DNA of 38,054 bases from Paraglomus brasilianum. Its lineage: Eukaryota. The stretch spans positions 1-38,054 of the forward strand of contig CAJVPI010000265.1 in NCBI GenBank assembly GCA_910592345.1, written 5' to 3'. Shown here one piece after another: positions 1 through 38,054 of the stretch (position 1 is the first letter of the stretch; the number at the start of each line of letters is the position of its first letter). The notes under the pieces are model-generated. The model made no database searches, was not told the origin of the DNA, and worked only from the letters and a program-made list of their open reading frames with translations. Made by a program: the position numbers and the translations under genes.

Positions 1-831
1 GCTAACTCTCTTTTGTAAACATTAGCAATCTTTTCTTCGATTGATTCAAAGAAACCTAGTGGTTCGTTTTCTGCATAGTATCCTTTTGGTACAAATGCAT
101 AGTAATCACACACTTCACCTTCATTAAAAATTTCTGCTTCTGATTTTCTATTAATATATGGATCTTTGATTCTTTCGAAATAAATATCTGGTTCTTCTTC
201 AGCAGTATCATATTCTGAAGAAGCAGAGCTTCGATGTTCCACATCATCACTTGGTTCGCTATCTTTTTCATTATCTATTTCCATTAAATCATACCATTCT
301 TCACCAGTTTTAGGAATTGGTTTCGATCTAATTTTTTTATTATTTTTTATTTCCGGTTTTGATAACCATTTTATTAATTCATCTATTGTTAAAATTGATT
401 TCTTTTTTTGTTCTCCTTGAGTATTAGAACTTGATCCTGCTTCTGTATTTGGAATACCATCAGTTAAAAGGTTGACTGCCGGCGCGCTTGCCTCTCTCGG
501 CTGGGTTGGTTGGTGCGTCGGTGGGTTTTCGTCAAATGATATGAGATCGCCTTCCGGGGTCGGTGCTGGGTTTTCTACTGGGGCTTGGTTTTGCGTCTGA
601 ATCGGATATTCAGCTGGTGGTATATTTTGCGTCGGGGTTGGGTTTTCAGCCGGATTTTGAATAGGTGGATTTCCTATTGGAGCTTGAGGGGGGGGTTTGC
701 ATTAAACGCAAAGCTGGTTGACATTGTCCCTTACGAAGGTTTCCATTTAAATTCATGTGTTTATTAAGATCTCGGGTTTTACCAGTTCTTATTTCTCTAT
801 TACATCCTGGGCATCTGAGTATCTTTGCCAT
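1..831 (-). CDS. N-terminal ~276 aa of a large protein: CxxC...H...C zinc finger, Pro/Gln/Asn-rich linker, acidic tract; 1-nt frameshift at a C8 run; open to the window edge
   Basis: Starts MAKILRCPGCNREIRTGKTRDLNKHMNLNGNLRKGQC. Removing one base from the 8-G run at 688-695 joins it to a stop-free frame QAPIGNPPIQNPAENPTP...IDELIKWLSKP...PLGFFESIEEKIANVYKREL continuing to base 1. Confidence 0.65.
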
Positions 832-919
832 AATGATATATAATCTGTGTTTTTTATTAATATAACCAGATCTTTTGTTTAAATTAAAATAATTAATTCA
901 GTTATATAAATTTATCGAA

Positions 920-1183
920 ATGCTGATAGAATATACATGCGAATATATAGACAACTCTGGAAAATATATATGCGAATATATACACAACTCTGGAAAAGTT
1001 TGTGGACGCAAATGCCGACGTCGTGAAGGATGCTATGAACATTGGAGAGCTAAAAAACGTGTTTTATGTAAGGTTTGTGGAAAGCCTACTGCTTCTGCAC
1101 CGGGAACATGTAAAAAACATGCTAAAGGGTATTATGTTATGCAGTTTTATGCCCGACAGATGCAAAACATCCTTACTCCGTAA
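920..1183 (+). CDS. Small basic Cys/His-rich zinc-finger protein (87 aa)
   Basis: ATG start, intronless. Contains C-x9-C-x3-C-x5-C-x2-H followed by CxxC...CxxH, and an internal 33-bp tandem duplication (YTCEYIDNSGK/YICEYIHNSGK). Confidence 0.6.
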   Translation: MLIEYTCEYIDNSGKYICEYIHNSGKVCGRKCRRREGCYEHWRAKKRVLCKVCGKPTASAPGTCKKHAKGYYVMQFYARQMQNILTP

Positions 1184-1222
1184 GACTTCAGATTAGAAAT
1201 CAGCAAGAGCTGACATAAAATT

Positions 1223-2221
1223 TACACCGAAATTGTCCTAAAAAGTTTGCTATATTTTTTGTTATACTTTCTGCCTTTAGAAAACTAATAGAATGCTAAT
1301 GCTTCGTTTCACTTCGCATTTACAAAAAGCTAATTGTTGACTAAATAGATAACTAATGCGAAGCGTAGCGGAGCATTCGGAGTCGCTATGCTCCTCTAGA
1401 ACAGTAAACGTTTTAGTAATCGAATAAGATAACTATGCTCCGCTACGCTTCGCATTTGGAGTCGCTATGCTCCTCCGGGTCAGAAAGCTACATAGTAATC
1501 AAAATAAATACACCCATCGTGTACCTAAAATTTATTTTTTCCTTCGCACTTCACTTAAAAGTTCATGCTCACAGTAATAGAATGCTAATTAGTTAACAAA
1601 TAAGATAACAAAAAAAACACCAAACATGAATAAATCATTATTCATTTTGATGTCATAATAAGATTTAATCAACAAATATAGAGGATGTGCTCACAGTATT
1701 AGAAAGCTAAATATTGATAAAATATTATATTTAAAAAATACACCAAATAATTTTAATCGTTATTGATCTACTATCTGTTTTATTAATAGAAAGCTAAATG
1801 CTAACTAAAACAGATGACATGCTCCGCTTCGCTCCGCAACTGCGTCACACACACCTAAGGTGTGTGCTCCTTAGTTATTAGTGTTAGAAAGCTAATTGTG
1901 AACTAAACAGATATCTAATGCTCCGCTACGCTTCGCATTCGGAGTCGCTATGCTCCTCCTGGTCAGAAAGCTAAATAGTGATCAAATTGGATATCAAAAA
2001 AAACACCAATCATAAATCAATCATTATTCATTTTGATATTGTAATAAGTTTTAATCATTGAATACAGCAAAACATCAGTCATGTACCTAGAAAGCTAAAT
2101 AGAGATCAATAGGATATCAAAAAAAAATACACAAAAATAAAAATAATCATTATTGAATTTGATGTTGTGATAAGTTTTAATCATTGAATACACCAGAATA
2201 CACAGAAATTGTCCTAAAAAG
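1223..2221. repeat. Modular repeat and hairpin array bounded by 23-bp direct repeats
   Basis: TACAC(C/A)GAAATTGTCCTAAAAAG at 1223-1245 and 2199-2221. AGAAAGCTAA-like boxes near 1290, 1324, 1482, 1579, 1701, 1788, 1886, 1965, 2089. 23-bp hairpin cassettes at 1298, 1355, 1434, 1818, 1917. GGAGTCGCTATGCTCC occurs three times. Confidence 0.9.
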
Positions 2222-2239
2222 CCCACTAATATAATACTC

Positions 2240-2585
2240 CATTTGTTACCTTATTTAGGAGGGTTGGATAATCAAAATAATTATGTATTTCAAGATGACA
2301 ATGCTCAAATTCATTGAGCAAGGTCAACTTTGTGTTGGATTTCAGATAATAATATTGATCAACTTCCCTAGCCTGCACAAAGCCCCGACCTCAACCCTAT
2401 CAAGAATATTTGGGATGAATTAGAGCATCATATTCATAAGCACATTCCTCTACCAAAAAATGAAACTGAACTGTTCAATCTGTTGGTCTAACATAGATGA
2501 ATCAGTTTATGGAAATTTGGTTGAAAGTATGGAGTGCCATGTTCAAGCTGTAGTTAAAGCTAATAGGCATCCTACACCTTATTGA
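2240..2585 (+). pseudogene. Tc1-family (DD34E) transposase relic, C-terminal half
   Basis: HLLPYL...YVFQDDNAQIH*...LP*PAQSPDLNPIKNIWDELE...NLVESM...VQAVVKANRHPTPY*. 34 residues separate the second D from the mutated E(K) position; in-frame stops. Confidence 0.9.
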
Positions 2586-3172
2586 TAAAGTCAAATAAAC
2601 TTCATTGATGTGACATTTTGATAAAAAAAAACCTGATGTAAATTGCTATGTAGATTGTTGAGAATTTTGAACTTGAAATTTTATAAAAAAAATCGAGCAT
2701 TACTATATTCAGAAAAAAGTCCCATGACCCGTGTACATGATCAATAAAGAATTTATTTCTTACACATTACTTGATTGCTCCTTTGTATTTGCTATGATAA
2801 TGAGAAGACTGAATGAGTGACAGTTCAGGGTAGGGTGCTTTGCAAAACATTCTATCTATAATCCAGTTGACATTTAAACAGATTACATTATCACAAGTAT
2901 TGTGAATGTTAAGCTGGTTGCTCAATGCAAATAATTAAAAACCAATAAATATTTTGTGTTTGCTACAGGCAGCATGGAATGACCAAAAAGTCCTGACTTC
3001 ACCAGCTATGTTTTTTATTTTATAGCCACTTTCAAGAAAGGAACACATAAGTTGCTGGAAAAGAAGTGGCCCATAAACAAGTAACCCTATGGTCTGTGTG
3101 GGGGCTGTACCCATACCCAAGGTTGTTACTATTCAATAAGCAGCAAAGTCATAATAGGGTTCCAGGTATTAG

Positions 3173-3537
3173 TGTTATGGTCGAATGGTCTGGGGTTTGG
3201 GATAGCAATTAATCATTCGTGTAGGGGTGTTCTTCCGACCGGGGAATAATTTATATAATTAAATTAATGCGCGCTTCTCAACTCCCTATCAAAACACTCG
3301 TGATTCCAAATAAGGGTACCCACAATAAAATAATAAACAGGGTTGGTATTTCGACTAATCGGGTTCCGTCACTTGTCTCAAACTAATTAAACAATATTTG
3401 TTTTAATAAATAATTAATAACTCTCGTTCCCCAATTAAGAGTACTAAATCGACGGATAATTTATACAGCTCAAGTGAGTCGTTTTTACAGCTTAATTGAG
3501 CCGTTTATTAATATCCGGTTAAATAATTAATATCACA
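3173..3537 (-). mobile_element. Possible solo LTR (~365 bp)
   Basis: TG...CA ends with short imperfect inverted termini (TGTTATG / TATCACA), non-coding, CpG-containing unlike the left flank. No target-site duplication found. Confidence 0.3.
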
Positions 3538-4748
3538 ACGATGAAAGAAAGTAAAGTTTCGATTTCAAAGGGAATCGTTTATTATTATTCCATGGAGTGA
3601 GAATTATTGTTTTATACAATTAGGTTACACTTATATATTTAATATTAGTTATCACAATTGTTACAAATCACCGAAAGATGACACTGTTACTAGTGCAAGC
3701 TGACTTGCAATTACATAGAGTATTAGCAGCAGTGGCAGAACTCTGTGAACAGGAAGCTTTTATGAGACCACCATCAAGAGTTTCTAAACCTTTACATGGA
3801 AGTGACCTTCGATCAAGTCCTGCTCGATCTATCCGAGGAATGTTAATGCGTACCAAGTCTCCGACGTTGGCGTATGATCAGGTGCATCAGTTTCATTCTC
3901 GTTATTGTTCGAATTGCAATATACTATCCCATCGCTTACACTTTTACTATCTTGTACTCTGGTATGCTTCCTCATCTCTGATTCCTTGGTCATAGAGCTC
4001 CTTCATTAGAGCAAAATTGGCTTGACCAAATACAAGCTCGTAAGGAGTCTTACCAGTCGCTGGCACGTTTGCGTATTCATCGCCCAGTTGATACGTTTAT
4101 TATTACGCGTATAAAGTGATTGATACATTATCACCAGCAATATGTTGTACTCAAAGAAATAATAACACTGATGTGTAACCATAGGCAATCCGAAACTCCA
4201 GTCTTCACGCCTATTATCCTCCAACCAAGCCGAAAGTTTCATCTCCAGTATGTCATTCCCTTTCTCCACTAGCCCTTATGATTGGGGATGACGCGGACGA
4301 CCATTTATGATCACTGTTTTCGGGTAAAGAGCTATCATAATCAGACTCTTTATTATTTGTGCCACATACTCTTTCCCGTTGTCAGAATGCAGGATCCGTG
4401 GTGCACCAAATGTCATAAATATGTCGAACAGGAAGCTAGCAACATATTTCGCCTCTTTACTTTTCATTGGCTTTGCTCAGGAGAATCGAGTAAAATGATC
4501 TCTTGCATGAGCGATCCATCAATATTCTCCATCTGGGCGTGCCCTCATGTCTTGAGATCAATCTTCAGAAAGTGGTTAGTATTTACTTGGCTAATTTTAA
4601 ATATTGCAAAACCATAATACTAATATGATCTATACCTGCATTCTGGATAAAAACTCCAACTCAATGATAGGTTTTATCTCTGCCAATAGTCGCCTGTTTA
4701 CACATTTAGCCACAAGTGCAGAAGTGGACGTGGAACCCAACTACGTCA

Positions 4749-5255
4749 ATAGTCAAGTCGACGGGACGGGGATTTTTTTCTTTACTACATCGAAATTTCA
4801 CTATATCGAGAATTTTCGATATAGTAAAGTTCATATATAAGTGGTGGCATAAATCTTCACTATGTTGCAAATCTTATATCAGTGTAATAACAAACGTTAT
4901 TTTTACTGACGAATCTAATACCGCTGAACGATTTATATGAAATGTACTGGTACTAAGTTGTTTAACGTAGCAAGTGTCATACCGTTCAATTATGTAGAAA
5001 CATTCAAAAAACGAAAGTACTTTAATCAACACGTGTTTGTATTATGATCGGTCAAAAACTATCAGGTGCTACAATCTTCACTATATCGAGATGCAATCTA
5101 CTAATATTGTTTGAGAAAAAACTTGACTATATCTAATACTATATAACTTCATTATATCGAGGGAAAATTTAATAATACTGTTTTTGTATCAGGGGAATTC
5201 TTTCTATAGCGCGAAATTCACTGTATCGAGACTTGACTATATCGAGGGTTGACTG
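4749..5255 (-). mobile_element. pogo/Tigger-type non-autonomous element, left TIR truncated; same family as 16909-17094
   Basis: Right end ACTATATCGAGGGTTGACTG followed by TA; many internal ACTATATCGA repeats; both ends align with the 186-bp MITE at 16909. Confidence 0.85.
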
Positions 5256-5335
5256 TATAATGCTTACAGATCTGAGAAATGAATTGTTATTTATTCAAGC
5301 GGGAATATGCATTTTGATGTTATTATAACCATATA

Positions 5336-6070
5336 CAGTGAACCCTCTCTAATATCAACCCCACGAGACCGGCCAATTTCGTTGATATAGCGGGGTTTGA
5401 GGGGGTGTTGGGTTTTTAAATAATGACGTTATATGTAATGATGTATATACGATACTTATGTCTCGAATAAAATCTTAAACTTTATTTATGATAAAAATCT
5501 CTTTATTTCTTTCTCCATATAAACTAAACCAATTTGTTCACTCTTCTGAATTCTGGTTCTCTCTCTCTTTGATGAAAAAATCTGTTAACTTTTTTTGTTG
5601 CCTCGCCTCGTATATATTCGATTGATGCGTCGCGACAGACTTTGCAATTTTGGCATGTTTTGCCCTTCTACGAATTTGGCGGGGTCTTGCTGTTTTATAT
5701 ACTGCAGAAGTAATTTGCATTGTTCCAATGCCGTAGAATGAGATTTCAATGTCGCTGCCTTCATTACAACTATCAGAATTAGACGTGTGGAGTATGGTTA
5801 TACTTTAGTATGCAAATCGTATTATAAAGAGACGATATTGTAGATTAGAATTTTAAATTTTAAAATACTAATTATATTGATGTTGATATCAGCGAGGTAC
5901 ATTTAATTAGGAATAAAATCTGATATGTGTTGATAGGGATATCAACGGGGTATGATATCCAAATTGATATATGCGGGAGAATTTAAATATGGAGAAATCC
6001 GTTCTGTAACCACTGTTGCTAATAAAGAGAGGTTGATATTAACGGGGTGGATATTAGAGAGGGTTCACTG
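5336..6070 (-). mobile_element. pogo-like deletion derivative (735 bp) with intact TIRs and TA TSD
   Basis: 21-bp perfect TIR CAGTGAACCCTCTCTAATATC with TA on both sides; residual ORF ending RQQKKLTDFF (PIP-box typical of pogo transposase C-termini). Confidence 0.9.
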
Positions 6071-7081
6071 TAGTCTGAATAGCTTACACAGTTCTGTAAC
6101 CTGCATGCTGTAGTTCTTCATGCAGTTCCCCGATCACGCGCTCTTTAACGCAACGTATACTAATCTTTCTGATTTTTTCTCGACTAAATAAACAGATTCT
6201 CCAATCTTCATGGTTGCAAATGCTTCTTAGCCCATTTTTTCAATTTTGCTGGATGTTGTAAATCAGTTTCACCCAAGACTTCCTTTACAATATCAGCAAG
6301 CTCTTGTGAAATTAATGATTTTCCCTGAAACTTTTGATCTAAATTGTTGAGATATTCCTCAACTAAGCTGTTGAATTTCTCAATGTGAATGAATTTGCAG
6401 ACATTTTATGGTGGCTTTATTAAAAAATGTAAACAAATTGGTATTATTTCGGTTGCGTTCAAGAAACTATACAACAAATGACAGAAATTCCTAAAGATCT
6501 ATCCACGCGTCTTACGTGATCTAATCAACTGCACTGATTGTTCATGTGATAATTGAATGTTACATACGAACTAATCGTCTTCACCACACTATTTTATTTA
6601 GACTGGTCAAAATTTTGTTAATAATCGTTCTCATAAATGTAGAGTGTTACATACTACTACTAATACATATAATTTTAACGTAATTATACAGTACCATCTC
6701 CACAGTCTCCAATCAACACTCATATTTGCTGAAAACAAACGGGCTTCTTTACAACCTAATCAAGACAAAATCATTGCCGAAAAGAGTAAGATAATTGCTA
6801 AGTACATGAAGACGATGGCAAAGAAATGCCTAACTTAACTCGGGAAATTTTAGCAGGAGTGATAACCAAAGCCAAGTTTGTCTAACGATATTCAAGTGAT
6901 GGATGAAGCCACTTGAACCAAGATTGGTAACATGGTCAAGGAGCTGATGGTGAAGATGGAAGTAAATAACACTTGTAATGATTTTCAATTAGAATTTTAT
7001 TGGGCAAGGAATAAGGAAGCAGTAAAAAAATAATCCGAGTTGCGGCAAATAGTTCTTATCCAGAATCAGAATTTATCGGTA

Positions 7082-7264
7082 CAGGTGAAACCTGTCTAAT
7101 ACTAAACCGGCGCTGATTAAACCGGTCTCGGGTTTAACCGGTCGCCTCACGACTGTACCAAACTTCTTTAATTAGAAATTTTCTTTATCTAAACGTTTAC
7201 CTGAATGGCTAAACCGGCCGAAAAACGGCAAATCAGTTCGGCCGGTTTAGACAGGTTTCACCTG
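7082..7264. mobile_element. Tc1/pogo-superfamily MITE (183 bp)
   Basis: 18-bp perfect TIR CAGGTGAAACCTGTCTAA, TA flanks, internal TAAACCGG repeats. Confidence 0.9.
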
Positions 7265-9242
7265 TATTTTGTTTCCTCGTTATAGACTAACAAGAATATG
7301 AGATGGAAGTAGACCAGCTAGAAATAATAAACCAACCATGGGAAAACGACAAAATAGCAGAAAAACTCCTTGATCCCAAAGGTTACGCTAAAATCTGAGG
7401 TAAAAATAAAAGTAATTCAAGTCAAATATTTCCTTTATGATTAATACTAGCCATCTTGGCTACGGCGAGAGATAACAGCAATGGTATGCTGGATACTGAG
7501 GAGGAAGCCAGAAAAAAGACAGCAAGGATAGCGCCTTTTCAACCATCAAGCCACAATTGCTCGATGTTCACTTGTCTGATATAATTAAGAATCTATTAGC
7601 TAGTGACAACACCATTAGCGGTCACCGTAGGTGCTGGCTAATAAAGACCGCAAATAACCTGTTTGGATATAATGTCTTTTTGCCTAAATTTTTTGATAAA
7701 TATGTAGATAAAGCATAACACATAATTTCGTGTATAATATTATTTGTGACGATAGTAAACTTTCGTAGAATTTTGATTCGCAATACGAATTAGTGATTAT
7801 ATAATACAACATAGCTTTTGTTCGATTAAAGATTAATTCGTTTTAAATTTTGACTTTACTTCATCGCTTCGCTTGTTAAGAATGTCTTACGAAAATTATT
7901 TGCAAAAATGACAATACTGTTTCGGTTCTTTTTGGCCGAGCAGCCGAATGGTATATTGTAAACCATTCTCTCTTGAGAAATTAAAATGCATGGTTGAAGT
8001 CTCCCAAAGTCGTTTATACGTTAATCCGTGAATTATGGAGCCACAGATTATGTTGAATAGGAAACTTCAGGTATAAGAAAATCTACAAATAGAGTCGACG
8101 ATATTCTTGAAAGTACAACATAAGCTACCCCTATACGAATATTGTCCACTCAATTTTGTCCTGGGTAATGTATTGTGCAGACGATGTGGATTGGTGTATG
8201 TGAACCAAATTGTGTGAATTACAACTTACCAAACAATTTAAAGAATTGCAATGATATTAATATGCATCGCATATTCACGTTTATCTTATCTAAACACAAG
8301 TCATGCGCTTCACATAAAGATCCATATTAATATTAGTCGATAGATTTTAATACCACTAATATTACAGTATTAGTATATATATTTTATGATATATTATAAT
8401 TACCATCGCTCATGTTGTTAAATTATTATTAAATATACTCGGGTTAAATTTCAAATGATACAACGCACTTTCCGAATGCACTGTATTTCTAGCAAAAGAC
8501 CTTAAGGAATATACGGTCTCCGGATGGTTTGCAAAAAAAGCCATGTTTAAGTGTTCATGAAAGAGGATGAAGAGACTTGGGATATCAAAGGTGAACTATG
8601 TTTGACATTGTGGATAAATTAGAGTATAGGTCGCTTTCAACAGCTCATCTCCCCTTACCAAATGAAAAGACGACCTCTCAACAGTTTGTTTTGACCGTTT
8701 ATCATGTGATTTAATATTTAGGGAGACGCATTAAATCCATCTCAATTTCCTTTGCTTGGGGAGATGAGCAACCATAGTCATAATTAGCTAATGAGTTAAT
8801 TAGCTATGCAACGGATAAACCTCAGTATCGGTGAAACCCTGACTTTACTGCGGATATTAATATATCAGGAACATCAAACTTTTGCCCTACCCAGTATGCA
8901 TTTTTGCATAGTTTGACGATGAGGGGTGGACACACTTATTTTCCTTAAAAGGAATTTAGAATAGCAGTCCCCACAAATTCACTATTTTTTACACTGCAGA
9001 TGCTGTACGCATTATGCTTGGTTCTTCCCACAAATTGACTTGACCATATTATGCATAATAAAAATCATACGATGAATTTTATCAAATTACCAAGATGGGG
9101 GATGGTCCCCAAAAGTGGGAAATCTATATTACTGTACCAACAACATGGCCTATTTAGGGTATTATCATTCAAATCGAAATGCCCACGAGTTTAAACAAAG
9201 AACGCTACCTATTTGACGCTTTATTTTACTATTACCGGTACG

Positions 9243-9284
9243 TCTCTTTTTCTTTTTTTCTTTCTTTTTTTTTTTTTTTTTTTT
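9243..9284. repeat. Polypyrimidine / poly-T tract
   Basis: T-rich tract ending in a 20-nt T run (9265-9284). Confidence 0.9.
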
Positions 9285-10956
9285 AATATCGCTTTGTCTG
9301 TTTCTTCAATCATTCAAAGTTGCTCTCTTTATTACAATGTTTCTTGGTTCGATCAAAAATTTCATTGTACGGAATCTCCCAACTCATAAATTACACGACA
9401 TCATGAGACTGCAGCTCGGCTAGAACAACCATATATACAATATCATACAATCAAATAACCGTGGCGTTTGTTATCATAGATCAGAAAACCCTGTTTATTT
9501 TGATGATGCCCAAAGGGGCTAATTATTGAACTAATAAAGGAACGCAAAACTCCAAGGGGCTAATTATTATAAGATCACAAAACCTTTACGTCCTGTCCAG
9601 TTGACATTGTGGCTTTCTCGACTTTTCTTGAACCATGTCATTTGAAATTAATAAGGTCATGTGGCTATTTCATTTTAAATCGAATAACTTTATTTTACAG
9701 TAACGTTCACGAAAAACGAACTGGCAGTAAACGTTAATTGGTAATAGTAGTAGTAACAATAAGATAACCTAAAGTCGTACCTATTATTATTACCTAAAGT
9801 TGGGGTTACCAGATTTAGAACTTGCAATAAGATAAGGGATATTTGCTTACTGCATAGTGCCATGGTTGTCATACACGTGCCCGCGGTTTGAACAATAATA
9901 ATAAGCTACCAATTGTGAGAACGGTTTGACAGACTATTTATATTATAGTTAGTAGCAATAAGGTCAATATCAGGAGATAGATATATCTAATTTTTATTAC
10001 AGCCATCATCGTAGAGAATATAAGAGCTTTTGTAATGAAATCACTTTTCGTAGCTTAAGAAAGCTTTCTTAATTACTAATTTATTTGTTTTTTTCGCAAG
10101 TCCAGCTACATTCTTGTCGCATGCATGCTAACATCTAATGATTCGAGATCGTTTCCCCTTTGTAAATCTCTTTAATTAATTCAAAAAAGACAAAGATGTG
10201 CATACGTGCACTAGTTATGGGGACAAACAAATATGCGACGGTAGTTCGGACTGATATCGTAAAACTACGGTAGTCATGTCGTGGACACGGTAAAAAAGTC
10301 TAGTATCGTCGGACTCGGTTTATCAATGTTTTGACATCATAAGTGGTCTGGAACTTATTGCAAAGATTTCACTAGTGCTCCAATGGCACGCACATTGAAT
10401 ATGATTTTATTCCCAAAAGGATGAAAAGGACGGGCAGATAGAAGATAGACAGAGGAAGAAGAGTTTTCTGTGGAGGAATTAAAGTTATTAAGAACTAGAC
10501 ATGCTGGCATGAAAATGGAATAAAAAGAATTAACAGAAATTAAGCAAAGCAAAACATCCGCTTTGATTAAATAGTAATTGTAAGAAGAAAGAAGTGTACA
10601 TGACGCCACATTGTCAGCAGCACGCCCCCATATCATAGACATGCATTCCATGCTTACTTTTTAGCATTCTTCAGTTTTATTCTTCTTTGCCAAGGTTCAT
10701 ATCTTTGTTTAAAACAAAGTATGATATATTAGGAAATATTTAATGCTCCTTCATGAGTAACCGGAGATTTTATTATTTTCCCGTCCGGTCATTGCATAGG
10801 TTCAAATTACAACAAACAATTCTTTGTCCGAATTTACTAACATGTCGACAAATAATACATCCCTTCTTACCCAATAAAAAGCATCAGACTACAAAGAAAG
10901 GACCGAAAGTGAATCTCATTGGACTAACAAGATTACGATTTGAGATACAAAAGTTT

Positions 10957-11070
10957 TGTGTGTGTGCGTGTGTGTGCGTGTGTGTGCGTGTGTGTGCGTG
11001 TGTGTGTGTTGTGTGTGTGTGTGTGTGTTGTGTGTGTGCGTGTGCGTGTGTGTGCGTGTGTGTGTGCGTG
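10957..11070. repeat. Compound (TG)n/(TGCG) microsatellite
   Basis: About 114 bp of nearly continuous alternating purine-pyrimidine sequence. Confidence 0.95.
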
Positions 11071-11377
11071 CCCTTGTATTTGGGCGTGGTACTGTAACCG
11101 TCCAGAAACAATAATCCGACCGTTGCCAATTCGATTGTTATGCGCGCAAATTTTGTGGAAAAGAAAATAATTACAACAGGTTTACGAATCTTTATTTCAT
11201 AATTAAAATATTCCCTCACAAATCGATATGATATACAAGATAGGAGGGAATAAAAAATGTGTTCGGCAAACTTATGTAAAATGGCAGTGGTAAAAAAAAA
11301 GAAAAAGATTAGCTACAATATCATCTTTACCAAATCTATGTAATAGAAACTCTATATGTTTTATCCAAAGGCTTTCT

Positions 11378-12814
11378 TCATTCAACAACTTCTTTTTTGA
11401 AATCTTTAGCAGGATTCTTCTTCCTTGCAATTAATACAACTCTCTGACCCACTGTCTTGTGTTGTACAACTTCCTTTCTAAACTTTTCAACAAGTCTTCT
11501 CATCCCTTCCTCCCCATCTCCTCCGATTCCCAACCGCTCCCCGATCTCTTCCGAAAATCTCATCAGAATTCCGCACAAATCATCCAACCATCGGATAGCC
11601 TCAATGTCACTTATGGATCCTAGTTTTATTTTCTGTGCGGTTACTTGAACACATTCTAGTTGCGGATATGACTCGAGTGTGGGAACAAGTTTAGTGCGTG
11701 GAGATGGTGATAGGCCCAAGGATAGTGTTAAATGGTTCAAGGCTGTATTGCGAAAGAAGGAAATATAGAATAAGTAACGAATAAATTGCGTGCTCTACAA
11801 CACATTCTGCCTGCATACTCCCTTTGATTCTCCTTTTCTCGTCCAACTCACCTTCTTTAATTATCCTTTCACTGTACATTCCCAAATTTGCCAGTTCTAA
11901 ATCATTTTCAGCGATTTCTATCCATCCTCCAGGCTTTGTAACTCTAATCAATTCCGTCACAACATAGTCCAATTTACTTGTAGGAATACTCAGTCCCATC
12001 CCGCTCATATGCACAAAATCGAAATAGTCGTTTTGGAGAGGTAGAGGGAAAAGAGTGTGACACGGGATGAAGGAAGTGTTTGGGGGAGACGTGAGAATGG
12101 AAGGCGATGGAAGAGACGTCGAAAATGAGGTACGGTATAATGGCATGGAGGGTGTAGATGGTGGTGAAGATGGGAGGGGAGGGAGTGTTGATTCGTTTGA
12201 AATGTATGGAAACGAGTAACAATGAGACAATGAAAGTGAGTCGATTCCGCAAAAGTGAGACCATCTGTATTTGGTTGCGTTCGATAAGACCCAATCACCT
12301 CTTACGCAACTGGGAAAAGGGAGGGGGTGTTAGTTAGATATTAGAAAATCCAACTTTCATGTAATGCACTAGTATTAACTTTTTGATTTACTTACCCAAC
12401 GTCTAATACTCTTGCTTGCCCAGACTCCATTTTTCCTTCCACAGGCGCAGTGAATCCACCTTCGTTTTGTATTCTCATTACTAGTCTTATTATACAATTA
12501 TCGTCTTCATTTTGCTTCTTGATATTCTTAGAGTCTCCTCTGCTCTCGGCGTTATTCATGGGAGAATTAAGTATTTTTTGCCCCAACGGCAACTGACTTC
12601 TATCATTTCTAAACACATTAGGTAGATTTGATTCATTACTTTCGTCCGGGTTCTCCGGACGGTTTATTTTGATTTTGTTTTTGTTCTTGATTTTAGTTTT
12701 TACATCGTCTTCGTTGCTACGTAGGTTTATAGTGGATGGTGATAGAGGAGGTTGAAGTATGTACAAGTCTGTTGAAGTGTCGTCTATGGTAGTTCTTGAA
12801 CAGCAAGAGCCCAT
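11378..12814 (-). CDS. Class I SAM-dependent methyltransferase-like protein (LaeA-like fungal family), 3 exons
   Basis: Exons 12814-12396, 12309-11852, 11742-11378 with GT-AG introns. Motifs ARVLDVGCVRGDW, HFCGID, LPLQNDYFDFVHM, ELIRVTKPGGWIEIAE, VVLIARK. N-terminus MGSCCS. Confidence 0.85.
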
Positions 12815-13912
12815 TTGGAGGGAGTGCGAGATTTGATGTAAAACGGGTGGGATTAGGAATTTTTTTGGTTCTGGGCTTTTGAATTTTTTCTATGGTAAAA
12901 CGAGTGGTATTCTTGGCTGGTGCGATAATGGACCTGAGAGAATGTATATTCGATTTTATTCGACAGTGGGCGGTTTGTTCGTTATTTTGTTTCTAATGGC
13001 CTTAATGCACCAAGTCCCGATACTATATATCAGTAACAAACATATGACCGAAAACTCTTTGCAAATAGATATTCTTTGAAAGTCATAAATTCGACCATGC
13101 ATACGAGTAACCCACATATTTATGTAAAAACATTCGGTCCTACTTCTCGCAGGGCTGTGCATTTACGAATTAGATGTACTTCCGTATATGCTTTTTTGAC
13201 GTAAAATTAGAGTTCATGTGTAGCATATAAGCTATTAATAACAAATGATGAGATTTTGTGGTACCCGCCATTTTGCGAGTTTACCCTTTGCGACGCCTGT
13301 TTGTCATTCGTTCTTTTCTTGGCTGATGGCGTCTTATTGGGTAACCTTACCCTGATCGACGAGAAGACCGATAGCGCCCCGATTGTGAGCATATAGATGT
13401 GTGTCAAAATAAATAGATAAAGAACAAACAATACGAACCCTGTCTATGTTACGTTGATTAGATAATTGTGGTAGTTACGACGGGTTATTTACAATCATTA
13501 AATTACAAATCATTACACCGAGAGGGTGGGGTTAAGATAAGTGTTTAACGGCAATGCGGGTATATCTCTGTCTATAATTTGATATCATTAGAAAGTATGC
13601 AATTGATCACAGGTGCTACTTTATCGAGTTTTTGCTTACGAAAGTGCTATAGGATTTATGCCTTTGCAGCTTCGGCGTTTGGATTTATTTGGTAAACAAT
13701 CCGTACATGAATGAGACTGTACCTGCATCAGCCGGGCATGTGTCAATTCATAACCAGTCTTCTAATGCCGGTCAGAAATTAAAAATTCGATTGTTCGGGA
13801 ATCCTTAAAAAAGAGGGTTAAACTGCTTATTCATGGTAACAACTAGACCGTTCTACAAGACAATACTTGTCTAATTCGAGGCTTTGATTTTTAAATGCAA
13901 ACGCTGAGTGTT

Positions 13913-13941
13913 GTGTCTGGGGTGTCTGGGGTGTCTGGGGT
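13913..13941. repeat. (GTGTCTGGG)x3 tandem repeat
   Basis: Three perfect 9-bp units. Confidence 0.85.
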
Positions 13942-16213
13942 ATTACGACAGCTTTCTATAACAGTACTTTTTCTCTGTACAGTGTTTAAAGATAAACAGC
14001 TCGTGTAATCTCGGTATGCCATGTCTTATTTCAAGTAAATTTATTCTTTGATTTGGACTAGTCGATACCAAGGCTTAATTACTTGGCTGCTCTATCGGCA
14101 TCGCCAAATTGACAATTAATTTAAATTGGGTTGCGAATAACAAAAGACTTTTATCCAAATAGTTTAAGTTATTTGAAATAATTTGGCTTGGAGAGAAGAT
14201 AAATTTAACCTAATTTGTGTTATAATTGCAAATTGTTCAATTAACTTTACTATATTAATACCAACTATTGAGGCAACCTAAAATATAGCGGTTATATGTC
14301 TATCATAATTTGAATAGACTGATGAACTCGTAATTAAAAAAAGTCTTACGTCGGTTGTACAACTACAAGCGCAAGTCTAGGCCATTCAATTGACGTAATT
14401 AATATCATGTCCTCTGGGGGGGGGAAGTTTGAATTTGTGTAAACCCCTTAAATATACCAAACGACAAAACTCAGGAGTGGTCAAGTCTATTAAAATGTCG
14501 CATATTACTTGAATTAACTTTGCAGATCAATGGCATTCAATAACATTTATCCTGAGCTTGTTAAATTAATATTGTTGTTTCGATTTCGGACAAATAGTCG
14601 AGGGTTATACGATTGCGCAGACAATTGACAATCATATGTACCAATTTATGAACGTTAGAGGTTAAAAACACGTGATAGGTTAATACATATCATGAGTACA
14701 AATTACTATTCGGTGTGTTCGGAACGATCTGAGGCAAAGCCCGCATAAATGTTGTACGAATTACTTTTTTGAGACAGTTCATGTTTATGTAATCGGAGAT
14801 TAGCCTAATCAAGCGCCATAGCTTGGAAATGTACCGATATCATGTAACACGATGCGCTTACATAGCCATAATCAGAACAAGTAAAAAACCCTCTTTGTAT
14901 TTGTACAAAGACAGTACGTACAATTAGACAACACTGATTGCTAAAAGAAAGAACAAGAACAATGACTGTTTGAATGGTGTTACCGAGATAAGAAATACCA
15001 TATATTGTGTTGTTACCTTGGATTATGTCCATTATTATTCTTTTTCGTAAAATTGGATGCCACGTCTTTTGTTTGTCTTTGTTATTACTTTGGGCAAAGC
15101 ATTAGGTTTTACATTTTATTTGGGCATAAAGGCAGACAGACGTGCTAAACTTTTTTGGTTCTGGGTTGGACAATGACAAATGCGTTGGAGCATCTAATGG
15201 TTTGATGATATGTACAATAGTGCATACAGTCTGTAATGAATGCATATAAATGTTCGGTGGGCATTTTGTTTTACAATGTTCGGTCGTGAATTGGAGCATG
15301 CATTATTGCTTTGAAAGGAACCGTCTCATCCAATCGTACGCTCTTACCAAATACAAAATGACGCATGATTTTGATTGGTCTATCAAACAGTCCGCTTTAA
15401 CGAAGGCCCACCTAAGATCTTATAACAAAGATAATTAGTCGGAACAGAGCACTTTGTTAAATCGACTTTACTCTGTATTCTATATTAGCGCACTTTTTCA
15501 GACGTCAAAATTATTATTTTTAATAAAATGAGCTGTTTTGTGAGCTCAAAAAGTATTATCCATAAATAATCTAGTTAATTGTAAAATATATTGTTCTTAA
15601 TTCATCTACTACCCGACTCCCATACACGTACTGTATGGCAACTCATGTAATTTATCAATCTCACACAGAACTTTAAAGTTAAACACGGAGCATTTGAGAG
15701 AGTTGGCTGCAATTCTGACAAACTGTTGTGCGTCGTCTATAAAGAATGCAAAGCTGAGAATGAATAGAATAACAGAACCATTAATTGCTACTGAAATTTG
15801 ATAAAAGAAATTGTGAAAATTGATTCACTATGGCACTAAAAGCCCGCTGTGAGCACAACATGTGGGTTAGAACGCTGGAAAAAGAAGCATTAGTATATTT
15901 ATTTACAAAATCTTGCATTTGTTAAATATTGTTCTCAACACTTCTATGAACTTCGTTGAATAGAATTAGAATGAATGGAATATGCAATGCTGTTTGACGA
16001 TGGATATTTGTAATTCAGACATCCGATACGGTCCTTTTCCTCTGCGTTTGATACGTTTGTGGTCATTGCACAACACATGACAAGCGCCATTCAAACTTGA
16101 CCAATGCCACATGAAGCTTACTCTGTTACTATTATTAGTATTAAACTGTCTACTGGTTTATTCAATCGTTATCCTAGATAGACTTAAATTCTGCTTCATT
16201 AATACTACCAATA

Positions 16214-16813
16214 CAAGTAAAGGCCGTTATAAGAAACTCTCGATAAAAGAGATTGAGCACATAAGAAGAAATATTTCCCGACTCGAACCGGGTTTTATAG
16301 CTCTATAAAAAAGATTTCCAATAATCAAATATAATAAAATAAGTCGCTATATAAGAAACTCCCTGTATTCGATAAAAGAAAGATACAAGAAATGTTACGC
16401 TTTATACAAAAATAACAAAGCTTTTAAACAGTCTTTTTCATTCTCCATATTCCTGGCCGAATATCAAAAAAGAATTCCACAACAGACATGCAATCTTGTA
16501 ATGAATCGAATAGACAACCTGAAGCAAAGAGAGGCAAATCAATAATCATAAAAATGGAAAAGTTTGCAAAAACAGCAGTAGTAACTTTAACAGGAACGAG
16601 CCCAAAAGGCTGAAATTTGTCGAGTCAAAGAACAAAATAAATATTTCTGGAGGACTTTTATTATTTAACCACGCAATAACTTAATCGAGTTAATTAGTTA
16701 ACTAAAGTTTTGTATACTGCTATTTATTACTGTATGAAATAAAGTCTATAAAAGAAATCGGTTCAGTTTGGTTGATAATGAACCGACAGCTTTCTCATAA
16801 CGGGTTTCACTCG
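16214..16813. mobile_element. Old TA-flanked Tc1/mariner-type MITE
   Basis: Imperfect 23-bp TIRs CAAGTAAAGGCCGTTATAAGAAA vs CGAGTGAAACCCGTTATGAGAAA, TA flanks, internal ATAAGAAACTC/CGATAAAAGA repeats. Confidence 0.6.
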
Positions 16814-16908
16814 TATTATTAAATATCTAAAAATCATTTGGTACCTTTCGAAAGTAGGTTTATCTATTACAGAAATCTGTTCTCTTATTTTGTCATTACT
16901 CTTGCATA

Positions 16909-17094
16909 CAGTCAAACCTCGATATAGTGAAGCCTCGATATAGTGAATTTCGCGCTATAGTAAAGAATTCCTCTGATCCAAAAACAGCATTTAGTATAAA
17001 CTTTACTATATTGAAAGATTTCGATACAGTGAATTTTCGATATAGTGAAGAAAAATGCCCGTCCCGCTGACTTCACTATATCGAGGTTTGACTG
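16909..17094. mobile_element. Young pogo-type MITE (186 bp)
   Basis: 24-bp perfect TIR CAGTCAAACCTCGATATAGTGAAG, TA TSD. Confidence 0.95.
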
Positions 17095-17648
17095 TACTAT
17101 TGCACTATTACTATATAATTTTATAATGGGTAAATTAGCATAATAGCTAATGCTCTCCAAAATTATGATAGTAGTGAATCTTTGTTAATTTCAAAATTGG
17201 AGGTTTTAGTTTAGGATTATCAGTTAATTCCTCAATTATAATTACTGGCTTTTTATATTATTGTCTTATTATTATGGAAAAACCATCTTATTTGTATATT
17301 ACTTTTTGTCCCCCTTTTTTTTAGCTTAAATTAATTTCACTTTCTCAATGATTATGATAGCATTACTATTACTGATGCTTGCAAACACAACATATTCCAA
17401 GAAACATTTCTTTCTCTTTGCGGTTTATGACGTTGATCCAGTTTCCAATATAGTGTAACATTTGCGAACAACAACAACAGCACTATTTATGCATCTGTGC
17501 ATGAATATCACCTGCCATATTACTTGGACTTAGAATGAAACGCTTTGTTGATAGTTTGTGGAAATAGTCATGCAGACACGTGTTCAATTTGACAAACCTA
17601 TGCAAATCAACTCCTTTGGATCATGGGTTTTCCCCTACCCTTTCCAAA

Positions 17649-18801
17649 ATGCTCCCTTCCATTCTCATCATTATTCTATTAATTCTGCCTTTCCCGCTCT
17701 TCCTGTACACATTTCCTGATATACTCTACAAATCTTTGTTGTCTGTACTTCATCTGTTTTACAATATTCAAAGATTCACATCGTCTCTCGCACAAATACG
17801 TAAACCAAGGATCACGGTATCATATGACACAATAAAACGGGATATAAACATAGTCGATAGGATTCCAAAGCATTTGGCTGTAATCTATTGGAGAAAGATA
17901 GAAGGAGGAGAAGAAGAAGAAAAAGAAAAAGGCAGTGGAGAGCAAGTGGAAATTGGTTATAGGGAAATTGGAAAATTAGCGTGCTGGGCCGCGAGTGCTG
18001 GGATTAAAGTTTTAAGTATCTACGAGCCGGAAGGTAGAGTATATGCTTGCTTGAATATGTAAGGGAGAGGTGTGGGTAAATGAGTAAAGTATGGTATCTT
18101 TTTGATTTGTAGGTAAGCTCAAGAGAATCGTTCAACAATTGCAGCACCATGTTGATGCCGAAGCGAGACGGTTCTTTGCAAGAGAGGGGAACATACCAAT
18201 ACTACGGGTTTCTGTCGTATATAATAGCTCGTCGATGGAAGACATACAAGCAGGTTTGCTAAGCTGTGAAAGTTTATTCGTCGCAATCATGTCAATATAT
18301 TAACTCATTTCATGTTGGCCAATAAAGATCTCCAAATAATACTATTATCTCGATCAGACGGCCGTGGACGTATAGTTGAAGTGACAAAGTCACTAGCATC
18401 CGAGACATTACAAGGCAACCTTCAAAGTGACGCTATAGACGTCGAGAGGATTGATCAGGCTTTCAGTGGTAACTAACATTCTCCTTGTAAACAACGAAAG
18501 ACGTTGATCTATGGACTAATGTGTAATTCTAATTTCAACAGATTCTCATTTTACTGAACCACAGCAGTTGATCATGTTTTCTCCAGAGATTGATTTGCAA
18601 GGTTTTCCTCCATGGCAGTTGAGATTAACAGAAATCTTGTGAGTCTAAATTGGATCATCTTGATAATTGCTGGCGTTGCACCCTTAGCTGACCGATATCT
18701 TTTTTTTTAGTCATGTCGCTGGCAACAAGCATTTTGACTATTCAGTTTTCCGAAAAGCATTAATTAAATATGCAAAAATAGACAAAAGATTTGGACGATA
18801 A
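17649..18801 (+). CDS. NUS1: Dehydrodolichyl diphosphate synthase complex subunit NUS1/NgBR, 5 exons
   Basis: Exons 17649-18033, 18113-18253, 18328-18468, 18542-18638, 18711-18801. N-terminal TM; IPKHLAVI, WAASAGIKVLSIYE, LSRSDGRGRIV, LQGFPPWQLRLTEIF, C-terminal KRFGR (RxG). Confidence 0.93.
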
Positions 18802-18827
18802 TTTATTAAATAGTCTAATATTCTATG

Positions 18828-21119
18828 TTATTCAAACTTAATTCCTTGAGCCAATGGCAAGATTCCAGAATAGTTTATAGTACAAGTAGCTCGTCGCATA
18901 TACTATCACGATAATAATAATTATTATTCGTTAATGCGCAATGTTAGATGTAAATCAAGGAACAATTTTTTGCGAGAAGTGTATCTAAAACGAACCTGCT
19001 TCCAACTATCCGAACCAGCCTCACGGCCTCCACCTGTTTCTTTTTCTCCTCCAAAGGCACCGCCTATTTCGGCGCCATTCGTTGGGACATTTATGTTGAC
19101 TATGCCTGAATCAGCACCCGCTGGACTGTAATAAGAATCGAGCGTGTTTTTAACGGGCTGACACGCCACTTGTTCAAGCATATACGTCGTAAAAATACTA
19201 ATATCTTACCCAATCCACTTGAATATATTTTCCGGTTTAGTCGTAAATAAGCTACTACTCAAGCCTTGCTTAACCGAGTTATTCATAGCTATAGCATCAT
19301 CGAGTTCCTATCCAAAAAACCTGTATTAGATACTCCACTACATTGACGGCACTCTAAACCATGTTACTTTCTGTGATATAATTTAACTCACCGTAAATTT
19401 GAATACATGAAGAATGGGCACAAATATCTCATTCTGCACTACTGGCGCATCATGAGATATACGCGTCAAAGTGGGTACGACATAATTACCCTTTAGATCG
19501 TCTAAAACTTGTCCACCAAAGATAATCTCTCCATTCTGGTCCAAGACATCTTTTATTCCTTTCCTATAAGCATTCACAGCAGCCTTTGTATGTAATGGTC
19601 CACATAAAACTCCTGCCTCAAGCGGATTACCTATCTTGACCTGCGTATACGCCTTGACCAGTTTCTCAAGAAATTCGTCATAAATCGCTTCGTGTAAAAA
19701 CAGCCTTCTAGTAGTAGTACACCTCTGGCCAGCGGTACCAACAGCAGCGAAAAGTACGCTTCTCAAAGCTAACACCTGATCCGCATCATCCATTACAATA
19801 ATGGCATTATTACCCCCCAACTCCAGCAAACACTTTCCAAATCTTTCCTGCACTATCTGTCCCACACGCCGCCCAACTGCAGTACTTCCAGTAAAGCTAA
19901 CAAGATTGACACGACTATCTTCAGCGATAGCCTCACCGACATCAGCACCACCGCAAACGAGGGAGCAGATGGAACCGGGGAGGGCATTGCGGGAGAGAAC
20001 ACTAGAGAGTAGCTTAGTCACGGCAACAGATGTAAGGTTGGTGGTCGGTGAGCCTTTCCATATTACCGGATTGCCACAAACGAGCGAAATGGCCGAGTTC
20101 CAGCCATAGACGGCTACTGGAAAGTTGAAAGCAGTTATTACGCCCACAATACCAAGCGGGTTCCATTGCTCGGCCATAAAGTGACCTGGTCCTGAATTTT
20201 GGAAATGACATGGTAGACAGATTAGTAGACGAAAGAAATCCTGTAATTGTAAACTATTTTAATGTATAATATGCATCGTATAATACCATATGAAGCACAG
20301 AATATACTATGTAATACGTAAGATTCACAATAAACGAATATAGAACGGACGTTTGTTAGCCGCACGTACGTACGTTTCTGCTAAACGTGCATCATCATTA
20401 CAAAAACACTTACTCTCACTAGGTAATATCTTTCCGCTAAACATCCGACTCAAACCAACAGCATAGTCCGTCATGTCAATGTATTCCTGCACCTCTCCGC
20501 TACCCTCTGGCAATATTTTACCCATTTCCAACGAAACGAGTTTACCCAAATCTTCGCGTTTGGCGAATAGCGCATCACGCATTTGACGGACTATTTCACC
20601 TCTTTGAGGAGCCGGGAGCTGATAAAGCAATAATAATAATAATAAATAAATAAATTACAGATTGAGATTGAGGTTGAGACCCAAAGTGTTGGGACTATAT
20701 CTTTGATGTGTTACCTGGGACCAAACGTGTTTCGCTTCTTCAACTTTTTCCATTGTTTCTGCTAAATCCTTGGTTGTACCCTGTGAGACAAATTGACTTA
20801 GCGATAATCCGTCTCCAATGACTTGCTATTTAAATTAATGAAATAAAAGAAACAGACAACTCACCACTCTAACTCTTCCTAACACTGTTCCATCGATCGG
20901 GCTAATTGATTCCACAACTTCTCCGCTGCCACCCCAAGATCCGTTATAGACTCCATAGTTCTCTTCTCCCAAGTCAAGTGCCGCCAATAAATCCTTATGT
21001 GTTGTCGAGTATTTACGCGTCTTAAGAGATAAATTTAAATTGTACGCAGGAAAAACAGGTATTCTAGTGTTCAGGTAAGGTTGAGAGGCTAGAGAGAGAT
21101 AACGGAGACGGAAACCCAT
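18828..21119 (-). CDS. ALDH7A1: Aldehyde dehydrogenase family 7 (alpha-aminoadipic semialdehyde dehydrogenase/antiquitin), 7 exons, probable mitochondrial presequence
   Basis: [19 protein letters not shown], catalytic ELGGNNA and [29 protein letters not shown]-terminus [24 protein letters not shown]. Confidence 0.96.
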
Positions 21120-21251
21120 AATTGAGAAATTGGATCAGGGGACATTTTTAATTCGACATTTTTTATCCTATTTTCCACGATAACGTGATGCTGGGAATGT
21201 AAAAATCCAGTTAGACGAAATTTTTTGTGAACAGAATATACTGGTAGAATA
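21120..21251. promoter_or_regulatory. Putative bidirectional promoter between ALDH7 and the FIST gene
   Basis: 132 bp between divergent ATGs; central imperfect palindrome CACGATAACGTG(AT). Confidence 0.6.
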
Positions 21252-22873
21252 ATGAGAACTTGCCATCTATTGTCAAAACTATCCAACAAAGTTGGATTCC
21301 CCAGAATACAAAGGCCGGCCTACATTCTATCGCGGAGTTTGTGGTCATCATATACTGCAAGCCACCCAACTTGCTTTACACCATCTACATTATCTATCCG
21401 CTCGCCAGATATATGCATAGCGATCGTATCAAACACTTTTTCTCATGCAGAGCTCGAATCGATTCCCAAACATCTTACCACTTTATTAAATCCCAAGCTT
21501 TTGATTGGTTGCGTGGTAGACAAGATCCATGGAAATTTACCAGACGGCAATGGGGTATCGCTTCTAGTTGGCGACTTGTCTTTAAACAAATCTGTATCAA
21601 TTTCAGAGTTTTCTTATGAAATTGAAGGCGACAGAAGGCTATTTAAAACAAGTAATGTTGGAAGGTGGTTTAGCAATAACGAATCTAGAAATAGAGATGA
21701 CATTGGAAAATTGTTTGATATGGGAAAGTTTGAATTGCCATCTGCTGCTCCGAGTGAAAAGGATCTGCCTAGTGGGTTGAAAAAGTTGAAAGAAAGTGGA
21801 AGTGGAGAAGGACTTTTGTTTATGTTTAGTGACATGGAACCCCATTTGCTGTTGAGGTCATTAGATCATCATTTTCCAGCATATAAAAAGGTAATAACAA
21901 GTACTATGATTATGTTGTCCAAGATCAAGAATATTTAATTCTACTCGTTAACCCAGTTAGGCATCATCGGCACATCTACTCCATTCACAACAGCGCGACC
22001 AGTTACCTTGTTTTATAATGAGCATGTACTATCTCAGGGCGTTGTTGGGTTCTCGCTGACACCAACCAGTATCGGAGATATCGCTCTTCAGCATAGTTCA
22101 CTAAGTCCGTTTGGCGATATAATGAAGATAACAAAGTGTCGAGGAAATATCATACTAGAATTGGATGGACTTAATGCAACTCGGCTTCTACTCGATTCTT
22201 TACGCGCTGGGAATGCTGATGTATCGAAGGAGACTGAATTATACTTGGGCATATATCCACCGAGTGTTGATAGATATGATGTGGGTAAAGTAGAACTGTA
22301 GAGATATATATACAATATTCAACATTCGAAATTTGATTAGACTTCCGACGACCGTCTAGGATTCTACTTTGATAATAAGTAAGATAACAAGCGGCGATCC
22401 AGCGAAAGGAAGTATGGCAATAGATACAATAGATGATTTACAAGTAAATCAATGCGTCAAGGTAAGTTTGATAGCTTTCAAAATTAATCATCCTTCCCAA
22501 TGTAAAAGCTAACTCCCCTTCCCACATCCCCAAGTTCATGTATAGGTCTACAGGCGAACCCACAAAAATAATGAAGGATCATACTCAAAACTCTAAAGGT
22601 TAGTCGTAATCGTTGAAGCATACCGCCATATCTCAAAATGCTCACTTTTCCCCAAAAAAACTAGAAAGTTCAATAAATCTCATTTTATCTGTATCTGATC
22701 CTGAAGACTGTCAGAATTCCACTATTAAAAATCCGGATGAACCAAAAGTATCAAAAAGCAACACTTTTGGTGGTATCAGCGAAAATGGCATTATCATTGG
22801 TCATGGTGGTGTTGAAGGATCGTGGGTATGCAATATACCAAACTCAATGATCACAACTAGATTGAATAAATAA
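21252..22873 (+). CDS. Fungal FIST-domain protein, about 5 exons, probable mitochondrial presequence
   Basis: LLIGCVVD, SNVGRW, MFSDMEP...LDHHFP, LGIIGTSTPFTTARPVTLF, ITKCRGNIILELDG, ITSGDPAKGSMAIDT, FGGISENG; GT-AG introns, e.g. 21891-21956. Confidence 0.8.
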
Positions 22874-22927
22874 ACACACATAGACAAGTAAATGCAAATG
22901 CAAACTCATTTCTAGGTTGTCCAAGTT

Positions 22928-25019
22928 CTATCGTTTCTGTATGTGCACTTCTTTTCCTATCTCTCCCTGCTCCTCTTCATCATCACTTAGCAAAAACACT
23001 TCAATCTGCCTCCTAAGCTCTTCCTGTCTTTGTTCATTCACCTTTTCGGCAACGTAAGGAGGAAACGTAACATCTCCAACATCTCTCATGTTTACTCTAC
23101 ACCCATAGCAAAGTAGGTCGCTTATATCTGTGTTGGCTCTTTTCACTGGCTTTGAGCACTCTGATGATGTGACATTACAACACCCGTCAGAAAAAGAAGA
23201 AGAGCAAGTGGGCATGGATGTATATGCAGCTGAATTCGTATTTGCGACAGTGAATCTATCTTGCCATGATTTCGTGTTCGGTTGACGTGGCCTTTTGAAA
23301 TATAAACGATCAGCTTGGTGGCAACAGATTTACAGTGTATGTTCTTGTACTCACATTAAACATATTATGCACTTTTCATCTTGCATTAATTCGGACGGTT
23401 TAAGCTTTGCCGCTGTTCTTGCAACAGTACTTACTGTTGATGGATAGTCCCTTTCTAATCCGACAATAAAGTCTAAGTAGAAATATATTGTAATCATTGT
23501 AATAGCCGAAGCATAACGAGTGTCAAAAGCAAGTTTCGCCCTTGTCAAACTTTCTAACCTTCGGTCAGTCTTTCGATACTAGCCTTAGGTGGGAGCATGG
23601 TGGTCAAGGAAGGAATGAATACACTGTCCAAATGTAAGAATTGGTTATATAATCCAATCTCTTTGCTTAGCATATCCTTCATCGGCCTCATGATTTTCGT
23701 ATCTAGTTGGATCATAATGATAGTAACTATAAGTTTTAAGAAAGATAGAATGACGTCAATGTAATATCTACCTCCAAACCACTGTGTCTCCCCAGCTATC
23801 TCAAGCGGCAAACTAAATCCTCGTCCTTTACTTGTTAAAGAAATGGTTTTTATCGCCAAACGCGTCGACGAATCTCCCAGAAACAATCTTGTACAGCTGG
23901 AGGAAGGCGTGTGCCGTCAGTAGTTATGAAAGTAATGCAGCAAATAATATACAATATAATCAACATTACTTGTCTGCTTACTCTTTTCTCTGGGCATATT
24001 GAAGTAACAGGCTCAACTTCAAAAAACAATAAAAATCTTCTTTAACTGTCGTTTTACTCGCACCGTCAAGTAGGGCCTTTAATTTATCTCTATTAGATGT
24101 GTTTTCCGACTGTTGTTGAATACTGTGAAACAATTCTGTTACGAATTAGTCTATAAGATTTATGTAAAGACATACGCAGGCACGCGTACCGTGATATACT
24201 AACCTTGAGATGGCTTTCTATGGACGCCGTCAGTAGATATCTTGATTACATTGTCGTATATTCCAGAGGTTGTATAGTCTGGTGAGAAAATATCTTCCAA
24301 GGGAATCCTCATGATATTATAGTTCAACTTTTGTGCCATCTGTAATACATTCTCGACTGTGTCTTTCTAAAACAAATACCGGATAAATTTTCATGAGGCT
24401 GCACGACCACAGTTGCATAGTCGAAAAGCATTTACCTCTCCTCCAACAATTGTTGATTCGTCAATGAAACAAACTTCGACGCTTTTAAATACTTGCTTTT
24501 TCGATTTCTTATGAGGTTCTTCTCGATTATATTCATAGAGCAACTGTAACATAGCCCTGTAGTAAAAGTGTAAAATATAACCATACGGAGCAAAATCATA
24601 GCGTCTATTTGCAAGAGTCTCGAGAAAACATACCTAGACGATGATCCTCCAGATAATGCTACGAGTACTTTCTCTGCGCCGGGCTTTAAAGATGCTTTCT
24701 CCATGTTTTTTCTGAACTTTCCGACAAATACATAAATAAAGCATTGCCTGTAAATGAAAGACGGATATGTTAATACAAATGTGCGTACAATCAATAGTTT
24801 AGACTGGCCTTCGTATAATAGAAAGAAGTGACCTTGATCGTACCTACAATATACGGAATGACGGATCAATACTGTAGCTGGGGAAGATTTGCACTTTATA
24901 CATATTTTCTGATTGGGTTTCGGTTCTATACGAAGGACTAATTGTGAGCGACGCGCCTAGAAGAATGAAGATCTTTATTAGGTACCTTTCAACAGCACGG
25001 GTTCCTCTACGCTGCACAT
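22928..25019 (-). CDS. CTU2: Cytoplasmic tRNA 2-thiolation protein 2, multi-exon
   Basis: MCSVEE start, CIKCK...YCRQCF, VALSGGSSSR, LGDSSTRLAIKTISLTSKGRG, RPMKD, YPSTVSTVART, CIICL, LCYGC. Confidence 0.93.
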
Positions 25020-25228
25020 TTTCACTTATTATTGAGAGTTTCGAAAACTTTTGATGATCGACAAATATTTTAGGAATAGGGTGTCACTACCTAAAAGAAA
25101 GTAATTTTGATCACATTCTGTACCACGGTGTTAAATGTTCCCACAATGTCGAAGTGCATTAATCACACACTGCAAATCCAGAGATTAAAGAAAATTGCGG
25201 GATTTGTTTAACGCTAATCGTATGATCT

Positions 25229-25727
25229 GGTGATAAATGATGCATAATTTACAAAAAGGGCATAATTATTTGCAATTTTTACAATTCAACATTTTGTATG
25301 TCCACCTTCAGCAGAAATAACAGCTTGAATTCTGCGAGGCATATATTTAATTAAATGACGATATGATTCCTTTGGGATCACTGCCCATTCTTCTGTAACC
25401 ATCTCTTCTAATTCATGAATATTAGATGGTGGAGAGTTATGTTTTCGAAGTCCTGACTCGACAAGAGACCAAAGTTCCTCGATGGGGTTTAGCTCAGACT
25501 CTGTGGTAAATGCTCCACTTTTTGTAAGCACAAGGCAACTCCGGAATAAGTTCTTTTCTAAGCTTCATATTATGCGGTAATAATTGCACTTTTTTAAACC
25601 TCTATATTTAAAGAACTAGCAAATTTTTACGCAAAACAAATAGCATTTGTTTTGTTGATCGGTATATAAAATAATAAAACAAAGCGCGTCGTAATGAAAT
25701 TATGCATCATTTATTTCACCCCCCATG
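25229..25727 (-). mobile_element. Internally deleted Tc1 element with TIRs and transposase C-terminus
   Basis: Inverted repeat ATAAATGATGCATAATTT near both ends, TA after the right end; SELNPIEELW...MPRRIQAVISAEGGHTKC*. Confidence 0.88.
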
Positions 25728-25859
25728 TATGCGTCATAAGAGGCTTCCGACACTCCAATTTGTTGCATTATAGATTGGTGGAAAAACAAGTTAAATATTT
25801 TAGTGGATGGATTTAGAAAGAAGTCGAAAAATAATAATAATAAATACTTACAACCGAGA

Positions 25860-27141
25860 AAGTATCTTAACAAAAAATGATGTCAGAGCATCCGGAGGTG
25901 TTGATATTAGACTTAGTTGCTTTCTTTCAAACTATCGTTCAGCTTCATCAACTACTTTATTTTAATCTTGTTTAGTTCCTTTCCTAATTCCGCAAGAGAC
26001 TTCTATAATTGCACATAAATTAATAAATTAACATAATATATTTATATTTACTACATTCATGCTCTCCTTACCTGTGATAGACAGTTCAGCCACCTCTCTA
26101 CTGGTTGTAGTTGTTCCAGAATAGTCCAATCACTTCCAAATTTTCCATATGCCAACAGACTTGGGAATATTTAATATTGTATTTAGCTCAGATAATCCTG
26201 TTTTGGATAACTCCCATTTTACTAATATGGCAATATCTGACATCTCCATTATTTGCCAAAATAAGGCCTGTCAAAAGAAAAGAGAAATGAGACTGAAAAT
26301 TTATGTTAAAGCATCAAATGCAAAATATATACCCGTCAGTATGTAATATGGGATTTTCAGCTAATGTTTCATACTGATTAATTATTTCTGTAGCCCATGG
26401 AATCAAACTCCCAACATATGTCTTCCTTATTCTTAATCTTAAAGTTGAAAGAATGATTTAGTATTAGTGAAATGCTAGAGGTGCAAGCAGAATCATGTAT
26501 CCTAACCTTGAATGATGTAATTCTCTGGGCTTTATTGTCAGTAGCCTCATAGTTAGGTTTTGTGCTATCAATATAGTCCTTCCTAACCTATGAGCAAGAG
26601 CATCAATAGACTCAATATGACTTAACCATATACTCTGCACTGTTACAGGTGATTCTGCTTGTCTCGCAGCAATATGTGCAAACCAGATTGCCTGATAAGC
26701 TATTGCTTTGAAGTAGCAGAATTGTCGTTGGCTCATTTCATAGCAGACCACATCTACATAGTACTAGAAAAGGAACGTCAAACAAGCAGTTCATCACTGG
26801 CAACTAGCAGTCCCAGCTTGCACTCGAAAAGGAAGCATCGAACATGCAGTTCATCACTAGCAACTAGCAGTCCCAGCTTGCGCTACGTTGAACATAAACA
26901 AGCAAGTTCATCACTGGCAACTAGCGGTCCCAGCTTGCGTTTAAAAAACAACTAATAACTACCTTCCAGCGGTCAAGGCTTTTCTGCTAAATCCGGAATC
27001 TGAAGCTGTGATGTCTCGAAGATTCTTTTTTACTTTATCAAGTACATATTTCCAATCTTTTCGTTCCAGCTTATCACGATAATACTTTACTATATTAGCA
27101 CACGTCCAGTCTATAAATGTGGTATGGCGATAAAAATCCAT
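25860..27141 (-). pseudogene. Decayed member of an expanded Glomeromycotina-type gene family (effector/REase-like)
   Basis: N-terminus MDFYRHTTFIDWTCANIVKYYRDKL...VKKNL resembles helical header domains of AM-fungal hypothetical proteins. Downstream frames are broken by stops and frameshifts, with remnant GT-AG introns. Family call is from recall only. Confidence 0.4.
26765..26939. repeat. ~60-bp tandem repeat, 3 copies
   Basis: Core AGTTCATCACTRGCAACTAGCRGTCCCAGCTTGC in units starting near 26781, 26841, 26897. Confidence 0.9.
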
Positions 27142-27398
27142 GAGTGTGGGTTTACGCTTGGAAATTTCTGGGTTTATATACTGTATATATAGTACAAAGC
27201 CACGAACGAGCGAATTTCCATAAATGGGTAGATTGCGAATTACTTGAATAATCACATGAGGGATAATACGTACGCTGTTTCATAATTCAATGCGTAATTG
27301 GCTGATTTATTTTATTTTTGATGCACTTCGAGACACTCAGTCCAGAACTCAGTTGTTTCAGTCCAGAAGTGAGACAGGTCCCCAAATGAGGTACAACA

Positions 27399-27640
27399 GC
27401 AACATGGATAATTGGATTTTGTTCCCAATTAATGTTTTGTTTGATAGTTGCACCTTCAGTTCTTTGGATAGATTTCACGCTGTGTTTTATAGCTTTTACA
27501 ATGAAAATATTTCTATACAATTACAACGCAAAATTGACGAGAAAATTAAAAATGAAACAAAAAATATAACAGAGGCGGCATATGAAGATTGACAATTATT
27601 AAACATGCCAGCAACTCAATTATTTTGTATGTTTATTAAT
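27399..27640 (+). pseudogene. 5'-truncated duplicate of the 3' end of the 299-aa membrane-protein gene
   Basis: 27399-27470 is identical to 31721-31792 (72 bp); the alignment continues with indels into the 3' UTR. Confidence 0.9.
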
Positions 27641-29115
27641 ACTGTGCGATATTTACTACCGCACGTCAATAGTTAGTATTTTATTCTATTGTTGCCAAAT
27701 TTTATATGTAAGTTTTCCGCATAGTAATAGGGCTTTTTATTTTAATGTTCCTCTCATATAAATTTACCTCAATATAATAAACACGAATATAAGAGTGCTG
27801 AACAAATAAATGCAAAACCTACCATTTATCTAAAAAATAATCCGTCGCTTTAAAAAATTATCGCGTCCATATCACAGACAATATATATTATTCCATAAAA
27901 TGTGAACCGATCAAAGAAAAGGATTGTTCAAGACAAAGCCATTTCTAATTTAGATGATAACGATAATGGTAATTATCAAGTGTTTTAAATTTGCCATTAA
28001 ATGACACTCGGTTCCTCAGAAGACAATGGCGAAGCTTTTCAGAAACTCAAGCAGATTTTAAAATGTGCGCTACTAGAAGACAACTTGCAGACATTATAGT
28101 TAGCGGCTTAAAGTAGACGCAGATGTGTTGTATGCCAAATCGGAATAATACAGAGAATCAGTAACAATAATATAACATACTTCGACATTAATAATATTAC
28201 CTTTGCTGCTATTACCTACGTATATAACTCACACTATAAACTGCTGATGCTTAATTTTATATGGATTTTAATGAAACAATCAATAGATCATTGTGGAATG
28301 AGATCATGTAACCAGAGATTCTTATTCGCCTCTGTTCGTATAACAAAATAGCACACTGACATGTAAGTTTACACACAAACGGCTGACCAACCGGATTGCA
28401 TGTATCAAAAATTTATACAACTTTTGGGGACTCGTATGATTTATTACATATACAATTAAAAACATCAGTCACTACATAGATGATCTATGACTATATTTGA
28501 GATATTCAAATGATGAACTAACTCTAATAGATCGGGAATACGAAACACTCTTAATGATATAGATGTTGCCCCATGACATTTGAAATCGTGGCTTATAATA
28601 TGTAACTAAGAAACAACATGTCCAAGAACTTGACACAGCAATTAGACAAGACTGAAGTAGAATGCAAACTATATTCATCATTCTATAATTCCGATCTGAC
28701 ATACAACAGTATCCTACATTGCAAAAAAGCTTCGAGTTGTTTAGAATTCCAAACACATTTGACAATGCGAATGACTTTCGAAATGCATTAAAAAGTGAAT
28801 TTGATAGTTGTGTATCATTTTTCCTATTGTCGTGCCGACTATCACGGGAGAGCAAGTAATATTCGACATTAGGAATTTGGCTAGTTTCGGCAGAGCGTGG
28901 CGTCTCCTTCTCCAGGTAAATCTCGGGTTACAGTTAGTGACCTTGTCCAATCAAGGCTTTGCACTTACGAAAACCTTCCCGTCGTAGTAGTAGAGTGTCG
29001 CTAATCCTGGATATATTAATTGTACTCGAGTAACTCTGTCGGCTCCTAAGATGGGATTAATTCTTAGCAATATGCATTTTTTAAAAAACAACGATAACTA
29101 ATAGTACTTAAAACT

Positions 29116-29640
29116 TCAATAATAACCTTTCCTAGGTCGTTGACGTTTTAATTTTGGAGGCTTCACATCATTCGATCCACTGTTTGGAGCAGGATGCTTA
29201 GATGACACAAGGTTGTCACCCTGCAAGGTTAACACTGTGTCAGGAAGGTCACAACGCTTGATTGTGAGATTGTTGTAATCTTTGCTGTAGACAACATGCC
29301 AGACATTTGAGAGTACTTCTTTAGTGATTCTTGGGTTTGACTGTCGGTTCAAGAGAGGGCTGTCATCTTTATACTGACGGCAGAAGTTGATAATAACCCA
29401 ATGACACAAATTGAGGATATGGCCCACTTGACTGAGGTGTTTACATAAAGGTCTAAGCGTCCACTAGTGCCAACACTAGTACTGATTGATGAATTATCTG
29501 GAGCTACTGTTCGGCAGGTGCGAAACATCCCAATCACTTTCAAGGTTACAACATGGATATGCTGGACTGGATACTTTACTAGGTTCAATCTTTGTTGGAT
29601 CTCGCAAAAAGTGAATTCCGCATAGTCTATCGTGGGGTAC
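29116..29640 (-). pseudogene. Fragment of a Crinkler-type C-terminal restriction-endonuclease-fold domain
   Basis: SISTSVGTSGRLDLYVNTSVKWAI, WVIINF, NVWHVVYSKDYNNLTI resemble the ISPxVG..G.LDFYIN...W.IE / IIDF / W.V.Y..D pattern; frameshifted. Confidence 0.5.
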
Positions 29641-31048
29641 AATAGTATTTAATTATAATAATGCGCATCTACATAACAATTAATTATCGTAATGTGCCAC
29701 TCGAATAATCGCGGGACAAGAGGCGATTATTCTTCATCGATATAGGGATTAGCGGTTTCTCAGTTATACCGATAAGTTACCAGGAAATGAATGATGCATT
29801 TTGTGCGATGTTTGTACTCCCACTATGTTTGTACCGCTACTTGGCACTGCGCTAGTGTTACTGTCGATCGTATTGATTGCTGCGGCATCGTCGGAGTACT
29901 ATACAGGTACGGTAGATTGATAATCAGGATATTATCCATCTGTCATATACACAACGCTTTTTAGGGTAGAACAATTGGAGGAGAAGTACAACTTGAGACA
30001 CCGGATTTCAAGTCCGTTATACGCAACTAATTATTATAAGCATGCTGTTAAATAAGATTCCAATCCTTCCATTCTTGCTACTTTGTATATACCTCGTTTA
30101 AAAGTGCCAAGCATTTATGGCCCGATTAGTTTAAATAAAAAACAATTACAATACCGCGCCTGAACGTATGAGAGATAATCGGCATTCAAGCAAAAAAAAA
30201 ATATATAGCAATAAAGTATAAACTGGCAAAAACAGACATTTTGAGACAACAAAAATTTATTGTCGTGACTTAAGCGCGGTATATTATTCGGGCTCGACAA
30301 TAAATTTTGAAATCTCCTCAATGGTCGTTTCTTTGTCGCTGAGTTGGTTATCGGATGCTGATTGATAGATTTGGTTGTCAATACAAAGCAGTTTCATTAC
30401 AGTTTATTATGTCTTTTTGAATACTCCTAATTCGCCATTCGTAAGTAGCTGATACAGTAAGAGGTATTGGTACAAAACAGAAATTGAATTAAAAAATGAC
30501 TGTTTGTGAAACGCTTGATTGCTTGGTAATTTATCGAGTTTGCTCTGACTTGGAAAATTGAGGGAAGAATATTGGCACGAAAAGCATGGTTCAAAGAAAC
30601 GGACCGATTTTTTGCTTTTGGATTTATGGTTAGTATTAGGTTTTATTCTACAAGGTATAATCGTATACCAGAAAGATATAAAAAACCTGTCATTATAATT
30701 CCGGTTGAACCTCCACGGACTCTTTCACTTGTACATCGTGTATACAATTCATCCGTGTAACGAGTCGGATAACTTCCGGATTATCCGGGTATCAAATATT
30801 AGTATCTGATAATCGATATGCACAGCGCATGTAACAGGTAAACTTGGAAATAAAGTTTTGCGCCATTGAATACGTCGATTTAGAACTTGGTTATTTCTTT
30901 ATCGTTTCTTTTTTGGCTAATGCACTACCCAGCAAAAAATAATATGGAGAAAACCTATTCTAAACGATGAGTTATTTATAACAGCGGAGGGCATTTTCAG
31001 TTGCATATAAGAATAGTGGACACTTAATTTTTCAATTCTCTCGAAAAC

Positions 31049-31948
31049 ATGTATGCTCAATCAAAACTGTCGAACATTCAACTTCTGCTATCAATCATCC
31101 TCTTGTTTCCTCTTCTGGTTGATGCTCTTCTTCCTACCAGTACGGATGACGAATCGGACCCAATTAGCGAATCGGTCTTTGATTTGATGGCCACTGTTCT
31201 AATAGCATCAATTCTAACAATTGATGTCGATCGTATAGAACGTAGAAAAAAGCTTCTACAAAGGACATTCTTCTCTACCAGCCTATTTATTACATTGGGA
31301 ATAATTTCTCCCATGCAAATTTGGTTTTGCGCCAGAGCTTACAAAGTTACAAAAGATATCTTTTTTATTATATATCTTATAACAACACTTTTGTCGGGCG
31401 TTCTTCTATACGGATTCAATGCTGTTATGATATGTTGCATGCGAGATATACCCGTAAAATACTTTGACCTACTTCCTACATTTTTAACCTGTACATGTAT
31501 GTTCGGCAATGACTTGGTTTTCGGCTTTCTGGCTGTGAGACGAGGATACGTGAATTCGTCGACTTACTGGTTTGTGTTTGGACCCGTTATCCTAGCATTT
31601 TTTATTGGTGTAGGGATATTCATATATGTTCTAAACTGGGAACTGACATCTGATGATTATATGAAAGAGGATGAAAAGCTTAAAAAAATGTTTAAAGTTT
31701 ACGGGAGAAAATCTCGAAGGGCAACATGGATAATTGGATTTTGTTCCCAATTAATGTTTTGTTTGATAGTTGCACCTTCAGTTCTTTGGATAAAATTTCA
31801 CCTTACGTTGGGTTTTATAGCTTTTACAATGGAAGATATTTCTATGAAATTACAACGTAAAATTGAGGAAACTGAGAATGAAGTAAAAAGTAGAACCGAG
31901 TTGGCTAATGAAAAAGGGATTGTGATTGAAGTTGTTAACTTGAATTAG
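31049..31948 (+). CDS. Orphan integral membrane protein, 299 aa, signal peptide plus about 7 TM segments, intronless
   Basis: Intact 900-bp ORF; hydrophobic leader ending VDA; seven hydrophobic stretches; charged loop between the 5th and 6th; charged C-tail; TATATAA ~45 bp upstream. Confidence 0.8.
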   Translation: MYAQSKLSNIQLLLSIILLFPLLVDALLPTSTDDESDPISESVFDLMATVLIASILTIDVDRIERRKKLLQRTFFSTSLFITLGIISPMQIWFCARAYKVTKDIFFIIYLITTLLSGVLLYGFNAVMICCMRDIPVKYFDLLPTFLTCTCMFGNDLVFGFLAVRRGYVNSSTYWFVFGPVILAFFIGVGIFIYVLNWELTSDDYMKEDEKLKKMFKVYGRKSRRATWIIGFCSQLMFCLIVAPSVLWIKFHLTLGFIAFTMEDISMKLQRKIEETENEVKSRTELANEKGIVIEVVNLN

Positions 31949-32264
31949 ATACCAACGACTTAACTATATTGTATATTTTTATTAATGACATTAAATAGTT
32001 TACTAATCAAATTTTGAAGTTATCTGCACAGTGTAGCATATATTATTTATTTATTTTATTATTGCGAATCATAGAAAGTTTTTTTTTTTTTAACTTCATC
32101 CAAAATCCAATGTATCAATAATAGAATAAATTTATATCAGTCTGTAACTTAGGTTTTCAAGAATCTGCATGTAAGTTTTGAAACATTTTAGCTTTCGGGC
32201 AATAAATAGACAATTGCATTAAAATCAATTTGCCAGTCTACAATTTTGACGTTTTAATATTATT

Positions 32265-32510
32265 TTAGTATTGGTTGGCCATTTATTATTATAGATGCCT
32301 CAACTCTTCTTGGCATGCTTTCCATTGAATTGGAATCTGTTTTATAAGAATCTTTCAGAGCAGTCTCCAATTTTGTGGCGTTTTTGGGATGCCCGGTTTT
32401 TTAGCTGCGTTTCAATTGGATTAAGCTCAGGAGATTGAGATAGCAGTCAAGTAGAATTTTGTATATTCTCAATCGACAACATTTTTTGCATGAGCGTTGT
32501 CATTTTTCAA
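32265..32510 (-). pseudogene. Highly degraded Tc1 transposase relic
   Basis: NDNAHA, SQSPELNPIE, HPKNATKLETAL, MESMPRRVEA motifs in shifting frames. Confidence 0.7.
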
Positions 32511-34585
32511 GCATAGACTTTACCATTAAAGTCACTTGAATTAATGGCAAAAGAATATACTGTAATCGTTAGAAAATAAGAAATAACAACGAAAGTGTTC
32601 TTTATCCGGTAAATATAAAAATCACAACCTTTTCCCTTGGTTCCTTCAAAAACTTTTACGCTTTCTATCAACGTACGCGTAAACAAACTAAGATGATTGT
32701 ATTTGTCTCACAAACAATGTATATTGTTTCCTTAAAAAATGAACCAAAGCCAGTTTAAAACTAGATAATTTCAAGTTTTTGAATTTTGTCAGTATCTACC
32801 AATCGGTGACACTGATTCTAAATATTCCAACTTAGAAGACAAGATAAAGCTTTTCAAGAACTCAGACCGAATTGTAGACATCAAGTCACCGGAAAACTTG
32901 CACCCTCGAAAGGCGACATTATTGATATCGTAATAACGACAAGTAAACACTTAATATTAGAAACATACAACATTCTGGTTGGCCAACCACTTGTATATCT
33001 GCTTGGAAGAACCGTCCAACACTCGAGTTTCAGAGAGACAGAATAACCTTCAAATACAAGTAAAACCATATTTAAGTATTACATAGTGCAGATGTTTGAT
33101 GTAATTCTGATCCAGGACGCTTTAAAAATACTTGGAAAAAGCAAAAAAAATATTCTAGAATTTCAGTTCATAAATGCAAAAGCAAATGAATCCACTACTT
33201 GGTCATTTTATTATTACTATTAGCTATGTGTTATTGTCCGCAGTCTGACATTTTATTATGCGGTATGCTGCCCCCTGTAATGCTTTTCCATCCGCCTACG
33301 TCACCTTATACGTTTACCACTGCTTTTTTCTTTTTGGTTCTGTCACATTTTTTAATAACACGTAAACAATAATACTGATGAAACGCTTCTTTTCGCGACG
33401 GACTTTTTTAACGGTTTCCGTTTTCCTAGATACTATTACTATTAAAATTAATAATATGCAGTGTATCTAGAAAAAAACGGTGGTAGCAAAAAAATTATGT
33501 TTTTCTACAACCACATAATGTAATTAGATAAATTTAGGCATATTTGTCTTTGTGCTGTAAAATTAGTATCTTTTTTTTTCGCATGTGTCGCCAAACAAAT
33601 TGATGAGAGATTATTATGTGTTTCACTGCAATTTGACGAGTCAAATGGCATTGTTATAGCAAACAGCTTGCCAAATAGAACATGCCAAGCTTTGAGTAAT
33701 TTTCGATAGATGTCTACTACCCTTTTTGCGTTGCATTCTTTGAGCTTGCGAAGACTGTACGTAGAGAATATCAGTATTTCTTTTGCCATTTTGTCAAAAG
33801 TGTAAAATGGGTTGTCGCTGAGTTTCAAATTTAGATTTAACCATGTTATTAAGCTCTACAAAGATAAACGTCTAAATCACTTCCTTATAGAAACTGGCAA
33901 TAATCAAACCAGTAAACGAAGTAAAACAAATTTACCCTAATACAAACACACTCAACGGAAGTTTAAGAAATATAAGCAATTTGTAAACAACCGCGTTTTT
34001 TATTTACGAGTCAAAAAAATTTTATTTGCAAACCACTCGCACGCTGTATCAGTACAGGATCTTAATGGATGACTGTACTTAATGTATTATAATCGTAATA
34101 ATAATAAAAGAGAATTGGAGTCCTTTACCTTGGCATTCATTTTGTCAACTGCTTTCTGATAATTTAGTCGACTTCTTTGAACGGTGAAGCCATCGAATAA
34201 CTGCGCGTTGCATCTTTTCTATCAAAATAAATTTAAATTGAAATTGAGCTCAAGAATTGTATATTTGGGCATTTGTAACAACCAGCAAATTATAATTTGC
34301 GTATTGACACAACAAGTTGATTATTATTATTGTCAATAATTCTGAGTTTAATTATATGCCTACATATATCCAGTATTTGAAATTCCCTCTATGGAGTATC
34401 TCCTAATTCACCAGAATGTCATCATGAACTTTCTACACCAGTATCTTTAGCATCGGTCTTTCTTGCCTTGGCAGTAGAACAACTTACAAGTGAAGAGGCA
34501 GGCAACTCAATTATAAAACGCGTGGAGAAGACAGTAAACAAGCGTTTGTTTTTTATTTTATAACGCAAAAATAGAAATGTTACAT

Positions 34586-36985
34586 TCAATTGCGCCATCT
34601 GTATGAAATTAAAATATATGACCGTCAATTACAACTCTTTTTTAATAACCGGTTTATAACAAAACGCTGCTACTTACAACTTTAATTGCCTATCTTTCCC
34701 ACCACTTGCAACCTTATCGCCGCTTGGACTCCAATCGACACTAAACACCTACAAATGTATTTAAAATACTTAGTACTGCACGAGAAATCTAACGGAACTT
34801 TCAGTCGACAAATACCTCATCCAAATGTCCAGGTAATTCAAACTTCATCTTCCTTGTTCTTACATCCCAGATTTTCAATGTGCTATCTTTGCTGGCACTT
34901 ATGAGCATTCTACTGTCTGACGACCAACAAACTTGATACACAGGACCAACATGACCCCGCAACGAAGTTATAAATCTACGACACCCACCCAAATCCATGA
35001 CAGTGTCAGAACAAGCCTTGTCTCAAAACAGTGTAACATGAAAACTTACTTTCCAGAATACCCATCCCATAACTTGACAGAATTATCGAAACCTGCACTG
35101 GCAATTAGTCGTCCATCCGGCGAAAAACTGACATGATTAACAAGTTTTTGATGTCCTGTTAGCCGTGCAACAGGTTTTTTACTGGTCGATGGCTCCCAAA
35201 AGAACATGGTAAAATCATCAGAGCCAGATACTAGTCGTTCGGGCTTTGTGCCCTTGGCTTCTTGGTATCGTTTCAAAGCCCATTCCTGAGCTAGTCACAA
35301 TTATAAGAGTTTGGAACGTGCAAAACGATAAAGCAAATAAGTAAAACTGTGTTGACAAATAGTTCAAAACTAAAGCAATTTTCAATCGCTACCTTCTTGT
35401 TCATTCTTGGGTACTCTATTAGTATGGTCATAGGCGCCTGTTCTTAATACGAAATCTGTACTGAGTGCCATAGTGTTTACCCAATGTCCGTGTCCCTCCA
35501 ACGTCCTCACAAGTTTCCCCTAATCAGACTGTCGTTGTTATCAAACATGCCGGTAATAACGCTAAAACACCTCCAATTATTTTACACATACCTCTTTAGT
35601 ATCCCAAACTTTGATGGTCTTATCCTGACTTGACGAATACAATAACCCATCTCCACCCCATTTAATACACGTCACTGCGGCTGTATGCTGTGACATTGAT
35701 AGTATTGTTCTTCTCAACTTGGTATTCCAGATACGAATCGTGCCGTCTTTTGAGGATGACGCTAAACGAGTACAACTAGGATTCCTGAGATAATTTTTTA
35801 AATAGTTAAATTTACACAGATTCATGCATTTCACAATAAATCAATAATAATGACGCGGCAATAGAAATAAAATAGTTACAAGTGAATTGGTTCCCACACA
35901 AGACAAGTAATCCATTTGGTATGCCCAAGCAGTGAATCTCCTAGTGCTGCCCCTGTAGATGGATCCCAAAGACGAACCTAAACAAAAATGCTTATAGTTC
36001 ATGTTTGAGCTTTTTAGAGGCATTCATGGTAATTTCTGTAGTACTAACAGTCTTATCCATACTACCAGATGCGAGAACTTTGCCATCTGGTGACCATGCA
36101 ATGCATAAAACCCAATTCTTATGACCAGATAATGTAAATTGCGGCGTTTCAGTGTTTAGATCCCATATTCGTACAGTTGTATCTCCTGAACAAAAGTGGC
36201 AATATTTTTGCAATTAGTTTTTTATATACGTATCAATGTAAATACTCCTTGCACTTCCCTTACCTCTGTGTGACAGAAATAAGAAAATCGTTCAAGAAAT
36301 GCAAGGACGTATGTAGAGTTACGTTGCGATCTAGTGATACTATATACGTTGTTTGAGTATGAAATATACCTGAACCAGTTGCAAGTTGTGTGCCATCGGG
36401 GCTAAATGAAACAGATAGAATTGCCTCTGTGTGTCCTATTTCGTATCATAAAGGTGTATGTAATAAGCACCTTCTGAATAGAAAAAAAAAAATTTTTTTC
36501 CTGTTGTGCGCAAAACGGAGTGTTTGATATTGTCGAATAACTACCAGCTAGCGTTGATGTGCATCTTGTGACAGCCCTCACTTTAAATATCGCTTGCGGT
36601 CTATAGACTATTGTCAGTACATCTTCCGTAGATTTGTTTAATCCGACAATAATGTCCTTGTGGAGGGATGTGATGATTTCCGTCTCATCCACTGAGAACG
36701 CATATGGCAAAGATTCTTCCTAAATTCAATTCAGAATTAATATATATTTTCAAGTATAAAAATTTGCCATATATTAAGATCCCTCACATTATTTAAAAGC
36801 TGATTCACTAGCAATTGGAGTTGTTCTGGAGTGACATTAGCAGGTAAACTCAATGGTGGTCCACATGGTTCATCATCCACTGATTTCAGTTGGGCTATAA
36901 TGTTTCCGAGGTTCTCGGATCCGTCTGAAACATTACTGTCGGGGTTGGTCTTTTTTTTGCGCTTTGGCGGTCCTCTCGTTGCCAT
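34586..36985 (-). CDS. RSA4: Ribosome assembly protein Rsa4/Notchless (NLE domain + WD40), multi-exon
   Basis: NLE domain ([30 protein letters not shown]); WD repeats ([47 protein letters not shown]); last exon WRN*. Confidence 0.96.
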
Positions 36986-37472
36986 TGTGAGTCCAGTCTA
37001 AACTTTGACACGCAGAAAAATTACTGCTTGTGACATCGCGATCACATTTTGTAGAGCGATCAGCATAGACACGTGATGTATTATTTAAGAAGAGGAAACT
37101 ATTATTTGTACGATGTCTACATCAAGAACTTAATCGCCTTCTGTAATTACAGAAAAAGAATTTGGTGATTTGACTAGCTTATACTTTAAACAATCCTGAT
37201 AAATATTTGATTTGGAAGATTCCCCTCAAATATGGCAACGATAACGTTAAGGTTATATGCCTGAGAAATATACCAGCCGGTATGTCTTTAAACAGTCGAA
37301 AAATAAATTAATGTGCTGGACTTCCTTCTTTTTTCGTCTCTCTGTCATATTTGCTAACAATATCAATACTTTAATCTTATGCCTTTTCTTTCCCGCTTCT
37401 TATCACAAACCCGCTCTCGCCATCGTAGATCAACCCGCTGCTGGTGAGTCGTAATAAATTTTAGTCAATACT

Positions 37473-37925
37473 AATTTCATCTTCATCGAGAACATAATTA
37501 ATTTGTTCGCGCACTGCTTCATCTTGAATACCAAATAAATGTACTTTACGCGGACTGAGGTAATAAATTTTACTTACTTGTTGACCGGAATGGGGTACGT
37601 GAACATTTTGTGCTCAATCGTAACTGTAATGAGCAGTCGCGTTAACACTACAAATAATCAGCTTTACCTCTTGTTATAAAATGCTCATCTACCAATTTTC
37701 TCTGTTTTTCTGCTAGCTTAGTATTTTTATTGTAATAATTTCTCTCTAATTTAGCCTTAACTAAATGTTCTTTGTACTTTTTAGTAAGTCTCTCGCTTCT
37801 TCTTCCTTGCGAGCATTATACTGTATTGTGAAAATGTTGGCATGTGTCACATAAATCCGTTCTTGGACTCATGATTTGAAACGCATCGTATTTTAACAAA
37901 TTCAACGTGTTATCATTTTCAAGAC
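37473..37925 (-). pseudogene. Sola-like DNA transposase fragment
   Basis: SPRTDLCDTCQ, YKEHLVKAKLER, HYSYD*AQNVHVP...QQVSKIYYLSPRKVHLFGI...QINYVLDEDE, with stops and frameshifts. Confidence 0.7.
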
Positions 37926-37977
37926 CTGCAATAAAATTACAATAGACCGATTTGTAACTCGTTTCAGTAAAGTGTAA

Positions 37978-38054
37978 GCGATTGAGTAATGCGATTGAGT
38001 AATGCGATTGAGTAATGCGATTGAGTAATGCGATTGAGTAATGCGATTGAGTAA
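37978..38054. repeat. (GCGATTGAGTAAT)n 13-bp minisatellite running to the window end
   Basis: About 6 perfect units. Confidence 0.95.

Follow-up and report, generated by a model that had tools for sequence, protein, structure and literature searches.

The DNA analysed here, a stretch of 38,054 nt from Paraglomus brasilianum (hereafter the window), begins inside a gene. On the minus strand, ORF1 runs from 831 to 1 and off the window; ORF2 (920-1183) is read in the opposite direction on the plus strand, and the ATGs of the two are separated by an AT-rich spacer of 88 bp (832-919) that may serve as a bidirectional promoter. Beyond ORF2 lie a repeat array, a short terminal motif and the remains of a Tc1/mariner transposon. 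The initial annotation had read this region as the terminus of a Polinton- or virus-like element, pointing to two divergent, intronless Zn-finger ORFs in a neighborhood of spliced host genes. The divergent ORFs are present at the positions given above, and in the one host gene that was spot-checked, an aldehyde dehydrogenase, the exon ends have GT donor sites.

The start codon of ORF1 is the ATG at 831 on the minus strand, and the first part of the gene (831-697) encodes a small Cys/His finger, which is followed by a Pro-rich linker and the start of a terminal-protein-like domain. By tblastn, residues 1-45 of the relatives P0009 and P0010 align to 831-697 at 91%, and residues 43-244 align to 662-3 at 75% in another frame; because the two parts of the relatives match in different frames, the window polB is frameshifted within a G-run at 688-695. 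The length of this G-run differs in further contigs from the same sample, and the shift may be either a real lesion or an assembly slip. The window copy looks young, and it may be defective, since its polB frame is broken in the G-run.

The window covers polB up to residue 244 of P0010, and the gene was characterized further through its relatives. Residues 100-233 of the ORF1 open frame, used as the query, recovered 27 longer relatives among 313 candidates. Names are attached to 26 of the 27, all of them Glomeromycota, from nine genera (Dentiscutata, Gigaspora, Racocetra, Cetraspora, Diversispora, Acaulospora, Entrophospora, Paraglomus, and Ambispora), and decayed gene models are common among them. 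P0191 from Paraglomus occultum (1374 aa; match to ORF1 with an E-value of 7e-67) is a full-length polB relative with what we take to be exonuclease II/III, polymerase A/B/C, and EndoVII motifs. P0191 itself falls under the PF03175 threshold (E 0.01); PF03175 was found in 7 of 20 polB relatives (E 0.001), PF02945 in 7 of 29 relatives in one set and 12 of 20 in another, and ESM Atlas clusters carry PF03175/PF02945 at 0.97. Presumably the polymerase belongs to the divergent 'Beta', endonuclease-VII-bearing class, a placement made from the weak PF03175 match and general features of the class, not from the PMC8502044 reference set. The window thus holds the 5′ end of the gene and its relative P0191 the catalytic motifs, and ORF1 is, as judged by homology, more than a Zn-finger ORF: it is the 5′ end of a protein-primed polB (pPolB) gene, of which the small finger is a part. 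A protein-primed polB had been foreseen in the initial annotation, and relatives, motifs, and fold matches all bear this out.

The N-terminal 541 aa of P0010 were modelled with a pLDDT of 74 and include a confident α/β domain. The best fold match of this half of the polymerase is a protein of Drosophila-associated adintovirus 2 (E 7e-23), with further matches to the pPolBs of MELD virus (E 2e-10) and mavirus (E 4e-4) and to bidnavirus-like pPolB proteins. In the PDB, the model best matches Y-family polymerases, among them an isolated little-finger domain; these matches are weak (best E 3e-3). In the portion of PMC11071308 available to us, a Y-family little-finger fold is reported for pPolB terminal proteins, and N-terminal terminal-protein and vOTU domains are given as characteristic of Maverick/Polinton pPolBs. 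Both domains can be recognized in P0010 as modelled, the terminal protein by its weak little-finger match in Foldseek. The predicted vOTU residues Asp360, Cys363, and His488 are kept in 88, 89, and 89 of 93 aligned rows, respectively, a conservation that is compatible with an active vOTU. A PDB sequence search with P0032 as the query gave no match. In a separate observation, residues 30-146 of P0034, a Gigaspora margarita gene model, match the polB N-terminal linker; outside this segment P0034 is a different protein, which has no Pfam match and in which palm-like, SF1-helicase-like, and HNH-like motifs were picked out by eye. It could be one of the polB-helicase replicases that PMC11071308 names, or else a mis-joined model.

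ORF2 encodes a Cys/His-rich protein of 87 aa that matched no Pfam family over the cut-off and is predicted from its invariant Cys/His columns to bind zinc. Its structure model was unusable for fold search (pLDDT 44). A 33-nt tandem duplication within it (930-997; joint at 936-970) is absent from other copies. Seven of 11 candidates were ORF2 relatives; an ORF2-identical protein, P0339, comes from a JGI metagenome record, and the ESM Atlas matches fall in three Mucoromycota clusters. A metagenome scan of 347 candidates provided eight loci, all shorter than 2.6 kb and reaching neither a terminus nor a downstream gene. All five of these loci that have DNA upstream of polB carry a divergent ORF2 relative beside it; the relative is broken in L007, and a similarly short divergent spacer is present in L001, L002, L003, and L008. 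In Gigaspora rosea, the ORF2 and polB relatives have consecutive accessions and lie on one contig of 140,443 bp. By this recurrent gene arrangement, ORF2 is assigned to the polB-bearing element.

The junction with the transposon was surveyed in 16 contigs over 2120-2360 from four runs. Five of them leave the match exactly at 2238 and continue into other sequence (records 1 and 2 of run X1, 7 and 8 of X3, and 10 of X5); past 2238 the paired contigs of X1 and of X3 differ from each other (agreement 0.62), and the X5 contig has a third continuation. Record 13 of X2 also ends its match at 2238. Two contigs match 2209-2242 with four differences, two cross 2238/2239 as the window does, four are partial Tc1 matches, and three are Tc1 copies without an insert that match from 2239. 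Followed by eye, the loose end of the uninterrupted Tc1 (X1, X6) extends the transposase frame by ten codons. Since contigs stop at 2238 and insert-free Tc1 copies match from 2239, the element ends at 2238 and is inserted in a Tc1 gene; what is seen is an integrated, multi-copy element with a discrete 5′-AG end. The initial annotation had proposed a minus-strand start at 2238, a Tc1 frame beginning abruptly at 2240, insertion into the Tc1 fossil, and a boundary shared among copies near 2221-2238. The start reads as claimed, Tc1 DNA homology begins at 2239 with its first whole codon at 2240, and the insert-free copies and the contigs of several runs that stop at 2238 agree with the other two proposals.

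The interrupted Tc1/mariner fossil (2239-2733, plus strand) is the 3′ half of the gene and contains stops and a frameshift. With stops written as X, it matches DDE_3 (PF13358) with an E-value of 1.2e-7 and 32.2 bits against a cut-off of 28.6. Its right end may lie near 2733, a guess based on a TA that follows a motif resembling a terminus. From the sequence and the Maverick TSD size given in the accessible part of PMC8097293, the first 6 bp of the fossil (2239-2244, plus strand) are the predicted target-site duplication. The read evidence comes mostly from one sample (X1, X2, X3, and X6), which may be the source of the window; X4 and X5 are from one other study, and the contig evidence excludes runs X7-X11 and X12-X24 (share at most 0.2).

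The modular repeat array (1246-2198) is non-coding, with nine copies of a short core heading GC-rich/AT-rich modules of ~80-125 bp, one 23-nt module being inverted (1355-1377 versus 1917-1939). On its inner side is 1223-1245 (plus strand), a direct copy of 2199-2221 with 22 of 23 nt the same, and on its outer side are the terminal 40 bp of the element (2199-2238, minus strand, 5′-AGT), delimited by the contigs that leave the match at 2238. We found 24 non-trivial self-matches over 790 of the 1055 nt in 1184-2238, compared with at most one in 30 shuffles; 33 stretches of equal length elsewhere in the window gave at most four (97 nt). Of the 1-kb structured array described in the initial annotation, the array is therefore far above chance, whereas the structure is weak: DNA folding gave a best z of −3.5 (1351-1450), compared with −3.4 in the Tc1 fossil. 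We rejected a functional RNA in the array, as its folding is unremarkable and Rfam gave no match within 1-3000.

Array modules appear in changed order in L002 and L008, L007 has the subterminal motif twice, and L003 has no array match in 142 nt. The exact 17-nt subterminal motif was found in none of the eight metagenome loci, none of which extends to the terminus. Many joints in the contigs reorder modules ahead of the terminal motif, and record 2 of X1 and record 8 of X3 have only 2199-2238 in common with the window end. Because the similarity to other ends is confined to the last 30-40 bp, with the modules reordered, it is doubtful from these alignments that the whole of 1223-2238 is a TIR. 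The ends that share 2199-2238 or 2209-2242 but have different inner sequence may be the opposite end of the element, whose TIR would then be short or imperfect, or may belong to sister subfamilies.

Contig depth in X1 is ~540-720 on near-identical element contigs and ~90 on the flank, and in X6 the two are about equal; depth varies too much among runs of one sample and so gives no copy number. A sister subfamily, whose array block is of the L002 type and whose polB linker carries deletions, was observed in runs X1, X6, and X4 and in L002. Its depth is 6,400-8,500 in X1 and ~500-1,200 in X6, whereas X2 has 20 or none and the window flank lies at 6-120; this depth may reflect uneven amplification or free copies.

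Several other repeats occupy the window. A very high-copy unclassified repeat at 3170-3610, where contig depths in X1 sum to as much as 19,000, has many loose ends near 3173-3249 and 3583-3611 and a 22-nt tandem at 3460-3508. A decayed rve-type integrase on the minus strand (3668-4476; PF00665, E 9.8e-5, under the cut-off) lies outside the element end, with its match at 4276-4476, beyond 2238; we assume that it resembles a Ginger/KRAB-A-type transposase. Inverted repeats with 16-nt sub-repeats at 4749-5258 and 16903-17096, 11.6-12.3 kb apart and with a local pair at 16907-17096, are presumably pogo/Tc1-like ends. A 740-bp element (5334-6072) lies between 29-nt inverted repeats that are 97% complementary. 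Related stretches at 27260-27592 and 31028-31948 are 4.3 kb apart and share 77 nt at 97%; the latter contains a hydrophobic ORF of 306 aa with no Pfam match. There is a 60-nt tandem at 26767-26938, and a 13-nt tandem of 6.3 copies (37974-38054) that runs off the window end could be a satellite or telomere-like.

In our reading, the first 2238 nt of the window are probably one end of a virus-like element of the Maverick/Polinton kind that inhabits arbuscular mycorrhizal fungi (AMF) and here lies in a dead Tc1. The element's own polymerase would replicate a linear copy after its excision: the N-terminal terminal-protein domain would prime synthesis at the 5′-AGT end, and the neighboring vOTU protease domain would then cut the terminal protein off. 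The modular subterminal array would likely serve as an origin or as protein-binding sites, with ORF2, at a guess, as its candidate binder. Insertion of the copy into the chromosome, with a duplication of 6 bp, would be the work of an rve integrase, as expected from the family. The eight loci of less than 2.6 kb showed no gene for an integrase, packaging ATPase, capsid, or protease beside any relative, and no relative was found in viral contigs, prokaryote genomes, or phage and plasmid collections. Among 42 family members, gene-model fusions join polB to a host PP4R3 in P0011, a RING domain in P0027, a PIF1 helicase in P0235, and a further tail in P0158, with no integrase or capsid among them; the partners in P0235, P0027, and P0011 are possibly neighbors inside or beside the element.

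These absences, in the short loci and in the gene-model fusions, would also be expected of a linear pPolB plasmid with neither capsid nor integrase, whose ends were pasted in by host repair or a foreign integrase. In the available text of PMC8502044, Beta-class polBs are also placed in fungal and plant mitochondrial plasmids, and the accessible part of PMC7805220 describes a Rhizophagus Polinton without a detectable capsid gene. We nevertheless consider a plasmid unlikely: several junctions fall on one base, as from an integrase, and the named distant relatives are polBs from animal and Rhizophagus genomes. Moreover, mitochondrial-plasmid pPolBs lack the vOTU, whose Cys and His persist here, although cytoplasmic yeast plasmids keep it.

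A little less likely still is a Polinton-like or MELD virus with a tyrosine recombinase, for which 2238 would be an attachment site and one continuation the other end of a circle or concatemer. One continuation past 2238 does sit on a deeply covered contig (542 in X1, 314 in X2), and PMC8502044 describes MELD viruses from fungi that have a Beta polB and vary in their gene sets. That contig, however, is thinly covered in X3 (23) and missing from X6, contig depth does not measure copy number, and a 5′-AG end together with a terminal-protein polymerase fits linear replication. With repeated sequence on both sides and a window that starts within the element, the junction might also be an assembly chimera of two repeats; this is very improbable, as one X6 contig covers 1930-3290 with no other letters, record 4 of X1 covers 2213-2360, and the break sits on the base where other copies end.

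As an element kind, the Maverick/Polinton is already known from this phylum, and the suggestion in the initial annotation of an undescribed system is not supported. In the parts of these papers available to us, Rhizophagus (Glomus) intraradices is listed with Polintons in which no capsid gene was detected (PMC7805220), a recent Maverick expansion is reported in Rhizophagus (PMC8647823), and a survey of 24 AMF genomes with Maverick models from PF03175 and PF02945 describes Mavericks as 'expanded exclusively in Glomerales' and suggests horizontal arrival (PMC11952901). Maverick-type A32-like ATPases are reported in Glomus and Rhizophagus assemblies, with no tie to the present polB family in the accessible text (10.64898/2026.06.19.733378), and the available portions of PMC11296320, PMC10120064, and 10.64898/2026.10.13.758929 contain nothing specific to this element. 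The literature covered, with most subscription papers and Repbase outside its scope, held no Polinton for Paraglomus, Ambispora, Entrophospora, or Diversisporales.

The Glomerales elements share host phylum and element kind with the one described here but differ in their polymerases. The present polB family occurs in Diversisporales, Paraglomerales, Archaeosporales, and Entrophosporales, and none of its 26 named relatives is from Glomerales. Across the catalytic region, Rhizophagus polB (P0288/P0319) has ~50% identity and ranks within the best 120 of 6328 matches; over no more than 65 columns of the N-terminus, identity is 38-45%. A quick tree of the catalytic region, built from 163 of 253 eligible segments (all with at least 47% identity, the labelled ones, and 35 random ones), recovers the present family as a clade (SH-aLRT 100), with one further protein next to it (99) and Rhizophagus, weakly, as its sister (87). 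Among the matches listed, many animal-genome and other polBs are 30-45% identical to the present one. Beta adintoviruses and group-1-type animal Polintons likewise have a divergent, OTU-bearing polB with a weak PF03175 match; PMC8502044 describes fungal adintovirus-class polBs and restricts adintovirus-type virion genes to animals, in the text available. Vertebrate Mavericks are described, in the accessible part of PMC8097293, as having eight core genes, TIRs of 46-1447 bp, (AGT)2 or (AG)3 ends, and 6-bp TSDs. They likewise have intronless genes near a 5′-AG end, and their TIR range would accommodate either a short or a 1-kb TIR here. The end described here differs in reading AGTATT, without the repeated (AGT)2 or (AG)3 motif, which was described for vertebrate elements and may not define fungal ones.

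Within the family, the terminal-protein/vOTU region is 75-96% identical across four host orders: Paraglomus and Acaulospora are 93% identical over 256 columns of this region, and Paraglomus and Entrophospora 95% over 353 columns of the catalytic region. In a tree of 23 named segments, two subfamilies appear, each with mixed host orders, and a Diversisporales clade is rejected (p-AU 2e-80), a rejection that two old paralogous subfamilies alone would produce. The low polB divergence across orders hints at horizontal spread. This hint is weakened by strong purifying selection on Maverick genes, as reported in the available text of PMC8097293. Cross-contamination within one project is possible, most names sharing one gene-id style; records from Diversispora epigaea and Gigaspora rosea, in other gene-id styles, also have members of the polB family. 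The identity across orders, the mixed subfamilies, the identical ORF2 in an unrelated metagenome, and the sister subfamily very deeply covered in one run speak for crossing between orders. That this is an undescribed, still-mobile polintovirus lineage that crosses AMF orders as an infectious or episomal element is, in our view, a tentative minority possibility.

As an annotation, one Polinton-type end of a known element kind is ordinary. Its interest lies in a lineage separate from the Glomerales Mavericks and present with little divergence in four other orders. With the exact end, a marker ORF, and the target junction defined, full copies are retrievable from long-read assemblies; public relatives on longer contigs include RIB09306.1/RIB09307.1 (140 kb), RHZ50880.1 (248 kb), RHZ89289.1 (617 kb), and CAG8567191.1 (14 kb). 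If the element does cross between orders, these plant symbionts would have a small dsDNA virus, and DNA would have a way to pass among fungi that have long been regarded as clonal.

Follow-up and report, generated by a model that had tools for sequence, protein, structure and literature searches.

The closest functional parallel to the locus described here is the telomere of Streptomyces. Excerpts of PMC5449611 describe, for linear chromosomes and plasmids, a protein-primed linear replicon with packed palindromes, whose GNA loops are closed by sheared G·A pairs, act on the single strand and are thought to be nuclease-resistant; the array reported below resembles, or would resemble, it in all these respects. 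In Streptomyces, however, the hairpins lie on a 3' overhang at the very end and guide patching by Tap and Tpg without a B-family polymerase (PMC5449611, excerpts), whereas here they lie on the 5'-terminal strand, begin about 200 nt inside, include tandem GA/GA motifs and GNA/GNA zippers, and belong to a eukaryotic integrating element. The likeness probably reflects convergence. The same triloop, d(GCGNAGC), has been reported at the phage G4 and ssiA origins and at N4 promoters, where an action on single-stranded DNA has also been proposed; these are single sites read by primase or RNA polymerase, in contrast to the many repeated modules found here (PMC13037366, excerpts).

The host element is likely, though not proven, to be a Polinton/Maverick of Glomeromycota. 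Polintons are characterised in portions of PMC10748475, PMC6431247 and PMC8969392 by a polymerase of the B family and an integrase of the rve type, together with 5-8-bp target-site duplications and terminal inverted repeats measuring 100-1,500 bp. A Polinton is known from Rhizophagus (Glomus) intraradices, with no capsid gene detected (PMC7805220, in part), fungal polymerases of the Polinton class form a cluster of their own (PMC8502044, in part), and Mavericks have been called expanded exclusively in Glomerales (PMC11952901, in part). In contrast to the last statement, the close polymerase homologs obtained here came from many genera outside Glomerales. The element shares with Polintons/Mavericks a protein-primed polymerase B with an endonuclease VII insert in its relatives, a candidate rve-like integrase at a related end, a terminal region whose length falls in the range of their terminal inverted repeats, and integration at many sites (PMC7805220, PMC11952901 and PMC10748475, in part). 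Its terminal region combines a small Cys/His gene with an array of hairpin modules of four types, predicted to be held by sheared G·A pairs. No description of such hairpin arrays in Polinton ends was found in the literature searched (most subscription papers lay outside the search, as did Repbase and paper supplements, which may already hold these ends), and the passages obtained from PMC11296320 and PMC4443254 held nothing on these hairpins.

The DNA analysed was a stretch of 38,054 nt from Paraglomus brasilianum (contig CAJVPI010000265.1), called the window below. Its left edge carries on the minus strand the N-terminal part of a protein-primed polymerase B gene (3-831). The gene begins at 831, has a frameshift near 687-696 and is cut by the window edge. 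By tblastn, positions 831-697 matched amino acids 1-45 of proteins P0019/P0020 at 91%, and positions 662-3 matched amino acids 43-244 at 75% in another frame. For the minus frame at the left edge 34 longer homologs were found, 33 of them named from glomeromycotan genera; the genera with polymerase homologs include Entrophospora, Diversispora, Dentiscutata, Acaulospora, Ambispora, Gigaspora, Paraglomus, Cetraspora and Racocetra. In these homologs an endonuclease VII insert was found along with motifs of polymerase B. P0020 aligned to P0088 with an E value of 2e-62, and P0088 carries PF03175 above the cut-off, while the close homologs of the window polymerase themselves fall below that cut-off. 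The C-terminal half of P0043, one of the homologs, matched 1,481 proteins at E values up to 1e-20, many of them with PF03175 and PF02945. No sequence match to P0043 was found in PDB, and the mean pLDDT of its AlphaFold model was 37.6.

Eleven related loci of 1.2-5.6 kb were collected by scanning metagenome contigs with a pattern that accepts the core described below in either orientation. As L034/L044 and L040/L043 are near-duplicates, these loci and the window represent at most 10 independent groups. The array layout and the leaders were the same in all 11 loci. Protein-led scans found no related locus in the viral contigs or genomes searched, and no genes for a packaging ATPase, a protease or a capsid were seen in the 1.2-5.6 kb covered by each locus.

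The array is preceded by a small gene that points outward (920-1183, plus strand) and encodes a Cys/His-rich, putatively zinc-binding protein of 87 amino acids. Seventeen homologs of this protein were found, the named ones from Diversispora, Gigaspora and Cetraspora; in the protein atlas it matched only unnamed Mucoromycota clusters, and no convincing family was found for it. Within the small gene of the window a 33-nt duplication was observed (930-997), where many related contigs hold a single copy. The gene precedes the array in eight of the 11 loci, at polymerase-type as well as integrase-type ends; L036 and the plus half of L042 have arrays without it directly upstream. Inward of the small gene the polymerase N-terminus was found in five loci and a candidate integrase in one (L041). 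The rve-like integrase of L041, which lies on another molecule than the window polymerase, was recognised with an E value of 1.9e-6 and a score of 28.5 bits against a Pfam cut-off of 32.6. Positions 837-910, the small gene and the array are common to the window and to L041, although the inward gene is not the same.

Some observations were made on neighbouring reading frames. The integrase of L041 adjoins a gene for a 745-aa coiled-coil protein (498-2732, minus strand) with a weak, Gag-like zinc-knuckle match. In L040 (1320-3020, plus strand), as in L043 and L044, the N-terminal 100 or so amino acids of the polymerase run into a different ORF, which in L040 has a weak PF03175 match and an F-box. 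P0046 carries the same polymerase N-terminus on another unrelated protein. The ends thus seem to be common to elements with swapped cargo.

The element ends at 2238, with a conserved terminal box (2210-2238, plus strand). The plus strand closes with CT-3' at this position, so the minus strand begins with 5'-AG (5'-AGT here). The box recurs farther inside, at 1223-1245 (direct repeat D11). The box and the CT end, followed by unrelated flanks, were found in the window and in seven of the 11 loci. Among the remaining four, the contig breaks off within the array in two, one locus is interrupted, and another unites two arrays. All eight ends thus available read 5'-AG and have unrelated flanks, and contigs from public runs break away from the window at 2238-2239. 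The termini 5'-AG ... CT-3' are presumably the Polinton hallmark; both polymerase homology and 5'-AG ends were found in this element. A clean terminal tandem repeat of 1-3 bp, as mentioned in part of PMC4196379, was not obvious at these ends. Between the polymerase gene and the end lies a putative terminal inverted repeat of about 1.4 kb (837-2238), made up of the small gene and the array and compatible in length with the Polinton range of 100-1,500 bp; it is found on the outward side of the polymerase in five of 11 loci, as in the window, and on the outward side of the rve-like integrase in one. Its repeat nature was inferred, since the two ends never occurred on one contig.

A Helitron 3' end was considered and rejected. 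The hairpin of a Helitron lies 10-12 nt inside its 3' end and insertion occurs before T (PMC4196379, in part), whereas the nearest hairpin here is 200-284 nt from the end and the next base was A, C or G in eight of eight cases. L042 (185-1368) holds two terminal arrays that point towards one another and are fused without their CT ends, which represents a rearrangement or a chimeric contig. Directly to the right of the element end in the window, at about 2250-2590, lies a broken transposase remnant with several stops and frameshifts, which we take from its motifs to be Tc1/mariner-like; the element was therefore likely inserted into or beside another transposon.

The array itself extends over about 1 kb (1279-2238) and consists of AT-rich leaders alternating with hairpin modules of four types, A to D. 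Each of its units begins at a AGAAAGCTA-like anchor word. In six of the eight ends 200-206 nt separate the last hairpin from the terminus, and in the two with internal duplications 282-284 nt. A preliminary description of this DNA had considered the cassettes now called module A, and had overlooked that they belong to a modular array at a mobile element's end, and that the motif downstream of them is itself a predicted hairpin. Its observations on the letters were borne out. The segments 1355-1377 and 1917-1939 are exact reverse complements over 23 nt, the near-exact second partner reported at 1434 matches 1355-1377 over 22 nt (1435-1456), the flanks around the copies at 1355 and 1917 provide the same context, and the 13-nt core (1360-1372) is reversed between its arms in the copy at 1355-1377. 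This copy, read on the plus strand, was the only inverted one found. The other four copies lie on the minus strand: the commonest allele, GAA-GTA-GGA, at 1434-1456 and at 1917-1939, the allele GGA-GAA-GGA at 1818-1840, and the variant GAA-GAA-GAA at 1298-1320. The last two keep the GNA register on the minus strand, as had been claimed. In the variant at 1298, which also occurs in L042, the inner stem is changed to GT/AC by a compensated change of C-G to T-A.

With up to three mismatches, the 17-nt core had four matches in the 38-kb window against 0.01 expected, and none of 100 shuffles reached four; the downstream 16-mer had three exact matches against 0.07 expected. All of these copies lie between 1298 and 1960, and a scan with the core 17-mer and the downstream 16-mer found no cassette in the remaining 36 kb of the window. 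The 21-nt cassette had no exact match in the viral contigs searched, and the 22-nt cassette pattern had none in the prokaryote genomes searched.

For the conservation of module A 39 cores were counted, 34 from the 11 metagenome loci and five from the window, with up to five mismatches from the seed admitted and cores cut to fewer than three triplets left out. Read on the strand that begins at the element end, 110 of the 117 triplets were GNA (GAA 41, GGA 38, GTA 31 and GCA 0), which agrees with the earlier proposal that substitutions preserve the GNA loops. Five alleles occurred in at least two locus groups; these vary at N only, apart from one C-G to T-A pair that is changed on both sides. 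Seven alleles were limited to one group. Two of these are truncated units, and the non-N changes in the other five are transitions at CpG sites.

The overlapping mini-hairpins first proposed for the cassette fared less well. The covariation score of a fold into two mini-hairpins was reached by 259 of 500 shuffles, and this fold was rejected as unsupported, whereas the score of a single hairpin was reached by only 10 of 500. On this modest evidence module A is more likely to fold as one hairpin, predicted to consist of an outer stem, GNA opposite GNA, a 2-bp stem and a GNA loop. Zippers of purines flanked by sheared G·A pairs have been described before (PMC11014236, in part).

The three further hairpin types, B, C and D, are predicted to carry tandem GA/GA pairs on the strand that bears the GNA triplets of module A. 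Module B (1378-1398, 1457-1477 and 1940-1960, all on the minus strand) is predicted to form a stem, a tandem GA/GA, a 2-bp GC stem and an ATA triloop; the copy at 1940-1960 is the outermost hairpin, about 280 nt from the element end. Its sequence is nearly invariant, in part by ascertainment, with one compensated pair, and its covariation, in a module that was part of the locus search pattern, was not above that of shuffles. Module C (1840-1876, minus strand) is a predicted 9-bp stem-loop closed by a GA/GA motif. Module D (1539-1574, minus strand) is predicted to form a hairpin that has a TTTA loop and contains two tandem GA/GA motifs; the window copy shows a compensated inner pair and a decayed outer stem. 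Among 12 copies of module D (nine distinct) four of 11 pairs were changed on both sides and 90.9% of the cells were paired, while the four A's of the GA/GA motifs were invariant in all 12. The covariation score of module D was reached by none of 500 shuffles and the number of pairs changed on both sides by 39 of 500, for a structure drawn from the same sequences as were tested.

The strand bias was pronounced. GCGNAGC occurred 98 times on the 5'-terminal strand and three times on the other, and these three belong to the inverted core. A motif-blind scan for two-by-two internal loops gave 30, of which 27 were GA/GA on the 5'-terminal strand; the 27 are not independent, since most come from module B, on which the search pattern was partly built. 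In the array of the window alone three of four such loops were GA/GA, and 200 shuffles gave none; GCGNAGC was observed nine times there against at most two in the same number of shuffles. The strand specificity is nevertheless not absolute, because the complementary pyrimidine loop of GCGGAGC has been reported to be equally stable (PMC5449611, excerpts).

What these hairpins might do can be approached from the polymerase. In protein-primed strand displacement, as in adenovirus and phi29, initiation displaces the strand whose 5' end lies at the end where it takes place. Replication of the present element would start at the element end and displace the GNA strand, which has its 5' terminus at that point. 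This strand would be compacted and protected by hairpins with sheared G·A pairs. Such hairpins would exist in the living cell, withstand nucleases and have little affinity for single-strand binding protein (SSB), and the hairpin-free outer 200 nt would stay free to anneal into a panhandle. GNA mini-hairpins have been reported to resist nucleases and to bind SSB poorly (PMC13037366, excerpts), and a single-stranded racket intermediate is part of a proposed Polinton model (PMC4196379, in part). A single-stranded intermediate is plausible here because the cassettes are tied to one element with a protein-primed polymerase. Since the displaced strand would be the GNA strand, a racket intermediate has been proposed and GNA hairpins are nuclease-resistant, the array probably folds and protects the displaced strand and leaves the outer 200 nt available for pairing with the opposite end.

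A more far-reaching version is put forward tentatively and is rather doubtful as a whole. The array might be a eukaryotic counterpart of the structured telomere of Streptomyces, in which a kilobase of sheared-G·A hairpin code would fold the displaced strand without SSB and be read by the small Cys/His protein, whose gene lies within the putative terminal repeat, with the racket intermediate handed to the polymerase or the integrase. If true, this would provide a sequence-level footprint of the long-postulated single-stranded Polinton intermediate. To our knowledge, the Polinton replication model derives from gene content and has little direct support; strand-biased non-Watson-Crick hairpins with compensatory changes would be evidence of a selected single-stranded intermediate. 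The modules give short oligonucleotides that could be tested at once, and the arrays would serve as a DNA marker for a Maverick family with polymerase homologs in many mycorrhizal genera outside Glomerales.

The main rival to protection of the displaced strand is that the modules are double-stranded binding sites homogenised by slippage, such as origin or integrase iterons or promoter elements. The constancy of the GNA triplets would then come from recognition and slippage, and folding would be incidental or limited to cruciforms. Slippage among the 5-nt repeats could indeed also shift GNA triplets as units. The spacing of the leaders fits such sites: 43 successive spacings of RCTAW in 12 arrays were 11 or 12 nt, the two commonest values. 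The near-invariance of module B, subject to its ascertainment, and the reported ability of both strands of one triplet to fold (PMC5449611, excerpts) point the same way, and ViennaRNA found no unusual stability in 10 folds (z -1.72 to +0.67). The ViennaRNA energy model, however, is not known to cover sheared pairs. Plain recognition of duplex DNA, on the other hand, would not lead one to expect the compensated pair in each of modules A and B; in module D stem pairs changed on both sides while the A's of the GA/GA motifs stayed fixed, and the mismatches have not been corrected to perfect palindromes. Duplex binding sites are thus regarded as unlikely.

The preliminary description had also considered mobile double-hairpin elements, and cassettes that are selfish mini-elements of a double-hairpin, MITE- or satellite-like kind might accumulate in element ends. 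Depth over the core exceeded that of the window-type contig about 25- to 70-fold, but contig depth does not measure copy number and is raised by other subfamilies as well. Also in favour of this reading are the arrays of L036 and of the plus half of L042, which lack the small gene directly upstream, and the occurrence of the core 17-mer by itself in 24 unrelated viral stretches. Mobile double-hairpin elements show dispersed insertions independent of a parent element. Here every copy found, both in the window and in all 11 loci, is situated inside the array, with the same leaders; seven of the loci reach the same end, and the other 36 kb of the window hold no copy. The cassettes found are tied to one element, and a selfish origin appears very improbable. 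A role of the structures in RNA, with an inward transcript in the polymerase sense folding the hairpins, was rated slightly lower still: the GNA strand has the same sense as the polymerase gene, and tandem G·A pairs are also found in RNA, but a GNA triloop with a C-G closing pair is a motif of DNA (PMC13037366, excerpts) and no Rfam match was obtained at E values up to 0.1.

The inversion that first drew attention to the locus is ordinary. The inverted core was present in contigs of runs X1 and X2, possibly the source sample of the window, and of the soil metagenomes X5, X6 and X7 from a second study; runs X12-X24, with small word shares, were left out of this comparison. Its presence in the second study indicates that the inverted copy is real and no assembly artefact. 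In each of X1, X2 and X7 it was crossed by one unbroken contig, which in X1 was 500 nt long and showed no differences. The depth was 616 over the inverted and about 43,600 over the normal core in X1, and 7.8 against about 200 in X7, figures that are not copy numbers and come from contigs, which drop rare variants. A common second isomer is unlikely, since it should have broken these unbroken contigs. L042, which is 89% identical to window positions 851-1456, carries the orthologous core in normal orientation, and altogether one of 39 cores was inverted. The reversed core is likely a single micro-inversion fixed in one subfamily, which would have arisen by template switching between the short arms. 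A GGA-to-TAC difference, taken at first as a partial inversion, is better read as a normal-orientation paralog gap-aligned to the inverted copy. Small inversions inside stem-loops occur in plastid spacers, where the loop has likewise been flipped between short arms complementary to each other and has become fixed in a single lineage; here, in contrast, the inversion moves GNA loops to the opposite strand. At 1355-1394 the inversion also allows the flipped core to pair with module B in a newly formed Watson-Crick stem of 7 bp, which is the best predicted fold of this segment.

Flip and flop forms, in which a loop sequence exists as two reverse complements, are known from the telomeres of poxviruses and parvoviruses. 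An alternation of the core between two such isomers during hairpin-mediated replication, as had been suggested, would fit the exact inversion between 5-nt arms in identical context and its presence in two studies. It is nevertheless very improbable, the least likely of the readings, because the forms are not near 1:1 among the contigs, the cores sit 300-940 nt within a terminus that adjoins host DNA and not in a covalently closed terminal hairpin, the contigs over the inverted core are unbroken, the ortholog in L042 is normal and the polymerase of the element is protein-primed.

Related hairpins were seen in viral contigs. In L001 and L003-L007, at about 990-1030, hairpins with a long perfect stem have the same 8-nt centre as module B, and many further viral matches contain the core 17-mer between inverted arms or within GNA-rich runs. 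L017 and L029 are one viral contig of 330,611 nt with a cluster of GNA-type pentamers and the same 17-mer near both ends; the clusters lie 1.3-1.5 kb from each contig end in inverted orientation and are possibly a convergent terminal motif.

The window looks fungal, judged by the homologs of the small gene and of the polymerase. Between 11378 and 36719 host-like genes broken by introns were recognised by eye, with an aldehyde dehydrogenase (19383-20654) and a methyltransferase-like gene (11691-12889) as candidates. A 60-nt repeat with 2.9 copies was found at 26767-26938, and a 13-nt tandem repeat with 6.3 copies at 37974-38054 reaches the right edge.
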